DNA of 64,000 nucleotides, from IMG/VR virus record IMGVR_UViG_3300037258_001195, positions 28,988-92,987 of that record. One strand, given 5' to 3'. Every line of letters starts with the position of its first letter. Within the stretch, counting starts at the first letter, position 1. The position numbers were made by a program, and so were the translations under genes. The notes under the pieces are model-generated. The model saw nothing but the letters and a program-made list of their open reading frames with translations. It ran no database searches and was not told where the DNA came from. The DNA comes from a virus. Below, in pieces: positions 1-64,000 of this stretch.

Positions 1-63
1 CATCGGTTAACCGTATTGCCGCCCCGATAAAACCGTTGGGAATGGTATAATTGCTGGTCATAT

Positions 64-603
64 CTACTCTCCCTTCTCTGCTTTCTTGCGGCGCTCAATA
101 ATCTGATCGCCCTCGTCGAAGATATCCTGGAGTTTCTTCGCCAGATCAGAATCAACCGTCATTAGTTCGTCGAGTGGAAATGGCGTGATCGGCAACGCGA
201 GCGCGGCCTTTATACGGACATCGGCGCCCCACACCAGGATATTGTCTATCATATGGCGCAACTTAGAATTTCCCTTCTCACTCAACCTAACCGATTCAAT
301 CAGCTTAGACACATCATCGCGTAAATTCACGATAATCCGCTCATTCCGCTCATCAGACTCAATTCGCCATTGGCGCTGCTTGTCTGCGTCGCGTTGGAGG
401 TTGTCGATGAGCCGTTGCGTGTCTTCCGAAAGCTGTTCGTGCTTAATATTTTCCGCTTCTTGCCTTCCAACGAAAATTCTCTGTAAAACATTCAGACGAC
501 TTAATAACAGAAATATCGCCCCGAACACCAGTGCCCATATCCAGCCGAATTTATCGACCAAACTTCCTAGCGCGTTCCATCCCTGATCTTCCATTTCGGC
601 CAC
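64..603 (-). CDS. Membrane-anchored coiled-coil protein of the lysis module (holin/spanin-like)
   Basis: One N-terminal TM helix (WIWALVFGAIFLLL) followed by coiled coil; lies just downstream of the tail tip. Confidence 0.5.
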   Translation of the reverse strand: MAEMEDQGWNALGSLVDKFGWIWALVFGAIFLLLSRLNVLQRIFVGRQEAENIKHEQLSEDTQRLIDNLQRDADKQRQWRIESDERNERIIVNLRDDVSKLIESVRLSEKGNSKLRHMIDNILVWGADVRIKAALALPITPFPLDELMTVDSDLAKKLQDIFDEGDQIIERRKKAEKGE

Positions 604-606
604 ATC

Positions 607-1026
607 TTAGGACTTGAACATAGACGCAACGTAGAGATTTCCCCCGATCATAAGAACACACGGCCAAGACAGGAGTAATAGTCCCGCCGCCACAACGGAC
701 ACGCCAATGTAAATCCAGACAATTCCCGAAGCAACTGCTGCTAGACGAGCACATGGACGTGCAATCTGAGTAACAAGCGTTGATAGTTGAAATATACCGA
801 CTAGGAGAAGTGACAAGAACCACGTCAATGGAATAGCAATAGCAGCAAAATGGGGAATCTTCAACAAATAATCTCTCATCGCCATCCCTTCGGGAAATAG
901 CAAAAACGTAAATGCCATCCCCAAAGAGCCAACAGTCAAAAGCCACTCAATCGAGCATCGCGACAACGCACACGGACCTAATTTATCTCGTGGCATGATT
1001 GCCTCCCCAATCGCGGTCATATACAT
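607..1026 (-). CDS. Multi-TM membrane protein, holin-like
   Basis: About 4 hydrophobic segments; GAGGAGG RBS; position after the tail tip gene. Confidence 0.5.
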   Translation of the reverse strand: MYMTAIGEAIMPRDKLGPCALSRCSIEWLLTVGSLGMAFTFLLFPEGMAMRDYLLKIPHFAAIAIPLTWFLSLLLVGIFQLSTLVTQIARPCARLAAVASGIVWIYIGVSVVAAGLLLLSWPCVLMIGGNLYVASMFKS

Positions 1027-1037
1027 CCTCCCTCAAC

Positions 1038-3401
1038 TTACGACGTTCCAGCTAAGTTGCCGGTCAAATTTGCCAACGTAGCATCAGTTCGATTCGGGAC
1101 AATCGAAAGAATATCACCGGGAACAAAACTCTCAGCAGTTCCGGTAAAGGTGGCATCTGTATCGGTGGCAAGAATAGTCATGGTGCCGAAATTAGTCCCA
1201 TTCTTATTTATATCAAATGTTGTATCTGCCGTTGCAGCGGTTCCCGCCGTACAGACGCTTCCGGAGAGATTTAAGGGAAAATTGTCCGCTGCCCCGAAAG
1301 TATAATTTAAAATCGGCGTTCCACTATGCGGAATTCCACCGAACGAGAACGGAATATTAACCGGATTGACTCCGCCCGCTCCCGTCAACGTGTACGTGAA
1401 GGCGGTTACTGTTGATAGGTCCTGGGTTGAATTCAAAAACTCATTGAAGCTCTGTAGTTTCACGAAAATTGTTGACCCAACAAGGTTGGAATTATAGTTA
1501 TATTTCACAACGCCAATTGGATCGGTTTGAATTCCAATATAAGCAAATTGCGACCCGCTAGAGTGCGAGCCAGGAGTGGTCCCAAATAGACCCCTATACA
1601 AGGTCGTAATGTCATATTTCGACGTAGCTGTTAAAGTTGCTGTTTCATACGAGAGCAATTCTTCATCGCAATAACACAACGTAACCCCGCTCGCAGCATC
1701 GCTAGACGAGGCAGATGTAATCACCCCGTTGCTTTCAGAGATATCAATTTTCAACGTATGTGTCGTATCAGGATTCGCGCCACTATGCGCTAGGAGCGCT
1801 GCTGTTAGGACTCCCTGCCTGAGCCCTGTATAAAGTGTCCCAATATTAGCATACGTACTGCCATCGGTCGAGACATTAACAATACAGCCACCCCAATCTG
1901 GACCACCTGAAGCACAAATCCACGCTTGGTTCTGCCCCGACGACAGCGGCGCATTAGGCTCAAAGATAATCGGAGAGTTTGTATCCCCCGGGTCGACAAA
2001 CACATTTGGCGTCTGAGAGCTTGGTGGAGACATAGAAAACACCGGCGTACTTGACACAACTGTCGGAATCTCTTCCGCCTCGAAGCTCAACTCTCCATTG
2101 TCGTTTTCACTAATCGACGTAATTCGCACCGGTGTATTAGACAACCCCGCATTGACATCGGTTAATTCAACGATATCCATTGGGTCCAGAAGCGCGAATA
2201 TCCAGCCCAATTGAAACTTATATGTGTTTCGGACGTTTTGTTTTCTTTGCACCTGGATTGTTGCCGACGCAAAAGCCGACACTAAATTCGTCATAGAATG
2301 GGCTTCTTTTGTCGCCTCATTCCTGACTCCCGGCCCACCCGTCTCCGCCGCAACGCTGTCGATGGCCCCTTGATCGAAAAAATTGGTAATATTCGCGTTA
2401 TAGGAGTTACTTGAGTCCAGGTACTCAAGTGCTAACCAATTAGTCGCTAATGTTGGATCACTTCGAGTTGTAATAACCGGATCGCTATCGCCGCCCCAGT
2501 CAATAAAATCCCGATCCGAGAGAGTATATTGAACAGTTAGATTTGGGGTCCAAGATCCTCCAAATCCACTATACGGCGACACAGCATATGGAACAACCTT
2601 TAACAATGCACTGGACCAAAATGGCGCCGCTACTGTAAGATCGCAAATCTCCTCTATCCAACGGGCGGCTGGCTGGCATCGGTCGAGAATCATCGACATT
2701 GCCAACCCGGCGGCCTGACAGTAGTTGCCAAAATCTGCCAGTGTCCCTGCACTATCGACATTCGCCGCTGGAAATCCTGCACCATACCTAGCATTCGTGC
2801 ATAGATCAACTATGATCCCAGACGGTCGGGCGTCGTCGGGAAAACTACTCCCCATCGATCCCGCAAGAGTTCCAGTTATTTCAAAACTAACATTCGGGAG
2901 CGTTGGCGCTTGACCGAGCTGAAGCGGCGTTCCGGTTACGTAGCACGTTCCCGAATATCCAATAACAGGTTGATTGGGATCTTTTGCCACAAATGTCGAA
3001 TCTGCCGCCTGCCCATCTGACCCGCCGTATGCATTTAAGCCAACCGCACCAGGTCCATAGGCAATTCCGTCATTGGCCCAAATTCGATTTTCCCCTCCAA
3101 CTCCATATTGCGCGCCGGTAAAGCCGGCTGGACCTTGACAAATTCCAAACGCAGTGTAGACAGAATACGTCGCCGCCTTTTTCCCACCAGACTTTCCGAT
3201 CGCTCCGCCTTTACCGCCCTTAGACCCGGCGCCGTTGAAGTCCCAAAGTTCAAGAACATTAATTGAAACTCGTTGCGTACCATATACGATTGGAAGGGGT
3301 TGACCCTGTTGGGACGTATTGTATCTGAGGCTGCCAATTGCCGGCTCCGCGAAAGCATTAACAAACGGCGTTGGCGCGCCACCTTTCCCGACCTCAGGCA
3401 T
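1038..3401 (-). CDS. Tail tip / host-specificity protein (Phage-tail_3, GTA megatron-like)
   Basis: GQPLPIVYG N-terminus, PNVSFEI and LDPMDIVELTD motifs; follows NlpC/P60. Confidence 0.85.
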   Translation of the reverse strand: MPEVGKGGAPTPFVNAFAEPAIGSLRYNTSQQGQPLPIVYGTQRVSINVLELWDFNGAGSKGGKGGAIGKSGGKKAATYSVYTAFGICQGPAGFTGAQYGVGGENRIWANDGIAYGPGAVGLNAYGGSDGQAADSTFVAKDPNQPVIGYSGTCYVTGTPLQLGQAPTLPNVSFEITGTLAGSMGSSFPDDARPSGIIVDLCTNARYGAGFPAANVDSAGTLADFGNYCQAAGLAMSMILDRCQPAARWIEEICDLTVAAPFWSSALLKVVPYAVSPYSGFGGSWTPNLTVQYTLSDRDFIDWGGDSDPVITTRSDPTLATNWLALEYLDSSNSYNANITNFFDQGAIDSVAAETGGPGVRNEATKEAHSMTNLVSAFASATIQVQRKQNVRNTYKFQLGWIFALLDPMDIVELTDVNAGLSNTPVRITSISENDNGELSFEAEEIPTVVSSTPVFSMSPPSSQTPNVFVDPGDTNSPIIFEPNAPLSSGQNQAWICASGGPDWGGCIVNVSTDGSTYANIGTLYTGLRQGVLTAALLAHSGANPDTTHTLKIDISESNGVITSASSSDAASGVTLCYCDEELLSYETATLTATSKYDITTLYRGLFGTTPGSHSSGSQFAYIGIQTDPIGVVKYNYNSNLVGSTIFVKLQSFNEFLNSTQDLSTVTAFTYTLTGAGGVNPVNIPFSFGGIPHSGTPILNYTFGAADNFPLNLSGSVCTAGTAATADTTFDINKNGTNFGTMTILATDTDATFTGTAESFVPGDILSIVPNRTDATLANLTGNLAGTS

Positions 3402-3886
3402 CAGGCGTCCTTAAACGGAGAGTAAAACCGCCGCTCTTTCGTCACCAACGCAGCAAGCCTCTCCGCATCGACCTCAAGAACTTGTCTAGCTCCAATCCAC
3501 GCATGGACAATATTCGGCCATTCAGTCACAATTCCCCCATGAGAGAACAATCGGCCGAACTTATATAGGACTATATCCGCCGGCCCTGGCACCTCAACGC
3601 GTTTCGCAAACGTCTCAACAATAGACAAATACCATTCCTCATCGCGATGAATGGCGAAATCGGGAGAGTAGTGTTTTAGTTTATAATCCAATGGCATATA
3701 GCCATGCGCCCCATAGACGGCAATTAGGAGCTGACCACAATCCACGCCGGCCCCAAGGACTCGCGCCTCGTGATGAAAGCTAGTCCCAATCCACTTTCGC
3801 GCCTCAGAGATAATTACCTGCCGTTCAAGGGAAATCATATCTAACCTCGCATTATAAAGCATATTCGGGCGGAGGGACATAATCAA
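3401..3886 (-). CDS. NlpC/P60 tail-associated peptidase
   Basis: ARKWIGTSFHH..GVDC (catalytic Cys), HGGI, HA; true start may be slightly downstream. Confidence 0.9.
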   Translation of the reverse strand: MIMSLRPNMLYNARLDMISLERQVIISEARKWIGTSFHHEARVLGAGVDCGQLLIAVYGAHGYMPLDYKLKHYSPDFAIHRDEEWYLSIVETFAKRVEVPGPADIVLYKFGRLFSHGGIVTEWPNIVHAWIGARQVLEVDAERLAALVTKERRFYSPFKDA

Positions 3887-4826
3887 AGCCGCCGTAAAAA
3901 GCTAGATTATTCAACGTCCCTTGACAAAAGCTCGCCTGATGCGTACAGCCGGGAAGAAGCTGGAACAAGTCCCCCACCATAACCGGATACGGGAAGCCGC
4001 GAAGTAATCCAACTATTGTTGGGATTCCCACGCTTTGAATTCCGCGCGAAATGCCGGTGTTTTGCCCCGAAAGTCCAGTGCAGGTTCCAAGGGCCATGTA
4101 CGATGGAACCCCAATGGCGTTAATAATATCCGTTTGAGACGACCCAGCAACGGCCTCTATATTAAACGCGCCAACTCCGGTCGGTGTCCCGTTGCCATTA
4201 TTTCCCGTCACCCGGTCAAATTTACACATAGCATCCCCGAAGATATGCGTACAGCCGCTTTGAAACAACCTCCGTGGCATCTGCTGTTGTTGGAGCAAAT
4301 TAATATACGACTTAATCTTCATCTTAATCACACTGCGGCTAATATCAATGTCCGCGACTTTGCCATAAAACCAAACAATACAACCGAGGTCGGAAACTAA
4401 AGGTCCCGCGAACCCGTCGCCTCCGGTTGGGATAAAAAATCTATCTACCTCGACCGTTGCCCCGTCAAATCCTCCCGCCTGGGCGAATTGCTGCCAGGTT
4501 AGAGTTCCGACCATATCCGCTGATTCAGCCGTCGTACTACCGGCAGCGTAGACGTCTAAGTCTAATTCTGCGGGCTCAATTCCCACTTTCGTGTTAACTT
4601 TTGTCCGCCCAAATCGCGGTCCGCGTGAGAATATGACATTTCCACTCGCGGCATAATTTAAGGGCGATCCGGGAAAATTCGTGGCTGGAATTGTTAGTGT
4701 CGATAATGGATAATCACATTGACGAAGAACAATCCCTCCCGCAAGCGCAAACGTATATAAGTCACACAACACAACCGTGTCGTTGGAATTGAGATAATTA
4801 ACCAGCGCTGTCAAGGCAGGCTTCAC
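3852..4826 (-). CDS. DUF2163 / BR0599-family tail hub protein
   Basis: GGFDGATVEVDR, C.H.FGD..C, PGC....C, YGGFDYVP; GTG start overlaps the upstream stop. Confidence 0.85.
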   Translation of the reverse strand: MKPALTALVNYLNSNDTVVLCDLYTFALAGGIVLRQCDYPLSTLTIPATNFPGSPLNYAASGNVIFSRGPRFGRTKVNTKVGIEPAELDLDVYAAGSTTAESADMVGTLTWQQFAQAGGFDGATVEVDRFFIPTGGDGFAGPLVSDLGCIVWFYGKVADIDISRSVIKMKIKSYINLLQQQQMPRRLFQSGCTHIFGDAMCKFDRVTGNNGNGTPTGVGAFNIEAVAGSSQTDIINAIGVPSYMALGTCTGLSGQNTGISRGIQSVGIPTIVGLLRGFPYPVMVGDLFQLLPGCTHQASFCQGTLNNLAFYGGFDYVPPPEYAL

Positions 4827-5113
4827 GACACGTCCCCGTCTATAATAGCTCCTGTCCAACCGCAAGGCGGCGGATGTAAGATCCAACCTTTTACGCTTAA
4901 GGTCGAGAAATCATACCCTGATACGGAATATCTGCTTTGGGGAAACGCCAAGGCGTCGAGTCCCTCATACCAAATCACAATCATCCCACCGCATCGCGGA
5001 CAATTGAACGAAAATCCATTCGCCAAAACTGCATCAATGACACGATCATAATGCAGACTATGAGCCTGTCGACGAAATCGAAGAAATTCCGGACGAAATA
5101 ATTCTAATCTCAC
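4823..5113 (-). CDS. Small Cys-containing protein (DUF6527-like) inserted between the distal tail and hub genes
   Basis: FNCPRC ... CGWTGAIIDG; coupled at both ends by GTGA overlaps. Confidence 0.5.
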   Translation of the reverse strand: MRLELFRPEFLRFRRQAHSLHYDRVIDAVLANGFSFNCPRCGGMIVIWYEGLDALAFPQSRYSVSGYDFSTLSVKGWILHPPPCGWTGAIIDGDVS

Positions 5114-5733
5114 AGCAACACCGACTGAAGTTTCAATTCCTGCAACGTCCAAAGTTGCCGCATGAATTGTTCGAAATCCTCCGTATCATCGGCGAATCGA
5201 CAGATAAAGTAGAAACTAAATGTTGCAGTAATAGATGCATTGTTCGGGGGAGCGGTTGTAAACGTGACCACGCCAGTTCCAATGTTCACGGTATAGTCGG
5301 TAACCGCCAACCCATTTACATATATACCCTCAATGACATTTGGAGCCAAAATGGGCTCCGTGAACGACGTTCCTCCATAGTACGTCATAGTCCTGACAAG
5401 TTGAAACGCCGTGAACGTCCCATTTCCCACACCAATCGGCTGCATAGCAATATAATTGTCCGTTTCATCATTAAATAGAAACGGCGACAATGATCCTTGT
5501 TGGGCCATAAACAGGCCCATAAGGACACGTAATTCATCAAATTTATTCTTGTATAATTTTGGCCCCAATCCCCGCAGAAAGTCAAACCGCAATTTAAACA
5601 GCCAAGTTGGAACTGGTTGATATGTCAGCCTAAGCTCCCTACCACTGACACCTTTTTGGGTCTTAGTTTTGAACTGCGGGGATTTTGTTGTACTGTACGT
5701 CAATCCGGGGAGTGTCGGAAATATTACAGCCAC
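5110..5733 (-). CDS. DUF2460 distal tail protein
   Basis: FPTLPGL, SGRELR, IGVGNG..TAFQLVR, CRFADD. Confidence 0.9.
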   Translation of the reverse strand: MAVIFPTLPGLTYSTTKSPQFKTKTQKGVSGRELRLTYQPVPTWLFKLRFDFLRGLGPKLYKNKFDELRVLMGLFMAQQGSLSPFLFNDETDNYIAMQPIGVGNGTFTAFQLVRTMTYYGGTSFTEPILAPNVIEGIYVNGLAVTDYTVNIGTGVVTFTTAPPNNASITATFSFYFICRFADDTEDFEQFMRQLWTLQELKLQSVLL

Positions 5734-5756
5734 GGGCAGAGCCTTTCAGACGTGCG

Positions 5757-6269
5757 TTACTTGGATGTCGGGCTCGGCGCAGTTCCATCGTCGAGTAGCG
5801 GCCCAAGGTCGGCGAGCGTGTCGGCGGGGATCGGGTTGTCCTTCTGAAGCTGATCCGCCGGGAGTCGAAACAGATTCATCATCTCGGCAACTCGCTTCTT
5901 CAACAGCGCCGTAGCGTCGGCCTGCGCCTTCGCGGGATCGAGTTTGGCGACACTCTGGATGTTGCTGAGCGCTGCGTCGGAATCCTCGACCGCCGGTTTC
6001 AGCGCGTTGAGATCATGTGCGATCCACAGCGTCAGGCCAGGACCGAACTTATACGGCTCACTGACGACGTGCTCCTGCCCACCATCCTTCACCGTCCGAT
6101 CCTGCTTGCCGCCGAGCGCCCGGAGTGCCTGGAACGCCGACCGCGCTTCGCCATAGGTCATCGGGATGTTCTGAGCCCCCGACGCAGGTGTGGATGCGGG
6201 TGCTACGTCATTGGCGTAGGCAGTCGTCGCCAGGAACGATAGGGCCGCCGCGAGTATAACCCGGTTCAT
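5757..6269 (-). CDS. Signal-peptide protein, tail-fibre chaperone-like
   Basis: GGAGG RBS; MNRVILAAALSFLATTAYA|N; helical body ending NPIPADTLADLGPLLD. Confidence 0.55.
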   Translation of the reverse strand: MNRVILAAALSFLATTAYANDVAPASTPASGAQNIPMTYGEARSAFQALRALGGKQDRTVKDGGQEHVVSEPYKFGPGLTLWIAHDLNALKPAVEDSDAALSNIQSVAKLDPAKAQADATALLKKRVAEMMNLFRLPADQLQKDNPIPADTLADLGPLLDDGTAPSPTSK

Positions 6270-6643
6270 CACTTCACCTCCAGATGCGTACCGGAAATAA
6301 TGCACTGTCCCTGCCATTCGATGAGACAGCGTTTTCCGTTCCCGACTTTGATTATAGCAACGACAGCGGGACGGTCGGGATGTGGGTCGCTTGTAAGATC
6401 GATGACGAGTCCGTTTGGCGCGATTGCTTGAGCCTCCCCCACCTTTAGCGCAAATGACATCCCCGTATCGAAAGCGCCATTCAGCGGCTTGTCGATCATG
6501 ACTGGTTTATACGCAGGAGTATTGGTGGATTCCGCGCCTACCACATTCGTCCAATCTGGCCAGCTCGGTATCTTATCGATAGATTGCGCGAACGCCAGCA
6601 CCGGCACCGAACAAAGCAAACTCGCCAAGATTAACTTACGCAT
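6269..6643 (-). CDS. Signal-peptide protein of unknown function
   Basis: GAGAGGGG RBS; MRKLILASLLCSVPVLAFA|Q; C-terminal Cys pair. Confidence 0.65.
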   Translation of the reverse strand: MRKLILASLLCSVPVLAFAQSIDKIPSWPDWTNVVGAESTNTPAYKPVMIDKPLNGAFDTGMSFALKVGEAQAIAPNGLVIDLTSDPHPDRPAVVAIIKVGNGKRCLIEWQGQCIISGTHLEVK

Positions 6644-6754
6644 GATTTTCCCCTCTCGTAGGAATGTTTCTCTCGCGCTTTGGATCGGCATGGCGCGACG
6701 CGTCGAGAGTGCCGCGTCTGGGGAATGACCCCTGCCATGCCGACTGGAATTTCA

Positions 6755-9478
6755 TCAACCGCCAACCCATCCCGACGTGTTCCGAAAGGCGAGGCACGCC
6801 ACCGAGCCGCCGCCGGTGAATGTCCCACCGAAACTCGGGCACGATGTAAGTTGGTCGGTGACGTAGGCGATATCGCCAGCAGCTCCCGTGGGAAGCGATG
6901 CTACGGCAAAGCCCTTAAGCCGAGCGAGCGAACCGAAAACAATCTCTCCCGTGCCTTTGCCATTCAGTCCCAAGGCGATATTGGTGTCGCTGCCAACGGC
7001 CTCTATCTCGACCGGACTGCCTGCGTGGGAGGCAACGAATGCGGGATAATTCGCATTGGCAATTCCCCCACCGCCGCCCGCGAATTCCGCGAAATTTCCT
7101 AAACTAGTGGTATTATCTACTGTACTATATGATGTGATAAAAAAGTTGGCACCGTTCGTCACTCCGAGAGTGGCGGTAGAATGGCCCGCGCCGACGCACA
7201 GGTTGTTGCCCTCAAGCATGCAACCACTTATCGTCAGATTACCGCCGGAAGCCAGGTCGATTCCGGTCGCGATTGTGCTGGCACTGGGTACTACAGCAGC
7301 CATTAACGAACTGGTCGTGGTTAAGGGCCATTGCTGATCTGAGCCCCCGACGAGGATTGCCTGGTTAACCGATGCCCCCGACTGGATCGAAGTGATCCAT
7401 ATTCCAGCACATTCGCTGTAAACGTTCGTGCAGCCGACATCGCCGTTCCACAGGGCAAGCGTGAGGCCGACCTTGTGTTGCGAGAAAACGTTCGCTTGCA
7501 GCCCGTAATCAATCTCAAGCCCCTCGACCGAGTGAAGATAAGCGTTGCCGCTGGCTGGAGTTTTCCCAAGCTCTTGAATTCCGAGACCGTAAAAATCCCC
7601 GATCCCATTGCCGCTGCCAGAAGTTCCCCCAAGATTCACCTTGATCGTTTGACTGAAAAGCGCCTCCGGCCAGTAAGCGTTTCCGTTGACTTGCGAGCCG
7701 CCGGCATTATCGATTGTCTGGTTAAGCGCCAAGACTGAACCAGATCCCTCCCACGAGCCACTCAACGTCATATCGATTGACAGGCAATTTACGGCATCAG
7801 GGCTGCTCACGCCGATTGTCGGCGCGCTGACGCTCGACGTACAGCGGATCGCGTTGATGGGCTGCGTGTATCCTTGCGTCAACAGGAGCGCGGTGCTGAT
7901 CGTCGAATCTCCGGCGAGCGACGACACGTCGTAAAAGCCGGTGTTCGCCGCCCCGAACGCGCCCGAGATCGTAATCGCCGGCGCCATCGCAAGATTCGTC
8001 AGCGGCGTCGTCTGGCCGAGCGCCGCGTCGTCGATCGTACCACTGCTGGCCGTAAGGTTCGGCGTTTTAGTGCCAACCCCAGTCATTACCGAGACATTGC
8101 CCGTTGCAGTATTGGTGATGCTAGTCTTACTACTAAGTCCAACAATATTAAGATAGCCCCACGCTCCACCCTGAACAACTACGGCACCGCCGACTTCCAC
8201 ATTCGACACCGAAGCAATAGAATTCACCGCACCATCAACCGTCAACGTCCCTGAAATATACAGATTCGCGAGATTTAGTGCATCGTATTGAACAGCCGGA
8301 AGCGTGAAGGATGAGACGAAAAGGAAATCATCGTGAAAATTATCTTCAGTCATTACCGACGCTCCTATGTCAAACATAGGCAATGTCGGCGCATTTATAG
8401 TCGTATTGGCAACATTAAGCCTGAAAGGCGGCATGGTAGCGTCACTATGAATAATGGCAACGCCATTTCCAAGCGACATATCCACAACACTATCATCGAG
8501 AGTAATAATGCCGTCTATATATGAGGCAACATTGTAATAGTCAATAAAATAATCCGGAGACTGACTTCCCAGATTATATTGGCAATTTGTGCAGATAATT
8601 CCATTCGGATTGGTTCCGGTAATTCCCCAAAATGAAATCGAGGTTGCCTGATCGCCGCTCCCATTCAGTCCAAATCGAGCATTACTGATATATAGCTCTG
8701 GAAAACTATCATCAATAGTATGGCGACCGGTTAGGTTCCAAGTATATAAGTTATTACAATGTGCCGATACTCCATTTTCCCATTCAAATCCATTAACGGC
8801 ATTATAGGCCATGAGATTGTTGCAGTGGGAATTATTTCCCTGAAACGCGATTCCGGTTGCGCTTCCGCTGGGCGTTCCAGCAAAGGAGACAAGCAAGTTT
8901 TCGACATTGCCGCCGGCAGCAGTTGCCCCCGACACCCCGAAAGTTGCACAAACGCCTGTTACTGTATCATCGCAGATAATATGCGGTCCAAGGGGAGTAT
9001 TAGTCGGGGTAATTGCTGATCCCCCGCGCACAATTGCCGACCCAAAAGCAAGTGCAAGACTAGACCGAAATGTAAGAGACGGGATAATAATCGGTGCAAC
9101 ATTCGCAGCAGAATATGCAATAGCCTTGACAATACTCGCGTTCGCGTCCGTGCTTCCGCCTGGTACTGCCCCGAAATCACGAATGTCTATTCCGAGGGGA
9201 TCAGGGTTAGCCTCCCACCGTCCGGTTGCAGGATTAGTTGCCGGCTTTATGCAACTACCTCCATCATCGGTGCACGACGACGCCCCCTTCCAATTAAATT
9301 GAATAGCGGGCGAATCACCCGATGTCGCAAATCCCGTTCGAATTACTTGAGTATATTGTCCTGGAATCAGCGCGCGGAGGGCTGTATTGCTTTGAATTTG
9401 CGGAACTGAAACGGGGTCGGCATGGGCTGCGAACGCAAATAGGCCAGTAAACAAGATGCTTGCGAGTATTTTACGCAT
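6755..9478 (-). CDS. Tailspike-like beta-helix protein (pectate-lyase-like) with an N-terminal signal peptide
   Basis: DIRDFGAVPGG..DANASI..AI motif typical of beta-helix tailspikes; G/S/T/N-rich; MRKILASILFTGLFAFAAHA|D. Confidence 0.75.
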   Translation of the reverse strand: MRKILASILFTGLFAFAAHADPVSVPQIQSNTALRALIPGQYTQVIRTGFATSGDSPAIQFNWKGASSCTDDGGSCIKPATNPATGRWEANPDPLGIDIRDFGAVPGGSTDANASIVKAIAYSAANVAPIIIPSLTFRSSLALAFGSAIVRGGSAITPTNTPLGPHIICDDTVTGVCATFGVSGATAAGGNVENLLVSFAGTPSGSATGIAFQGNNSHCNNLMAYNAVNGFEWENGVSAHCNNLYTWNLTGRHTIDDSFPELYISNARFGLNGSGDQATSISFWGITGTNPNGIICTNCQYNLGSQSPDYFIDYYNVASYIDGIITLDDSVVDMSLGNGVAIIHSDATMPPFRLNVANTTINAPTLPMFDIGASVMTEDNFHDDFLFVSSFTLPAVQYDALNLANLYISGTLTVDGAVNSIASVSNVEVGGAVVVQGGAWGYLNIVGLSSKTSITNTATGNVSVMTGVGTKTPNLTASSGTIDDAALGQTTPLTNLAMAPAITISGAFGAANTGFYDVSSLAGDSTISTALLLTQGYTQPINAIRCTSSVSAPTIGVSSPDAVNCLSIDMTLSGSWEGSGSVLALNQTIDNAGGSQVNGNAYWPEALFSQTIKVNLGGTSGSGNGIGDFYGLGIQELGKTPASGNAYLHSVEGLEIDYGLQANVFSQHKVGLTLALWNGDVGCTNVYSECAGIWITSIQSGASVNQAILVGGSDQQWPLTTTSSLMAAVVPSASTIATGIDLASGGNLTISGCMLEGNNLCVGAGHSTATLGVTNGANFFITSYSTVDNTTSLGNFAEFAGGGGGIANANYPAFVASHAGSPVEIEAVGSDTNIALGLNGKGTGEIVFGSLARLKGFAVASLPTGAAGDIAYVTDQLTSCPSFGGTFTGGGSVACLAFRNTSGWVGG

Positions 9479-9483
9479 TTCAT

Positions 9484-10092
9484 TCACCACCAATTCGTTC
9501 CGTCAAAATTAAACGTCTCTTTTTGCCCGCTAGTTACCAGCGCGAACGAAGCTAGACCGCGAATCGTTCCAGACGATGGAGTTATTGTGCACGGGTAAGT
9601 GCCGAAATTATTTCCTGTGTCGATGAAAGCCACATTACTATTTGTGCTGTAATCAGACTTTAAAGTTACCGTAATCGGCGCTGACGATGTATTATCCACA
9701 TACACAGTCGTATATGGATGGTCAATAGTTTCATTCGTATGAATGGTAGTTGCAAGACCTATTGTGGTTCCGCTGGAGATGGCAACCCAAACCGCGTTGC
9801 CAGGAGTAACTCCCGCGCTTACACAAATATATAAGCTCTCGGTATCTGTATTATACCACAACGACCCCGCGCCGAAAAGCTGCGTGTAGTCGTTATCTGC
9901 GGTTGGACTAGAATCCGAAACGTTATTTCGTTGATTTAAGACATAACAACCGATTGCAATGAGGAACGCGACATCAATTACGTTCGCGTTGTAGATTAAC
10001 TGATATATATCAGAGGCATAGATATTTCCACTGGGGCAGCCTATTGTCTGCTCTGCCGATGGTGTCCAAATGAAAATGGTTGGTCCAGCCAT
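9484..10092 (-). CDS. Virion fibre/adaptor protein with a C-terminal T4 gp9/gp10-like domain
   Basis: PTADND..GSLWYNT repeat and VDNTSSAPITVTL...FDGTNW C-terminus. Confidence 0.55.
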   Translation of the reverse strand: MAGPTIFIWTPSAEQTIGCPSGNIYASDIYQLIYNANVIDVAFLIAIGCYVLNQRNNVSDSSPTADNDYTQLFGAGSLWYNTDTESLYICVSAGVTPGNAVWVAISSGTTIGLATTIHTNETIDHPYTTVYVDNTSSAPITVTLKSDYSTNSNVAFIDTGNNFGTYPCTITPSSGTIRGLASFALVTSGQKETFNFDGTNWW

Positions 10093-13000
10093 CAGAATGA
10101 CCTCGGAGTCAAGGCATTGTTGCGGAATAGACCTTTAATTGCACCAGGATTCGACGCAATCAGGCCGCGAAACCAACGGTCCATCGATGGGGCATCCATC
10201 GCAGCAGCGTGAAGATGAAGGTGATTGTCGCCACCGGACGCACCTCCACCGGCAACCATGTTTCGGACACCTTGGGCTAAATTCGCCGGGAGGACCATTT
10301 CACGGGGATGTAGGATGGACAAGCCACCAGCAATGTCCGCTCCGCCGCCGGCGTATGCGGGGACGTCCCAACCGCCCGAGGCGGCAGCAAGCAACGCCGA
10401 GGCCGCACCGCTAGCACCGGCGGCTGCTCCACCTGCGGCACTGGCACCACCGAACAGCCCCCCGATAAGCGGCAATCCACCGAGGAAACTAAGAAATCCA
10501 CCCGCATTCCCGACCGCGCCTGCTGCCGACCCAGCTCCACTCGCCGCCGAAGATGCCGACATGGTTGCGACAGATCCCGTGAAGGTTGCCACCGCCGAGG
10601 CGAAAGCAGTTACGGACGTAGCGAAAGTAGCTTCGGTCGAGATACTCTTCACGGCGCCGAGGCCGGTTCCGAGAAAGCCCCCCGGAGTTCCGATCCCAAG
10701 CATCTTAGCAATTCCTTGTCCGATGCTTGCCGTGCCTTCACCAAAAAGTGACTTTCCAATTGCCGTCGTAATTGACGAGCCGAGCTGCTTTCCCAAATCT
10801 CCTAGGGCACTCATGCCGAACTGCCCCAAGAGTTGTGTTGTCGGGTTAATCCGATGCGACTCCATCAATGGCTGGCCGTGCGGACCTTGCACACTGGACC
10901 ACCAATACTCCGGTTTCATTGGCTCAAAAGCGGATTTAATTGCTGTTCCGATCGTGCTTTCGAGTTGATCTCCAATGTTGTCAAAAGCGGCGCCCCACTT
11001 CGCAACAACCTCATTAACTGCTTGCGCGTGAGCCTCAACAACTTCCATCAATTTCTGATCGACTTGATTTTGAATTTGCTGATGTTGGATTAGGAATTCC
11101 TTATCAGCGTTGATTTTCTCTTGAATCGCCTCTTTATACAACTTTGGGTCTTGCTTATAGATCTCTTGTGCTTTGGCAATAATGGCGTCGTACGTCGAAT
11201 CAGTCTTCGACTTCAAATCATCTAGAGCCGCAATTTTCTGCACCCCAGCATCGCGAGCGGCAGAATAGTCTTGTTTCGCTCGCTGTTGCGGGGAGATTTC
11301 CTTATCGCCCTGAGAAATTCGCGCGGCGATTCTCGTGTGCTCTACTTGTGCATCTTGTTGTTCCGAAACAAGACGATAATCCTCTTTCAATCCCTGAAGG
11401 CTCTTCCTCAAGGCGTCGATATCGGACGTTGTTTCTTTATTCACTCCGGCGTGGTGCGGCTTTGGCTGATCGAATGGCTTTATTCCTGGCCGAACATCGA
11501 CGGGAGGAAGCTCCATAGGTCCGCCGAATTTGTGATACATATCACTGGTCGGCTTCCATCCCCCGTCAAACCGCGGCGCGCTAGAGAAACCAGGAATTCC
11601 AATTTTATTTAAAAACAGCCCAACCGACGCCTCAGCTTGCATTCCATAACTAAAAACCGTTCCTATTGCGCTAACAACAGACTTAGCTGCCGAGATAAGC
11701 TGGTTCATGAGGTTTAATACCGACTCTAGCGCCGGTATCGCGTTCATCTTAAATGTATCCCAACTCAAGCTAAGGGCATTGGTCTCTTGAGCAAGCTGCC
11801 GACCACCGTCAATATTCTTATCAACTGCATTTGCATAATCTTGTGCCGAGCTAGTAAGTTTCTGGTAATTCTGAACCATAGATGCAAGGGCGGCGTCAGA
11901 TCGACCAAATAACGCCTCTTCCGCCGCGCCTTTCACCGACGATGATTTGAAAGCATTTAACGCCGATGCAACCTTCATAAACATCGCATAGGTGTCATTA
12001 CCATGCGAAATAAGTTCATCTTGACTAACTCCGATGGCGTGAAGTGCTTTCGCCGCTCGTGACGCGGGGTTTGCCATTGCCTGTTCAATATGCATGGCAA
12101 ATTGCCGCAAAGCAGACGTTGCCCCATCCGCCTTAGTACCCGTTAAGATCAACGCCCCCTGGAGGGTTGCAAATTGATGAATGCTTAGTCCAGATGCTTC
12201 CGCCGCCCCGGAAATTTCCTCGCTGAGCTTCCCCATTGCCTGCGCCATATGCAGCGCACCTTCAGCGGCACCTACAACTGCAACGCCCCCCATAAGAGCG
12301 CCAACGCCAACACCGCCCCCCATTCCCGCCGCGCGAAACCCAGCCCCGACAGTCGACATCATCTGCCCACGTTGGCCACGCATTCCTTCGTCGAACAAGG
12401 ACATCCCCGTTCGGCCGCCGCGCATGAAACGAGACCAAAAACCTCGTCCAGCTACTTCGCCCGCCTCACCGGCTGCCCGTCGAATCTTCCCAAACGCCGC
12501 CTCAGCATCATTCACAGCAGTTTGATTATACACCTGACCTTTCGAGACGTAATTAAACCCTTTGTCAATCTCCTGCTGAAGTGACATATGCTGAACCGCT
12601 GCTGCCCCAGCGGCACGAGCAGACATTTGTTGAATTCGTGCTAACTCTTGCGCATTCTTCGAGGCTACCGAAAAATTAACATTGCTCGACGTTGGAGTTG
12701 TTCCGTGCGCGAAACTTTGGTCTAGTTGCTTCTGCCGTTCAGAGTGTTGCGTCGCAATCAATCGCGCATTGTTAAGTCCCGTCGTAGCGGCAATCGCATC
12801 GCGGACGGATTGAGTATAAAGTCTATTTCCACTTGCCCCAGCACGAGTAACGGCATCTAGTGCCGTCATCTCTCGCTCGACACCCTTAACGGCATCTGCT
12901 TGCCCGCGCATGGCAGCGATGGCGCGCGTGCTGAAGGTCGTGATATCGGAGAATGTCGCCATAGAACTGGCGCGAAGCTGAGTTAGTTTCGCCTCAGCGA

Positions 13001-13166
13001 TGGACAGTTCGGCGGCTGTTTTAGCCCCAAAACCGGCAAAGCCAGCGTATTGGCTTTGCCCCAGGTTGCTTAGTTGCTCCCGAAGCGACTTGATACGGGC
13101 TTCAAGTCGCGTAATCTCGCCGTCGCCAGAAACCCCAATGCTGATTCCGAGGCGATTGTCGCTCAT
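10092..13166 (-). CDS. Tape measure protein
   Basis: 1024 aa, Ala/Gly-rich and helical; C-terminal GGWDVP..LHPREMVLP; follows the tail chaperones. Confidence 0.9.
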   Translation of the reverse strand: MSDNRLGISIGVSGDGEITRLEARIKSLREQLSNLGQSQYAGFAGFGAKTAAELSIAEAKLTQLRASSMATFSDITTFSTRAIAAMRGQADAVKGVEREMTALDAVTRAGASGNRLYTQSVRDAIAATTGLNNARLIATQHSERQKQLDQSFAHGTTPTSSNVNFSVASKNAQELARIQQMSARAAGAAAVQHMSLQQEIDKGFNYVSKGQVYNQTAVNDAEAAFGKIRRAAGEAGEVAGRGFWSRFMRGGRTGMSLFDEGMRGQRGQMMSTVGAGFRAAGMGGGVGVGALMGGVAVVGAAEGALHMAQAMGKLSEEISGAAEASGLSIHQFATLQGALILTGTKADGATSALRQFAMHIEQAMANPASRAAKALHAIGVSQDELISHGNDTYAMFMKVASALNAFKSSSVKGAAEEALFGRSDAALASMVQNYQKLTSSAQDYANAVDKNIDGGRQLAQETNALSLSWDTFKMNAIPALESVLNLMNQLISAAKSVVSAIGTVFSYGMQAEASVGLFLNKIGIPGFSSAPRFDGGWKPTSDMYHKFGGPMELPPVDVRPGIKPFDQPKPHHAGVNKETTSDIDALRKSLQGLKEDYRLVSEQQDAQVEHTRIAARISQGDKEISPQQRAKQDYSAARDAGVQKIAALDDLKSKTDSTYDAIIAKAQEIYKQDPKLYKEAIQEKINADKEFLIQHQQIQNQVDQKLMEVVEAHAQAVNEVVAKWGAAFDNIGDQLESTIGTAIKSAFEPMKPEYWWSSVQGPHGQPLMESHRINPTTQLLGQFGMSALGDLGKQLGSSITTAIGKSLFGEGTASIGQGIAKMLGIGTPGGFLGTGLGAVKSISTEATFATSVTAFASAVATFTGSVATMSASSAASGAGSAAGAVGNAGGFLSFLGGLPLIGGLFGGASAAGGAAAGASGAASALLAAASGGWDVPAYAGGGADIAGGLSILHPREMVLPANLAQGVRNMVAGGGASGGDNHLHLHAAAMDAPSMDRWFRGLIASNPGAIKGLFRNNALTPRSF

Positions 13167-13546
13167 GCGAGTCGGAGCCCTTTGCGCTTTTCGTCATTCC
13201 GCAGTCGAAGCTCTTCGAAGTCGAGAATTACCGCTGTTTTGGCCTCTTTAGGATCGGGACCGCGAATTATTGGAATTGCAAGTCCAGCCTGCTTGGCTAG
13301 CTGATTTAGCATTGCGTCGGTAATCTCCTCATCGTCGGCGACTTTTCCGCCGAGCCCCTCAAGGAGCGACTTAACCAGCATTGAAGTCGGCGGATAGTCC
13401 TTCCACCCGCGAAGAAGCGCATTGGCCTCTCCGATGGTGTATTCGTCGACTATTCGCTTGTCCCATCCGTAGCCGGCGGCGAAGGCGGAGTAGAACGGCT
13501 GGACGTCGTAACTCCCGTCTCGGTCTCCGTCGCCGCTGCTTCCCCC
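13163..13546 (-). CDS. Tail assembly chaperone, -1 frameshift extension (gpGT-like)
   Basis: Open -1 frame overlapping the TAC 3' end and running up to the TMP start. Confidence 0.75.
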   Translation of the reverse strand, partial: GGSSGDGDRDGSYDVQPFYSAFAAGYGWDKRIVDEYTIGEANALLRGWKDYPPTSMLVKSLLEGLGGKVADDEEITDAMLNQLAKQAGLAIPIIRGPDPKEAKTAVILDFEELRLRNDEKRKGLRLA

Positions 13547-13839
13547 ACCATGCCGCTCAGACCAAGAACGGCATTCCAAGCAGCATTAACGTTGGCATAG
13601 TCGAGACGATCCCAAAGATCAAAATCAGAAAATTCCACCTCGGAATAATTCCTTCGCAGCGCCGCAATGACAATTTCACCGCGAAGAATCAAAAGCGGCG
13701 TGTAGTTGTTACCCGGTTCTGTGATTAGCTTATCATGCTGAACAAGCTTTTCGCCGAGTCCGTTTCGAAGCATCCCCAGACTAATTGGGGGAACTTCGAA
13801 TTCCTTGTCGCCAAGGGCGATTTTAATGCCGGGAACCAT
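13450..13839 (-). CDS. Tail assembly chaperone (gpG-like)
   Basis: Lies between the major tail and tape measure genes. Confidence 0.8.
   Translation of the reverse strand: MVPGIKIALGDKEFEVPPISLGMLRNGLGEKLVQHDKLITEPGNNYTPLLILRGEIVIAALRRNYSEVEFSDFDLWDRLDYANVNAAWNAVLGLSGMVGEAAATETETGVTTSSRSTPPSPPATDGTSE
13540..13546 (-). other. Programmed -1 frameshift slippery site G GGG GAA
   Basis: GTG GGG GAA in the TAC frame; the -1 frame continues GGGSSGD. Confidence 0.75.
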
Positions 13840-13877
13840 GTTGGGATAGCTCCGAAATTAGAGGAAAGGGGATGAGA

Positions 13878-14642
13878 TTACTCGCTTGTCGACAAGGTTC
13901 CGATCTGATTTCCCGTATTCGAGAACGCCATGTAGTCGAAATCGGGAATACCATAATCGTCAATTCTAGACGGGAAGGTCAGATGGCTACTAACACACTC
14001 AAAAAGTCGCAGCGTAATTTGCCCTGTCGACCCTTGCGTATTTCGCTGCTGGTAAAAGCTAGCTTCGAAGGTCGGCGTGTATCCCATGAAATTATTCGTC
14101 AGGGTAATCGTCTTGCCATTCGAGTCGGTGAAGGTGTAGGAAATTGCGACTGACGCGCCCGAATCCCCAGCACTAAACACATACACGCCGGTCGTGGGAT
14201 TGACATAATACGTCCCGGCGGAACTCGGTGCCGACTCTGCGGTATAGGTAAACCGATTTCCTTCGTTCAATCCGCCACTGTAATAAACCCCTAAATCGGC
14301 CACAAACGCAGTCGCCTGGGCAACAGTGACTGAAAATCCAGCTGTCGGAACCGTATTGACTTCATTCTCCGCCGTGTTGTATTCGCTCGCCGTAGCAAGC
14401 GATGATCCAAAGAATAGATCCGCATACAGGGCGGCGAAAATTCGCGCCATCTTCGCCTTTCCGGTAATCTTGCCCTTCCCGCGAGCAATATCGACCGGAA
14501 ACTGAAGTTGACTATAAAGCTCTTTCAACTCAAAGCTGAAGTCAATCGTATTGTCTTGCAAGATGGCGAACTGATCGGGGCCGATACTAGCCACGTCCGT
14601 TCGCGTGCCCCAGAGCGCGCCGATTCCGAAAATTAGCTGCAT
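13878..14642 (-). CDS. Major tail protein
   Basis: FGIGALWG, KELYSQLQFPVDIARGKGKITGK; position upstream of TAC. Confidence 0.85.
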   Translation of the reverse strand: MQLIFGIGALWGTRTDVASIGPDQFAILQDNTIDFSFELKELYSQLQFPVDIARGKGKITGKAKMARIFAALYADLFFGSSLATASEYNTAENEVNTVPTAGFSVTVAQATAFVADLGVYYSGGLNEGNRFTYTAESAPSSAGTYYVNPTTGVYVFSAGDSGASVAISYTFTDSNGKTITLTNNFMGYTPTFEASFYQQRNTQGSTGQITLRLFECVSSHLTFPSRIDDYGIPDFDYMAFSNTGNQIGTLSTSE

Positions 14643-14644
14643 AA

Positions 14645-14857
14645 CTAGTCTCCTCGAAGGTTCTTCGCCCGCAGGCGATTTCGTTCCCGAAGTTCAATTT
14701 CATTGAAACACGGCGCCGGCAACTCGATGGACTCAGTGAGAATGTCCAAACCTAGGAATTTCCACAATCCCTGACAATCGTCACGAGTAGCCTCAGAGAG
14801 AGTTGCCCTGGGGGTAATAGAGATAATCGGACCAAATAAAATCGATCCGACAATCAT
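14645..14857 (-). CDS. Hypothetical protein
   Basis: ORF coupled to its neighbours. Confidence 0.45.
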   Translation of the reverse strand: MIVGSILFGPIISITPRATLSEATRDDCQGLWKFLGLDILTESIELPAPCFNEIELRERNRLRAKNLRGD

Positions 14858-15084
14858 CGCCGCAACATTTCCTTCAGATGATCCTTACAGACCATGAGGT
14901 GGTTCCAAATCTGAGTGTGCTGCCCGACAACCGATCCCCGAATGTGATTGTCCCACCAATCTTCGACAATCTGGTCAATACTTCGCGGAGGGGCGGCTGT
15001 TTTATCTGCATCGACTCCATAGTCCTTCAATGGAGTCTCGGATTCTGGCTGCTGTACGTCTGTTTTGGTTTCATCGTCGCTCAT
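14854..15084 (-). CDS. Hypothetical protein
   Basis: AAGGA RBS; ORF in the tail operon. Confidence 0.6.
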   Translation of the reverse strand: MSDDETKTDVQQPESETPLKDYGVDADKTAAPPRSIDQIVEDWWDNHIRGSVVGQHTQIWNHLMVCKDHLKEMLRR

Positions 15085-15117
15085 TGTATGTCCTTTACAC
15101 CTTGCGGCTTGTATGCC
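15083..15117. promoter_or_regulatory. Intergenic TTGTATG(T/C)C direct-repeat element, copy 1
   Basis: 29/35 identical to 45633-45667. Confidence 0.55.
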
Positions 15118-15585
15118 CTACGGCATCTCGACAACTAACGGGACTATCAACAACGCCTGATTATCAATATCTCCGGGGTCCTTAAACACGCGACCCTCAA
15201 GGCGGCAGAAATAGACTAAATCCCCCAACGTATTCCCCCCAGTGGAGAAATTCGTTGCGGATTTCATGCCGAACATTTGGTCAAACGCTTCAAGCCAGTC
15301 GTTGATAATCGAGCCACCGACGATCGAGGGATCATCCGTCCGAGCATAGCACCAAATCCTAGGATTCAGCCTACGGCGATTAACGCCCAAGTTCCGATAT
15401 TCGTCATGTTCCTCATGCTCGACCACATACGCCGCCGGCTGCGAGTCGCCGGGAACATCAGACCAAAGCCGTAGCCGCCGCCCTGTTGTGAGCCAGGTTG
15501 TTTGCCCGGCAATGGGAGTCGAAAAGACCATTGCTTGAACAGAAGCCAGAATTGCATTCAGAACTTCTTCGCGTGTCGTGCTCAC
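15118..15585 (-). CDS. Tail terminator-like protein
   Basis: RRLRLWSDV..QPA, TLGDLV..CR.EG...DPGD; synteny. Confidence 0.7.
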   Translation of the reverse strand: MSTTREEVLNAILASVQAMVFSTPIAGQTTWLTTGRRLRLWSDVPGDSQPAAYVVEHEEHDEYRNLGVNRRRLNPRIWCYARTDDPSIVGGSIINDWLEAFDQMFGMKSATNFSTGGNTLGDLVYFCRLEGRVFKDPGDIDNQALLIVPLVVEMP

Positions 15586-16067
15586 AGGGCATCTCTAATT
15601 GCGTCTCGCAAGGCCGCCTCGATCTCGGGCGCCATTTCGGCCAATGCAGAGCGAAGATAACTTCTCTCGGGCATGGGAGGATGATAGACGTATGGAACGA
15701 ATATGATATCGCCGTTTTTCCCGACAAAACGTAGAACTCTTTTATTCACCGGAACGATCTCATACGAGCCCTTCCCACCATACTCGTGTGCCATCGCGTA
15801 GGCTTGGACTTTCTGGTCTGTCGACTCAACGGCCACGAAACCAATTAGTCCGCTTCCAATCTTCTCGACCCCAGAAACAAGCGCCTCGATTAGTGCGCCG
15901 GATTTGGAATTAAGAACTTTCCCGGAGAGATTCTCAACTACCTTTTCCCGAAGCAACGCCACCTGTTCGTCTAGTTTCGCCTCAATCGCGGCGTGGATTT
16001 TCTTTGGAATCGATTCCAGGTTAACCAGAACTTCTTGATCGACAATCTTAACGTTGATGCCAAGCAT
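15582..16067 (-). CDS. Neck/tail completion protein (HK97 gp10-like)
   Basis: YAMAHEYGG, MPERSYLRSAL. Confidence 0.75.
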   Translation of the reverse strand: MLGINVKIVDQEVLVNLESIPKKIHAAIEAKLDEQVALLREKVVENLSGKVLNSKSGALIEALVSGVEKIGSGLIGFVAVESTDQKVQAYAMAHEYGGKGSYEIVPVNKRVLRFVGKNGDIIFVPYVYHPPMPERSYLRSALAEMAPEIEAALRDAIRDAL

Positions 16068-16975
16068 CAGACTGGCGCCCCAATAGACGGGGGAACGACA
16101 TTGACGTATGGCCAAATCATGTCAGAAATCTCTGGGGGAAGACTTGGAAATGCCGATCCACGCATTCCGCCGCGAAGAAAGCGGACTGATTCCTGACCCC
16201 CAAGGGATTTCGATTCTTGTCCAACTCGGCCGCGATATGTCCAACGTTCGGCGACATACTGAATACAGGCTTCCTCCAGATCAGCCGGAACAAACGAGTA
16301 GGAAATTAAAAGGGCCGCCCCGGAATCGGACGACGAAAACGTGTAGAGTCCGGGAGCTGTGTCAGGTGGGGGAATGTACTGTCCAGCTCCGGGACTGCTC
16401 ACAACTGGAACCAGTGCAACTCCCGAATCCGCATAAACAACCCCGTTGTCCCGACACCAAATTCCACTTGGCTGAAGAACTGTCACAACGTATGGGCCAG
16501 GGCTTGATGGAATTATCTGGGCTTCGCTTTGGACCAAATATCCCGCCGTGTAGGAGATTTGGATATTCTGGGCTCCGGGCCACCAGACCCCATTAACAAA
16601 TTCCAGAACTGCCGGCTGCGAGGGTAGCCCACCATCCCAGGGTATGATGCGATAGCCCCATCCGAGGCTGGGCGGCGGGCTAATCCCTGTTTGCGGGTTG
16701 GGCAGCGGCGAAGCCGGAATAATCCCGGCCCCCATCTGAATATTACTAATCGCCGTCACAGGATAATCATGAAGAACGATCTGATACGTTCCCGTCCCGT
16801 CGACGGTTTCGACAAGATTTTTCGAGTAAAGCGTACTGCGATTTAATTTTGACCGAATACTCGCCGAGCATGAGGAGATTAGCTGTTGAAGAATCGTAGA
16901 CGAGTTTGAGTTAGTCCCCTCAAGCCAATTCTCGGCCCGAGCAAGGGTCGTTAGATCGCCAGCCGCGAGGGTCAT
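16067..16975 (-). CDS. Head-tail connector with an inserted beta-rich domain
   Basis: DLTTLA N-terminus, ISYTAGY, VPADLEEACI. Confidence 0.75.
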   Translation of the reverse strand: MTLAAGDLTTLARAENWLEGTNSNSSTILQQLISSCSASIRSKLNRSTLYSKNLVETVDGTGTYQIVLHDYPVTAISNIQMGAGIIPASPLPNPQTGISPPPSLGWGYRIIPWDGGLPSQPAVLEFVNGVWWPGAQNIQISYTAGYLVQSEAQIIPSSPGPYVVTVLQPSGIWCRDNGVVYADSGVALVPVVSSPGAGQYIPPPDTAPGLYTFSSSDSGAALLISYSFVPADLEEACIQYVAERWTYRGRVGQESKSLGGQESVRFLRGGMRGSAFPSLPPEISDMIWPYVNVVPPSIGAPV

Positions 16976-17163
16976 GAGCGGACCGTTAGATCAAAACCTA
17001 GTGGATGCGAAGGGGCAACCCGATACAAAGGTTGACCTAAATGATTATAAAGTCCAATAAATCGGGGTGTGGACTTTTCTTGCTCAATAATCACTTCCCC
17101 GCCCGCAGCGTGCATTTGGCCATAAATGTCAGGAAGTTGAACTATGGCCTTATATTCGCTCAT
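16972..17163 (-). CDS. Hypothetical protein
   Basis: ATGA-coupled ORF. Confidence 0.5.
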   Translation of the reverse strand: MSEYKAIVQLPDIYGQMHAAGGEVIIEQEKSTPRFIGLYNHLGQPLYRVAPSHPLGFDLTVRS

Positions 17164-17627
17164 TTCTTCCCCGCTTTCACGAGCGCGTCGCGAGTGTCCT
17201 GTTCAGACTCAAATTCGTCCAATCTCGCCTTAAGGGTCGCATTTTCGGACTCAAGTCCCTTATTCGCCTGACGAAGAATCGTGCATTCACTCTCGGCTTG
17301 GCGCTGTTGAGACTGAAGTCGCTGAATAGACTCATTGGCAAGTATCAATTCCGCCCGGAGGCTCGAAATCGTCTGGGCTTGCTCACCAATCTGCTGACTG
17401 GCCTGCCCGAAGGTCGGAAGCAAATCGTCAATCTCGCATCCCTCTGGGCGACGTCCGGGAGGAAGACTACCAAATCCAAGATTCATGTCGAGAAGTTTCG
17501 GCGCAAAATGATCCGGCGCCTGAAACCAATCTCGACCCTCGTCGTCCCGGAATTCGCTGGTGAAATTCTGCTGCTCAACCGAGCAACTTTCAGTTCCCTC
17601 AGGAAACATAAACCACATTGTCATCAC
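17160..17627 (-). CDS. Hypothetical head-associated protein with coiled coil
   Basis: GAGGAG RBS; C-terminal coiled coil. Confidence 0.6.
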   Translation of the reverse strand: MMTMWFMFPEGTESCSVEQQNFTSEFRDDEGRDWFQAPDHFAPKLLDMNLGFGSLPPGRRPEGCEIDDLLPTFGQASQQIGEQAQTISSLRAELILANESIQRLQSQQRQAESECTILRQANKGLESENATLKARLDEFESEQDTRDALVKAGKK

Positions 17628-17664
17628 TCCTCAAACGACGAGAGAGTTGGGAATCCCCCGCCAA

Positions 17665-18132
17665 TTATGCCAACAAGAGGTTGGCGAATTCCTCTTCCGT
17701 CCCCACAACAGCCATATCCCCCTTCATGGAGATAAGATGCTTGGAGTCCTGATACACAACAATCTTCCCCCCGCGAGCAAGGGTGCGTTGGATAAAGTCC
17801 TTGACAGGATCTTTTTTCCACGCATCGGGAAAATCGGGATATGGATAGATGTGAATCGTCTCGCGATCGACGCCCCAGGGCCAGCCGATTACGACTTTGG
17901 ACCTCTCGGGAAGCATCGCCGGAGGAAGACGAAAATCTCCCCCACGACGCTCTCCATCAAGAAAAAGACAGACATAATGGCGGCACGCATCTGGCCGCTC
18001 CTCATAGATACGACAACCGGGTCCGGAAGTTGTCGCTCCGAGATGCTTGCACGGCTGGCCGAATTCTTTCTGAACCTCGGGAACAGAAAAAACCCGGCAA
18101 CAACCAGTGCAATCCTGACACAATGCCGCCAT
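17665..18132 (-). CDS. YkgJ / CxxCxxCC cysteine-cluster protein
   Basis: CQDCTGCC...C..L...CRIYEERPDAC..YVC. Confidence 0.8.
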   Translation of the reverse strand: MAALCQDCTGCCRVFSVPEVQKEFGQPCKHLGATTSGPGCRIYEERPDACRHYVCLFLDGERRGGDFRLPPAMLPERSKVVIGWPWGVDRETIHIYPYPDFPDAWKKDPVKDFIQRTLARGGKIVVYQDSKHLISMKGDMAVVGTEEEFANLLLA

Positions 18133-18164
18133 TATATCCTCCGCGTTCTAGAGACCGTTAATAA

Positions 18165-19820
18165 CTAGAAGGCGAAGTTGCCGGTCGTGGGATTAACGTT
18201 ATTGATGACGGCGAAGCCCGGCGTGAAGTAGCACGGAAAGACTTCATCCGCATACACGCCATACTCATATCGCCGCGACCGCCAGGGCCATTGGATCTGA
18301 TAATAATCCTGCCGAACGCGAGCCTCCAATATATTCCCCACGCCGCTCAGCTCATACGGACTCCGATCCGACCAGAACAAGATCGTCCCAGGCGGAATAT
18401 ACGGATGCAGCTCTACGTCGAGCGTATTTCCGAAGAACTTGTTGATATAGGACGTGATCTTATAGCCCGCAACCAACTGCCCCTTTTCGTTGTTCTCGAA
18501 AAAGAGCCGGAAGATATTCGACGTGCCCGACTGACTCATCATCGCGCCGAAGCTGTTCAGCATATCGACCGAGGAGATCAAAATCCGATCAAACCCGATC
18601 TTATACTGGTCATACGCGGCGCGAAGAATTGAGTCGAACTCGTTGATATTGACGCCGTTAATCGTGAGGCCCGTGTTCCCGTTGGGACACGAATACACGA
18701 GCGATCCCGAGGGGCTCAACGTGACATTCGCAGGCAACGTAGCCGCAGTTGCCATCTGAGTCCCAGGCGCCGGCCCTGTGATGTTGCCGAAGACCTGATT
18801 CAGAATGCCATCGGGAGTCAGGAAATTGATTGAATTGTCCTGATAATTCCCGCCGACCTGAAGCGATGTAACCGGCTGCGCAGTTGCGGTATTGGGGAAT
18901 TTCGTAAAGACCGCCTGAGTCGAGGGCGAGATGCCCGCGAGATATTCGGCACCGGAAGCCGACCCAATAAACCATGCGTAGCCCATCGCCCCGACCACGG
19001 AAGCAACCGTAGCGGTTACGATTTGGGTTGAGGACGTGCCGACACTTGCCTCAGCGGAAGGTTGTGCCGAGCCGCCGCCATAGGTATCGGACGAGCCGTC
19101 GGCGTTGATTCGGGTGATCTGCCCAAGAACACCGCCAGTTCCAGTTGCCGCGTTGTATGGAGAATAATTCGCAATCCCCATTCCCGTAAGCGCAACGGCG
19201 CGAACGTAGACAGTTCCGCCCGAGAATGACCCGGTATTTCCGCCGCCAGCGGCTCCCGCGGAGAGCGTCGGAGTCGGCGTAATCCCCAGCGGCAGATTTG
19301 CGTCGCCATTGATGAGAAGCTTTTCCTCATCAATCATCAACGAACGAAGACTCGACTGAACACTGATCCCAAGCGTTTCCGGCGAGAGATTTCGACCCGC
19401 AAGCCGCGCCTCGAACGTGACCGAACTCTCGTAGCCGACCGTCTTAAAGGTCGCCATCTGATCCTGTTCGGAGATCGGAATACGCCCGCCACGATTACCT
19501 TCCGAGACGCCCGAGGACATTCCGTTGGGATTAATCGCAACAATACGTTTCCAATGATAGCTGTTTCCGCCGTCCGCGGCAACGCGAGGAAGCCGAGAAA
19601 TTCGCGGAATCAATTCCCGATACGGATAGAGCATCTGGACAACCGGCGACAGATCGTACCAGAGCAGATTCGTGCTCTGGGAAATCGTATCCGCCTTCGC
19701 TAGAGCATCCGGACCATATTCCGTGTCCAGAAATTTCCTAAAGGTCTCGTTCTGCGTCAGTGCAGAGACGAACTCATTCCCGATCCCGCCAGGGCCGGTG
19801 AAAGGAACATTACCCGACAT
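18165..19820 (-). CDS. Major capsid protein with a large insertion domain
   Basis: Follows protease/scaffold; PRISRLPRV, HPYIPPGTIL, YEYGVYADE; strongly biased codons. Confidence 0.85.
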   Translation of the reverse strand: MSGNVPFTGPGGIGNEFVSALTQNETFRKFLDTEYGPDALAKADTISQSTNLLWYDLSPVVQMLYPYRELIPRISRLPRVAADGGNSYHWKRIVAINPNGMSSGVSEGNRGGRIPISEQDQMATFKTVGYESSVTFEARLAGRNLSPETLGISVQSSLRSLMIDEEKLLINGDANLPLGITPTPTLSAGAAGGGNTGSFSGGTVYVRAVALTGMGIANYSPYNAATGTGGVLGQITRINADGSSDTYGGGSAQPSAEASVGTSSTQIVTATVASVVGAMGYAWFIGSASGAEYLAGISPSTQAVFTKFPNTATAQPVTSLQVGGNYQDNSINFLTPDGILNQVFGNITGPAPGTQMATAATLPANVTLSPSGSLVYSCPNGNTGLTINGVNINEFDSILRAAYDQYKIGFDRILISSVDMLNSFGAMMSQSGTSNIFRLFFENNEKGQLVAGYKITSYINKFFGNTLDVELHPYIPPGTILFWSDRSPYELSGVGNILEARVRQDYYQIQWPWRSRRYEYGVYADEVFPCYFTPGFAVINNVNPTTGNFAF

Positions 19821-19856
19821 CAACGTTCTCCTAATTCAAAATTAATAGGGTGGCAA

Positions 19857-22193
19857 TTACGCCCGCTTACCGGCGGCGGCGCCACGAAAACTCGGATCAA
19901 AGATCGACCGTCCATTCGTGCCGTTGAGGATGTAGGTTCCGGCAACTTTTCGCCGCGCACCTTCATCATTCTCAAGCTGCATCGGAGAAACGCCCGCATC
20001 CTGGATCGCCTTCATAAGCGGGTCGCTACCCGCTCCGTCGGCGCCATTTCCGTTTCCGATGACTTTCGTCATATCAAACGCATACGGTGCACGACTGGAC
20101 GTGCTGCGGGCCAGAAGATTATTCTGGGCTTCGAGCCGCGCGTTTTCGATGAAGAGCTGAGCCGTCGCGGCATCGATTCGGCCATCCTTGCCAACCGCCT
20201 TTGCCAACTTGCCCCAATCCTTGTCAAGCGCCTGGATCGGCGGCTCGCGGCTACCACCTCGCGTCCCGGGTCCAGCAGTTGCAAGATCGCTCGGCGATAG
20301 GTCAGTGACGCCAGGGGGAACTCGATAGAATTCATTCCCGTGCGTTGGCTCCTGTTCCTTCTCACCAGATCGTCCCGCCATCTTTTTCAACTGTTCCCGG
20401 GCAGCCTTGGTAAAGGTGGAGACCTTCGACAGTTCTGAATATGCCTTATTCAGCTTATCCATCGCACCAGCCGAGTCGAATTCACCATCTTCCTCGTCGG
20501 GCTTCGCCTTACCCTTCGCCGCCTTCTCCATCTTGGAGATATAATAGGCTTTGATGAGCTTGGAGCACTCCTCGATCGCACCGGCAGCTTCCTTGCGAGC
20601 CTTCGACGCTTTCTTCATATTATCGCCCGCAGACTTCATCCGCATCGCCCGAGTTGGCTGAGCCGCCCGCTTGATTACGTCGAGAATCGCGTCCTGCAGA
20701 GGATCGCCCCCGCTAGTCTTCCTGAGATCGTCGCTCGTCGCTGCCATTTCGAAATCCTCACCTAAGAATTGCATGAGATATTGGTCATCGATGTCAGAAA
20801 GATCAACTGCCTCCTGACCTTCATGAGTTGCTTTCTGACCGATGACCGAAGCCAGAATCTGCGCCGCGGAACCTAGGTCTTTCGCCAGGCCCTTGTCCTT
20901 CATATCGCCGCCTTCACCCTTCGCCTCACGAAGAAGACTTCGTTGCGCCGAGCGAATCGAGTCGAAACAGAATGCCAACGACCCAGCAACTTCCATTCGC
21001 TTCGAAAGCGGTGCGGCGAAACTATCTTGTCCGCCTTCCTGAGACTGTCCCAACGTCAGCCACGACGGGAGTACGGGAGGCGCCGCTCCGTCGTCCCTCT
21101 CAGCGGCCTTTAGGGTCAGGAAGGACGGCACTACCGCCGAGCCCGAAGACTTAGTAAGAGATTTAAGAATTACTTTCTCATTAGCGAGTTTTGAGATTGC
21201 CGATGCGCGAGCGGCTTTCTTAGCTTCCTTTGCTGCGGCTTTCTTGCCCCATTTCTCGGGCAACATATCAGTCGCCCCGAGCGCGGCAGCGCGAGCTTTG
21301 ATGTGGCTCTTTGCCTTCCCTTTGTCCTTGGCACGGCCAAAAGCCGACACAGCATCCCCGAGAGCTTCTTTGTCGGGAATCGGATAACTCCCATCGGGAA
21401 GGGCAATCCCTTTCCCCGCATATTCCTTTCGTTGATCGGACGAGTACTCCCGTTTCGAAATATCTTCGCCGCATGTCGGACAGCCCGCAACTCCATGAAC
21501 GGAGCAAATTTTCGTATTCGCTGCGTCTAGCGGATTGCTAGTCTGCGCGTCAAACGGCGGCTTTCCATCTGCCTTCGCTGTTTTCTTTGGCTTTATCTTC
21601 TCTTGTACGTCACGAACTAATTCGTCCTGACTCGGGGCCTTGGTGAGAAATTCACTGACCATCGCGAAGCTATTGGCAAGTTTCTGAACACGAGTCTTCT
21701 TGGCCTTCCGAAACGCCACTCCCGGCTCAAACGCCAATGCTCCCGTCTTGTCCATCTTTGCCATATTAAACCGACACTCTGGATTCGCGGGCCGGTCGAC
21801 AATGGAGATCTCGGTCATCGAAAGTCGGGTAATCTTATTCGGATCGTTGGGATCTTTGTCGAGTTTCCGCCCCCCGATCGAAAATCCCTTATAGACCTTA
21901 TCGACAACTTTCTTCCAGGCGTCGTCGTCGGAAATCTTCGCGGTCAACCAAAGTCCCTTTCGGTCAACATGCGCCTCTTCGGCAGTTCCAACGGCTTGGA
22001 GCCGATGCATCTCCCGAATATTACCATACTGCATATAATCCGGGAGAGCTGACTTAATCGCCTCAAGTGCGATCGTTTCTCCATCTGAGTCCTTTGCCTC
22101 GGTCGAAGCGTAGCCTGAGATTGTCCTCTTAGCTTCGTCGACCTTAGTGATCGGCAAAAAGAAATTAAGGTCGCTCATCTTAGTCTCCGACAA
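19857..22193 (-). CDS. HK97-type prohead protease fused to a scaffold (with a DUF6582-like domain)
   Basis: GYASTE..DSDGE, IREMH, YKGFSIGG, EISIVDRPANP; then ALPDGSYPI domain and a Lys-rich region. Confidence 0.85.
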   Translation of the reverse strand: MSETKMSDLNFFLPITKVDEAKRTISGYASTEAKDSDGETIALEAIKSALPDYMQYGNIREMHRLQAVGTAEEAHVDRKGLWLTAKISDDDAWKKVVDKVYKGFSIGGRKLDKDPNDPNKITRLSMTEISIVDRPANPECRFNMAKMDKTGALAFEPGVAFRKAKKTRVQKLANSFAMVSEFLTKAPSQDELVRDVQEKIKPKKTAKADGKPPFDAQTSNPLDAANTKICSVHGVAGCPTCGEDISKREYSSDQRKEYAGKGIALPDGSYPIPDKEALGDAVSAFGRAKDKGKAKSHIKARAAALGATDMLPEKWGKKAAAKEAKKAARASAISKLANEKVILKSLTKSSGSAVVPSFLTLKAAERDDGAAPPVLPSWLTLGQSQEGGQDSFAAPLSKRMEVAGSLAFCFDSIRSAQRSLLREAKGEGGDMKDKGLAKDLGSAAQILASVIGQKATHEGQEAVDLSDIDDQYLMQFLGEDFEMAATSDDLRKTSGGDPLQDAILDVIKRAAQPTRAMRMKSAGDNMKKASKARKEAAGAIEECSKLIKAYYISKMEKAAKGKAKPDEEDGEFDSAGAMDKLNKAYSELSKVSTFTKAAREQLKKMAGRSGEKEQEPTHGNEFYRVPPGVTDLSPSDLATAGPGTRGGSREPPIQALDKDWGKLAKAVGKDGRIDAATAQLFIENARLEAQNNLLARSTSSRAPYAFDMTKVIGNGNGADGAGSDPLMKAIQDAGVSPMQLENDEGARRKVAGTYILNGTNGRSIFDPSFRGAAAGKRA

Positions 22194-22224
22194 ATTAATC
22201 TCAGACTACGCAACGCGCGGCGAC

Positions 22225-22467
22225 CTAATTCGTAAAGCTCGCTTGTGAGCCAACCTGGACATTCGGTCGGAGACCCGTAACAAGCATGGTCATCAAGGTG
22301 TTGAGAAGAATCTGCCCATCCGCGCGAAGCGCCCCCGAGGACGTAAAAGTCAAACCGCCCCCAGCAATTTGCGGGGCCGCAGCGGCGACCGTAAGCGTAT
22401 CGCCCGCCTGATCGGTAATAACATAGGTCGTAACGTTGTTCGAATAGGTCGACGTGATCGCAGCCAT
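22225..22467 (-). CDS. Small putative structural protein
   Basis: GAGGAG RBS; T/A/G-rich. Confidence 0.55.
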   Translation of the reverse strand: MAAITSTYSNNVTTYVITDQAGDTLTVAAAAPQIAGGGLTFTSSGALRADGQILLNTLMTMLVTGLRPNVQVGSQASFTN

Positions 22468-23862
22468 TTAAATTTCTCCTCGATTCAGCCGACTATCGGC
22501 CAGTTTACGAACGTATTTGATAACCCGAGCTACGGAATCAGTCCACGTCAAATCTCGCCCCTGCGTGAAGATCCTAAAATCTTCATACCACGGCGTTCCG
22601 ACGGGTGAATCCCACCATCGCCAGCAACGAGTGTACGGTCCGAGCATTACGACTGGCTTACCCATCGCTCCCGCGAGATGCACCACTGCGCTATCGACAG
22701 AAATAACCAGGTCCAATTCCTGAATAAATCGGGCGGTGTCGTAGAAGTCCTCAATGGCGTGCATAGAGTCGAGCATAAGCGCTTCTGCGCCAAGGGCAAG
22801 GACCTCTTTAGATTCTTCGCCTTTTTGCAGTGAAATGACCTGAACGCCAGGAATTTCCATTAATGGAAGAAACATTGAGAGCGGAATAACTCGACGCCGA
22901 AGGCTCAATGTTTTCCCGTGATCGCCAGAAGACCAGCAAAGACCAATTTTAAATTTACCAGGAATTCGGCGAATAAGGGGCTCTTTTACAGTCAAGTATG
23001 GTTCCGACGAAATATCCTTCGGCATAATTTCCGAATGCCGAATCATACTCAGCATGGGTGTGTGAAAGTCAAAGTTCTTCGCATTCGCCTCAGGTGGAAG
23101 ACTTTCACAATCCCAGACCTGAATATCCGGAAAGTTCTCCGCGAACAAACGGACCAAAGGTGCTGCGGTAGCTAAAACGATGCTCCGGGTCCGCGTAGAG
23201 AGCTTCGCCAAAAATCGAACGAACATCAGACTATCGCCATAGCCTTGTTCGTGATGGACTAAGATGCGTTTTTCGTCTAGATTCTCTCCCTGCCATTCAG
23301 GGATGCCAAGGTTCCAGACGGGATTCTTATACAATTCCTCCCACCGAATCTCATAAAGTGGAAGACCCTGGTCGAGGCGCCCTTGCGACATAATCGTTAA
23401 AGCGTGATCGTTCTTGGTTGCGTAGGCGTCGTAACCCAAAGCTCGCGCGCGCACCATCGCGTCTTCGGCGTCAGCGAACCTATTCTGACGATACAGCAAC
23501 GTCCCGTAAGTATGCCAAATTGCCGGATCACTTGGCTTAAGCCGCCTAGCTTCTCGCAATTGCTCCCGGGCGCCATCAATCCGACCAAGCGCAACCAAAT
23601 TAATCGCCAGGTTGTTCCGCGCTTGAAAGTCCTTTGGATCAATTGCAACGGCGCGCTGCCCGACGGTAATTCCCATCTCATGCTTCTGGAGCTTGTAGAG
23701 GATTCCCGCTAGATTCGACAAAACAACCGAATTATTCGGATCAATAAGAAGTGCTCCCATGTAATGGACGCGAGCGATTTCAAATTCGCCAGCCATTTGA
23801 TGCTGGCTACCTTTGAGATTCAGCCCGTAAATTCGACGAATCGAATTATCATCCAACGGCAT
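22468..23862 (-). CDS. TPR-repeat glycosyltransferase (GT9-like, GT-B fold)
   Basis: N-terminal TPRs; W.GE.L..KRILV..EQGYGD...FVRF; LDLVISVDSAVVHLAGAMG; PWY. Confidence 0.9.
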   Translation of the reverse strand: MPLDDNSIRRIYGLNLKGSQHQMAGEFEIARVHYMGALLIDPNNSVVLSNLAGILYKLQKHEMGITVGQRAVAIDPKDFQARNNLAINLVALGRIDGAREQLREARRLKPSDPAIWHTYGTLLYRQNRFADAEDAMVRARALGYDAYATKNDHALTIMSQGRLDQGLPLYEIRWEELYKNPVWNLGIPEWQGENLDEKRILVHHEQGYGDSLMFVRFLAKLSTRTRSIVLATAAPLVRLFAENFPDIQVWDCESLPPEANAKNFDFHTPMLSMIRHSEIMPKDISSEPYLTVKEPLIRRIPGKFKIGLCWSSGDHGKTLSLRRRVIPLSMFLPLMEIPGVQVISLQKGEESKEVLALGAEALMLDSMHAIEDFYDTARFIQELDLVISVDSAVVHLAGAMGKPVVMLGPYTRCWRWWDSPVGTPWYEDFRIFTQGRDLTWTDSVARVIKYVRKLADSRLNRGEI

Positions 23863-23889
23863 AGGAGCAATTCCCTGCGAGGACTCTTC

Positions 23890-24588
23890 TTACGACCCAG
23901 TCAACGGCGCGTTGAATGAGTACATGAAGCCATAAGTATGGGAGGCGTTCGGCGCACTCGACGGCGTAATGGTTGCCAACGTTACCGCCGATGCGGTGCC
24001 AACCGTTTCATCCCCAGCATTCGTCGTCTCTTTAATAAAGACAACATCTTTTGCACCGGGATTCACTGGAACCGAAATTGCGGCAGTCGAATCGATCTGA
24101 ATGCCCGGCGAGGTGCCACCGACAAGACCTGCAACGGTCGGCGCGGAGAGATGCACGATACCTTTCGAGGTAAACGTCGTTGCGGTCCCGCTTGCCGGAG
24201 CGGCAAGAGAGAACACATCAACTTGGGACGTGCCATCATTGGCGAGATATGGAATCGAGATCGTGCCGCCTGTTACGGCAGACGTCCCCGCAGCAACAAC
24301 AACGGCACCTTGCCGCGGAACGTCTGGTTGCGCCGCAACCGAAAGCGTGCCATTCGCAAGCGATGTCGAGCCGACGAATTTCCCGGCCGCCGCAGCAACA
24401 ACTACGGGAGTCATGCCGTAGTTGAAGACTTGTGCAACGAGAAGTTCCGCCCCAGCAGCTAAGAGCGCAGAAATATCTCGCGAATCAACATTCGCCGTCC
24501 CGTCGGCCCCAGCAACATACGTCCCGTAATTGCCGACAATTTGACCGCCCAAGCTCCCAATAAACATTTTCACAGTCGACGAAGCCAT
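23890..24588 (-). CDS. Putative capsid decoration / structural protein
   Basis: S/T/A/G-rich; QPDVPR; lies in the head module. Confidence 0.55.
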   Translation of the reverse strand: MASSTVKMFIGSLGGQIVGNYGTYVAGADGTANVDSRDISALLAAGAELLVAQVFNYGMTPVVVAAAAGKFVGSTSLANGTLSVAAQPDVPRQGAVVVAAGTSAVTGGTISIPYLANDGTSQVDVFSLAAPASGTATTFTSKGIVHLSAPTVAGLVGGTSPGIQIDSTAAISVPVNPGAKDVVFIKETTNAGDETVGTASAVTLATITPSSAPNASHTYGFMYSFNAPLTGS

Positions 24589-24602
24589 AACGTTCTCCTA
24601 AT

Positions 24603-27086
24603 TCAAGCGTTAAGTTGTAACCAACGGGGGCCGGAAGAAAGCCTCTTCTTAGTCTTCTTCATTCTCTTCTTCCGTTGCGGGCCTAAGTCCCTAGAAACAA
24701 GATTCGTTCCGGTCGAAATGGTATCCATCTTCTGGACCAACGCACCTCGACGTGCAACGATAGTTCCAAAGCCTTGCCTAGCAATCGCATGTTTGTGGTC
24801 GCCAGTCTTGAGCCATCGCTTAAACTCGTCCATCGACATCGCGACCATCGCGCCGAGACGTTCTGGACCAAGTCCATCTCCGTTCGAAGCGAAATAATCG
24901 TCCATCACGGCTTTGGATTTACGATATCCAAGAAAGACCTTGTGTTCGTCGAATAATCCGGTCTGCGCGTCAAACTGATCCACCACGAAGACAAACGGGC
25001 TTTTAGGATGTCGGCCGATGCAGACATCAATCTGATCTCCATCGGCGCCCAAGGTTCCGCGGAGATATCCGTAATCTCCGGCCATTTTAGATGACCATTT
25101 CGTCCCGTCATCTTCATGCCCATGGCGTTTCTTCCCCTTCGGGGTTTCAATCGAAATGCTTAACCCTTGAAGCCAAACATGGGCTTTTTTGTAATTTCCG
25201 GCTTTCTTCTGGTGCTTTGAGGGTTTCTGGACATCTTTGGTCGCGGCGCGCAGGACGGAGTACGCGAGCTTGTGGATTGTGGTTGGAGTTCCTGAAGGCT
25301 CCCCATGAGGCCGTGGCGAGCCGCGCTGCGCGGTGTTCTCACCTTTTGGCTGCGGGCTTCCATCCCCCTTCGGCTTACTACCCGACAATTTCGGCTTACC
25401 GCTCGCGTCGTCGCCTAGACTTCCACTACCCGGCGCGAACTGTTGCCCCTCAACTGCCATGTGAAGAGGGACAATTCCCGCCCCCGTCGTAACAGTTGCA
25501 ATATCCCCATCGTCGGCAAACGGTTCTTCACCAAGCTCGGCGCGAATTTCATTCCGAGTCCGGACTCCTTCGTTGATCTGAATTTGCTGAATCTGAGCTT
25601 GTTTTAGCAAATCAACTTCGGGCCGTGGAAGATAGACAAATTCGACATCGTCATAGCCAAAGGCATTTATGATCGGGTCAATTACGTCGTCTTTCCACCA
25701 AGTCATAAGGGGGTAGAGACCCTCTTCCTCGGCAGTCTGTTGTGCGTTTTGCGCCGTCGAGCGATTGGTCTGTTTGATGAATGGAGTTGGACTAACCGAG
25801 AACGCATAACATGCTAGGCGGATTAGCATTTCATCTCTATTGGACCAGAGACTCTCACCCGAAGCGTTTTTAATGTCGAAAGGTTTCATCCCACCAGGAA
25901 CGAAACGGACCTTCGATTTGAGAGTCAGATTCCCCGAGAGAACTGCATCGAAATGGGCTTGAAAGGATGCAATCTGGCGTGGCGTCCATTGATCTGGAAC
26001 AGTCACGATTAACTCGGGCATCGAGCCATTACGCCAAAATTCAGCCTGATAAAGGGTTTTTCGAATCGCCTCGGTCGTTTCGATAAGCATTTGTTCAATA
26101 GGCGAATAGCCGAACATCGGAAGTTCGGGTCGGGGTCGCATAATCGGATAATGAAGCTCATCTTCCGACAAATTAATCATCGGAAGCCCGTAGATGATCT
26201 GTTGAAAGGCTGGCTGGCGACGGATGTAGGTTAGCCCGTCGGGACCAACTTCAACCGTCGTATCGGGACGCCGGCCCGTGTCGTCGATCAGGGGAAAGAT
26301 CGTCGCGCCATCAAGAACTTGGGCATATTGAACTTGGTCCGTTCGATCGCGACTAATGTAGATACTGGGAGCGTCGATGTCGAAGAGATCGAAAAGCAGC
26401 TTTCGCGACCATTGGGAATAGCTCATCTTCCCGTCGGGCTTGCGAAAAACCTTCTTCATGTGCTCGACGCCAATAGAAGTCTGGCGTGGTTTGTCTTTAC
26501 GTTGAATCGTCCAGGGAATCCGAAGCAACTGGTCCATGCGGGTTGATTCGACCGTCGCCAGAACGCCCCAAGAACTCCGCATCGCGCGAAGCATTCCATA
26601 AAGGGCCATACGCTTGGGGACGTAATTTAGATTATATCCAACCGGAAAGTCCCATTCCCGGGGAACGTTGTAATAGGGCGGACCAAAGGGCCAAACTGGC
26701 TCCATTGGGCTATACCAGACATTCGCCATATCAACGTCGTCAATCCACGGCGGCGGCTGAGATAGACGCTCGTCGGCGTATTTGGATCGACTAGGGTAGT
26801 TCTCATTTCCCCCAGGAACACCGAACTGTTGCGGAAATTGCTTCAGTCCGGTTCCTTGGTTTCCAGACGGGCGATTTCGGGGGCCGGTGGGGGCAAATGA
26901 CGATGTGTTCTGATACGCCCGCCCCACCATTCCAACACCAGGGTTGTAGCCGGGGGAGACGGGAATTCCGCGCGACTTAGCGAAATTGTCTTTATCTTGC
27001 GACCATTCCGAGAAGCTCTGACGCGGACGTGGCGAGAATTGATCTGCCTGAAGGTCGCGGAGCTTCGTTAGGAATTCATCATTCAT
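24603..27086 (-). CDS. Portal protein fused to an inorganic-pyrophosphatase-like (InPase) domain
   Basis: LDGATIFPL, FGYSPIEQ, CYAFSVSP, GVRTRNEIRAELG; C-terminal ETPKG..DYGYL.GT.GADGDQIDV..FDEHKVFLG. Confidence 0.85.
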   Translation of the reverse strand: MNDEFLTKLRDLQADQFSPRPRQSFSEWSQDKDNFAKSRGIPVSPGYNPGVGMVGRAYQNTSSFAPTGPRNRPSGNQGTGLKQFPQQFGVPGGNENYPSRSKYADERLSQPPPWIDDVDMANVWYSPMEPVWPFGPPYYNVPREWDFPVGYNLNYVPKRMALYGMLRAMRSSWGVLATVESTRMDQLLRIPWTIQRKDKPRQTSIGVEHMKKVFRKPDGKMSYSQWSRKLLFDLFDIDAPSIYISRDRTDQVQYAQVLDGATIFPLIDDTGRRPDTTVEVGPDGLTYIRRQPAFQQIIYGLPMINLSEDELHYPIMRPRPELPMFGYSPIEQMLIETTEAIRKTLYQAEFWRNGSMPELIVTVPDQWTPRQIASFQAHFDAVLSGNLTLKSKVRFVPGGMKPFDIKNASGESLWSNRDEMLIRLACYAFSVSPTPFIKQTNRSTAQNAQQTAEEEGLYPLMTWWKDDVIDPIINAFGYDDVEFVYLPRPEVDLLKQAQIQQIQINEGVRTRNEIRAELGEEPFADDGDIATVTTGAGIVPLHMAVEGQQFAPGSGSLGDDASGKPKLSGSKPKGDGSPQPKGENTAQRGSPRPHGEPSGTPTTIHKLAYSVLRAATKDVQKPSKHQKKAGNYKKAHVWLQGLSISIETPKGKKRHGHEDDGTKWSSKMAGDYGYLRGTLGADGDQIDVCIGRHPKSPFVFVVDQFDAQTGLFDEHKVFLGYRKSKAVMDDYFASNGDGLGPERLGAMVAMSMDEFKRWLKTGDHKHAIARQGFGTIVARRGALVQKMDTISTGTNLVSRDLGPQRKKRMKKTKKRLSSGPRWLQLNA

Positions 27087-27219
27087 AGCAGGCCTTGCAC
27101 AACGCCAAGCCATTCTGGACAATTAAGGGTCTTAAAGCATCGTTTCTCAAGTACGTAACACAAGTAACACTTTGGATGAATCCAACCTTTTAATTTTGTA
27201 TTGATTATATATGGAATTT

Positions 27220-27490
27220 GGTCTGGGTGTTGCCCCGCAGTTTGGATTTCTGCGGGGCACCCATCACGTAAATGGTCCAAGCGTTGCTCGCTCTCCACAC
27301 GCGGCCGGCGACGGTTTTGGTCCGCTGCTCGGTGTGAGGCCCCAGGAATCGACAGATGATGGCCAGTCCCAGTCAAGGGAGCCTCCAAGCCTCGTTCAGT
27401 CTTGGAGCGCTACCAAACATCCCGTATCTCCTCGTGGTTAGACCTCGGGGTTGCGTCGTGCTTACGCATCGCAGGCACCCGCAAGCGGGC
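27220..27490 (-). ncRNA. Candidate structured RNA between the TerL-side ORF and the portal
   Basis: Run of hairpins including gCUUGc and GUAA tetraloops and a 10-bp stem (27231-27259). Confidence 0.3.
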
Positions 27491-27721
27491 TCAGTGAAAG
27501 ACAAGATCGCTTCCATTCTCGGGCGAAATCATTTGGTCCGGTTCTGTTTCGCCCCGTTTGGCTTGGATTTTTGCGTAACCGACAATCTCAAGATTCCGCA
27601 ATTTCACGGCGCGGAGCTTGTTCTCGACCGCGATGATTGCCAGGGGCGAACCTTTTCGTCCGGGTGCGTAGCCTACGACCATACCCTCTTCGCCGGACTT
27701 GAGCTTGACCAAGAGCTTCAT
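27491..27721 (-). CDS. Hypothetical protein
   Basis: ATGA-coupled to TerL. Confidence 0.55.
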   Translation of the reverse strand: MKLLVKLKSGEEGMVVGYAPGRKGSPLAIIAVENKLRAVKLRNLEIVGYAKIQAKRGETEPDQMISPENGSDLVFH

Positions 27722-29208
27722 GCCGCGTCCCTCGCATGTCCATAACCAGCGCAGCCTGGATGCCAGACAAATTCCCCGTCCGACACGCGATCCCCGGCCG
27801 AAACTGGGTCACCGCAGCGATGACATGTCCGCTCGCGGCGCGGCGTGAGGGCTTCGACGGTGGATTGATAGATTTTCGTCAGTTCGTTCTCGAAATCGAC
27901 ACCGAGATTCTCATCTTCGTGATTCCACGGGAGCCGCGGCTTCGGATCGTCAGAGACATTCTCGATTGTCCGCTTGGCTTCGCCGGCGTAGTAGGACATA
28001 AGGCTCGCCCCGGGCGCGACTTCGGTCAGCATTTGGCGCGCGAGAGCCAGGGAACACACGCAATCGTCGTTATGTCCCTCTGGGGCAGAATATCTAACGC
28101 CAGTACGGGTGGTCTCGTATTCGAAAATTTCCAATTCTTGGGAAATCGGCCCCTCGGGATAACCGATGTCGTGGCCTTGAATAGAGACGGAAAGCCCCTC
28201 CATCAGACGCTGCTTCGAGAGTTGGGTGAAATTATAGCCTGTGAAATTTCCATGCTCGACCTGGAGTTCTTCCAGTACTGGGTCGCCAACTCCGGTTGAG
28301 TCCACCAGGGCCGGCGTGTCTTCCCCGACAATCGCGTGGATGCGCCGAATTGATTCGGTCCAGGGAACTCCGCGCCACCGCTCGAAAACAGCCGTTTGAC
28401 CATCCTCATCGAGGCCAATGACCACGAGATAGTCTTGTTTTTTCGCGAGGTCGACGCCGAAGGCAACTGCGGGCTTGAGGCTTAGACCGTTTTGGATGCA
28501 CGCGGAGATATGGGCAAAGCCGAATGGGTTTCCGCCGTCGTCACTGGCCGCCGCCTCATACAGCTCCAGGAAGACTTGTTCGGGAAGATTTCGCCGAGCG
28601 TCTTCGATTTCCTCGATGTCCAGGACGCCCGCATCGACCGCGTCGCGCCAAGTGATCCGCTCGAAATGTGCGTTGGGGTCTTTGCCTGCCTCGACTCGGC
28701 GCGCCCACTCGTAGAACCAATTCCTTCGGCCCTTGACGTTGCCGATGATAACCGCCCAGCCGCGCGTTGCGGTCAAGGTTGATCGGACGGCATACCATGC
28801 TTCCGGGCGGGCGCGGCTAGCTTCATCGATAACAGCGCCGAAGACGTCTTCGCCATAGAGACTGTCGGGATTGTCCGCCGACTTAAACCAGAGGACTGCG
28901 CCGGTAATTAAGGTGATTGATGGAGTCGGGCTTTCGCGCGCCGTGAAAGATCCCGCCGTTAGGTTTTGCTTGACGCGGGCGAAGGCGATCCGAGCTTGGT
29001 CGGAAACCGGCGCGACCCACCAGAAGTTCTGGCCGAAAGTCCCATTCAGGCCGGCCTCGATGAGCCGCACGATCGCCCCGACAGTTTTGCCTGATTTGGT
29101 TGAGGCTTCGCAAAGAGCCCAACGTTTGGACGGGAATATGGCGCGTTCTTGCTTTGGATATAAATACGGGCGCTCGTAAACGGTTATGGGTGAACCAGTT
29201 TCGTCCAA
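27718..29208 (-). CDS. terL: Terminase large subunit
   Basis: Walker A ASTKSGKT, Walker B VIDEA, nuclease GVDLAKKQD and HNDDCVCSLAL. Confidence 0.92.
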   Translation of the reverse strand: MDETGSPITVYERPYLYPKQERAIFPSKRWALCEASTKSGKTVGAIVRLIEAGLNGTFGQNFWWVAPVSDQARIAFARVKQNLTAGSFTARESPTPSITLITGAVLWFKSADNPDSLYGEDVFGAVIDEASRARPEAWYAVRSTLTATRGWAVIIGNVKGRRNWFYEWARRVEAGKDPNAHFERITWRDAVDAGVLDIEEIEDARRNLPEQVFLELYEAAASDDGGNPFGFAHISACIQNGLSLKPAVAFGVDLAKKQDYLVVIGLDEDGQTAVFERWRGVPWTESIRRIHAIVGEDTPALVDSTGVGDPVLEELQVEHGNFTGYNFTQLSKQRLMEGLSVSIQGHDIGYPEGPISQELEIFEYETTRTGVRYSAPEGHNDDCVCSLALARQMLTEVAPGASLMSYYAGEAKRTIENVSDDPKPRLPWNHEDENLGVDFENELTKIYQSTVEALTPRRERTCHRCGDPVSAGDRVSDGEFVWHPGCAGYGHARDAA

Positions 29209-29232
29209 AACTTTCGCCCGTCTCCCAGGAGC

Positions 29233-29268
29233 AAAAATGGACCGCTCAACCTCGAAAGGGAGCGGTCC
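29233..29268 (-). terminator. Intrinsic terminator upstream of terL
   Basis: GGACCGCTC/GAGCGGTCC stem followed by ATTTTT on the minus strand. Confidence 0.55.
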
Positions 29269-29419
29269 TAGTTCCTGCCCAAGTCCTCAAAGCTGCCAGC
29301 GCAATGCACCAGCATGATTTATAATGAGTGACTGGGAGGGGGAAACGCAAGCGGAATTTTCGTTAAACTAAGAATTCTTGAGTTGGTATCCTCTAATGAG
29401 CATACAACCATCTTCCATC

Positions 29420-29896
29420 TTACGTCAGCACTTTGGTTGCGAAGTCTCGACGTATCCTATTCGTCACGACCCACGGAGCGGTAGTGCAGATGCGTTCGAT
29501 TCCCCGAGTGTAATATCTCTTAACTTGATACCCACTGGTTTCCAATTCGTCTGCTATTCGGCGCCAATTGTATAATCGCCGCCCAGTTATAGGATGTAGG
29601 AGGGTCCGCTTTCTTACCGTCTTACGCATCCGCCGAGTATAGACTTCATCGGTAACTAGGATGTAATTCGGAAGGAGGAGAATGTCTTCCATTAGTCCGA
29701 TTTCGTTCGGCCCAGGCGCGGCGATACGGAGGCCGATTCTAGCACGAAATTGGACTACTTCGAAAATGTCTTGAGAGAAATCGGGCCACCATCCGGCGCC
29801 CTCAGATGGTCCAACTCTTCGGCCCGGCATCGCGATGAGGCGTTGTCCGGCCCATTCGAGCCAACTTTCCAATTCGCTTGGCTCGACCGTTGCCAT
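29420..29896 (-). CDS. DUF6362-like protein (possible late regulator/antiterminator)
   Basis: WLEWAG..L.AMP, APGP.EI..M, WRRIA..L HTH. Confidence 0.6.
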   Translation of the reverse strand: MATVEPSELESWLEWAGQRLIAMPGRRVGPSEGAGWWPDFSQDIFEVVQFRARIGLRIAAPGPNEIGLMEDILLLPNYILVTDEVYTRRMRKTVRKRTLLHPITGRRLYNWRRIADELETSGYQVKRYYTRGIERICTTAPWVVTNRIRRDFATKVLT

Positions 29897-29897
29897 A

Positions 29898-30098
29898 TCA
29901 ATGCAGCCTCGACTCTTCTAATTCATGAACAGGACAACACGAACCAAATGCAAGGTGCCCCGGCCAAGGTTGAGTTTTTGGGCACGTACATCCTTGCATT
30001 TGGGCTGACTCACTGCCGGGAAACGGATCTGGACGAAATCTCTCATGTCCGGCGGGTAATGTGACTGTTATTATGTCCTGATTATTATCGTTTGCCAT
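29898..30098 (-). CDS. Small Cys-rich protein
   Basis: PGS..A...GCTCP...CPVH. Confidence 0.55.
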   Translation of the reverse strand: MANDNNQDIITVTLPAGHERFRPDPFPGSESAQMQGCTCPKTQPWPGHLAFGSCCPVHELEESRLH

Positions 30099-30099
30099 C

Positions 30100-30768
30100 T
30101 CATCCGTTCCAATCGACGATTCCGGTTCCGGTAAAATGGCCGAGAGATGTCAGATCCATTTTCGGGTGCGCGATGTCCCGCCAAAGATAGATCATATTGG
30201 GCTCGCGTATGTCGTCGAAAATCACAATTGGATTATTGTCGAATTCAGCATTATCCAGAAGTCGTATGAATTTATGTTCTGTTTTTCCATCCTTGGGTCC
30301 GTCAACGAAAATTAGATTTGCTGCTTTGAATACGGGAAGCTTGAATAATGTAGGGTCTATCATATCTCCAGTTAATTGGAGAATTCGACCATTGGCGAAA
30401 TCGGAATCCTCAAACCAATTTTCCTTGTATTTAGTATTATCGACCGTGATGATATTGCAATTTGCAGGAGCACCTTCTGCCAGGGCGATGGTTCCCATTC
30501 CGGTGTAAGTGCAAAATTCCCAGATTATTTTCGGCTGGAATAGCTTTGCGGCACAGGTCAATAGGTTGTAATGTTCTCCAGGCCAATGCTTAAACCAAGG
30601 GTATAAGCCGTCTCGATTTCGATTTGCTAACAAAGGGTGCTCAACGGTCGAGATATGTTCACCAAGGTATTCGACGAAATTCAAGATTCTTCCACTTGGA
30701 CCTGAGCTAGGATCATCGTCGAGAGAGATGAGCCGGCTTGGATAGTCCCAACGGGGTTTTGTGCTCAT
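30100..30768 (-). CDS. Class I SAM-dependent methyltransferase (Methyltransf_24-like)
   Basis: EFCTYTGMG, LIFVDGPK, FDDI. Confidence 0.8.
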   Translation of the reverse strand: MSTKPRWDYPSRLISLDDDPSSGPSGRILNFVEYLGEHISTVEHPLLANRNRDGLYPWFKHWPGEHYNLLTCAAKLFQPKIIWEFCTYTGMGTIALAEGAPANCNIITVDNTKYKENWFEDSDFANGRILQLTGDMIDPTLFKLPVFKAANLIFVDGPKDGKTEHKFIRLLDNAEFDNNPIVIFDDIREPNMIYLWRDIAHPKMDLTSLGHFTGTGIVDWNG

Positions 30769-31352
30769 AATGGTTTCTCCGCTTCAAAGGTCATAGTTTC
30801 GAGTTGGAGGAATCCGGGCGGCATTCGGGAATCGTTCTCAAGGTTCTGGAAGGTTTCATCCTCGCTCTTTCCGATCGCGCACCGTTTGAAGTCTCTAAAT
30901 CCGACTGAATTCATTGTCAGACACAAGGCTTCTTGGGTATATATGAATTGATGTCCCCATGCCCGAACGAAATTATTTACGACGTATGCTACCGAAAAGG
31001 ATGAGTGGCCCTGGGGAAGTCGAAACTCCCGCGCTGCCCAATTTATGTAATTATGTCGTTCTAGGCCAGCGGGGTCGGACAAGAGGGCGGCGAGGAACAT
31101 GAGGTCGGGGGTTGAGATTCGAATGCGCCCGCCGGGCTGGAGGACTCGATAGCATTCCGCGAGCATGTGTAGTCCATCTTTCGCACTTATGTGCTCGATC
31201 ATGTGCTCGGAAAAGATTCTGTCGATCGAATTGTCGTTGAAAGGAAATCGCTTTGTTGCATCAAGGAATGTTGTGTTTTCGCGGCGACAGATGTCGGCAT
31301 TGATCCAGCCGTCTAGCGGATGATCGCCGCAGCCGATGTTGAGCTTCTTCAT
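30765..31352 (-). CDS. Class I SAM-dependent methyltransferase (glycan-cluster type)
   Basis: LNIGCG..GWINAD, EHMIEH, RVLQPGG..RISTPD. Confidence 0.88.
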   Translation of the reverse strand: MKKLNIGCGDHPLDGWINADICRRENTTFLDATKRFPFNDNSIDRIFSEHMIEHISAKDGLHMLAECYRVLQPGGRIRISTPDLMFLAALLSDPAGLERHNYINWAAREFRLPQGHSSFSVAYVVNNFVRAWGHQFIYTQEALCLTMNSVGFRDFKRCAIGKSEDETFQNLENDSRMPPGFLQLETMTFEAEKPL

Positions 31353-31353
31353 C

Positions 31354-32205
31354 TTACGGCCTCGCTAGGACAGAATCGCAAAACTTGTCGAAAACTTCAG
31401 CGCCCGATGGCTCGGTTTCTTCCCATCGCTTCAGGCCGTCGATAATCTCATACAGGGCGTGGAGGATGTCGTTCGTTGCGAGATATTGATCTTTTCCGGG
31501 GCCATGCTGAGCATTTTGCAGTCTCTCGAATGCAAATTCCCAGACGTCTTTCGGTGCCCGCATTCCGCTGCGATCTTTCTGGTCCGTATAGCGATTGGTT
31601 TTTTCGAGCCACGCCGAGATGTCTTCGTGGGAGAGATGGTCGATATAGACGGGAAAATCTGGACCTGATGGTGCAATATTTCCGACAATCTTTGCCCCCG
31701 CATGTACGGTGTCAGTTCGTTGTATTGCACCTTTTCGGTACAACGTTGGGCGATATTCTGGCCAATATCTAGCACGCGGATCATGACGACCGAGAATCCA
31801 ATGTTTGATCGGGATCATTAATACGTCAAAATTGGGGGCGCCTGGTATACTGTCGTTGTTAACAAAGTTTCGCAGGAAATATTCTGCCCCTTCCGAGAGG
31901 ATCTCGTCGTCGTCGAGGCAAATTCTCCAGTCGTGTGTGCAGAGGATGTCAGCAAAAGCGCGAGTTGGCTCGACGGTTGGGGACCAATCTGTTCGCTGAT
32001 ATTTGATATTATATTCACGCAATATATCTACATTCACTAATTTGGGAAATAGGAATGCGCTATCACGTAATATCTGTCGTTTATCAACTAGAATAAGTTC
32101 ATCAACCCAACTAGCAGCTTTAAGGGTTGCGGCCAAAATCTTGTCGCTTCTGGTTCCCGCTGTTATGATGAAGGCGCTGATTGGGGTCTGTTTGATTTTG
32201 CTCAT
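31354..32205 (-). CDS. GT2-family glycosyltransferase
   Basis: WVDELILVD, W...LDDDE (DxD), VH, KTNRYT. Confidence 0.8.
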   Translation of the reverse strand: MSKIKQTPISAFIITAGTRSDKILAATLKAASWVDELILVDKRQILRDSAFLFPKLVNVDILREYNIKYQRTDWSPTVEPTRAFADILCTHDWRICLDDDEILSEGAEYFLRNFVNNDSIPGAPNFDVLMIPIKHWILGRHDPRARYWPEYRPTLYRKGAIQRTDTVHAGAKIVGNIAPSGPDFPVYIDHLSHEDISAWLEKTNRYTDQKDRSGMRAPKDVWEFAFERLQNAQHGPGKDQYLATNDILHALYEIIDGLKRWEETEPSGAEVFDKFCDSVLARP

Positions 32206-32861
32206 GGCTCGATTGCCTCTTGCAGATAGTATTCTCCGGGGACAAACTTCAGTCCCTGATTGACGCTTTTGCCTGCGTGAGTTGGGTCAAACAGGCGAAC
32301 GGGAAGGACTCGAAAATCAAAGCTGACTCGAGTGGTCTTTGTGTCGTTGATCAAGTTTCCATGTCGAACGCGATTAGCGTCGAACATGATTGCTTGGCCG
32401 AAATGCGTGTTAATTGGAATTGCTTTATGGCTTTCATCTTCGATCCAAATCGAATTGGATCTTCGGGCGTCGGTTAGGGGAAGCCAAAAGTTCACCTCTC
32501 CCTCCGGGTGGCCGTACTTGAGGTCCGTGTGAAATTCGCCGACGGCTTTGTTGCCAATTAGGCTAATTCGAAATGTCGGGATTGCCTGAACATAAAAGGG
32601 TTCGGTGATTATAGGGCCTACAAACTCACGTATGAATGCGGTGTAGAGGGTTTTCCAGGTTGAAAACCCGGCATAAAGTTTTTTGTGAAATTCTGTCTGT
32701 TGGTCGTCCTCGCGTTTGCGGACGCTAATTCCATAGCTGTAAAGTTTTGATAAGTCTGCTGTTTCTAGCGTCTTTGCTGTTCGCGTTGCGAAAGGAAATT
32801 CTTCGGTCGAGTATTGAAGGACTCGATATAGCTCGGGAGTGGTCATGGGAGTTCCTTCCAC
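32202..32861 (-). CDS. 2OG-Fe(II) dioxygenase (StrG-like)
   Basis: PTFR, FHTD (HxD), NFWLPLT, HGN..N....RVSFDFR. Confidence 0.8.
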   Translation of the reverse strand: MEGTPMTTPELYRVLQYSTEEFPFATRTAKTLETADLSKLYSYGISVRKREDDQQTEFHKKLYAGFSTWKTLYTAFIREFVGPIITEPFYVQAIPTFRISLIGNKAVGEFHTDLKYGHPEGEVNFWLPLTDARRSNSIWIEDESHKAIPINTHFGQAIMFDANRVRHGNLINDTKTTRVSFDFRVLPVRLFDPTHAGKSVNQGLKFVPGEYYLQEAIEP

Positions 32862-33514
32862 TCGATCTTAGACCGCACATAGTTGTTAGCGAGTGATTTC
32901 CAGTCCAGATATTCGGCCGAGGGGAGGACTTTCGGAACGTTGAAGATTCCGTGGAAGCCGAAAGTCGACCTCGGTGCCTCGCGCTCGAAGGAGAATTCGC
33001 TCGCTACGTCCAATGGTGCCCACTGAAATCCTTCGGCCTCTAGGGCGGGTCGATATTCTCGGCAGAGGGTTTCGTCTTCGGGAATGATTGGGGGAAATTT
33101 AGTTGGGTTGTTGGCAAGAAATCGCATCAACTTCGTTGAGCGGAGGCTGAATCCGCCGTTTCCGACATTATGGCTGGTATGCCACGGCCAGGGTGCTCCG
33201 ATATAGTCGTATTGAATCCAACTGGGATTCCAGCGGGTTCCGTCGAGAACGAAGCCGTCGTATTGGATGTGAAGGACGTGGGAAGCTAGCACCCCAATAC
33301 CTGCTGGAGAACTCCATCTAGCACGTTCGACTTCCTCCATTGATCGAATACAATGATAAAAGTTTGTAGTTTCTCCGGTAAAATTTCTGTCAGAGATGCA
33401 AATAATGTCTGCGGGGGTGATTTCCTCTAGTGTTTTATTGATTGCTAATTGGGTTAGCTCGTGCGCCACGCAATCGATGACGAGGACCGCAACATTGGGA
33501 AGGTTCGTCGGCAT
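32843..33514 (-). CDS. DUF5672 glycosyltransferase-like protein
   Basis: QYDG, YDYIGAPW, VGNGGFSLRS, EDE, FSFE, FGFHG. Confidence 0.85.
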   Translation of the reverse strand: MPTNLPNVAVLVIDCVAHELTQLAINKTLEEITPADIICISDRNFTGETTNFYHCIRSMEEVERARWSSPAGIGVLASHVLHIQYDGFVLDGTRWNPSWIQYDYIGAPWPWHTSHNVGNGGFSLRSTKLMRFLANNPTKFPPIIPEDETLCREYRPALEAEGFQWAPLDVASEFSFEREAPRSTFGFHGIFNVPKVLPSAEYLDWKSLANNYVRSKIEWKELP

Positions 33515-33536
33515 GTTGGGACTCCGACTGAGGTTG

Positions 33537-34007
33537 TTAGAGGATGATTGGACCCTCGCCGCGCCAAACGTAAAGGGGGTCGGCTGCTAGGAGGGCGAAA
33601 CTGAGCCGAAGGTCTGCTTGTGGCGCGCCAGGCCGTAGGTTCTTGGCGATTACAAGGGCTTTGGTCGGGACATTCAGCGCCTTACGCACGACGGGCTCGT
33701 AGAGATTGCGGATCTTGTCTAGGATTGTGGGAATCCAGGTGAGCTTGACATCGACGACGATCGTATAGGCTTCTTCAATGTCGTGGATGAGGATGTCCGG
33801 GCAACAGGTGCGGGGGATTCCGTCGAAACCTTGATACTCGAACCAAGGGTTGTGTTCGATGGTTAGTCCGCTTTTGATTCCGAACAGGGCCTTGACGACC
33901 TTGCGCTCGTACCGAAGACCGTCCAGAGCCGCAATTTGTCCAACAGGGCGGCTGACTGCCCGATTGGGAATTCGAGTTGCGCTCTGGACGATCATTGGTT
34001 GGACCAT
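33537..34007 (-). CDS. PD-(D/E)XK-like nuclease
   Basis: YE...PDIL...VDVK. Confidence 0.55.
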   Translation of the reverse strand: MVQPMIVQSATRIPNRAVSRPVGQIAALDGLRYERKVVKALFGIKSGLTIEHNPWFEYQGFDGIPRTCCPDILIHDIEEAYTIVVDVKLTWIPTILDKIRNLYEPVVRKALNVPTKALVIAKNLRPGAPQADLRLSFALLAADPLYVWRGEGPIIL

Positions 34008-34037
34008 AACTGATTTCCCCCGAAAATAAAATGTCCT

Positions 34038-34229
34038 TTAGGCAGCTAGACGATGAATTGGGTGGGAGCTAGATTTGTCGTCTGTCTCCCGCCCAGCACG
34101 GACTTGGACCACCTTGGGTTGGGGCACCCTAGGGGCTTTGACGATCTTGTCCTCAATTCGCTCCACGAGCCAAACGGTTGGACGCCGTTCGGTTCGGCCC
34201 CAAGGACCAGGAAGTTTAATTTCAGTCAT
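34038..34229 (-). CDS. Hypothetical protein
   Basis: AAGGA RBS; coupled ORF. Confidence 0.45.
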   Translation of the reverse strand: MTEIKLPGPWGRTERRPTVWLVERIEDKIVKAPRVPQPKVVQVRAGRETDDKSSSHPIHRLAA

Positions 34230-34827
34230 CGTCTGGTTCCTTTCTATCTGGGGTTACGTCGATGATTTCCTTCGGGCGAAGGTCCCGAGTTCCAATGTTG
34301 AAGGTGATTTTGGTCGGGATATTCGCGGCGGGCGTTGCGGTTTTCGGCGGCGCGACGGTTCGGTCGAGCGCCATTTGGCTAATCTGGCGCAGCTCTCCTA
34401 GGGGGATTTGCTTTCGCTGTTCGTCATCCTCTAGTCGGTCTCTAATTTCGGCCGACGCGGTTTTTGCGATGTCGATTAGCATGGCGTCGACTTCGACTTT
34501 GGCGTCGATGTTTGCGTCGGCCATCGAGGCTTGGTAGGTGGCTACCAGTTCCGAAAAGGCTGGGTCTTTGCAGAGGTCCGAAACTCGTTGGGGCGTGTAG
34601 CCGGTCAGGAGGGCGACTTCGCGCATCGACTTTCCCGCCGCAACGCCCTGCGCCGCGCGGTGATGTCGACTGTGAAGTCGCTGGATCATCTGGGGTCCGA
34701 TTAATTTTCCGCCGCCGCTCATGGCGAGCGCTGCGAAATCGCCGGGGGTTAGCTCCCGCTCGACCTCCATCATAATCAGACTTCCGGGGCGGCCGCGTTT
34801 GGGAAGGAGATTGGTTGCATTGGACAT
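34222..34827 (-). CDS. HTH protein, terminase small subunit-like
   Basis: HHRAA..AAG....EVA..TGY...RVS.L..DPAF HTH; C-terminal IIDVTP; AAGGAG RBS. Confidence 0.55.
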   Translation of the reverse strand: MSNATNLLPKRGRPGSLIMMEVERELTPGDFAALAMSGGGKLIGPQMIQRLHSRHHRAAQGVAAGKSMREVALLTGYTPQRVSDLCKDPAFSELVATYQASMADANIDAKVEVDAMLIDIAKTASAEIRDRLEDDEQRKQIPLGELRQISQMALDRTVAPPKTATPAANIPTKITFNIGTRDLRPKEIIDVTPDRKEPDDD

Positions 34828-35123
34828 TTTTACTCTCCTTTCTAAATGCGGGATGAGGAGGTCTAGATTTTTCGCCGGAGATTGGTTGCATTTGTCATCT
34901 TCGTTCTCCTTCTCAAAAGGGGTTGGTTGGACCGAAGGAACATAAAAGTTGGGAATTTTCTGTGAACGCCTACTACGTTCTCTCACCGGTCCAGGCTTAG
35001 AGGGGACCCTATGACGGGTAGGGGTCGAGAGGAGGTCGCGTGTGGGTTGTGGGCGTAGTGACACTACCAGACGGAGAGTGTCACTCGACTGTCACCACGC
35101 GAGAGTTGCGGTAGTGACAGTCG

Positions 35124-35154
35124 AAAGAAAGAGTAGGGGATTGCTCCCCTACTC
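35124..35154 (-). terminator. Intrinsic terminator after the 35164-35742 gene
   Basis: GAGTAGGGGA/TCCCCTACTC perfect stem plus T-rich tail on the minus strand. Confidence 0.75.
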
Positions 35155-35163
35155 GCACGAGGG

Positions 35164-35742
35164 TTAGAGGTCCAGCGCGGCTGAGGTATCAGCGCTCTTG
35201 GCAACCCGCTTCTTCTTATCGGAAACGGGGCGGTTCGCGGAGGCCGCGATACCGGCGGTCACGAATTCCATGAACTTCCCGTCGTGGTGCTTGGCGATGG
35301 TGGCATCGATGATGGCTTGGTGGGCTTTCTTCGCAACGTCGTCGGATTTGGGATCGAGCGGGCGACGCTCGTTCACCATGTCCGCAACGGTGCTCGCGTA
35401 GTGGCGCTCAAAGGCGTCATTGCTGTTGGCGCCGGGGATACCCTCGCCAGCGGCCATTGCCTTATCGACCGTGGCCTGGACGTTCCCTTCGCCGTTCTGG
35501 ACGATCCTGTTCTGAACCATCTGGAGAACGCTCTGCGCGACGAAGGGGCGGATCGCCTCCGCGAGCGAACCAAAGCCGACGAGAGCGGGAACCGAGCAGA
35601 GAATACCGTTCGCGCCGACCCAAACCTTGCCGTCGTGGATGCGGTACTTGCGGGCGGAACAAGCGGAAAGCCAAGCGTCGTTGTCGGGATTGGTCTCGGC
35701 CTTGGAAAGCCGCTCGACGTTTTCGTGTGCCGTGTTTGCCAT
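35164..35742 (-). CDS. Monocistronic hypothetical protein ending ...SAALDL
   Basis: GAGG RBS; codon use typical of high expression; own terminator. Confidence 0.75.
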   Translation of the reverse strand: MANTAHENVERLSKAETNPDNDAWLSACSARKYRIHDGKVWVGANGILCSVPALVGFGSLAEAIRPFVAQSVLQMVQNRIVQNGEGNVQATVDKAMAAGEGIPGANSNDAFERHYASTVADMVNERRPLDPKSDDVAKKAHQAIIDATIAKHHDGKFMEFVTAGIAASANRPVSDKKKRVAKSADTSAALDL

Positions 35743-36199
35743 TTGAGTTGCCTCATAGGAGAGTTAGGAAAAGACAAACGCGGAAAGGATTGCCGAGTCC
35801 CGCAAAAGCACGAATGCTAATTGCAAGCTCGGCGTCGGGTTCTGTCCCGCCTATCGATGTTCCGCCCATCGATAGGAAATGTGTTGTTGATCCTTGGCCC
35901 TGGCGCGGCTGGTTACGGCTCCGGGGGCTGCTGGTTGCGTTCTATCCGTGTACGGAAAGCCTACATAGGCCGCTTGCGCGGTAGCGGAATTGAACCGCCG
36001 TAGGGAGAACGCTCCTATTGCTCGCGAGAGGCTTGGGCCTCTCGGTGGCGCAAGCGGTTTAACCAACCGCCTCGTTAACTAACCACAACCCCATAATACA
36101 CGATCCCGCGCGTGGTGCGAGAAAAATCGACCGTGATTTGGAGGAGATTTGTAACAATCTCGACCCTCGCGTAGGCGCGCGTGAAGCGGACTAAAGCGG

Positions 36200-36720
36200 A
36201 GCGAGGTCGGCGGGTTGTATGTCGCAGCCATCGCGAGGGTTGGGCATACAACACGCGCACGTCAACCCTCTCCCGCCCGCGCGCGAGTAATAGCCCGCGA
36301 TTTCCCAAGCAATAGCGCGTGATTTCCGCGTTGCGGACCAAATAATAGCGCGCGGGTTGGACAATAGCGAAAATCGTTACTGTTGCCATTCAAGATATAA
36401 GGTATGATAGCGTATGGAATAACGTATGGGTTACACCCGGTAGGTATATGCATGTACCCTGTAACGTTAACAATGAACATTTGGTCGAGATTATTCATGT
36501 TACAGAATAAAAAGTCCCCCTAGAAAAAATTAGACCCCGAAAAAAATTTTCGGTTGGGGTCTAATTTTCAAGAGGCATACAATAGTAACCTTATCACCGT
36601 TCACCTTACACCATATCTACACCACCTGTAACACATACGCTATCATACACCTTCACCCATACGCCTACCCCAACGCCTACCATAACGCCAACGTTATCAA
36701 TCCAACGCCCCCGCGCGAAT
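36200..36720. promoter_or_regulatory. Divergence region with nested inverted repeats (candidate origin/control region)
   Basis: AAAATTAGACCCC/GGGGTCTAATTTT, TATGATAGCGTATG/CATACGCTATCATA; gene orientation and strand skew switch here. Confidence 0.6.
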
Positions 36721-36771
36721 TTTCAGGTCGAAACACCAAACCCGACAAACCCCAAAACCAAGGAGCCAATC

Positions 36772-37437
36772 ATGCGAAACATCTTAAATCAAGAGCGGGT
36801 GTTAGTCCTAACTTCCGCCGGACTACGAATCCTAGACTCCTACCAACGTATAGAAAGCGCAATACAAGCATTCCGCGCTGCCGATGTCGACAGCGTATCA
36901 ACAGACGAACTATTGCACCTGCTCTCAATATACCGCCCAACCCTCGCGGATTGTCGCGCCCTTGTGAAAGAACACGATCATTTTACAATACACCAGAAAG
37001 CAAATCTGCGCACCCGCAAGGCAATGGCAAAATCTCGCCGCATTGCAAAAGGCATTTACGATTCCGAAGGAGAGCTACTAGAAGACGAAATCAGCGGCTT
37101 CTCAATAACCCTAGACTCACAAGCGAAGGCAATAATGACGGCGCCACTATCACGACAAGCTAAGAAAGAGGAGGAGAAATCCTTAATCCCCGAAACCGAG
37201 GATGGTTGGACCCTACCTCCCGCCGAAACCAGAACCATCGGCGATTATCATGAACTCCTACGCCGAGTCCACGGCGCAATATCAGTCTTCAAAATCACCA
37301 TCCACGAAACCTTCATCGCAAACGACCCGACAATAACCCCCGAGCAAACCCTGGAGGAGATAATCCCTGAGCTAGTCGAACAAGACTATCTCATGAAGAC
37401 GAACTACGAAAGCGCCTTTAGGATTATTGATAGATAA
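36772..37437 (+). CDS. Hypothetical early protein
   Basis: AAGGAG RBS; first ORF of the plus arm. Confidence 0.7.
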   Translation: MRNILNQERVLVLTSAGLRILDSYQRIESAIQAFRAADVDSVSTDELLHLLSIYRPTLADCRALVKEHDHFTIHQKANLRTRKAMAKSRRIAKGIYDSEGELLEDEISGFSITLDSQAKAIMTAPLSRQAKKEEEKSLIPETEDGWTLPPAETRTIGDYHELLRRVHGAISVFKITIHETFIANDPTITPEQTLEEIIPELVEQDYLMKTNYESAFRIIDR

Positions 37438-37438
37438 G

Positions 37439-37747
37439 ATGTCAGGAACCTCCCCAATGACAATCTTCACCTTTCCCTATGGAACAATCCTTGACAAAAC
37501 TCGAAACCAATGTGGAACAATACTAGAATGTCAACTCTACTACACAGACAATTGTCCCCTCTACTACACCCAAGCACATATAACATTCCGACGAATTCGA
37601 GTCCGGGCTGGAATCACAATCCCCAGCACATTTACAGTAGACTTTCTCATTAGAGATGAAAGAAACTTTCGCTTTCATTTCTGTAGACTAGATAAGAAAA
37701 ATGAAATTGTCTGTTTAAACTCAATTCCCGCCTATTGTAGGACATAA
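37439..37747 (+). CDS. Hypothetical protein
   Basis: AT-rich ORF. Confidence 0.4.
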   Translation: MSGTSPMTIFTFPYGTILDKTRNQCGTILECQLYYTDNCPLYYTQAHITFRRIRVRAGITIPSTFTVDFLIRDERNFRFHFCRLDKKNEIVCLNSIPAYCRT

Positions 37748-37890
37748 GGAGTAATTCACACCACAGGGAGTGTGCTATGCACTACACGCATAGCTATACC
37801 CCCATAAAAGCATAGCACCTGGTATGCCGCTTAGCATACAATGGGCTCGCGGAAGTCCGCCTGCACCACGCATCGGACCAAAAGGAAGGA

Positions 37891-38109
37891 ATGGCAATGG
37901 CCGTCAGAGTCGACAAATATAGCCCCAAGAGTCTTGCTGAATATGAAAAATACGGTCCCCAACGTCACGCGCGTTGGGCAGCAATGACACGTCAGCTTTT
38001 AGTACTCGCATGGGTGAATATGTATTACGGTACTGCCGAAGTTGTCTATTTCTTCAACGGCACATCGGCAGTGCGTCCGAAATACGGCAAGGATGGGGAG
38101 AGACTCTAA
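37891..38109 (+). CDS. Hypothetical protein
   Basis: AAGGAAGG RBS. Confidence 0.55.
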   Translation: MAMAVRVDKYSPKSLAEYEKYGPQRHARWAAMTRQLLVLAWVNMYYGTAEVVYFFNGTSAVRPKYGKDGERL

Positions 38110-38711
38110 TGGCCGTCGCCCAGATCATCCTCTTCCTCGATTCCGCCGGCACCATCCGCGCCGAAATGCCCGGACAAAATGGCAATCGGCAAAAAGTCGA
38201 ACTAAACTATGACTTCGCAACGCGAAACCCCGAAATCACGGCGTTGTTGCGGGACGAGCTTGATCGGCAAACCCGTCTCGCGGAAAAGATGGCGGACCTA
38301 AAAGCCCGCAACGCAGAAATTCGCGCAGCCGACGGGGCGATGGACCAAGTTGCATTGCGCCGCGCCCAACTAGCTGAAGACGCGCGCCGATGTCAGGAAT
38401 GGCTAGCATCGCTCGCTCCCGGTCGCAGGAAGATAGAAGAAGACAAACTAGATAAAAAACTCAAAGCGGCGGTCGATCGGGCAAATTCTGTCGCAAAAGG
38501 TCTCTATCACTACGTGGTCGAAAATCATGGCATTACGCTCGCCAAGCGCGTCATCCCTAACGCCGCGCGCCGACCGGGGAAGAAAATCTTAATCTCAACC
38601 ACAAATGGAATGAAAGAATTCTCGCCCCGTAAAGACGAAATCATCGAGACCAAATCCCCACGCGCGAAGCGAGTTGGCCCAATCGACCTTACTCTCGCAA
38701 TCGACCTCTAG
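38109..38711 (+). CDS. Hypothetical protein ending DLTLAIDL
   Basis: GGGGAG RBS; TAATG coupling. Confidence 0.7.
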   Translation: MAVAQIILFLDSAGTIRAEMPGQNGNRQKVELNYDFATRNPEITALLRDELDRQTRLAEKMADLKARNAEIRAADGAMDQVALRRAQLAEDARRCQEWLASLAPGRRKIEEDKLDKKLKAAVDRANSVAKGLYHYVVENHGITLAKRVIPNAARRPGKKILISTTNGMKEFSPRKDEIIETKSPRAKRVGPIDLTLAIDL

Positions 38712-38765
38712 CGAGCCCTTGCGAGGTCGGAATCAATCCCGAATCAGTCAACAGGACATCCCCAA

Positions 38766-39020
38766 ATGGACCCACAATCTTCCGGCGAACTAATCACATT
38801 CGTCGTGGCGCTGTATTTCATCCCCTCGATCATTGCCTTCGTGCGGGACGCAAAGAACAAAGCTGCAATCATTGTCCTAAACATCCTCACCGGCTGGACT
38901 CTTCTCGGCTGGTTAATCGCTCTGATTTGGTCCCTCGCAGCAGAGAAACGTAACGCGATGCGTCAGCTACGATCCGTCCCGAATCACTCATGTCCCACTT
39001 GCGGCGCAAAGCTAGTTTAG
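38766..39020 (+). CDS. Superinfection immunity protein (T4 Imm-like)
   Basis: LYFIPSIIA..R.....I.VLNILTGWTLLGWLIALIW; C-terminal CxxC. Confidence 0.85.
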   Translation: MDPQSSGELITFVVALYFIPSIIAFVRDAKNKAAIIVLNILTGWTLLGWLIALIWSLAAEKRNAMRQLRSVPNHSCPTCGAKLV

Positions 39021-39046
39021 ACCCCTAAAGGGAAGGAACCTGACTT

Positions 39047-39271
39047 ATGACCTTATATCAATTCCTAAACGGCACTCGTATTCTCTGGAACATCGGCGCT
39101 GACGAGTATCTATCTTGCATCAATCAAGAGGACCGAGATTATTTCGGGGATACTAAATTATGGAAAACGTTCCAGCAAGCTCCGCATAGAACATTCTCAG
39201 GTCTTCCTGACCAAGATCAACAACGAATCTTTACTTTAATCGAACGCCGCAACGCAAAAGTTGGACTCTAA
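39047..39271 (+). CDS. Hypothetical protein
   Basis: ORF with RBS. Confidence 0.55.
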   Translation: MTLYQFLNGTRILWNIGADEYLSCINQEDRDYFGDTKLWKTFQQAPHRTFSGLPDQDQQRIFTLIERRNAKVGL

Positions 39272-39289
39272 AAGAACAAGGCCACCCCC

Positions 39290-39514
39290 ATGTCCCAGTT
39301 CTCCCGCACCGATTACCTTTGGCTCGCCGATGCGTGGGCTGAAATAATCGCCAGCGAACCCCTAGCGACGGATCGCGCGGTTCTTGTCGAGGCGGCAGAG
39401 CGGTTCGCGGCTCTGCTGTCTCAGCAATCACCGACCGGATTTAACCCAAACCAATTCCTCGTAAACGTCACAATCGCATCCCGCAAGCGAAACCACTTAC
39501 CGGAAAGGACATAG
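39290..39514 (+). CDS. Hypothetical protein
   Basis: F...L....GFN..QF pattern seen in small phage proteins. Confidence 0.55.
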   Translation: MSQFSRTDYLWLADAWAEIIASEPLATDRAVLVEAAERFAALLSQQSPTGFNPNQFLVNVTIASRKRNHLPERT

Positions 39515-39516
39515 CA

Positions 39517-41007
39517 ATGGCTGGTCTTACAGAAAGCGTCATCGGCGCCAATCTAGAAGAGGAAATCACAGAGGATTTGCGTGTTAGCGGCATATCGCGT
39601 GAACGCTTTAATATAAGTCTTCTAGTTTCCCGACCGACATTTGCTTCCCAAATTATCCCAAAAATTCGCCAGTGGATGATCCTAAAGGGAATTCCAGAAA
39701 ACCGCGCTTGGGACGCCAGCGATTATGTCCTATGCAATGCCTTCTCCGCCGGCGATAGCTACCTGATGAGGATGCTTGAAAGCGACCTCATTAGGAAGCG
39801 AAAAAGAGCCCCGCGTGGTTTCGAGGGAATCGATCTCGACAAGCCAAACCCAATCGACCTCCTGAACAAAAATCTCGACGGCAGCGATCCCGCGCAAGCG
39901 AAAGCTGAAGTTCCCCCAGACAGTCCAAACCCGCTCCCCATCGACCCAAACTCAATCGCACAGGCAGCGGAAAAAGTCCTAAATCGCGCGTTAGAGTCCT
40001 ATCGCCGCGAGGCACAAAGCGCCCTGACCTCCGCTGCAAGCGGAATCCAAGATCGCCTTGGCGCCGCGCTTGACAGGCGTTGGACCGAAGCCCTCGTCAC
40101 ATTTGACGAAAAGACCAAGGACCTAGTCTCTGAGACAAAAACCCTGGTCCTCGAACTTGCGGCGAAACAAATTCCGCATGAAATCAACGTGCGGAAGGAC
40201 AACAAACTAATCACCCGTCTGCCGGCCGAAATTCGTCACGAAAGTTTCTCCCGAATCCTAAAATGGCTCCTAGTCGGCGAAAACGTCTATATCGTTGGCC
40301 CTGCAGGAACCGGAAAGACCCACCTCGCGAAGCAACTCGCAGCGGCTCTTGGCAAGGACCTATTCCTCCCCAGCCAAGCCCTGACGAAATACGACATCTC
40401 AGGCTATAAAGGCCCATCGGGAGAGTATTTTGGAACTTGCGTTCGGGACGCCCTGGAATTCGGCGGCCTGCTATTCGTCGACGAGGGTGATATGTGGGCC
40501 GCTGCCGCGCTCGGCTTCCTAAATGCCCCGCTCGCAAACGGCTGGTGCAGTTTTCCCGACAAAACAATCGCCGTCCACCCAGATTTCCAATGCATAATCG
40601 CGGCGAACACATTTGGACGTGGAGCCACCCAAGAATACATTGGGCGAAATCCCCTCGACGCAGCGAGCATTGACAGATTTGCCTTCGAAATCGTCGAGTA
40701 TGACGAAAACCTGGAAAAACTCCTCTACGGCAACGGTCCTTGGGTTCAGTACTGCCATCGAATTCGGGCTGCCGTCATCGAACTCAAACTTCGCCACATC
40801 ATCTCGATGCGGGCGATCAATCGAGTCCTACAGGGCATTCAGGCCGAACTCTCAGTCGACGAAGTTTGCTTCTCAGCTTTGTGGCGCGGCCTGGACAAAG
40901 ATACCATCACCAAAATCAAATCCATTGCCGGCGAACCCCCGAGGATCTTGCGAGTTGTCGAGGACGACGAGCCGGAAGATGAATTCCTAACTGGAACGGA
41001 CGAGTGA
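39517..41007 (+). CDS. MoxR/CobS-like AAA+ ATPase
   Basis: GPAGTGKT, LLFVDE, HPDF..IAANT.G.G, LDAASIDRF, ISMR. Confidence 0.88.
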   Translation: MAGLTESVIGANLEEEITEDLRVSGISRERFNISLLVSRPTFASQIIPKIRQWMILKGIPENRAWDASDYVLCNAFSAGDSYLMRMLESDLIRKRKRAPRGFEGIDLDKPNPIDLLNKNLDGSDPAQAKAEVPPDSPNPLPIDPNSIAQAAEKVLNRALESYRREAQSALTSAASGIQDRLGAALDRRWTEALVTFDEKTKDLVSETKTLVLELAAKQIPHEINVRKDNKLITRLPAEIRHESFSRILKWLLVGENVYIVGPAGTGKTHLAKQLAAALGKDLFLPSQALTKYDISGYKGPSGEYFGTCVRDALEFGGLLFVDEGDMWAAAALGFLNAPLANGWCSFPDKTIAVHPDFQCIIAANTFGRGATQEYIGRNPLDAASIDRFAFEIVEYDENLEKLLYGNGPWVQYCHRIRAAVIELKLRHIISMRAINRVLQGIQAELSVDEVCFSALWRGLDKDTITKIKSIAGEPPRILRVVEDDEPEDEFLTGTDE

Positions 41008-41008
41008 G

Positions 41009-41218
41009 ATGAGTCGGTATTACACCCCTCCTCGTCGACGTCATCCAGTCGATCGCGGAACCGAATTGCATCGTTGGACAATCCAAGTCCTTCACAGCCT
41101 AAATAACAACCGATCCTGGAAACGACATCCAGCCCCATTTGCAAAGCATCGCGCCGGAGAATTGCGCCGCGCGGGTCGACATCTCATTCTCTCAATCAAA
41201 TTGGGAGACTTCAGATGA
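41009..41218 (+). CDS. Small basic hypothetical protein
   Basis: Coupled between the AAA and vWA-like genes. Confidence 0.4.
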   Translation: MSRYYTPPRRRHPVDRGTELHRWTIQVLHSLNNNRSWKRHPAPFAKHRAGELRRAGRHLILSIKLGDFR

Positions 41219-42357
41219 GACGTTTCGCCAAAACCCGTCCGCCATTCACGTTTCAGAACCCACATCGCCGGCTCAAGAACCTCCTCGGGGAAAGCAACAT
41301 TGGACCGGGTGATCAGCTTTCCGACGAAACCGACGAGCGTCCTTGGGGTGATATTGACGAAAACCAAGAATCCGAAGCCGGCGACGCAAGCAACGAAAGC
41401 GATGAAGCTGACGCCACCGTCCCCGATGATGCGAGCGAAACCTCTGCCGAACTCACAGACACCACGTTGGAGGAATTCGAGTTAGACGAACCTCCAGCCC
41501 ATCTCGCGCGCCTGCCAGGTCTAATTCAAAATGACTCCAACGCAGTTATTCGGGAATTTCATTCTTTCTCCGAATTTGTCGAAACTGCCGCCCGCGATGA
41601 CCTCTATGCGTGGAAATGGGTTAAACTCTCCCACGCCCTAGGCAACGGCGGGGGACACATGGGATCAGGAACAAACTCTTTTGACGAAGCCCTTAAACTT
41701 GCGCGGTTTGGCTGGCCTGAAGGGCGAAAACTAATGTCCGAGAGCCTAGCTCTAATCATCCCCCGTCCAGAACCGTTCCGAAGCCAAATCTACGACGTTG
41801 GTGGCGCATATCCAATAGTCCCGATCGCGATCACCGGCGACCCCGCGTGCATGGTGGATTTCTACAACGCCAACATTGCAACGCAGCCCATCGTGCGAAT
41901 CGATCAAAACATCCGCGCCTCTTGGAACGTCGAGCCGGAAACCATGATGACTCACGGCGCGGCGGTTTTAAGTCTAGTATCCGATCTAGAGGCTCGTGGG
42001 TATTCGGTCGAATTGCGAATTTTCGAGCACAATCATTGCATTGCCAGAGGACCGAACCTAATCTGGTCCGCAATATACAAACGGGCCGGAGAGCTACTGG
42101 ACCTAGATCGCGCCGCTTTCGCCCTGGCGCACCCTGCTGTCCTACGTCGCTTCGGCTTCACAATGCGCGAACAATCTCCGGAGCTTGAGCGAGGATACAG
42201 CGCCGAATATGGGTTTGAGACCAACAAGCCCATCGACCTCAACGTCATAACCATCCCGCCGGTGTCAAAGGGCGAAACTCCCGAACGCGCCCGAGAGATT
42301 GTCCAAAAAGCCGCCGCCGACTTCCTCACCAACTCAAACCTGGAGAACGCAGCATGA
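41215..42357 (+). CDS. vWA-like partner of the AAA+ ATPase
   Basis: Acidic linker, A..GWPEG, GDP.CM, AF.LAHPA.LRR; adjacent to the AAA gene. Confidence 0.6.
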   Translation: MRRFAKTRPPFTFQNPHRRLKNLLGESNIGPGDQLSDETDERPWGDIDENQESEAGDASNESDEADATVPDDASETSAELTDTTLEEFELDEPPAHLARLPGLIQNDSNAVIREFHSFSEFVETAARDDLYAWKWVKLSHALGNGGGHMGSGTNSFDEALKLARFGWPEGRKLMSESLALIIPRPEPFRSQIYDVGGAYPIVPIAITGDPACMVDFYNANIATQPIVRIDQNIRASWNVEPETMMTHGAAVLSLVSDLEARGYSVELRIFEHNHCIARGPNLIWSAIYKRAGELLDLDRAAFALAHPAVLRRFGFTMREQSPELERGYSAEYGFETNKPIDLNVITIPPVSKGETPERAREIVQKAAADFLTNSNLENAA

Positions 42358-42587
42358 CGCGCAGCGAGCTAAATGACAACAAGCGAAAGAAAACCCGCCT
42401 AGTCGACGTCCCAACGAAAGCTGTCGTTGTCGCATTCTCAATACGAGTGCCAACTTCAATGCGCCACGATAAAATCGCCGCCTATATACGAACAGCAGTG
42501 ATGTCGGAAGCTGGAAACTATCCCCCTGGAGAAAACGAATATTACGTCACCATCAACAAAGACAGAATAGAGATATTCATGCCATGA
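42354..42587 (+). CDS. Hypothetical protein
   Basis: ATGA coupling. Confidence 0.5.
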   Translation: MTRSELNDNKRKKTRLVDVPTKAVVVAFSIRVPTSMRHDKIAAYIRTAVMSEAGNYPPGENEYYVTINKDRIEIFMP

Positions 42588-42766
42588 GCAAGTCAAGACT
42601 AGAATGCCCAAAGTGCTCCTGTCCTCGTGTAGAAGTCCAAGTCATTGCCTGGTGGGCATATACCAATGCGATTTCACAGGGACAAGGAGATGATTATATC
42701 GAAATCAAAGATGACGGATACGCGATCTGTCAGGAATGCAGCCATCAATGGCGAACGCAATCATGA
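42584..42766 (+). CDS. Zinc-ribbon protein
   Basis: CPKC...CQEC. Confidence 0.55.
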   Translation: MSKSRLECPKCSCPRVEVQVIAWWAYTNAISQGQGDDYIEIKDDGYAICQECSHQWRTQS

Positions 42767-42948
42767 GCGAATCCCCAACTATTTGGCCGCAACTAGCAAT
42801 GGCAGGTTTATGGACATTAAGCCTCGGCATGTCCATAGCTAAGCATGGTCAACCGAGAGACCCTGAAAACGCATGGATAACACTAACTGCAATCATCCTA
42901 TCCGCAACAATCCTATACTTCGGCAACTTCTGGAGCAATATCCTATGA
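42763..42948 (+). CDS. Small two-TM membrane protein
   Basis: WPQ..HGQPR..LYFGNFW. Confidence 0.55.
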   Translation: MSESPTIWPQLAMAGLWTLSLGMSIAKHGQPRDPENAWITLTAIILSATILYFGNFWSNIL

Positions 42949-43358
42949 GCAAAATCCTCGAACTTCCAATCGTCGGAATCTTCCACCATCCGCCCGCAAT
43001 GGTGCTGGTCAAGATCATTCCCCTCAACGCGAACCTTTGGCTTCGGGGCGAGCCGGAAAATCGCTACGACTCCAACGCAATCGCCGTCGACCTCGACATC
43101 GACCTCCTGAACCTGCTCAATCGCCCGGATCGAAAAAACGAATTCCAACATGCCTTCAACTCCTATCGCGAACGTCATCCCGACGGGCCGGATTTCGCCG
43201 ACGTAATGGCTTGCGGTCGATTTCACCTCGGCTACCTAGCAGCCGTGTATGCTAGTCAAATCGTCGCCGATCCTCGCTGGACTGGAAACGTCCCCGGTAT
43301 CCTTCGGTTCGATGCGAAAGCCAAACCCCTAGTTAAGTTCGAGCTAAAAGGGCTCTAG
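42945..43358 (+). CDS. HIRAN domain protein
   Basis: IVG..H, L..EPEN.YD.NAIAV, LGYL. Confidence 0.8.
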   Translation: MSKILELPIVGIFHHPPAMVLVKIIPLNANLWLRGEPENRYDSNAIAVDLDIDLLNLLNRPDRKNEFQHAFNSYRERHPDGPDFADVMACGRFHLGYLAAVYASQIVADPRWTGNVPGILRFDAKAKPLVKFELKGL

Positions 43359-43515
43359 GCAATGCCAGACTATAAACAGCTCCTAACCGAACTGACAGCA
43401 GCTATAACAGAGGTCATTAATGCCGACGAATTACCAAAGGTAACTATACGTAACATACGATTGTGTGCCATTTTAGCCACAGTTACTACAGTCTTACAAA
43501 AGGAAACTTTATGTA

Positions 43516-43755
43516 ATGAACGATGATCTCGAAATTCACCCCGCGCCGCGAAAATACGACGTCCTTTCGATCTTTCGCTTACCGGCCTTCTGGCGGGGCG
43601 CGCAAACAACCCGACGAGAAATGCACGATTTCCGTCCCATGGGTGACTTAGGAATTCTTGAAAAGAAAACCCTCTTAGGTTTCGACCCAGAAACGCTACC
43701 CGAATTCCACCGCTGGCTTGGCCAAAGCACCAGCCCCAAAGGAACACCATCATGA
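43516..43755 (+). CDS. Hypothetical protein
   Basis: ORF in the early operon. Confidence 0.45.
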   Translation: MNDDLEIHPAPRKYDVLSIFRLPAFWRGAQTTRREMHDFRPMGDLGILEKKTLLGFDPETLPEFHRWLGQSTSPKGTPS

Positions 43756-43908
43756 TCGACGATGATCTGGACCTAGAAGAGCAAGTTGAACTAAATCGGC
43801 TCGGCATCGTCATCCTCCGCAGCGCGCAGATTGCGGGTGCAATTGTCCTATTCCTTGCCGCCACGCTGGCGTGGCACCTAAATAGCATCTGGTAGGGGCG
43901 CAGTCGCA

Positions 43909-44205
43909 ATGACCATACACGAAATCCTAATTGCCGCGAAAGCGCTGATCCCGGACGAGGAACATTGGTGGCGCGGTTCACACATCAGTGGTCCACGTTG
44001 GGACGATTGTTGCTGTCCGGTGATCGCAATGCATGAAGCTAGCGGCGCTGCAACAGACGCGTGGATGCGCGCGTGTGACCTGTTCGATGAGATCATTGGG
44101 GGCCGGGCGGCATCGTGGAATGACGATCCCTCTCGTACCTTTGCCGAAGTTCACGCCGCGTTCGACCGTGCCATCGAGGCAACCCGGCCACGAGCTCAAT
44201 CCTGA
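43909..44205 (+). CDS. DUF6197-like protein
   Basis: WNDDPSRTFAEVHAAFDRAI. Confidence 0.65.
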   Translation: MTIHEILIAAKALIPDEEHWWRGSHISGPRWDDCCCPVIAMHEASGAATDAWMRACDLFDEIIGGRAASWNDDPSRTFAEVHAAFDRAIEATRPRAQS

Positions 44206-44223
44206 CAAAAAGGAACCAAACCA

Positions 44224-44793
44224 ATGACCGAGACCTCTCCAAGTCCTTTCGCCCGCTCTTGCGGCGCCTGTAATGTCTGCTGCACCGCGCTCGGCGTAGA
44301 GGAACTCAAGAAATACCCCGCAACGCGCTGCGACTACTTACGGACTTCCGCAAACCAATCTCATAAATGTTGCGCGATTTACGATACCCGACCAACCGCT
44401 TGCGCGCGATTCCATTGCGCTTGGATCGAAGGACTTGGAAACCCCCTCGTGGGCCGACCCGACCGCAGCGGAATCATGATAGTAGTCTATCCCGGCGAAG
44501 ACAGCCCGGCGCCTTCCGCCGTCGTCACAATCATCGACCCACGCCGTTCCGGTAGCCTTAGCGACCAGAGCAGCCAGCTCTACAGCTTCACAATGCAGTT
44601 GCTGCAATTGGGCTTCATGGACATAAAGATCATCAATCGCGCAATAGGCAGCGTCATTTACATCAAGGATGGTCTCGCCTACACCGGCCACCTAGCCCCA
44701 CAAGAAGGCTACGAAGACCTGAAATTCACAATCCTAGACCCACCAATTGGAAAAATCGAAACCCAAGAGGAACCTTCCAATGTCAACCAGTGA
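44224..44793 (+). CDS. YkgJ / CxxCxxCC cysteine-cluster protein
   Basis: CGACNVCC..C.YL...CAIYDTRPTAC..FHCAW..RPD. Confidence 0.8.
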   Translation: MTETSPSPFARSCGACNVCCTALGVEELKKYPATRCDYLRTSANQSHKCCAIYDTRPTACARFHCAWIEGLGNPLVGRPDRSGIMIVVYPGEDSPAPSAVVTIIDPRRSGSLSDQSSQLYSFTMQLLQLGFMDIKIINRAIGSVIYIKDGLAYTGHLAPQEGYEDLKFTILDPPIGKIETQEEPSNVNQ

Positions 44794-45091
44794 TCACGTT
44801 CTCGAACTCGTCCAGGCAATGAATCGCGCCAAACAACAGCAGGAAACCGACGAGGACAAAGTCGTCTCGGACAAAATCGCCGGCATCTGCCAAAGATATC
44901 TCGACTTGATAAATTCCGAGCTAACCGACGGCGACGAGATAAATGGAATTGTCCATATCCATATGCTTGCCCTAGCGGTTAGCCTCGTCAAGAAGAAAAT
45001 ACCCTACCAGGGGGCAATCACAATTGGACTAGAAATCGGTTCTACCCTTTTGAATAGAATTGACACCGTTTATAGGGAATGTCAGAAATGA
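44780..45091 (+). CDS. Hypothetical protein
   Basis: GAGG RBS. Confidence 0.55.
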   Translation: MSTSDHVLELVQAMNRAKQQQETDEDKVVSDKIAGICQRYLDLINSELTDGDEINGIVHIHMLALAVSLVKKKIPYQGAITIGLEIGSTLLNRIDTVYRECQK

Positions 45092-45429
45092 CCCACGAAG
45101 AATTCCTCGCCCTTCCAGCAATTAACGAAACCCTGATTCGCCAGTATTTCGACCGAGGCGAAATCGACAACCTAATTCGGGTTATGGACTTCTTGTTTCG
45201 CCAGAAATCGCGAGCGGAGATGCTGGCGCGGGCATATTTGGCCCAGAATGAGGTGCTGCGCCAACGGCTTGAGGTGCTGAGAGCGGGGGCGAGTGAGCCC
45301 AGCCTGCCAGCACCACGCCAACGCACCAGCACCACAGCGGCCCCCACGCGCCAGCCAGCCACCCCCAAACAACCCTCCGCGGCGGCGGCGGCGAAAACCC
45401 CCGACCTCTCCTTAGCACTTGACCTTTAG
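45079..45429 (+). CDS. Hypothetical protein ending DLSLALDL
   Basis: ORF; start may be 45088. Confidence 0.65.
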   Translation: MSEMTHEEFLALPAINETLIRQYFDRGEIDNLIRVMDFLFRQKSRAEMLARAYLAQNEVLRQRLEVLRAGASEPSLPAPRQRTSTTAAPTRQPATPKQPSAAAAAKTPDLSLALDL

Positions 45430-45440
45430 GAGAATGTATT

Positions 45441-45629
45441 ATGAAAATAAGTATCGAACTATCAGAAGAAAACATTCGCCAGATATTAGCAGACTATCTA
45501 AATGAAAATTACCACACAAACCTATCAGGAGATTCTATAGTTATAGAAGTCAAATCCAAGCAAAATTATCGTAGCGAATGGGAACGTGCAAGTATTCGAA
45601 TTAAGCAGGAGATTATCCCTCGACAATAA
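45441..45629 (+). CDS. Small AT-rich hypothetical protein
   Basis: AGGAG RBS. Confidence 0.6.
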   Translation: MKISIELSEENIRQILADYLNENYHTNLSGDSIVIEVKSKQNYRSEWERASIRIKQEIIPRQ

Positions 45630-45632
45630 TCT

Positions 45633-45690
45633 ATTGTATGCCCAATACACGCTACGGCTTGTATGCCTAACGTATGCCCTTGTATGCCAA
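45633..45690. promoter_or_regulatory. Intergenic GTATGCC x4 repeat element, copy 2
   Basis: TTGTATGCC at 45634, 45659 and 45680; CGTATGCC at 45671. Confidence 0.6.
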
Positions 45691-45714
45691 CCCAAACAAA
45701 GGTAAACTCCTCAA

Positions 45715-46059
45715 ATGCCCGCAACCCCTCCCGACGAAACCGAGATGCGTCTAGTCCGCAGCGCCTACAACACCGCAGGCGGAATCCTGACAATCCCAAT
45801 GGCCGACGGAAGAATCGCAATCTACACCCGGCAGAGTCACTTTCATTCCATTGTCGAAAGCCTCGAAGAGATAGACCTAATCGCTATCAATTCCGAATGC
45901 AAGAGAATCGACCATTGGAACGGAAAAATTCGCTCCGCCGCGCGGTTCTACGGTGAGCCAGACGATAAGAACCTTGCCCGCGACCTTCGACGAGAACGGG
46001 CGCCAGTGAGAACTCGACTAACCCAAGCCGCTATCGACGACCTCGCAATCGATCTCTAA
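45715..46059 (+). CDS. Hypothetical protein ending DDLAIDL
   Basis: ORF. Confidence 0.65.
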   Translation: MPATPPDETEMRLVRSAYNTAGGILTIPMADGRIAIYTRQSHFHSIVESLEEIDLIAINSECKRIDHWNGKIRSAARFYGEPDDKNLARDLRRERAPVRTRLTQAAIDDLAIDL

Positions 46060-46071
46060 GGAACCCTCTCT

Positions 46072-46365
46072 ATGCCAATCGAAACAATAGAAAAGCCGAT
46101 GACCTTCGACGAATGGGTGATCGCGGAGTCGCGAAAAACCGCATCGGACGTAATTGAGGCCGAGCTCGAAAAGCAAGGTCTCCCACTCCCAAAGGACTCT
46201 GCGCTCGACGCCCACATCGACGCCCTATTGGCGAGCCGGCCCGATATCCTAGACTCAGCACGCGCCCGCGTCGAGGCAAAGAGCGACGCATATTCCGCCG
46301 CCCTTCGAGCAATCGGCATCACGCCAATTTTAATCGAAGCCCTGGACCTAGACATCGATCCATGA
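46072..46365 (+). CDS. Hypothetical protein ending ALDLDIDP
   Basis: AAGGA RBS. Confidence 0.65.
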   Translation: MPIETIEKPMTFDEWVIAESRKTASDVIEAELEKQGLPLPKDSALDAHIDALLASRPDILDSARARVEAKSDAYSAALRAIGITPILIEALDLDIDP

Positions 46366-46378
46366 CGCGCCGCGAGAG

Positions 46379-46654
46379 ATGCTGCGAGAAATGGGGACTA
46401 AAATGAGCCTCCAAAGCGATATCGCGATCCAAATCCTCCGCGCTGCGAGCCAGACCCCCCTCGGCGTCCGTGTGAAGATCACGGCGATTTCTCCCGACGT
46501 AATCATGCCGCCTCTCCGCGCCAAGGGACTTCTCTACGCGGCGAAGAAAATCAATTCCGAGTTCGCGAACCTAACTGTCCGATTTGATCCGATCGACCCC
46601 GAAAACTATCTATGGATCCATCCGATGAAACCGGAAGACGAGATCGACCTATGA
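46379..46654 (+). CDS. Hypothetical protein ending DEIDL
   Basis: ORF; start may be 46403. Confidence 0.6.
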   Translation: MLREMGTKMSLQSDIAIQILRAASQTPLGVRVKITAISPDVIMPPLRAKGLLYAAKKINSEFANLTVRFDPIDPENYLWIHPMKPEDEIDL

Positions 46655-47001
46655 CCGAAATCCTCAACGCAAGAATTAAATCCACCACGCTCGGCGTCGA
46701 AGATCATGGAATTATGACCTTCTTCGTATTCATCGAGTGGCCCGGCGCCGGATGCGGACTAGGTGGCTATGCCCTCGACGCACGGGAAAACGGCAAGCCT
46801 TGCGGCGGATCAGGACATGCCTACCAGGCAATTCGCCAAATTCTCGAAACCGTTGGCGTGGATAAATGGGAAAAATTGCCCGGAACTCTAATTCGCATCG
46901 TGCATCCCGGACTGGGACGAGGCCTGACAAAAATCGGCCACATCCTCGACGACAAATGGTTCGACATTGAGGATTGGATGAAACAAGAGGACCATCCCTA
47001 A
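46651..47001 (+). CDS. Conserved phage hypothetical protein
   Basis: NARI.ST.LG.EDHG..GGY.LD..VGV..WE.L.G..IGH. Confidence 0.65.
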   Translation: MTEILNARIKSTTLGVEDHGIMTFFVFIEWPGAGCGLGGYALDARENGKPCGGSGHAYQAIRQILETVGVDKWEKLPGTLIRIVHPGLGRGLTKIGHILDDKWFDIEDWMKQEDHP

Positions 47002-47243
47002 TGCCTGCAAAATCCGCTGAACCCCTAGTTCGCCTCTGCGTCAGAATTCGAGAAGCAGACGACAATATCCTCGAAGAAATGTGCGCCCTGCAAAAAGTCG
47101 GGAAGAACCGTCTCATCCGGGAGATGATTCGATCTTACGTCGCCCAATCATCCGCGCTCGTCCGACGCAACATCGACCGCATCGAGCCAATGAAACAAGA
47201 GGACCCCGACACAACACAGGTGCGGGAGACAGAGAATGTCTGA
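47001..47243 (+). CDS. Ribbon-helix-helix-like protein
   Basis: VRLCVRI..D...L.....N.LIR..I..YV. Confidence 0.5.
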   Translation: MPAKSAEPLVRLCVRIREADDNILEEMCALQKVGKNRLIREMIRSYVAQSSALVRRNIDRIEPMKQEDPDTTQVRETENV

Positions 47244-47550
47244 CCTCAAAGTCGGCCTCCAGCAAACCCCCGGCGAACAATCGGACCTAGAAGCCGAGTT
47301 AATCGCAACTAGTCCGCTTCGCGCTGTCGATCCAGCCTCGATCGACGAACTCCTCGAACGAGTGAACGAACATCTAATTGCCGGCGTCCCAAACAAACTT
47401 CGCGAAAACGACGACGAGCTTTTGCGAAGACTCGTTGACGGCTTTCGTCGCGAGGCAATCGATTGGGCCACCGCAGAGCGGACCAAAAAGCCACGCGCCC
47501 CCCGAGGGGAGAAGAAAGCAGTCGACCTCAACCTGGCGATGGACCTCTAG
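47236..47550 (+). CDS. Hypothetical protein ending DLNLAMDL
   Basis: GGGAG RBS. Confidence 0.65.
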   Translation: MSDLKVGLQQTPGEQSDLEAELIATSPLRAVDPASIDELLERVNEHLIAGVPNKLRENDDELLRRLVDGFRREAIDWATAERTKKPRAPRGEKKAVDLNLAMDL

Positions 47551-47553
47551 ACG

Positions 47554-48507
47554 ATGCCCGAGACCAACAAAGCCTTCTCAACGAAATTCCCGAAGCTCCA
47601 GACCGCGTGGGACTCAACGAGCTTCAATTGCCTCGATAAATGTCCCCGCTACTATCAACTCTCAATCATCGAAGGTTATTGCGGCTCTGGTCCCCCGAAC
47701 GACAATCTTCTATTCGGCTTTCTCTGGCACGCCGCCGAGGAGACTTATCAACACCAGCGCGCGCAAAACGTCGACCACGAAAGTGCTGTTCGCCACGTCG
47801 TGTATTGCCTTTTAGTAAATACCTGGGACTTTATTCGCGCTCGCCCCTGGATGAGCGGCGAGCCAAACAAGACCCGAGAAACCCTTCTGCGAACAATCAT
47901 CGTCTATCTAGATCATTATGAATTCGATCCACTCAAAACGGCAATCCGCGCAGACGGAATTCCGATGGTCGAGGTTAGCTTTCGCTTCGACCTGACCGAC
48001 ATTGACGAAACCTTCGCCGCCCCCGACGGAACCAGCTATATGCTATGCGGGCATCTGGACAAAGTTGCAGATTGGAACGATGAGTATTGGATCATCGACA
48101 AGAAATCCACCAAATACGAACTTAACGAGGATTACTTCAAGCAATTCCTTCCCGACAATCAAATGTCCATTTACGCCATTGCCGGCCAAGTAGTTTTGTC
48201 CAAGCCGATTCGCGGCGTGATAATCGACGCCGCCCAGATTCTTGTCAATGGAACCCGACTTCGTCGCCGCCCGACACCCCGAGAACCACCGCAGCTCTCT
48301 GAATGGCTAACCGACTTTCAAATGAAACTTCGCGAGAACGAAAGCTACGTCGCCAATGACTATTGGCCCCAACGGCCACAAAGCTGCGGCTATGGTCGAA
48401 TGCAATGTCTCTTCCGACCTGTTTGTTCCGCTGAGCCCGAGGCGCGACAGGAGATGCTAGAGAACTTCTACGGTCGCCGCACTTGGGACCCACTTACTCC
48501 GAGGTGA
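47554..48507 (+). CDS. PD-(D/E)XK exonuclease (RecB/Cas4-like)
   Basis: CPR.Y, G..WH, E, GHLD, IIDKKS, Q...Y, C...C...C. Confidence 0.85.
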   Translation: MPETNKAFSTKFPKLQTAWDSTSFNCLDKCPRYYQLSIIEGYCGSGPPNDNLLFGFLWHAAEETYQHQRAQNVDHESAVRHVVYCLLVNTWDFIRARPWMSGEPNKTRETLLRTIIVYLDHYEFDPLKTAIRADGIPMVEVSFRFDLTDIDETFAAPDGTSYMLCGHLDKVADWNDEYWIIDKKSTKYELNEDYFKQFLPDNQMSIYAIAGQVVLSKPIRGVIIDAAQILVNGTRLRRRPTPREPPQLSEWLTDFQMKLRENESYVANDYWPQRPQSCGYGRMQCLFRPVCSAEPEARQEMLENFYGRRTWDPLTPR

Positions 48508-48509
48508 AA

Positions 48510-48731
48510 ATGTCAGACGTGATTTGCCGACTTCCAAATGGATGCACATTATATAAAGAACGCAACGGGGTAGGAGGACATAGATATTGGTCAGACGAAG
48601 TTGGTGGTGGTGTCATGATATGGGATACTTGTCTAGTTGATCCAACAACATTGCTAACTGCAATAGTCGAAGAACATAAAGCAATGCTAGAGGGAAAACT
48701 AAATCCTACAACCTTTGATCTAAAGGAATAA
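48510..48731 (+). CDS. AT-rich hypothetical protein
   Basis: GAGGTG RBS. Confidence 0.55.
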   Translation: MSDVICRLPNGCTLYKERNGVGGHRYWSDEVGGGVMIWDTCLVDPTTLLTAIVEEHKAMLEGKLNPTTFDLKE

Positions 48732-48737
48732 CAAAAG

Positions 48738-49778
48738 ATGCCCAGCCTCCTAGACCAAACCTCCGAATCTGCCAAAATCCTCTACGTGGGTGATTCCGGA
48801 CATGGAAAAACCGGCTCCAAAGCTGCCTTAGTCGCAATCGGCTATAAGCTTCGCATGGTCGACACTGACAACGGATTTAAAATCCTCCGCAGCCTCTTGA
48901 CCGACGACGAACACTACCCCTATGCAAGCTGGATGAAAAAGGCTGGAATCGACCCGACCGAACCGGGCCGAATCAGCTATATCCCCATCGACGTCCCAAT
49001 CGACGTCCAAGATCGAAACGTGCAACGAAAGTCCGGGAATGTCTCCTATTCCGTCCTCGCCCCTGCCAGCTCGCGAGCCTGGAACACCGTCGTCAATCTC
49101 CTCAACAAAGGTTGGATCGACGACGGCAAAAATCTCGGCCTAATCACGGACTGGGACAACGACACAATCCTAGATTTCGACACCCTTTCGTCGCTTGCCG
49201 AACTCGCCCACTACTGGAACCAAGACATGAACGGCCGCCTTGGCGCCCTAGAGGACGATCATGGTCGCGACGCCGGGGCGGCGCAGGAACTAATCCGCCG
49301 CCTCATGCTCAAACTAACCTCTCCGACCGTCCGATGCAACGTAATCGTCACAACCCACATCACCTGGACCGACGTCTCACGGGGCGCGGCCCTCAGCCCG
49401 CGGCAGTTGATGGAGGACAAAAAGCCGGTCGAACTTCGTGGCTTTCCATCCGTAATTGGTCGCGCCCTCGGGCCGGTCCTCGGAAAGCGGTGGAACGACC
49501 AGTTCATCTGCGCCCGCGACGGAGACGGACGAAACGCCACTCGCCGAATTTATTCCGTCCCAACCAACAACGTCGACGCTAAACACTCGGCCTGGGTAGA
49601 AGACTCATACCCGGTCGAAACTGGCCTGGCGTCGATCTTCTCGGCCCTTCAGTACAAGCCGGTTCCGACAGAATTTCTCGAACACGTTGCTGCGTTCAAC
49701 GCTGCGCGCAGCGACACAAGCCCTACGGAAAGCCCCAGCGGGAGCAAATCAAACCCCTTTGGTGGCTTTGGTAGATAG
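48738..49778 (+). CDS. AAA_24 / Sak4-like ATPase (single-strand annealing)
   Basis: ILYVGDSGHGKT, D.DNG, DTLS, NVIVTTH; lies between the exonuclease and SSB-like genes. Confidence 0.75.
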   Translation: MPSLLDQTSESAKILYVGDSGHGKTGSKAALVAIGYKLRMVDTDNGFKILRSLLTDDEHYPYASWMKKAGIDPTEPGRISYIPIDVPIDVQDRNVQRKSGNVSYSVLAPASSRAWNTVVNLLNKGWIDDGKNLGLITDWDNDTILDFDTLSSLAELAHYWNQDMNGRLGALEDDHGRDAGAAQELIRRLMLKLTSPTVRCNVIVTTHITWTDVSRGAALSPRQLMEDKKPVELRGFPSVIGRALGPVLGKRWNDQFICARDGDGRNATRRIYSVPTNNVDAKHSAWVEDSYPVETGLASIFSALQYKPVPTEFLEHVAAFNAARSDTSPTESPSGSKSNPFGGFGR

Positions 49779-49825
49779 GAAGGGGAATTCTCCCCAGCCT
49801 AGTTTAAACAGAGGACTTTAAAACA

Positions 49826-50320
49826 ATGGCTGACGAACCTGTTGATTTTCGTGACCTGCTCTCGAAGCCCCTCGGCGATTTTCCCGACCGGCCCAACCTT
49901 CCCGGCGCAAAGTCGTTCTACGGGAAGCTCCTATCACTTGGCGCGGGAGTCTCCGCGCAGAAAGGCACGCCGCATTTCCGCTTCACGGTCCGCCTCACCG
50001 ACGGCGGCCAGGATGTAAAGTCGACGGACCTGGAAAAGATCGCTGCGGCGGGATTTTCGCTCGCCGACTATGAGGTCTACTCCGACTTCTGGCTTACCCC
50101 CAATAGTATGCCGATGCTTCGCAGCTTCCTCGTCTCCCTGGGCTTCCCCGAAAACGCGACCTTCAAGGAAGTCCTGAAGCTCAACGACTTCGGCGAGCCA
50201 ACCTCGGACTCACAGGAAGCCATTCGCGGCCTGGACGTTATTGTCCGAACCCAGAATGCCGACGAGAACGGGCGCGTGTACGCGAAGCTCGACCGGATCG
50301 CTGGGAAGAAAAGCAGCTAA
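49826..50320 (+). CDS. SSB-like protein (DUF669-like)
   Basis: RP.LP, S.QKGTP, FWLT..S..ML..FL; follows the Sak4-like gene. Confidence 0.55.
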   Translation: MADEPVDFRDLLSKPLGDFPDRPNLPGAKSFYGKLLSLGAGVSAQKGTPHFRFTVRLTDGGQDVKSTDLEKIAAAGFSLADYEVYSDFWLTPNSMPMLRSFLVSLGFPENATFKEVLKLNDFGEPTSDSQEAIRGLDVIVRTQNADENGRVYAKLDRIAGKKSS

Positions 50321-50408
50321 GAAACCTAAGAGGCGCAGGCGGAAGGAGATCGGAGTTTCAGCTCTAATCTTCCTCCGCCGCGCACAATTCCTACGAGGAC
50401 AAACCCCA

Positions 50409-50678
50409 ATGCCCAAATCCAAAGACATAACCCGACTCGTCCCGCGAAACATAGACCAAGATGAATCCAAGTCTGATCGATTTCGCCGCCTCGCGAACCA
50501 GCGATTTCGAGTCCTAAAGGCCGCCATGACTCGTATGGGGCGCCTCAGCGGACCATCCTACGACGCCTCAACCGAACAGATCGACAAACTCATCGAGGCC
50601 CTAACGAGAGAGTTCGACTTCATGATCGCCCAATTGCATCGGAAGGTGGACAGCGACGCCCCCGACGATCTTTTCTAG
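50409..50678 (+). CDS. Small helical hypothetical protein ending DDLF
   Basis: ESK.DRF.RLA..R pattern; GAGG RBS. Confidence 0.65.
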   Translation: MPKSKDITRLVPRNIDQDESKSDRFRRLANQRFRVLKAAMTRMGRLSGPSYDASTEQIDKLIEALTREFDFMIAQLHRKVDSDAPDDLF

Positions 50679-50702
50679 GAGACAACCCTGAATCTCAACC
50701 TC

Positions 50703-50732
50703 GGCCCGTCAGATTCGCTCTGCGGGCCATTT
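50703..50732 (+). terminator. Possible terminator hairpin
   Basis: GGCCCG(T)CAG/CTGCGGGCC followed by ATTT. Confidence 0.35.
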
Positions 50733-50748
50733 GGGGTAAGAGGCCAAT

Positions 50749-52173
50749 TTGGGGGACGAAGACGTGGTAAAAACAGTTGCGATAGATGATATAATAATTC
50801 GCCCCAACCGGCAAAGAAAGACCACCAAGGACGTCGACCCTCAATTCATCGCAAGCGTTAATCGGCGACTAATCAACCCCATTATCCTTATATCTCAACC
50901 CGACGGCATTGTCCTTTGTGCCGGCGAGCGACGACTAATTGCCCTTCGCGCCGGAAGCGTAACAGACCTAATTGAAAACGTCCATTTCCGCTTCTTCGCT
51001 GACCTCAATTCCGACGAAGCGGAAATTATCGAACTTGAAGAGAACGTGAAACGCGAGGATCTACATTGGCGCGATCATGTTGCCGCTGTAGGACGAATCC
51101 ATGCGATCTTCAAAGCTCGCGATGAAACCTGGACCGACCGAAAAACCGCCCAAGAGATTAATACCTCCCGGACAAGCATTAAAGAACATCTGATGATCTT
51201 TCGAAATCTCGACAACACGGCCCTCCGCGATGCAACTGGGACCAAACAAGCCTATTCTATCCTTCAAGGGATTGCCGAGCGCCGAACGGTCTCAATCGTG
51301 CAGGCGGTGACCAAGGTCGGTAGCGAAATTTTCGACATAAAGGCGCAAAGTAATGACCCGAGCGGGAATAATAGTCCAAGTCCTATTCCTAATTCTAATC
51401 CTAGTCATACTTCCCGGCTTAGCTCTCCTATCCCATCATCTCCTATCCCGCCTGATATCCCGCCTATGCCAGACAAAGAGCCCGAACCATCAATCCTAAA
51501 CACGGATTTTATAAAATGGATCTCAGGCTACTCGGGTGACAAATTCACCTTAATTCACTGTGACTTCCCGTATGACGTCAAATACGATTCCTATGCAAAG
51601 AGTATCTCGTCCGTGACCGACGATTATGACTTCTCTGGCTTCTGGCCCCTGATAGACGCCCTGTGTGGCAATCTCGACAAGATAATGTCCTATTCTGCCC
51701 ACATGATGTTCTGGTTTTCCATGAAATTCTACGAACAAACCAAAGGTCGATTGGAAAAAGCCGGCCTTTATGTCCACGATCATCCTTTTGTCTGGCAAAA
51801 AACCGACAACGCTGGAATTATCCCCGGGCGAGATGGTATTTTCCCGCGCCGCATTTACGAAACTGCATTTCTCTGTTCTCGTGGTCGCCGCCCGCTCGTT
51901 AAGTCCTTAGCAAACTGCTACGGCGCCCCGATGCAGTCGAATTCCATCCATCCCTCCACCAAGCCTGTCCCCGTGCTCAAGCATTTTTTTGCTATGCTCA
52001 TTGACGAAACTACTGATGTTCTAGACCCAACTGCAGGCAGCGGAAACAGCTTAATCGCCGCGGAGGACATGGGCGCGCGAAAGATCCTCGGACTAGAAAT
52101 CAATCCGACCTACGCAACCGCCGCACAAAGCGCGCTAGAGCGGTTTCGGGTTATGAGAAAGATCAGCAAATGA
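50749..52173 (+). CDS. ParB-like domain fused to an N6/N4 DNA methyltransferase
   Basis: LINPI..AGERRL.A..ELEEN..R; DFPY, HPS.KP, VLDPTAGSG. Confidence 0.85.
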   Translation: MGDEDVVKTVAIDDIIIRPNRQRKTTKDVDPQFIASVNRRLINPIILISQPDGIVLCAGERRLIALRAGSVTDLIENVHFRFFADLNSDEAEIIELEENVKREDLHWRDHVAAVGRIHAIFKARDETWTDRKTAQEINTSRTSIKEHLMIFRNLDNTALRDATGTKQAYSILQGIAERRTVSIVQAVTKVGSEIFDIKAQSNDPSGNNSPSPIPNSNPSHTSRLSSPIPSSPIPPDIPPMPDKEPEPSILNTDFIKWISGYSGDKFTLIHCDFPYDVKYDSYAKSISSVTDDYDFSGFWPLIDALCGNLDKIMSYSAHMMFWFSMKFYEQTKGRLEKAGLYVHDHPFVWQKTDNAGIIPGRDGIFPRRIYETAFLCSRGRRPLVKSLANCYGAPMQSNSIHPSTKPVPVLKHFFAMLIDETTDVLDPTAGSGNSLIAAEDMGARKILGLEINPTYATAAQSALERFRVMRKISK

Positions 52174-52379
52174 CCCTAGATCAACTAATCCAAGCTTGTA
52201 TCGCAAAGAAAGTCGGCAATAAAGAGTTCGCCCTATTCTTCATCCCTCCCGATTGGAGTGCTGACATAGGAAATCCGACTTCAGTGGTTATGCTGGGAGA
52301 AGCGCGGGGGGAAATATGTAGTGACGAGCACCCGACAGCAATCGCAGCAGTCGCACAACTATTGGAACGAATTCCATGA
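52170..52379 (+). CDS. Hypothetical protein
   Basis: ATGA-coupled at both ends. Confidence 0.55.
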   Translation: MTLDQLIQACIAKKVGNKEFALFFIPPDWSADIGNPTSVVMLGEARGEICSDEHPTAIAAVAQLLERIP

Positions 52380-52417
52380 AGGTCGTTCTCGTCGCAGAGG
52401 CCTGGGGACGCCGATGA
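52376..52417 (+). pseudogene. Orphaned 5' stub of the UDG-exo gene (MKVVLVAEAWGRR*)
   Basis: 11/13 aa identical to the N-terminus of 52842-54140. Confidence 0.85.
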
Positions 52418-52851
52418 AAGAAATAATATTATCCAATGGGTTAATAGCTCTCGTCGATGACGATGACTATTCTCGACTTAGTAACTTTAGTTGGTTTGCG
52501 ATGCCACGACGTAATACAAATCATGCCGCACGTAAAGATAATAGTGGATGGGGAAAATACAGATACCGTAAGAATATATACATGCATACAGATGTTATGG
52601 GAATAACTCCAGATAATCTAGTATTGGATCATATAGATAGAAATGGGCTAAATAATCAAAAAGCCAATTTGCGATTCGTAACATACAGCCAAAATGCTGT
52701 AAATTCAGAGCGAAATGAAAGGGGACACATAGAGCGTCATGGTCGAAAATGGAGAGTTCGCGTGAAGCGTGAAGGAATTAGAATAGAGATTGGATCATTC
52801 TATACACATGAATCTGCAACCAAAGCTCTAGAGGACTTTCTATGCGAGTAG
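52414..52851 (+). mobile_element. Free-standing HNH homing endonuclease (HNH plus AP2-like domain)
   Basis: ALVDDDDY, YMH, DHIDRNGLNNQKANLR, KWRVRV..IGSF; AT-rich. Confidence 0.88.
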
Positions 52852-54140
52852 TACTTGTTGCGGAAGCATATGGACGCCGCGAAGCCCAGTTTCAACACGC
52901 GCTGGTTGGTCCATCTGGCCGCGAACTAACCCTCGAAATGGCAATCGCCGGCTTCGCGCCCTATATGACCCTCCTATGCCGAAAGTGCAGCAAGACCTCT
53001 CAATTCATCGACGGTTTTTGCGAGCATTGCCGCGAGTACATATGGCCGAATGAATTTGACTTAATCGCCCATTGGAAACGTCTTAAGGAAATTTTAGGCT
53101 TCCACGTCACAAATGTATTTAATTTCCAGCCACCAAGCATCTGCTCGAATTGCGGCGCTCTCGGATCGGCAATTCGCTTCGGCACCGCCCCCAAGTGCAA
53201 AGACTGTGGCTCGAAAGAAATCCGCGAAAACGACCTGTCGAGCCTCTTCGGAACCGAAATCGAAACCCCCCTCGTTGGTTGGCGCGCCCCGAAGCGGACT
53301 GGAAGCCACCTCAAACGAGAGTATTTCTTCCACATTGAACGGCTTTGGAAAGAATTGAAGAGCCTCAACCCAAATCTCGTCGTTGCTCTCGGCAATTGTC
53401 CCTGCTGGGCAATTCTCGACCAACCTGGCATCACCGCGGCACGCGGAACAATCTCGACCTCAGAGCGCCTCGGCTTTAAGGTTCTTCCGACATTTCATCC
53501 CGCTGCCGTCCTCCGGAACACGGCCCTCCGCGCGACCTGTATCGCCGACTTCCAAAAAGCCGCCCGCGAGGCTGAATTTCCCGAAATTCGTCGCCAGGAG
53601 CGCTGGATTGAAATAATCGACCCTACTGAAGAAGGAATTCGTCGTGGATACGAATGGTTTAAAAAGCCTGCCCGAGCCTACGCAAACGATATTGAGACTC
53701 ATAAGCGACAAATTACCATTGTTGGATTCGCACGCTCCGTCGACGATGCGCTTGTCATTCCCCTTAGAGTCGAACCTCCAAGGGCAAAACTTAAAAATTC
53801 TGATGGAAAGCTTGTCGCCAACCCAAATTATGAGGCTGAACTCCTTTCGTTCGAGCCGAACTACTGGCCGACGCCAGAATTAGAAGCCAAAGCCTGGAAG
53901 CTAATTCAACACGGCTTGCAGACTCCTCAGCCGAAGATATTCCAGAACGGACTTTACGACATGAGCTATGAGCTTCTTCTCGGCCTTCAGCCCGTCAATG
54001 CCATCCACGACACGATGCTTTGGCACCATTCTCTGTATCCTGAATTGCCAAAGTCACTTGGCTTCCTCGGGTCCATCTATTGCGCAGAAATTGCATGGAA
54101 GAGTATGAGACGTGGTGAGACATTAAAAAGGGATGAATAA
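52842..54140 (+). CDS. Uracil-DNA-glycosylase-like domain plus the N-terminal part of the DNA polymerase 3'-5' exonuclease
   Basis: EAYG..E, VGPSG, TNV, VVALG, TFHPAAVLR; ExoI DIET, ExoII QNGLYD, HDTML, KSLGFLGS. Confidence 0.85.
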   Translation: MRVVLVAEAYGRREAQFQHALVGPSGRELTLEMAIAGFAPYMTLLCRKCSKTSQFIDGFCEHCREYIWPNEFDLIAHWKRLKEILGFHVTNVFNFQPPSICSNCGALGSAIRFGTAPKCKDCGSKEIRENDLSSLFGTEIETPLVGWRAPKRTGSHLKREYFFHIERLWKELKSLNPNLVVALGNCPCWAILDQPGITAARGTISTSERLGFKVLPTFHPAAVLRNTALRATCIADFQKAAREAEFPEIRRQERWIEIIDPTEEGIRRGYEWFKKPARAYANDIETHKRQITIVGFARSVDDALVIPLRVEPPRAKLKNSDGKLVANPNYEAELLSFEPNYWPTPELEAKAWKLIQHGLQTPQPKIFQNGLYDMSYELLLGLQPVNAIHDTMLWHHSLYPELPKSLGFLGSIYCAEIAWKSMRRGETLKRDE

Positions 54141-54723
54141 AATGCCGAGATATGGATGGCGTAAAAGCTACGCTAAAATTTGCTCTATTGATGGATGTAA
54201 CGATGCCGTAAAATATAAAGGCATGTGCGGAATGCACTATAAACGACAATGGCGTCATGGAGATGTTAATATTTCACTAATTCCACACGAATTTACTGAC
54301 CGACATGTATGTGACGTTGATAGTTGTCAAGAATTACAATATGCTAGTAATTCTCCATATTGTAAGAAGCATTATTTACGTCTGTATAGGTTTGGTAGAT
54401 TGCATAATATAAAAAACGGATATGGCGAAAGTAAAGTTAGACATAAAGCAGCTGGTGGATATTGGGAGATAAACGATGAAGAAGGAAGAAAGATATATGA
54501 GCACGTTTGGTTAGCTGAAAAAGCACTGGGAAAGAAGCTACCATCAGGTGCTATAGTTCATCATATGAATAAAGATCGAGGTGACAATGATACACCATTC
54601 AATCTAATAGTTTGTCCTAATCAAGCATATCATCTACTATTACATAAACGAATGCGAGATTTAGGATATATCGGAGATCTCTTGGAAACAAATGAGACGT
54701 GGCGAGACCCTAAAGCGGGATGA
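54133..54723 (+). mobile_element. Free-standing HNH homing endonuclease with two N-terminal Cys/His repeats
   Basis: C..DGC..C..HY.R x2, EH...AE..LG, VHHMNKDRGDN..NL; AT-rich. Confidence 0.85.
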
Positions 54724-54727
54724 ATAA
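54674..54727 (+). pseudogene. Orphaned 3' end of the UDG-exo gene (EISWKQMRRGETLKRDE*)
   Basis: 15/17 aa identical to 54087-54140. Confidence 0.85.
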
Positions 54728-54956
54728 AATGAAAAATTGGCTAAAATTTGAATATGGTACGTATATAAATGGAATAGAATGGAAGACGGAAGGAATGGTA
54801 TACATAGACCCGGCAGCTATATCTTCAGTTATGGAAATATCACGACACTTTCCAAATGCGACAGGCTGTTGTATATATTTAGGATATTCAGGCAAACAAT
54901 ACGCTGTTCGCGAATCCATCAGCGCTGTTATGGCTGAAATTCAGTCCGCACTTTAG
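54720..54956 (+). CDS. Small hypothetical protein (FlbD-like pattern)
   Basis: VYIDP..ISSV.E...V.ES...V. Confidence 0.5.
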   Translation: MNKMKNWLKFEYGTYINGIEWKTEGMVYIDPAAISSVMEISRHFPNATGCCIYLGYSGKQYAVRESISAVMAEIQSAL

Positions 54957-54976
54957 TTGAGAAAGGACGACCCGAC

Positions 54977-55510
54977 ATGACAATCCTCTCTGCCCAGTCA
55001 ATTCGACTCTTAAGTCGTCTATCAAAGACTGATACATCATATATGTACCTACACACGAGAGGGGGAAAAGTCACATTTAGACCTGGTAAACCTCTCATTA
55101 CTCCCTTTGTCGAGCGCGGCGTGAAGAACGGACGATCTTTCGGCCTTTCTGCCTGCTCCTATGATTGTCGAATTGCTGATGGTCTCGTCATTCCCGTCGG
55201 CCAATCGCGCCTCGCAAGCACAATGGAGCGATTCTGTCTACCCAACAACATCTGCGGCTCAGTGTTGGACAAATCAACCTGGGCCAGAAAGTTCCTCTCG
55301 GCCTTTAATACCCATTTGGACCCCGGCTGGGAAGGCTTCCTAACGGTGGAGTTAACTAACCTTGGTTCCGAAGCCGCATTTTTCGAGCCAGGCGATTCAT
55401 TGGTCCAAATAAAGTTCGAGTGGCTCGATGAACCAACGAACCTTCCATATTCAGGAAAATATCAAGCCCAGGAAGCTGGTCCACAAGGGCCGCGAAGTGA
55501 GCAGACCTGA
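54977..55510 (+). CDS. dcd: dCTP deaminase
   Basis: SFGLS..SYD, DKSTWAR, NT.LDPGWEGFLTVEL, Y.GKYQ.Q. Confidence 0.88.
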   Translation: MTILSAQSIRLLSRLSKTDTSYMYLHTRGGKVTFRPGKPLITPFVERGVKNGRSFGLSACSYDCRIADGLVIPVGQSRLASTMERFCLPNNICGSVLDKSTWARKFLSAFNTHLDPGWEGFLTVELTNLGSEAAFFEPGDSLVQIKFEWLDEPTNLPYSGKYQAQEAGPQGPRSEQT

Positions 55511-57018
55511 TGCCTCTAATTGCCGCCCATGAAACGAACATTTCCGCCGGAACCCAGACCATTTACAACGGTTTCGACTGTGCCCTAACGTTTCAGATCG
55601 ATGAGGTCCGCCAGAACCTTCACGCCAACGACACCCTAATCTATGATTTCGAACGGGCTATGCAGGGTTCCGCACTAGAAATGTCCCTGCGCGGTTTTCG
55701 TGTCGACATCGACGAACGGGAGCGGGCGATCATCTCGACACGTTCCCGCCGCAACGACTACAGCTATGTGTTGCAGAAGATTCTTGAGGCAATTCCCGGT
55801 AATTGGACTGATAAGCTCGCGGGCTCCCCAACTCAACTTCAAGCCCTGTTCTACGACACCATGAACCTTCCACAATTCCCCAAATTCGTCAACGGCGAGC
55901 GCAAGCTCCCAATGAACCGAGAAACGTTGGAGAAAATCCAGCTAACCGACCCCTGGGCCGACGTCCTAATCAACACAATCCTCTGGAGCCGAGACCTCTC
56001 AAAGACGCTCCAGGTCCTTGAAACAGAAATTCGCGCCGACGAAAGCCGGTTTCCCGGCGACTTAAATTGGCGCTGGCACTGTTCCTACAACATCGGGGGA
56101 ACAACAACAGGGAGGTGGAGTTCCAGCAAATCCCCCTTCGGAGACGGAAATAACTTCCAAAATGTCAGTGAGGAACTTCGCCGTGTTTTCATTCCTGACC
56201 CAGGCTTTAAACTCTATGGGATTGACAAAGCGCAAAGCGAAGCCCGAGATGTCGGGTGGTTTTGCGGTCTTGTTTTCGGAGATTGGAGTTACTTGGACGC
56301 CTGTGAGTCTGGCGACCTCCACACAAACGTCACCAAACTCCTTTATCCTGAGTGGTCCTGGACCGGGGACGCTAAACGGGATCGTCAAATTGCCGAACGG
56401 CGATTCTATCGACTATTCACTTACCGTGACGCGTCGAAGCGCCTCGGACATGCCACAAATTACCTGGTTACACCGGCTGAAGCCTCCCGACAAATCAGAA
56501 TTCCATTAAATCTCGTTGAGGAATTCCAGCGCCGATATTTCGCTGCCTTCCCCTGCATTCGGATGATGCATGACTGGGTATCGAGCGAACTCCAAAGGAA
56601 GCGATATCTCGTCAATTCCTTTGGCCGCCGGCGAGATTTTTTCGACCATCCCAAGAGTCGAGAAACTTTAAAGGGCGCAATCGCCTATTTGTTTCAGTCC
56701 GCTACCGGCGACTGCCTCAACCTGGGCCTTTATCGACTTTGGACTCGCATGAAGGGTCGAATTGAAATCCTCTCCCAGCTCCACGACGCGGTCTATTTTC
56801 AGGCCCCGATTTCAAAGAGCGACGCCGAAGAACAGGAACTTCTCCGCGAGTGTATTGATTGCATCGAGGTCGAACAAACTACAACCCGAAACGGGGGGCG
56901 GAAGATGAAAATCCCTGGAGACATCGTTGGGGGTTTTAATTGGGCTCATAGGTTTAGATTTGGCGGTAAAGATGACTGGAATCCAAAAGGTCTTGATGGA
57001 ATAAGGATCGCGGCATGA
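55510..57018 (+). CDS. Family A DNA polymerase (ExoIII plus polymerase domain)
   Basis: YNGFD, SPTQL, TTTGRWSSS, NFQN, motif A DKAQSEAR, GDLH, motif B K...H..NY, motif C HDA. Confidence 0.92.
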   Translation: MPLIAAHETNISAGTQTIYNGFDCALTFQIDEVRQNLHANDTLIYDFERAMQGSALEMSLRGFRVDIDERERAIISTRSRRNDYSYVLQKILEAIPGNWTDKLAGSPTQLQALFYDTMNLPQFPKFVNGERKLPMNRETLEKIQLTDPWADVLINTILWSRDLSKTLQVLETEIRADESRFPGDLNWRWHCSYNIGGTTTGRWSSSKSPFGDGNNFQNVSEELRRVFIPDPGFKLYGIDKAQSEARDVGWFCGLVFGDWSYLDACESGDLHTNVTKLLYPEWSWTGDAKRDRQIAERRFYRLFTYRDASKRLGHATNYLVTPAEASRQIRIPLNLVEEFQRRYFAAFPCIRMMHDWVSSELQRKRYLVNSFGRRRDFFDHPKSRETLKGAIAYLFQSATGDCLNLGLYRLWTRMKGRIEILSQLHDAVYFQAPISKSDAEEQELLRECIDCIEVEQTTTRNGGRKMKIPGDIVGGFNWAHRFRFGGKDDWNPKGLDGIRIAA

Positions 57019-57185
57019 CAATCAACGACATCATAGAAGAGATTGAATATCGGCTTGCAAATGCAAAAGAAGCAATGCGAGACAGTATAAGTGCGGGATA
57101 TAATTCACCCGGATTTAATCAAGACCTTGGAGGCCATGACACACTAACTGAACTTCTGTCTTGGATAAAAGAAGAAAACACGTAA
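57015..57185 (+). CDS. Small AT-rich hypothetical protein (56 aa)
   Basis: ATGA-coupled to pol; read by hand because it is below the ORF-track cutoff. Confidence 0.5.
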   Translation: MTINDIIEEIEYRLANAKEAMRDSISAGYNSPGFNQDLGGHDTLTELLSWIKEENT

Positions 57186-57197
57186 AAGGCCAAACTC

Positions 57198-58400
57198 GTG
57201 TCAAACGACTGGATAGAGACATTCCTCGAATACACGGACTCCATTCGAAGTCCCCGTGTTTTTCGCCTATGGACAGCGATCGGAATGATATCGGCAATCC
57301 TAGAGCGGAAGGTTTGGACCGAAACCGACGTGCGACCCTTATTCCCAAACACCTACATCGTCCTCTCCGGCCATCCCGGCAGTGGAAAGTCTGTCGGGGT
57401 TGGCCTTGCGCGCGAAATGCTAGCTGGACTGGGTGGCGCCGGCGGAATCCATCTCGGCCCCGACAACCCGACCGAAGCCTCGTTCATGGACGCCCTTTAC
57501 GCCAGCGCAAAGCCATCGATCAACGGCTCAGGCGGAATCCTACATTCATGTATGACAGTCCTTTGTCGCGAGTTCGGGGTTTTGATCCCTAAGTATTCCG
57601 AGTCCTTCATGGCGACCCTCGGCGACTTGTGGGACAATCCCCCAATGTTCACCGCGCCCCGAAGACAATCCAAATCTGTCGCAATCGAATGTCCGACATT
57701 GAATCTTCTTGCCGCTGCGACTCCTGCCGCGCTCGGCGACATGCCCGAGAAAGCCTGGAAAGAAGGCTTCGCAAGTCGTGTGATTTTCATCTATGGCGCA
57801 AGTGCTAAAGAATACCGGAATGTTTTCGTGAAACCCAGGCTAGCCGACCTTTCCCGTCTAAAGAAAACCCTCGACGAGTGGTTCCATGAAATCCACGGTG
57901 CGTTCGAATGGTCCGATGCAGCCGCCGACGCCCATCTGAAATGGCTCAACGGTGAGAACCTAGCACCAGTTCCAACTTACGGTCGCCTGGAGCACTATCT
58001 CTCCCGTCGCAACGAACACGCCATGAAGCTGATGATGATTTCATCAGTTTCCGCCGGGAATGGCCTTGTGATTGAATTGTCCGATTTCGAGCGGGGCCGC
58101 CAATGGCTTCTAGACGCGGAGCAAACGATGCCCGACGTTTTCCGCGCGATGAGCCAAAAATCCGACATGCAGATAATGCAAGACGCGCATCATTTCGTCT
58201 ACGCACGGTATTCGCGGGTGGGATTGAAGGACCGGAAGCCGGTTGCCGAGACCCTCGTTGCTCGGTTTTTCGAAAACAAAACGACATCAGAACGCATCAC
58301 GGGATTAATCGAAACGATGGTCCGGACCGGGCGCCTAAAGAGAACCCAATTCGGGGGATACGTTCCTGGCGAATTAGACATTTCCCAAAGCATCGAATAA
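57198..58400 (+). CDS. DUF3987-like P-loop ATPase (putative replicative helicase)
   Basis: SP..F..W, PN.Y..L.GHPGSGKS, EFG, LWD, AATP, GFASR. Confidence 0.75.
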   Translation: MSNDWIETFLEYTDSIRSPRVFRLWTAIGMISAILERKVWTETDVRPLFPNTYIVLSGHPGSGKSVGVGLAREMLAGLGGAGGIHLGPDNPTEASFMDALYASAKPSINGSGGILHSCMTVLCREFGVLIPKYSESFMATLGDLWDNPPMFTAPRRQSKSVAIECPTLNLLAAATPAALGDMPEKAWKEGFASRVIFIYGASAKEYRNVFVKPRLADLSRLKKTLDEWFHEIHGAFEWSDAAADAHLKWLNGENLAPVPTYGRLEHYLSRRNEHAMKLMMISSVSAGNGLVIELSDFERGRQWLLDAEQTMPDVFRAMSQKSDMQIMQDAHHFVYARYSRVGLKDRKPVAETLVARFFENKTTSERITGLIETMVRTGRLKRTQFGGYVPGELDISQSIE

Positions 58401-58411
58401 GGAAATCTCAA

Positions 58412-58633
58412 ATGGCTCGAGTAGACATAGATTATAAAGCGGGAACATTTCATATCGACTGCATAGTGGGTGATATGAAAGTCGCCGCCCTAAAACTCCA
58501 CGCCCTGGATTTGAGCTATAAATACGACCTACGTCCCAGACAGGGCATCTGGGCCAATCAAACCGACCCAAGCGCCCGTAAAGTCGCCGCCCTAGAACTC
58601 CTTCATTGGGCTTTTGTCGGATCATCCGAGTAA
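58412..58633 (+). CDS. Hypothetical protein with an internal KVAAL repeat
   Basis: AAGGA RBS. Confidence 0.5.
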   Translation: MARVDIDYKAGTFHIDCIVGDMKVAALKLHALDLSYKYDLRPRQGIWANQTDPSARKVAALELLHWAFVGSSE

Positions 58634-58639
58634 CAGCCG

Positions 58640-58942
58640 ATGTGGATCTTCGACACAATCCTGCGCGCGATTATCTGGACCATAACGCGCCAATTTATCT
58701 TCAACCTCTTTAGGAGACACTACATGTCTCGTCGAGTTGAATACGATTCTCGTGGCCGAACCAGCCGAGACTTAGAAACGACAGAAATTTCTGGTGAACT
58801 CCATCATGAGACAGAGAAAGCCTATTTGTTCTATGATGGAAAAACTGAAGATTGGGTTCCCAAGAGCCAAGCCTCTTGGGACTCAACAGACCAAATCATG
58901 TCAATGCCATTATGGCTAGCCCAAAAGAAGGGATTTGTCTGA
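58640..58942 (+). CDS. Hypothetical protein (ET.KA..W.PKSQ..MP.WLA family)
   Basis: Likely start 58724 after AGGAG. Confidence 0.6.
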   Translation: MWIFDTILRAIIWTITRQFIFNLFRRHYMSRRVEYDSRGRTSRDLETTEISGELHHETEKAYLFYDGKTEDWVPKSQASWDSTDQIMSMPLWLAQKKGFV

Positions 58943-58943
58943 A

Positions 58944-59270
58944 ATGAAACTCGTAATTCTAGAATCGCCCTATGCTGGCGATATCGACCGAAATGTCCGT
59001 TACGCGCGTCGAGCGTTGTTAGACTGTCTTCGTCGGAACGAAGCCCCGATTGCCAGCCATCTGCTCTTCACCCAACTCGACGTCCTTGACGACTCAATTG
59101 CCCAACAACGCAAGCTCGGAATGCTTGCGGGACACGCATGGTATAGGGTTGCCGACCTCTGCGTTGTGTATGAGGATTATGGAATCAGCGCTGGTATGAT
59201 AGAGGGACTAGAAGTGGCTCAAAGTTGGCAACTCCCAATAGAAGTCCGGAAGATCGGAGAAAACTCATGA
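58944..59270 (+). CDS. DUF7768/DUF4406-like nucleotide-metabolism-associated protein
   Basis: VILESPYAGD..RN..YAR, PIASHL, D.GIS.GM. Confidence 0.7.
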   Translation: MKLVILESPYAGDIDRNVRYARRALLDCLRRNEAPIASHLLFTQLDVLDDSIAQQRKLGMLAGHAWYRVADLCVVYEDYGISAGMIEGLEVAQSWQLPIEVRKIGENS

Positions 59271-59872
59271 CCGGCGTATCCCAAGACATCGCAAATCGAA
59301 AAGAAGAATGGGATATGCGAGACAAGACTCGTTTCATCATCGCCCTTTGCGGCCCGGCAGGGTGCGGCAAAACCACCCTCGCCAATCTCCTAATCGCAAA
59401 GCATGGCTTCATCCGCCTAAGTTTCGCCGCCCCAATCAAAGTCATGATTGGAAGCCTCTTAGACATTCAGGGCACGACGGTTGAAATCAAAAATCGAATG
59501 CTCTTCGGAGACCTAAAGGAAACTCCAACCCCATTCTTGTCCGATCGTTCCCCTCGCTATGCGATGCAGACCCTCGGTTCAGAATGGCGCGATCTCATGG
59601 ACCGCCAATTCTGGAACAACATCTGGAAAGTCGCAGCGACAAGACTTTCCAAAATCATCATCGACGACATGAGATTTGTGCACGAAGAGGAAATCGTTCG
59701 TAGCATGGGCGGAAAGATATTCTTGATTGTACGCCCAGACGTTGGGCCGGGCGATCACATTAGTGAGCAGGAGTATTTGAAAATTAGTCCACATGGAGTT
59801 ATTCAGAACAATTCTGACCCAAAACACATGTTAACGCAACTATTAGATCAAATTATGGAGAATACCCTATAA
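59267..59872 (+). CDS. Deoxynucleoside monophosphate kinase
   Basis: GPAGCGKTT, SFAAPIK, PR..MQTLG.E..R, DD.RF..E, H.SE. Confidence 0.88.
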   Translation: MTGVSQDIANRKEEWDMRDKTRFIIALCGPAGCGKTTLANLLIAKHGFIRLSFAAPIKVMIGSLLDIQGTTVEIKNRMLFGDLKETPTPFLSDRSPRYAMQTLGSEWRDLMDRQFWNNIWKVAATRLSKIIIDDMRFVHEEEIVRSMGGKIFLIVRPDVGPGDHISEQEYLKISPHGVIQNNSDPKHMLTQLLDQIMENTL

Positions 59873-60082
59873 TGTCTCCACAGGCCAAATATAATAGAGA
59901 AATACGAAAATGTCCATTAGTCCGCGCCCTGGAGGCGGAGAGACAACATGACCGAAGAAATACGCCCGAATATAGAAACCGCGCAGCGGCATATTTTCGT
60001 GCATACCGAACACAACGCAGAACGTTGAAGCATAAGTGAAAGTGTCCTATGCTGAATCCATGCAAGCCTCACGGGAGGAATA

Positions 60083-60322
60083 TTGATGAATAATCTTCGC
60101 CGACAGCCTAAATTGCCCCGAAAAGGTCCTCGGCCCATACCAATTCCACAATCTGAAATAGACAAATTCCTTTCCACTGGCAAGGAGATAATCTACGTAA
60201 CTCCCGAAATGGTCGCTGAATACGAGGAATGGAAAATATTGCAATACAATCGAAAGAAACAGTCGGGATTTCGGCCGGGCAACCCCTGGCCGATTAACAA
60301 GGAGATGAAAAATCATGACTAA
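60083..60322 (+). CDS. Hypothetical protein
   Basis: GGAGG RBS. Confidence 0.5.
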   Translation: MMNNLRRQPKLPRKGPRPIPIPQSEIDKFLSTGKEIIYVTPEMVAEYEEWKILQYNRKKQSGFRPGNPWPINKEMKNHD

Positions 60323-62330
60323 AGCGCTTGTGTTGAACATTAAGGACTACGCTCATATAACTCTCCCAACATTATACCAAACACAAACTCATTTGACAAA
60401 ATATAGCAGATGGCTACCAGAACAGAAACGACGTGAGACTTGGCCAGAAACAGTATTTAGATATCTAGACTTTATAATCAATCACGCTGCAACGAACTTC
60501 GGCTATATACTAACTGACACTGAGCAACGTGAAATTGCCGAAGCAATACTTTTACTTAGAAATATGCCTTCCATGCGCGCAATGATGACTGCTGGACTAG
60601 CTCTTGAATTGGACAACGTCGCAGCGTATAACTGTGCCTATGCCCCCATCGCCGATCTTGAAACTCATTCAGAAGCCTTCTATTTATCTATGTGCGCGGT
60701 TGGTTTTGGCTTCTCAGTTGAACGGCAATGGATAAATCAATGCCCCGAACTGCCTAAAGAACTTCAACGATGTGACGCAATTATCGAAGTTCCAGACGAT
60801 CGAATCGGATGGGCTGAGTCATATCGTCGCCTTCTTACACTCCTCTTTACTGGCTTCATACCAAAATGGGATGTGAGCAAAGTGCGTCCTTCTGGGGCTG
60901 CATTAGTAACATTCGGTGGCCGAGCATCTGGACCAGCTCCACTAATTGAATTGTTTCATCATGCCATCACCATAGTTAGTGAAGCTGTTAATAATGGCAT
61001 GACACGACTAAATTCTATCCAGCAACACGACTTAATGACAAAGATGGCTGATGTTGCAGTTAGTGGTGGAGTTCGACGCGCAGCTATGATTTCACTTAGT
61101 AATCCATCAGACGATCGAATGCGTCGAGCGAAAATGGGAAATTGGTTTACTGATAAGTCTCATTTCTCGCTTGCTAATAATTCCGAGGTGTGGACAGATT
61201 CACCCTCATCGGAAGAATTTGCCGAATCTTGGCTTGCACTAATACGGTCGAAAAGCGGGGAACGTGGCGTAATTAACCGCAAGGCATTGATTGATCAATG
61301 TCGTAAAGCCCGCCGTCTTGACGTAGATCGATATGGTCCCGAATATGGACTTAATCCATGCGCCGAAGTTATCTTGAGGCCGTATCAATTCTGTAACTTG
61401 TCGACCAGTATCCTACGTGCCGATGATAGCTTGGATTCAATTCTATCGAAAGTTCGTGTCGCAACAATTCTTGGTACACTTCAATCGACATTAACCAACT
61501 TTCGTTACCTTCGTAACGACTGGCGAAGAAATTGCGAAGAAGAGCGGCTGCTTGGCGTTAGTCTCAATGGTATCTTCGATAATCGATATATGGCTGGACT
61601 AGATTACATTCGTAATGGATCATATCTTACCGAAAACTTTACCTTAGACGGAGTTAAGTGCGAACTTCCTGATGCTCTTGCCGCAATGCGCGATGTAGCA
61701 GTACAGACAAATTCAGAATGGGCAGATCGTCTGGGTATCAATGCTAGCGCAGCTATAACTAGCATAAAGCCAGAAGGAAATAATAGTAATCTAGTCGGAT
61801 GTAGCTCTGGACTTCATGGTGCCCATGCTAAGCCATATTATATCCGAACTAATCGGGCCAACAAGGTAGACAAGCTAGGTCAATTTCTCACAGTCAATGG
61901 TGTCTATACCGAAGATGACGTGCGATCGCCGCATACGACAAGCGTGCTATTCTTCCCGATTAAAGTTCCCGACGAAGCAGTAACGCGTGATGAATATACG
62001 GCAATCGAGCACCTTAATATATGGAAAATCTACGCAATGAATTATTGCGAGCATAAGCCCTCAATAACAGTCTCTATAAAGGACGCTGAATGGATGAGGG
62101 TTGGCGCGTGGGTTTATGACAACTTTGATATCATGTCCGGCACAGCATTCTTGCCATTTAGTGACGCGAATTATCAACAAATGCCATATATGGACTGTAC
62201 GAAAGAAGAATGGGAGAAGTTAAACGCTCGAACACCCAAGGCTATAAATTTCTCAGCCTTTAGCGAAGATGCAGATTATACAGAATCTGCTAAAACATTC
62301 GCTTGCGTTGGTGGAGCATGTGAGTTCTAA
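60315..62330 (+). CDS. nrdJ: Class II (adenosylcobalamin) ribonucleotide reductase, RTPR type
   Basis: RRETW.ETV.R, PSMR, YNC, GGVRRAA, NPCAE, CNL, TSIKPEG, C-terminal ACVGGACE. Confidence 0.93.
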   Translation: MTKALVLNIKDYAHITLPTLYQTQTHLTKYSRWLPEQKRRETWPETVFRYLDFIINHAATNFGYILTDTEQREIAEAILLLRNMPSMRAMMTAGLALELDNVAAYNCAYAPIADLETHSEAFYLSMCAVGFGFSVERQWINQCPELPKELQRCDAIIEVPDDRIGWAESYRRLLTLLFTGFIPKWDVSKVRPSGAALVTFGGRASGPAPLIELFHHAITIVSEAVNNGMTRLNSIQQHDLMTKMADVAVSGGVRRAAMISLSNPSDDRMRRAKMGNWFTDKSHFSLANNSEVWTDSPSSEEFAESWLALIRSKSGERGVINRKALIDQCRKARRLDVDRYGPEYGLNPCAEVILRPYQFCNLSTSILRADDSLDSILSKVRVATILGTLQSTLTNFRYLRNDWRRNCEEERLLGVSLNGIFDNRYMAGLDYIRNGSYLTENFTLDGVKCELPDALAAMRDVAVQTNSEWADRLGINASAAITSIKPEGNNSNLVGCSSGLHGAHAKPYYIRTNRANKVDKLGQFLTVNGVYTEDDVRSPHTTSVLFFPIKVPDEAVTRDEYTAIEHLNIWKIYAMNYCEHKPSITVSIKDAEWMRVGAWVYDNFDIMSGTAFLPFSDANYQQMPYMDCTKEEWEKLNARTPKAINFSAFSEDADYTESAKTFACVGGACEF

Positions 62331-62510
62331 AGAGAACCTTCGAAGTCTAGCCAGCCGCGAGGAACGGACATTTGGTTGGGCCGGTGTACTGAATGAGGCC
62401 GCTGGACTCCCGCGAAGCGGGTCTGGATGTTTTGTTTCTCAGGTTGGGGCTTTAATCGGACGAGATTATTTCGCGCCCGGGAGCAGGAGCCGCTAACTGC
62501 TGCTAAATCT

Positions 62511-62553
62511 AGGGGAGCCCCAAGGCATTTGTTACCTTAGGGCAATTCCCCAT
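62511..62553. terminator. Hairpin at the convergence of the two arms (possible bidirectional terminator)
   Basis: GGGGA-GCCC-AAGG / CCTT-GGGC-TCCCC imperfect stem. Confidence 0.45.
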
Positions 62554-62560
62554 TCAACGT

Positions 62561-63343
62561 TTACCGCAGCGCCGACATCTGCGCCGTGACATCATCGAGC
62601 GACATGCCGAGCGGCGTGCGCCCGGTCTTCTCGACCCAAAGCGAATTGACCAAGGCATAGCACTCATCGACCTGAGCCGCCTCGAAGTCGAGGGTCATAT
62701 AATAGTCACGACCCCATGACATCGTGCGGAGGCTTGGGGTGGCTGTACCGGGTGGGGGGCCATAACCGGCCCATCCGACGCAGTGACCACCTACCGTCCG
62801 GACGTCTGCGCCTGGTGAATTAATCCATACGCCGGGGGGTTCACCCTGTTCCAGCCACGCCGGCACGTTGAACCCGACATCCACCACGCCGCACTCGTAG
62901 ATGGCGCGCTCGATATCATACACGTTGCGCGGATCGACCTCGAAGAAGCCAGTTAGCAAGTTGCGTGAGCCGTCGGGCATCGGGAAACCGACATTCATCC
63001 AGTATTTGAGAACATCCTGGATCACCGCTCCTCGATCACTCGACGAACCCGGAGTGCCATCCCAGCCAGTGGTCTCGCGGTAGAACTGGAGCGCTAACTC
63101 CCGCGGAATGACGATCTCCTCACCGCCTGCGAACCGAGACCAGACTTGGATCGCATGAGCAACGAGAGCTGCCGTGCAGTCCCCCACCGTATCATTTCCC
63201 TCCATGCCCTGATCGGCTGGAAGAGGCGACGTGTAGTCGAGTGCCTGTGGTATCGCAATAGGAGCGACGCTTCGCATCTGAAGCGAACTTAGGTGCGGAA
63301 CACCTGGGTCGAAAATGCGCGGTAGGCGGCCCCAACGAGTCAT
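62561..63343 (-). CDS. Papain-like (C1-type) cysteine peptidase
   Basis: GND..GDCT.A (Cys), GGHCV (His), SWG. Confidence 0.75.
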   Translation of the reverse strand: MTRWGRLPRIFDPGVPHLSSLQMRSVAPIAIPQALDYTSPLPADQGMEGNDTVGDCTAALVAHAIQVWSRFAGGEEIVIPRELALQFYRETTGWDGTPGSSSDRGAVIQDVLKYWMNVGFPMPDGSRNLLTGFFEVDPRNVYDIERAIYECGVVDVGFNVPAWLEQGEPPGVWINSPGADVRTVGGHCVGWAGYGPPPGTATPSLRTMSWGRDYYMTLDFEAAQVDECYALVNSLWVEKTGRTPLGMSLDDVTAQMSALR

Positions 63344-63459
63344 CGCTTATCTCCCATATTACAATGCGCCGGAGTGGCACCGTCAACGAAGAAGCAATCT
63401 ATCTGACCACATCCCACAAGCGCGAGAATTACGACCGTGAGGGCAAAAAATCGTATCAT
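63340..63459 (-). CDS. Small lipoprotein
   Basis: GGAGG RBS; MIRFFALTVVILALVG|C lipobox. Confidence 0.55.
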   Translation of the reverse strand: MIRFFALTVVILALVGCGQIDCFFVDGATPAHCNMGDKR

Positions 63460-63797
63460 TGGATTTCCTCCGACATTTTCGGAATTAGCATATAATGGCT
63501 GGGCCGGTTGATCTCGGCGTCTTCCCAGCCCGTGACGACCCACCGGTCATGCTTGTCGGACCAGCGACCCTTTGCGGCCCACCAGAGGCCGTAGTGCGTT
63601 CCGGGGCCGTCATCGTCACCCTGTAGCCGCGTGCAGCCGTCAGCGCCGATCCACCCATAGCGGATGAGGATAAGCGGCTCGCCGTCTCGTCGGGCATTGA
63701 TTATCGGGAGCATCATTTGGGCACCTGCAGGTGGGCCAGCGCCGTAGCGGACAGCCGGTCGGGTGGGGTCAGCTCGGGAGGCAATGCCGGCTTCCAC
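63456..63797 (-). CDS. Hypothetical protein (DUF551-like pattern)
   Basis: PI..A.RDG..L ... PSHYM.IP; start uncertain. Confidence 0.5.
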   Translation of the reverse strand: MEAGIASRADPTRPAVRYGAGPPAGAQMMLPIINARRDGEPLILIRYGWIGADGCTRLQGDDDGPGTHYGLWWAAKGRWSDKHDRWVVTGWEDAEINRPSHYMLIPKMSEEIQ

Positions 63798-64000
63798 ATC
63801 AGCACCCGTTCGAGCGACACCGGCCCCTTCGTGCTATGGACCGTCGTCGAACCGCGCTCAATCCACGATATCCAGCGGTTCTCGGGAGGCGGATCGTCGC
63901 GCCATCCGAGAGCGATGAGCCGGGCATATCCGTCGTACAGGCACCCGATCGCTTGCCTGTCGTCAGGATAAGCTTCCGCGCGGCGGAGTTCCTGTTGGTC

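Follow-up and report, generated by a model that had tools for sequence, protein, structure and literature searches.

Duplicated ends of a split DNA polymerase gene beside two HNH endonuclease genes in a provirus

Gene order around polN and its duplicated ends

The window analysed here, a stretch of 64,000 nt, was taken from a 93-kb provirus record, and all genes surrounding the duplication lie on its + strand. A DNA methylase gene (50749–52173) is followed by a small ORF of 69 codons (52170–52379), which overlaps the methylase stop and ends just before an orphan stub of the 5′ end of polN. This stub of 13 codons plus a stop (52376–52417) is ATGA-coupled to an HNH_3 endonuclease gene at the polN 5′ end (52414–52851; Pfam HNH_3, 29.8 bits; PHROG 99), referred to as HNH1. 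Next comes polN itself (52842–54140; Pfam UDG, PHROG 'DNA polymerase'), the N-terminal piece of a split family-A DNA polymerase, followed by a free-standing HNH_3 gene encoding 193 aa (HNH2; 54142–54723, with an alternative ATG at 54133), which runs into an orphan copy of the polN 3′ end. Downstream lie a small AT-rich ORF (orf78; 54729–54956, alternative ATG at 54720), a dCTP-deaminase-like gene (54977–55510; Pfam DCD, E 9e-17), the polC gene encoding the C-terminal piece of the polymerase (55510–57018; Pfam DNA_pol_A, E 2.6e-21) and a DUF3987 primase-like gene (57198–58400). A blastn search with the 52000–57200 region returned no nucleotide match among phage records.

In relatives the methylase and polN genes are 5 nt apart, so that the 69-codon ORF represents extra DNA on the orphan side of HNH1. 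On the other flank, orf78 has no match in Pfam or PHROG and a GC3 of 0.2–0.4; its start context belongs to the repeat unit described below, and it was probably the resident gene behind polN before the HNH gene arrived. It is missing in the related loci L097 and L104, where the dCTP-deaminase-like gene lies directly behind polN, with no HNH gene between them.

The polN product contains a UDG-like domain and part of the exonuclease region, its residues 320–422 aligning with residues 192–292 of the unsplit, 801-aa polymerase of Pseudomonas phage Neko. A separate polN ending in ...LKRDE* is kept in more than 100 homologues, and in loci L009, L010 and L011 polC follows 6–33 nt behind polN with nothing in between. 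Because these insert-free relatives share the split, the division into polN and polC is old and independent of HNH2. HNH2 is thus not the maker of the split; it sits at the split, where it has duplicated the end of the first half. The closest polN homologues are the proteins P0052–P0054 (69–72% identical). Searching the genome contigs revealed no polN relatives, a degenerate DNA pattern for the polN tail peptide had no match in the viral contigs, and P0052 used as query against these viral contigs returned the known relatives only, at ~55%.

The working 3′ end of polN (54087–54144: 17 codons, the stop, AA and the ATG of HNH2) is in frame with the polN body and encodes EIAWKSMRRGETLKRDE* at 54087–54140, where the original prediction had placed it. 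As that prediction also stated, an orphan copy encoding EISWKQMRRGETLKRDE* (54674–54727) is present 587 nt further downstream, and the HNH2 ORF, whether started at 54133 or at 54142, reads through this copy in the +1 frame to reach its stop at 54723, a TGA inside GGGATGAATAA of the orphan. The repeat unit measures 58 nt (54087–54144 and 54674–54731), running 4 nt past the polN stop, through AA and the next ATG, which in the orphan is that of orf78. The two copies are identical at 45 of the 58 nt and at 15 of the 17 residues; 10 of the 17 codons differ between them, eight synonymously and two with a change of residue, and random placement of 13 substitutions yielded two or fewer residue changes in none of 20,000 trials. 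The orphan frame has no start codon, and a stop is located three codons upstream of it (54662–54664). When polN was compared by tblastn with the whole 93-kb record, the only matches were the gene itself and the orphan (E 1.9e-4); a chance origin of the repeat is ruled out by these positions and scores.

The differences are unevenly spread over the repeat. The last 15 nt are identical in both copies (GGGATGAATAAAATG; 54130–54144 and 54717–54731), and all 13 differing positions fall within the preceding 43 nt. GGGATGAATAAAATG comprises a Shine-Dalgarno-like GGG, a stop and a start; the identity could be due to selection acting on the coupled start context, or alternatively it may mark a recombination joint.

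A mirror image of this arrangement had been proposed for the 5′ end of the same gene, and is indeed found there: the stub at 52376–52417 is coupled to HNH1, after which polN restarts at 52842. Stub and polN start are alike in 11 of 13 residues, with eight synonymous and two non-synonymous codon changes between them, and their GC3 amounts to 0.69 and 0.31, respectively. The orphan stub moreover carries a W common to all relatives, in place of which the working copy has an unusual Y.

The HNH1 and HNH2 nucleases

HNH2 scores 33.8 bits (E 2.5e-8) against Pfam HNH_3, for which the cut-off is 24.8 bits, and matches 11 PHROG families, nine of which are annotated as HNH endonuclease. All 28 invariant columns of a 20-member family alignment are kept, including H143, H144, N152, H167 and H171, and the closest homologue is P0002 (66%). 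While a sequence search of the PDB yielded no match for HNH2, its AlphaFold model (pLDDT 80) could be compared with known structures. Residues 100–180 of the model retrieved the nuclease domain of I-HmuI as the top row (1u3e_M; Z 6.7, rmsd 3.3 Å over 75 residues), with the next unrelated structures at Z 4.3 or lower. A Z of 6.7 is middling, so the fold match should be read as support rather than proof; Foldseek alone gave an E of 0.2 for this pair. Taken together, these data point to HNH2 being a free-standing homing endonuclease of the I-HmuI-like HNH_3 kind, with predicted cleavage activity.

The N-terminal half of HNH2 (54142–54440, residues ~14–95) contains two similar Cys-rich modules (C..GC ... 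C..HY.R...G) that are conserved across the family and that probably serve in DNA recognition. Most of this Cys-rich region appears to be lacking from a short clade (L074, L082 and L095).

At its start, HNH2 sits in the stop/start context of polN, and at its end it has lost its own stop. Homology to the family ends near 54666, and because the C-termini of family members end within a few residues of '...LGY..', the last ~15 residues of HNH2 represent read-through into the orphan. The orphan contributes 15 residues in the +1 frame when judged from the family alignment, and 17 when counted from the orphan start; residues 182–191 of this tail are modelled with a pLDDT below 50. The GC content of the HNH2 region (0.34–0.38) is well below that of its surroundings (~0.52).

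The proposal that two different HNH types had acted on one gene was borne out, HNH1 being located at the 5′ end of polN and HNH2 at its 3′ end, with no sequence relationship between them. Although both pass the Pfam HNH_3 threshold, pairwise comparison of the two by BLASTP revealed no similarity (E 15). The 93-kb record contains no other HNH_3 gene, and each of the two adjoins polN.

Related loci with and without an HNH gene

The original prediction had tied the second gene end to the HNH gene, and we therefore looked for the duplication in relatives lacking the latter. It was absent there: 22 related loci carry a single polN end without a second copy. This single-end set includes L005–L012, L096–L101, L104–L106, L117 and Caulobacter phage Kuura, together with L029 and L074, which do carry an HNH gene yet have no orphan. 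Its members are 50–59% identical to the polN of the window where most of the gene is covered (~37% for Kuura), and their best downstream match to the polN end reaches at most 18 bits, as opposed to 31–50 bits in three HNH-bearing loci. The presence of the HNH gene is thus polymorphic, with ~15 distinct loci carrying one directly behind polN and 22 relatives without it.

The flanks of the HNH gene were scanned in 79 viral loci encoding a member of the HNH2 family, comparing every upstream with every downstream frame. High-identity matches abutting the HNH gene were found in the window, L013, L042, L026 and L044, and probably in L087, among these 79 loci. Matches in the remaining loci scored 14–27 bits, or 31–53 bits in the case of long low-complexity matches that did not abut the gene. 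L013 (polN 34% and HNH 49% identical to those of the window) and L042 (HNH 38% identical) both show the order of polN end, HNH gene and orphan, with a stop codon directly before the orphan. Relative to the W of the conserved WK, the orphan starts four codons before in L042, three in the window and one to two in L013.

The layout also occurs at 5′ ends. L026, which is located on the same contig as L010, has an orphan 5′ fragment of 46 codons, then the HNH gene and then a whole DUF3987 primase-like gene, and in L044 a 34-codon orphan 5′ fragment and the HNH gene precede a whole terminase large subunit gene. A homologue of HNH1 is found in L098 between an orphan of the first 21 polC codons and the whole polC (locus segments 3344–3406, 3427–3741, 3876–4487 and 5382–5867). 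A further insert, of ~0.9 kb, separates residues 213 and 214 of the L098 polC. With regard to the suggestion of a general invasion strategy, the recurrence of the same layout in L013, L042, L026, L044 and L098 speaks for its generality, whereas the word strategy may go too far, as the duplications could simply result from repair.

A number of further loci display related features. In L087 (2731–3465 and 3458–3510), the first ~18 codons of the HNH gene resemble the start of the next gene (10 of 15 identical), as if a 5′ orphan had become joined in frame to the nuclease. The HNH tail of L022, near 3560–3603, ends in '..KIYEIDELF', faintly like the '..SIYCNDF..' of its own polN; the HNH of L022 is the sister of HNH2 in the tree, and its tail may be a decayed orphan read in frame, with a match that is not above background. 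The same applies to L074 and L075, where a weak '..IYC..S.WK' match inside the HNH 3′ end, likewise not above background, may stem from a decayed orphan. In L027, residues 1–69 of the primase-like gene (3624–3830) are separated by ~1 kb from residues 80–382 (4875–5783), apparently another insertion inside a replication gene.

Overall, the HNH2 family lives in the replication module (methylase, polN, polC and primase) of this phage group, most often directly behind polN. No orphan can be recognised in 12 of the 15 distinct loci with that position, the other three having one, and the duplication is therefore frequent but not obligatory. Moreover, in about five of the orphan-free loci the HNH gene extends at its 3′ end into the start of polC, indicating that the element can sit between genes without duplication.

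Origin of the working ends and comparison with known elements

To judge which copy is foreign, GC3 was used as a proxy, the DNA of relatives being compared only up to ~57% identity. In the window, the working 3′ end (0.29) and HNH2 (0.21) are set apart from the polN body (0.56) and the orphan (0.53), and the composition of polN switches at ~54087, which is the start of the repeat. The working copy has a lower GC3 than the orphan in seven of seven cases (one-sided sign test p = 0.008). It is close to the HNH gene in all seven clear cases, and the orphan is like the host gene body in six of them. Because working copy and HNH gene share their composition, a shared origin of the two is suggested. 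The tract of low GC3 in L026 continues for another ~30 codons inside the gene, which would be expected of a co-conversion tract. The polarity of GC3 in the seven cases is the one expected if the orphan represents the native, HNH-less allele.

The nature of the differences points in the same direction. Copies differ by 13–49 changes per case, overwhelmingly synonymous ones, and a synonymous dominance as observed in the seven clear cases has a simulated probability of at most 3e-4. The two copies of each pair therefore accumulated their differences as coding sequence in separate lineages and were joined only afterwards. A donor-derived working end next to a resident orphan would fit such divergence, which an in-place duplication would not.

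These observations bear on three other explanations. The polarity might be reversed, with the working end being resident and the orphan being a foreign right flank from the HNH donor. The residues of the 3′ ends are mixed in this regard: the working end with its preceding residue ('CAE..WKS') resembles the closest homologue P0052 ('AAE..WKS'), with which it shares 'AE..WKS', and the S and Q of the orphan match P0053 and P0054. We nevertheless consider reversed polarity unlikely, given the low, HNH-like GC3 of all seven working copies, the host-like GC3 of six of the seven orphans, the switch in polN composition right at the repeat start, and a 5′ orphan that has kept the canonical W where the working copy has Y. 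It is also conceivable that the insertion created two identical 58-nt copies in situ, either as a target-site duplication from staggered nicks or as a tandem duplication, and that selection subsequently altered the codons of the working copy, either because this made it immune to the nuclease or because it guarded against repeat-mediated deletion. Such an origin would explain why copies within a genome are far more alike in protein than tails are across phages, and why the 3′ 15 nt are identical. An orphan free of selection should drift at all codon positions, yet it keeps a host-like GC3 and its peptide, the 13–49 mostly synonymous changes per case far exceed what immunity would need, and in composition the working copy agrees with the HNH gene. 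The synonymous bias and the contrast in GC3 lead us to reject the target-site origin, and we regard in-situ duplication as a whole as quite improbable.

HNH_3-class genes are often found within group I introns that interrupt phage polymerase genes, I-HmuI being an example. With the orphan intact, the locus might accordingly be read as a degenerate intron or intein, or the orphan as an alternative C-terminus that is expressed via splicing, bypassing or programmed deletion. The 52000–57200 region has no match to any Rfam family at E up to 1, however, and the polN stop precedes an HNH gene whose frame differs from that of both copies. Given also the stop codon directly before the orphan in L013 and L042, and a working copy upstream that makes splicing unnecessary, we give this explanation very little credence.

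The most plausible reading, and one we hold to be likely, is that a foreign gene end arrived through homing and that the resident end was left stranded. HNH2 would cut an HNH-less polN in the conserved ...EIAWK... stretch, ~50 nt before the stop, and repair would copy both the donor polN end and the HNH gene from an HNH-bearing relative. The donor end would encode the same peptide in a different spelling, and because it is spelt differently it presumably resists cutting. As the right-hand join would be made at the break, the last 17 codons of the recipient, its stop and the start of the next gene would be left as an untranslated orphan. polN stays whole despite the insertion. More speculatively, the orphan and the downstream genes could supply the element with homology immediately beside the cut when it homes into close relatives, and in lineages that have long carried the element the orphan might decay or be deleted. 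The position of the cut is suggested by the orphan edges, which would be the best available pointer to it under either of the readings discussed next. Homing of a foreign end does not fully explain the identity of the last 15 nt, as opposed to the ~30% divergence elsewhere in the copies.

Whether the duplicated end forms an obligatory part of a mobile cassette, as it does in the mORFs of fungal mitochondria, or is a scar left in a recipient without right-hand homology, stands at roughly even odds. In all orphan cases of the replication module, additional DNA that is not conserved lies on the side of the orphan (orf78 and the DCD gene in the window), which favours a scar, being what repair without nearby homology predicts. 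The HNH tree also appears to favour a scar: members from the replication module group together and site-specific subclades exist, and the orphan state is scattered over the tree, with at least three changes needed. A cassette, in turn, would be favoured by the precision of the right-hand joins, which lie within a few nt of the HNH stop in three of three cases, and by an orphan edge common to very distant phages. Orphans occurred in three of eight loci with extra genes between HNH and polC and in none of six without (Fisher estimate p ~0.2), a link that is only suggestive.

In the prevailing view, homing endonucleases invade essential coding sequence only when an intron or intein shields them, and settle between genes otherwise. 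At these phage loci a third outcome is seen, in which a differently spelt gene end is brought in and the gene keeps working. It is possible, though we put this forward tentatively, that, in addition to introns and inteins, homing endonucleases of unrelated families have in such terminus replacement a third general way into conserved phage coding sequence, at both 5′ and 3′ ends, the stranded end serving as homology arm and the inner edge of the orphan mapping the cut. If general, this route would account for many of the short 'pseudo-duplications' and small spurious ORFs beside phage HNH genes and would make cleavage sites predictable from sequence alone, the orphan edge being the cut. It would also identify tracts of foreign DNA inside core replication genes, which can mislead phylogenies. 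The locus offers a compact test bed for these ideas, since two unrelated nucleases have each struck one end of the same gene and relatives display the empty, clean and duplicated states.

A search of the literature, in which subscription journals were mostly outside coverage, revealed no phage description of duplicated ends at homing endonuclease genes, and two of the papers retrieved (PMC10448857 and PMC2248197) deal with a different subject. Among known phage systems, the free-standing endonucleases SegF, SegG and MobE of T4-like phages spread by intronless homing, in which sequence flanking the cleavage site is co-converted and resection must reach homology flanking the donor endonuclease gene (PMC2988022). 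HNH2 resembles them as a free-standing nuclease gene between conserved genes whose presence varies among relatives. At polN, unlike in these T4-like cases, a remnant of the recipient gene end persists and marks the presumed cut; duplicated gene ends are not mentioned in the review of the T4-like endonucleases (no occurrence of 'duplicat' in PMC2988022). The position of HNH2 between the halves of a split replication enzyme gene also recalls the genes-in-pieces, such as those formed by mobE in nrdA of Aeh1, mobA in the topoisomerase gene of T4 and a seg gene at gene 43 of Aeromonas phage 25 (PMC2988022), although the polN/polC split predates HNH2 and is independent of it. With I-HmuI of Bacillus phage SPO1 (PDB 1U3E), HNH2 has the catalytic fold and the Pfam family in common; I-HmuI, however, is intron-encoded and has other DNA-binding modules, as opposed to the two N-terminal Cys-rich repeats of HNH2.

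The closest parallel is provided by the mORF 'gene hybrids' of fungal mitochondria, described first for atp6 of Allomyces macrogynus (PMC3630166, its reference 48) and later for atp6, atp9, cox2 and nad3 of Glomus, atp9 of Rhizopus and cox2 of Mortierella (PMC3630166). In these hybrids too, an endonuclease gene lies inside the 3′ part of an essential gene, an in-phase C-terminal copy (here 54087–54140, in phase with polN) keeps the gene whole, the native C-terminal part (here the orphan at 54674–54727) is found downstream of the endonuclease, and the copies resemble each other as proteins while their DNA has diverged. The C-terminal copy of the mORF hybrids is foreign, the Allomyces case having been settled by a native end that matches the insert-free allele; at polN, a foreign origin of the working end is suggested by GC3 as a proxy. 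The present locus further differs in its phage host, in its HNH_3 nuclease, in the duplication of only 17 codons and in a layout that is mirrored at 5′ ends. Whereas two of the four mORFs of Glomus are in phase with the host gene (PMC3630166), HNH2 is a separate ORF that is stop/start-coupled to polN, and because its nuclease gene stands on its own behind the polN stop, the HNH2 locus is a variant rather than a member of the mORF hybrids. It is, in short, a phage variant, with an HNH nuclease and at both gene ends, of a kind of element known from fungal mitochondria.
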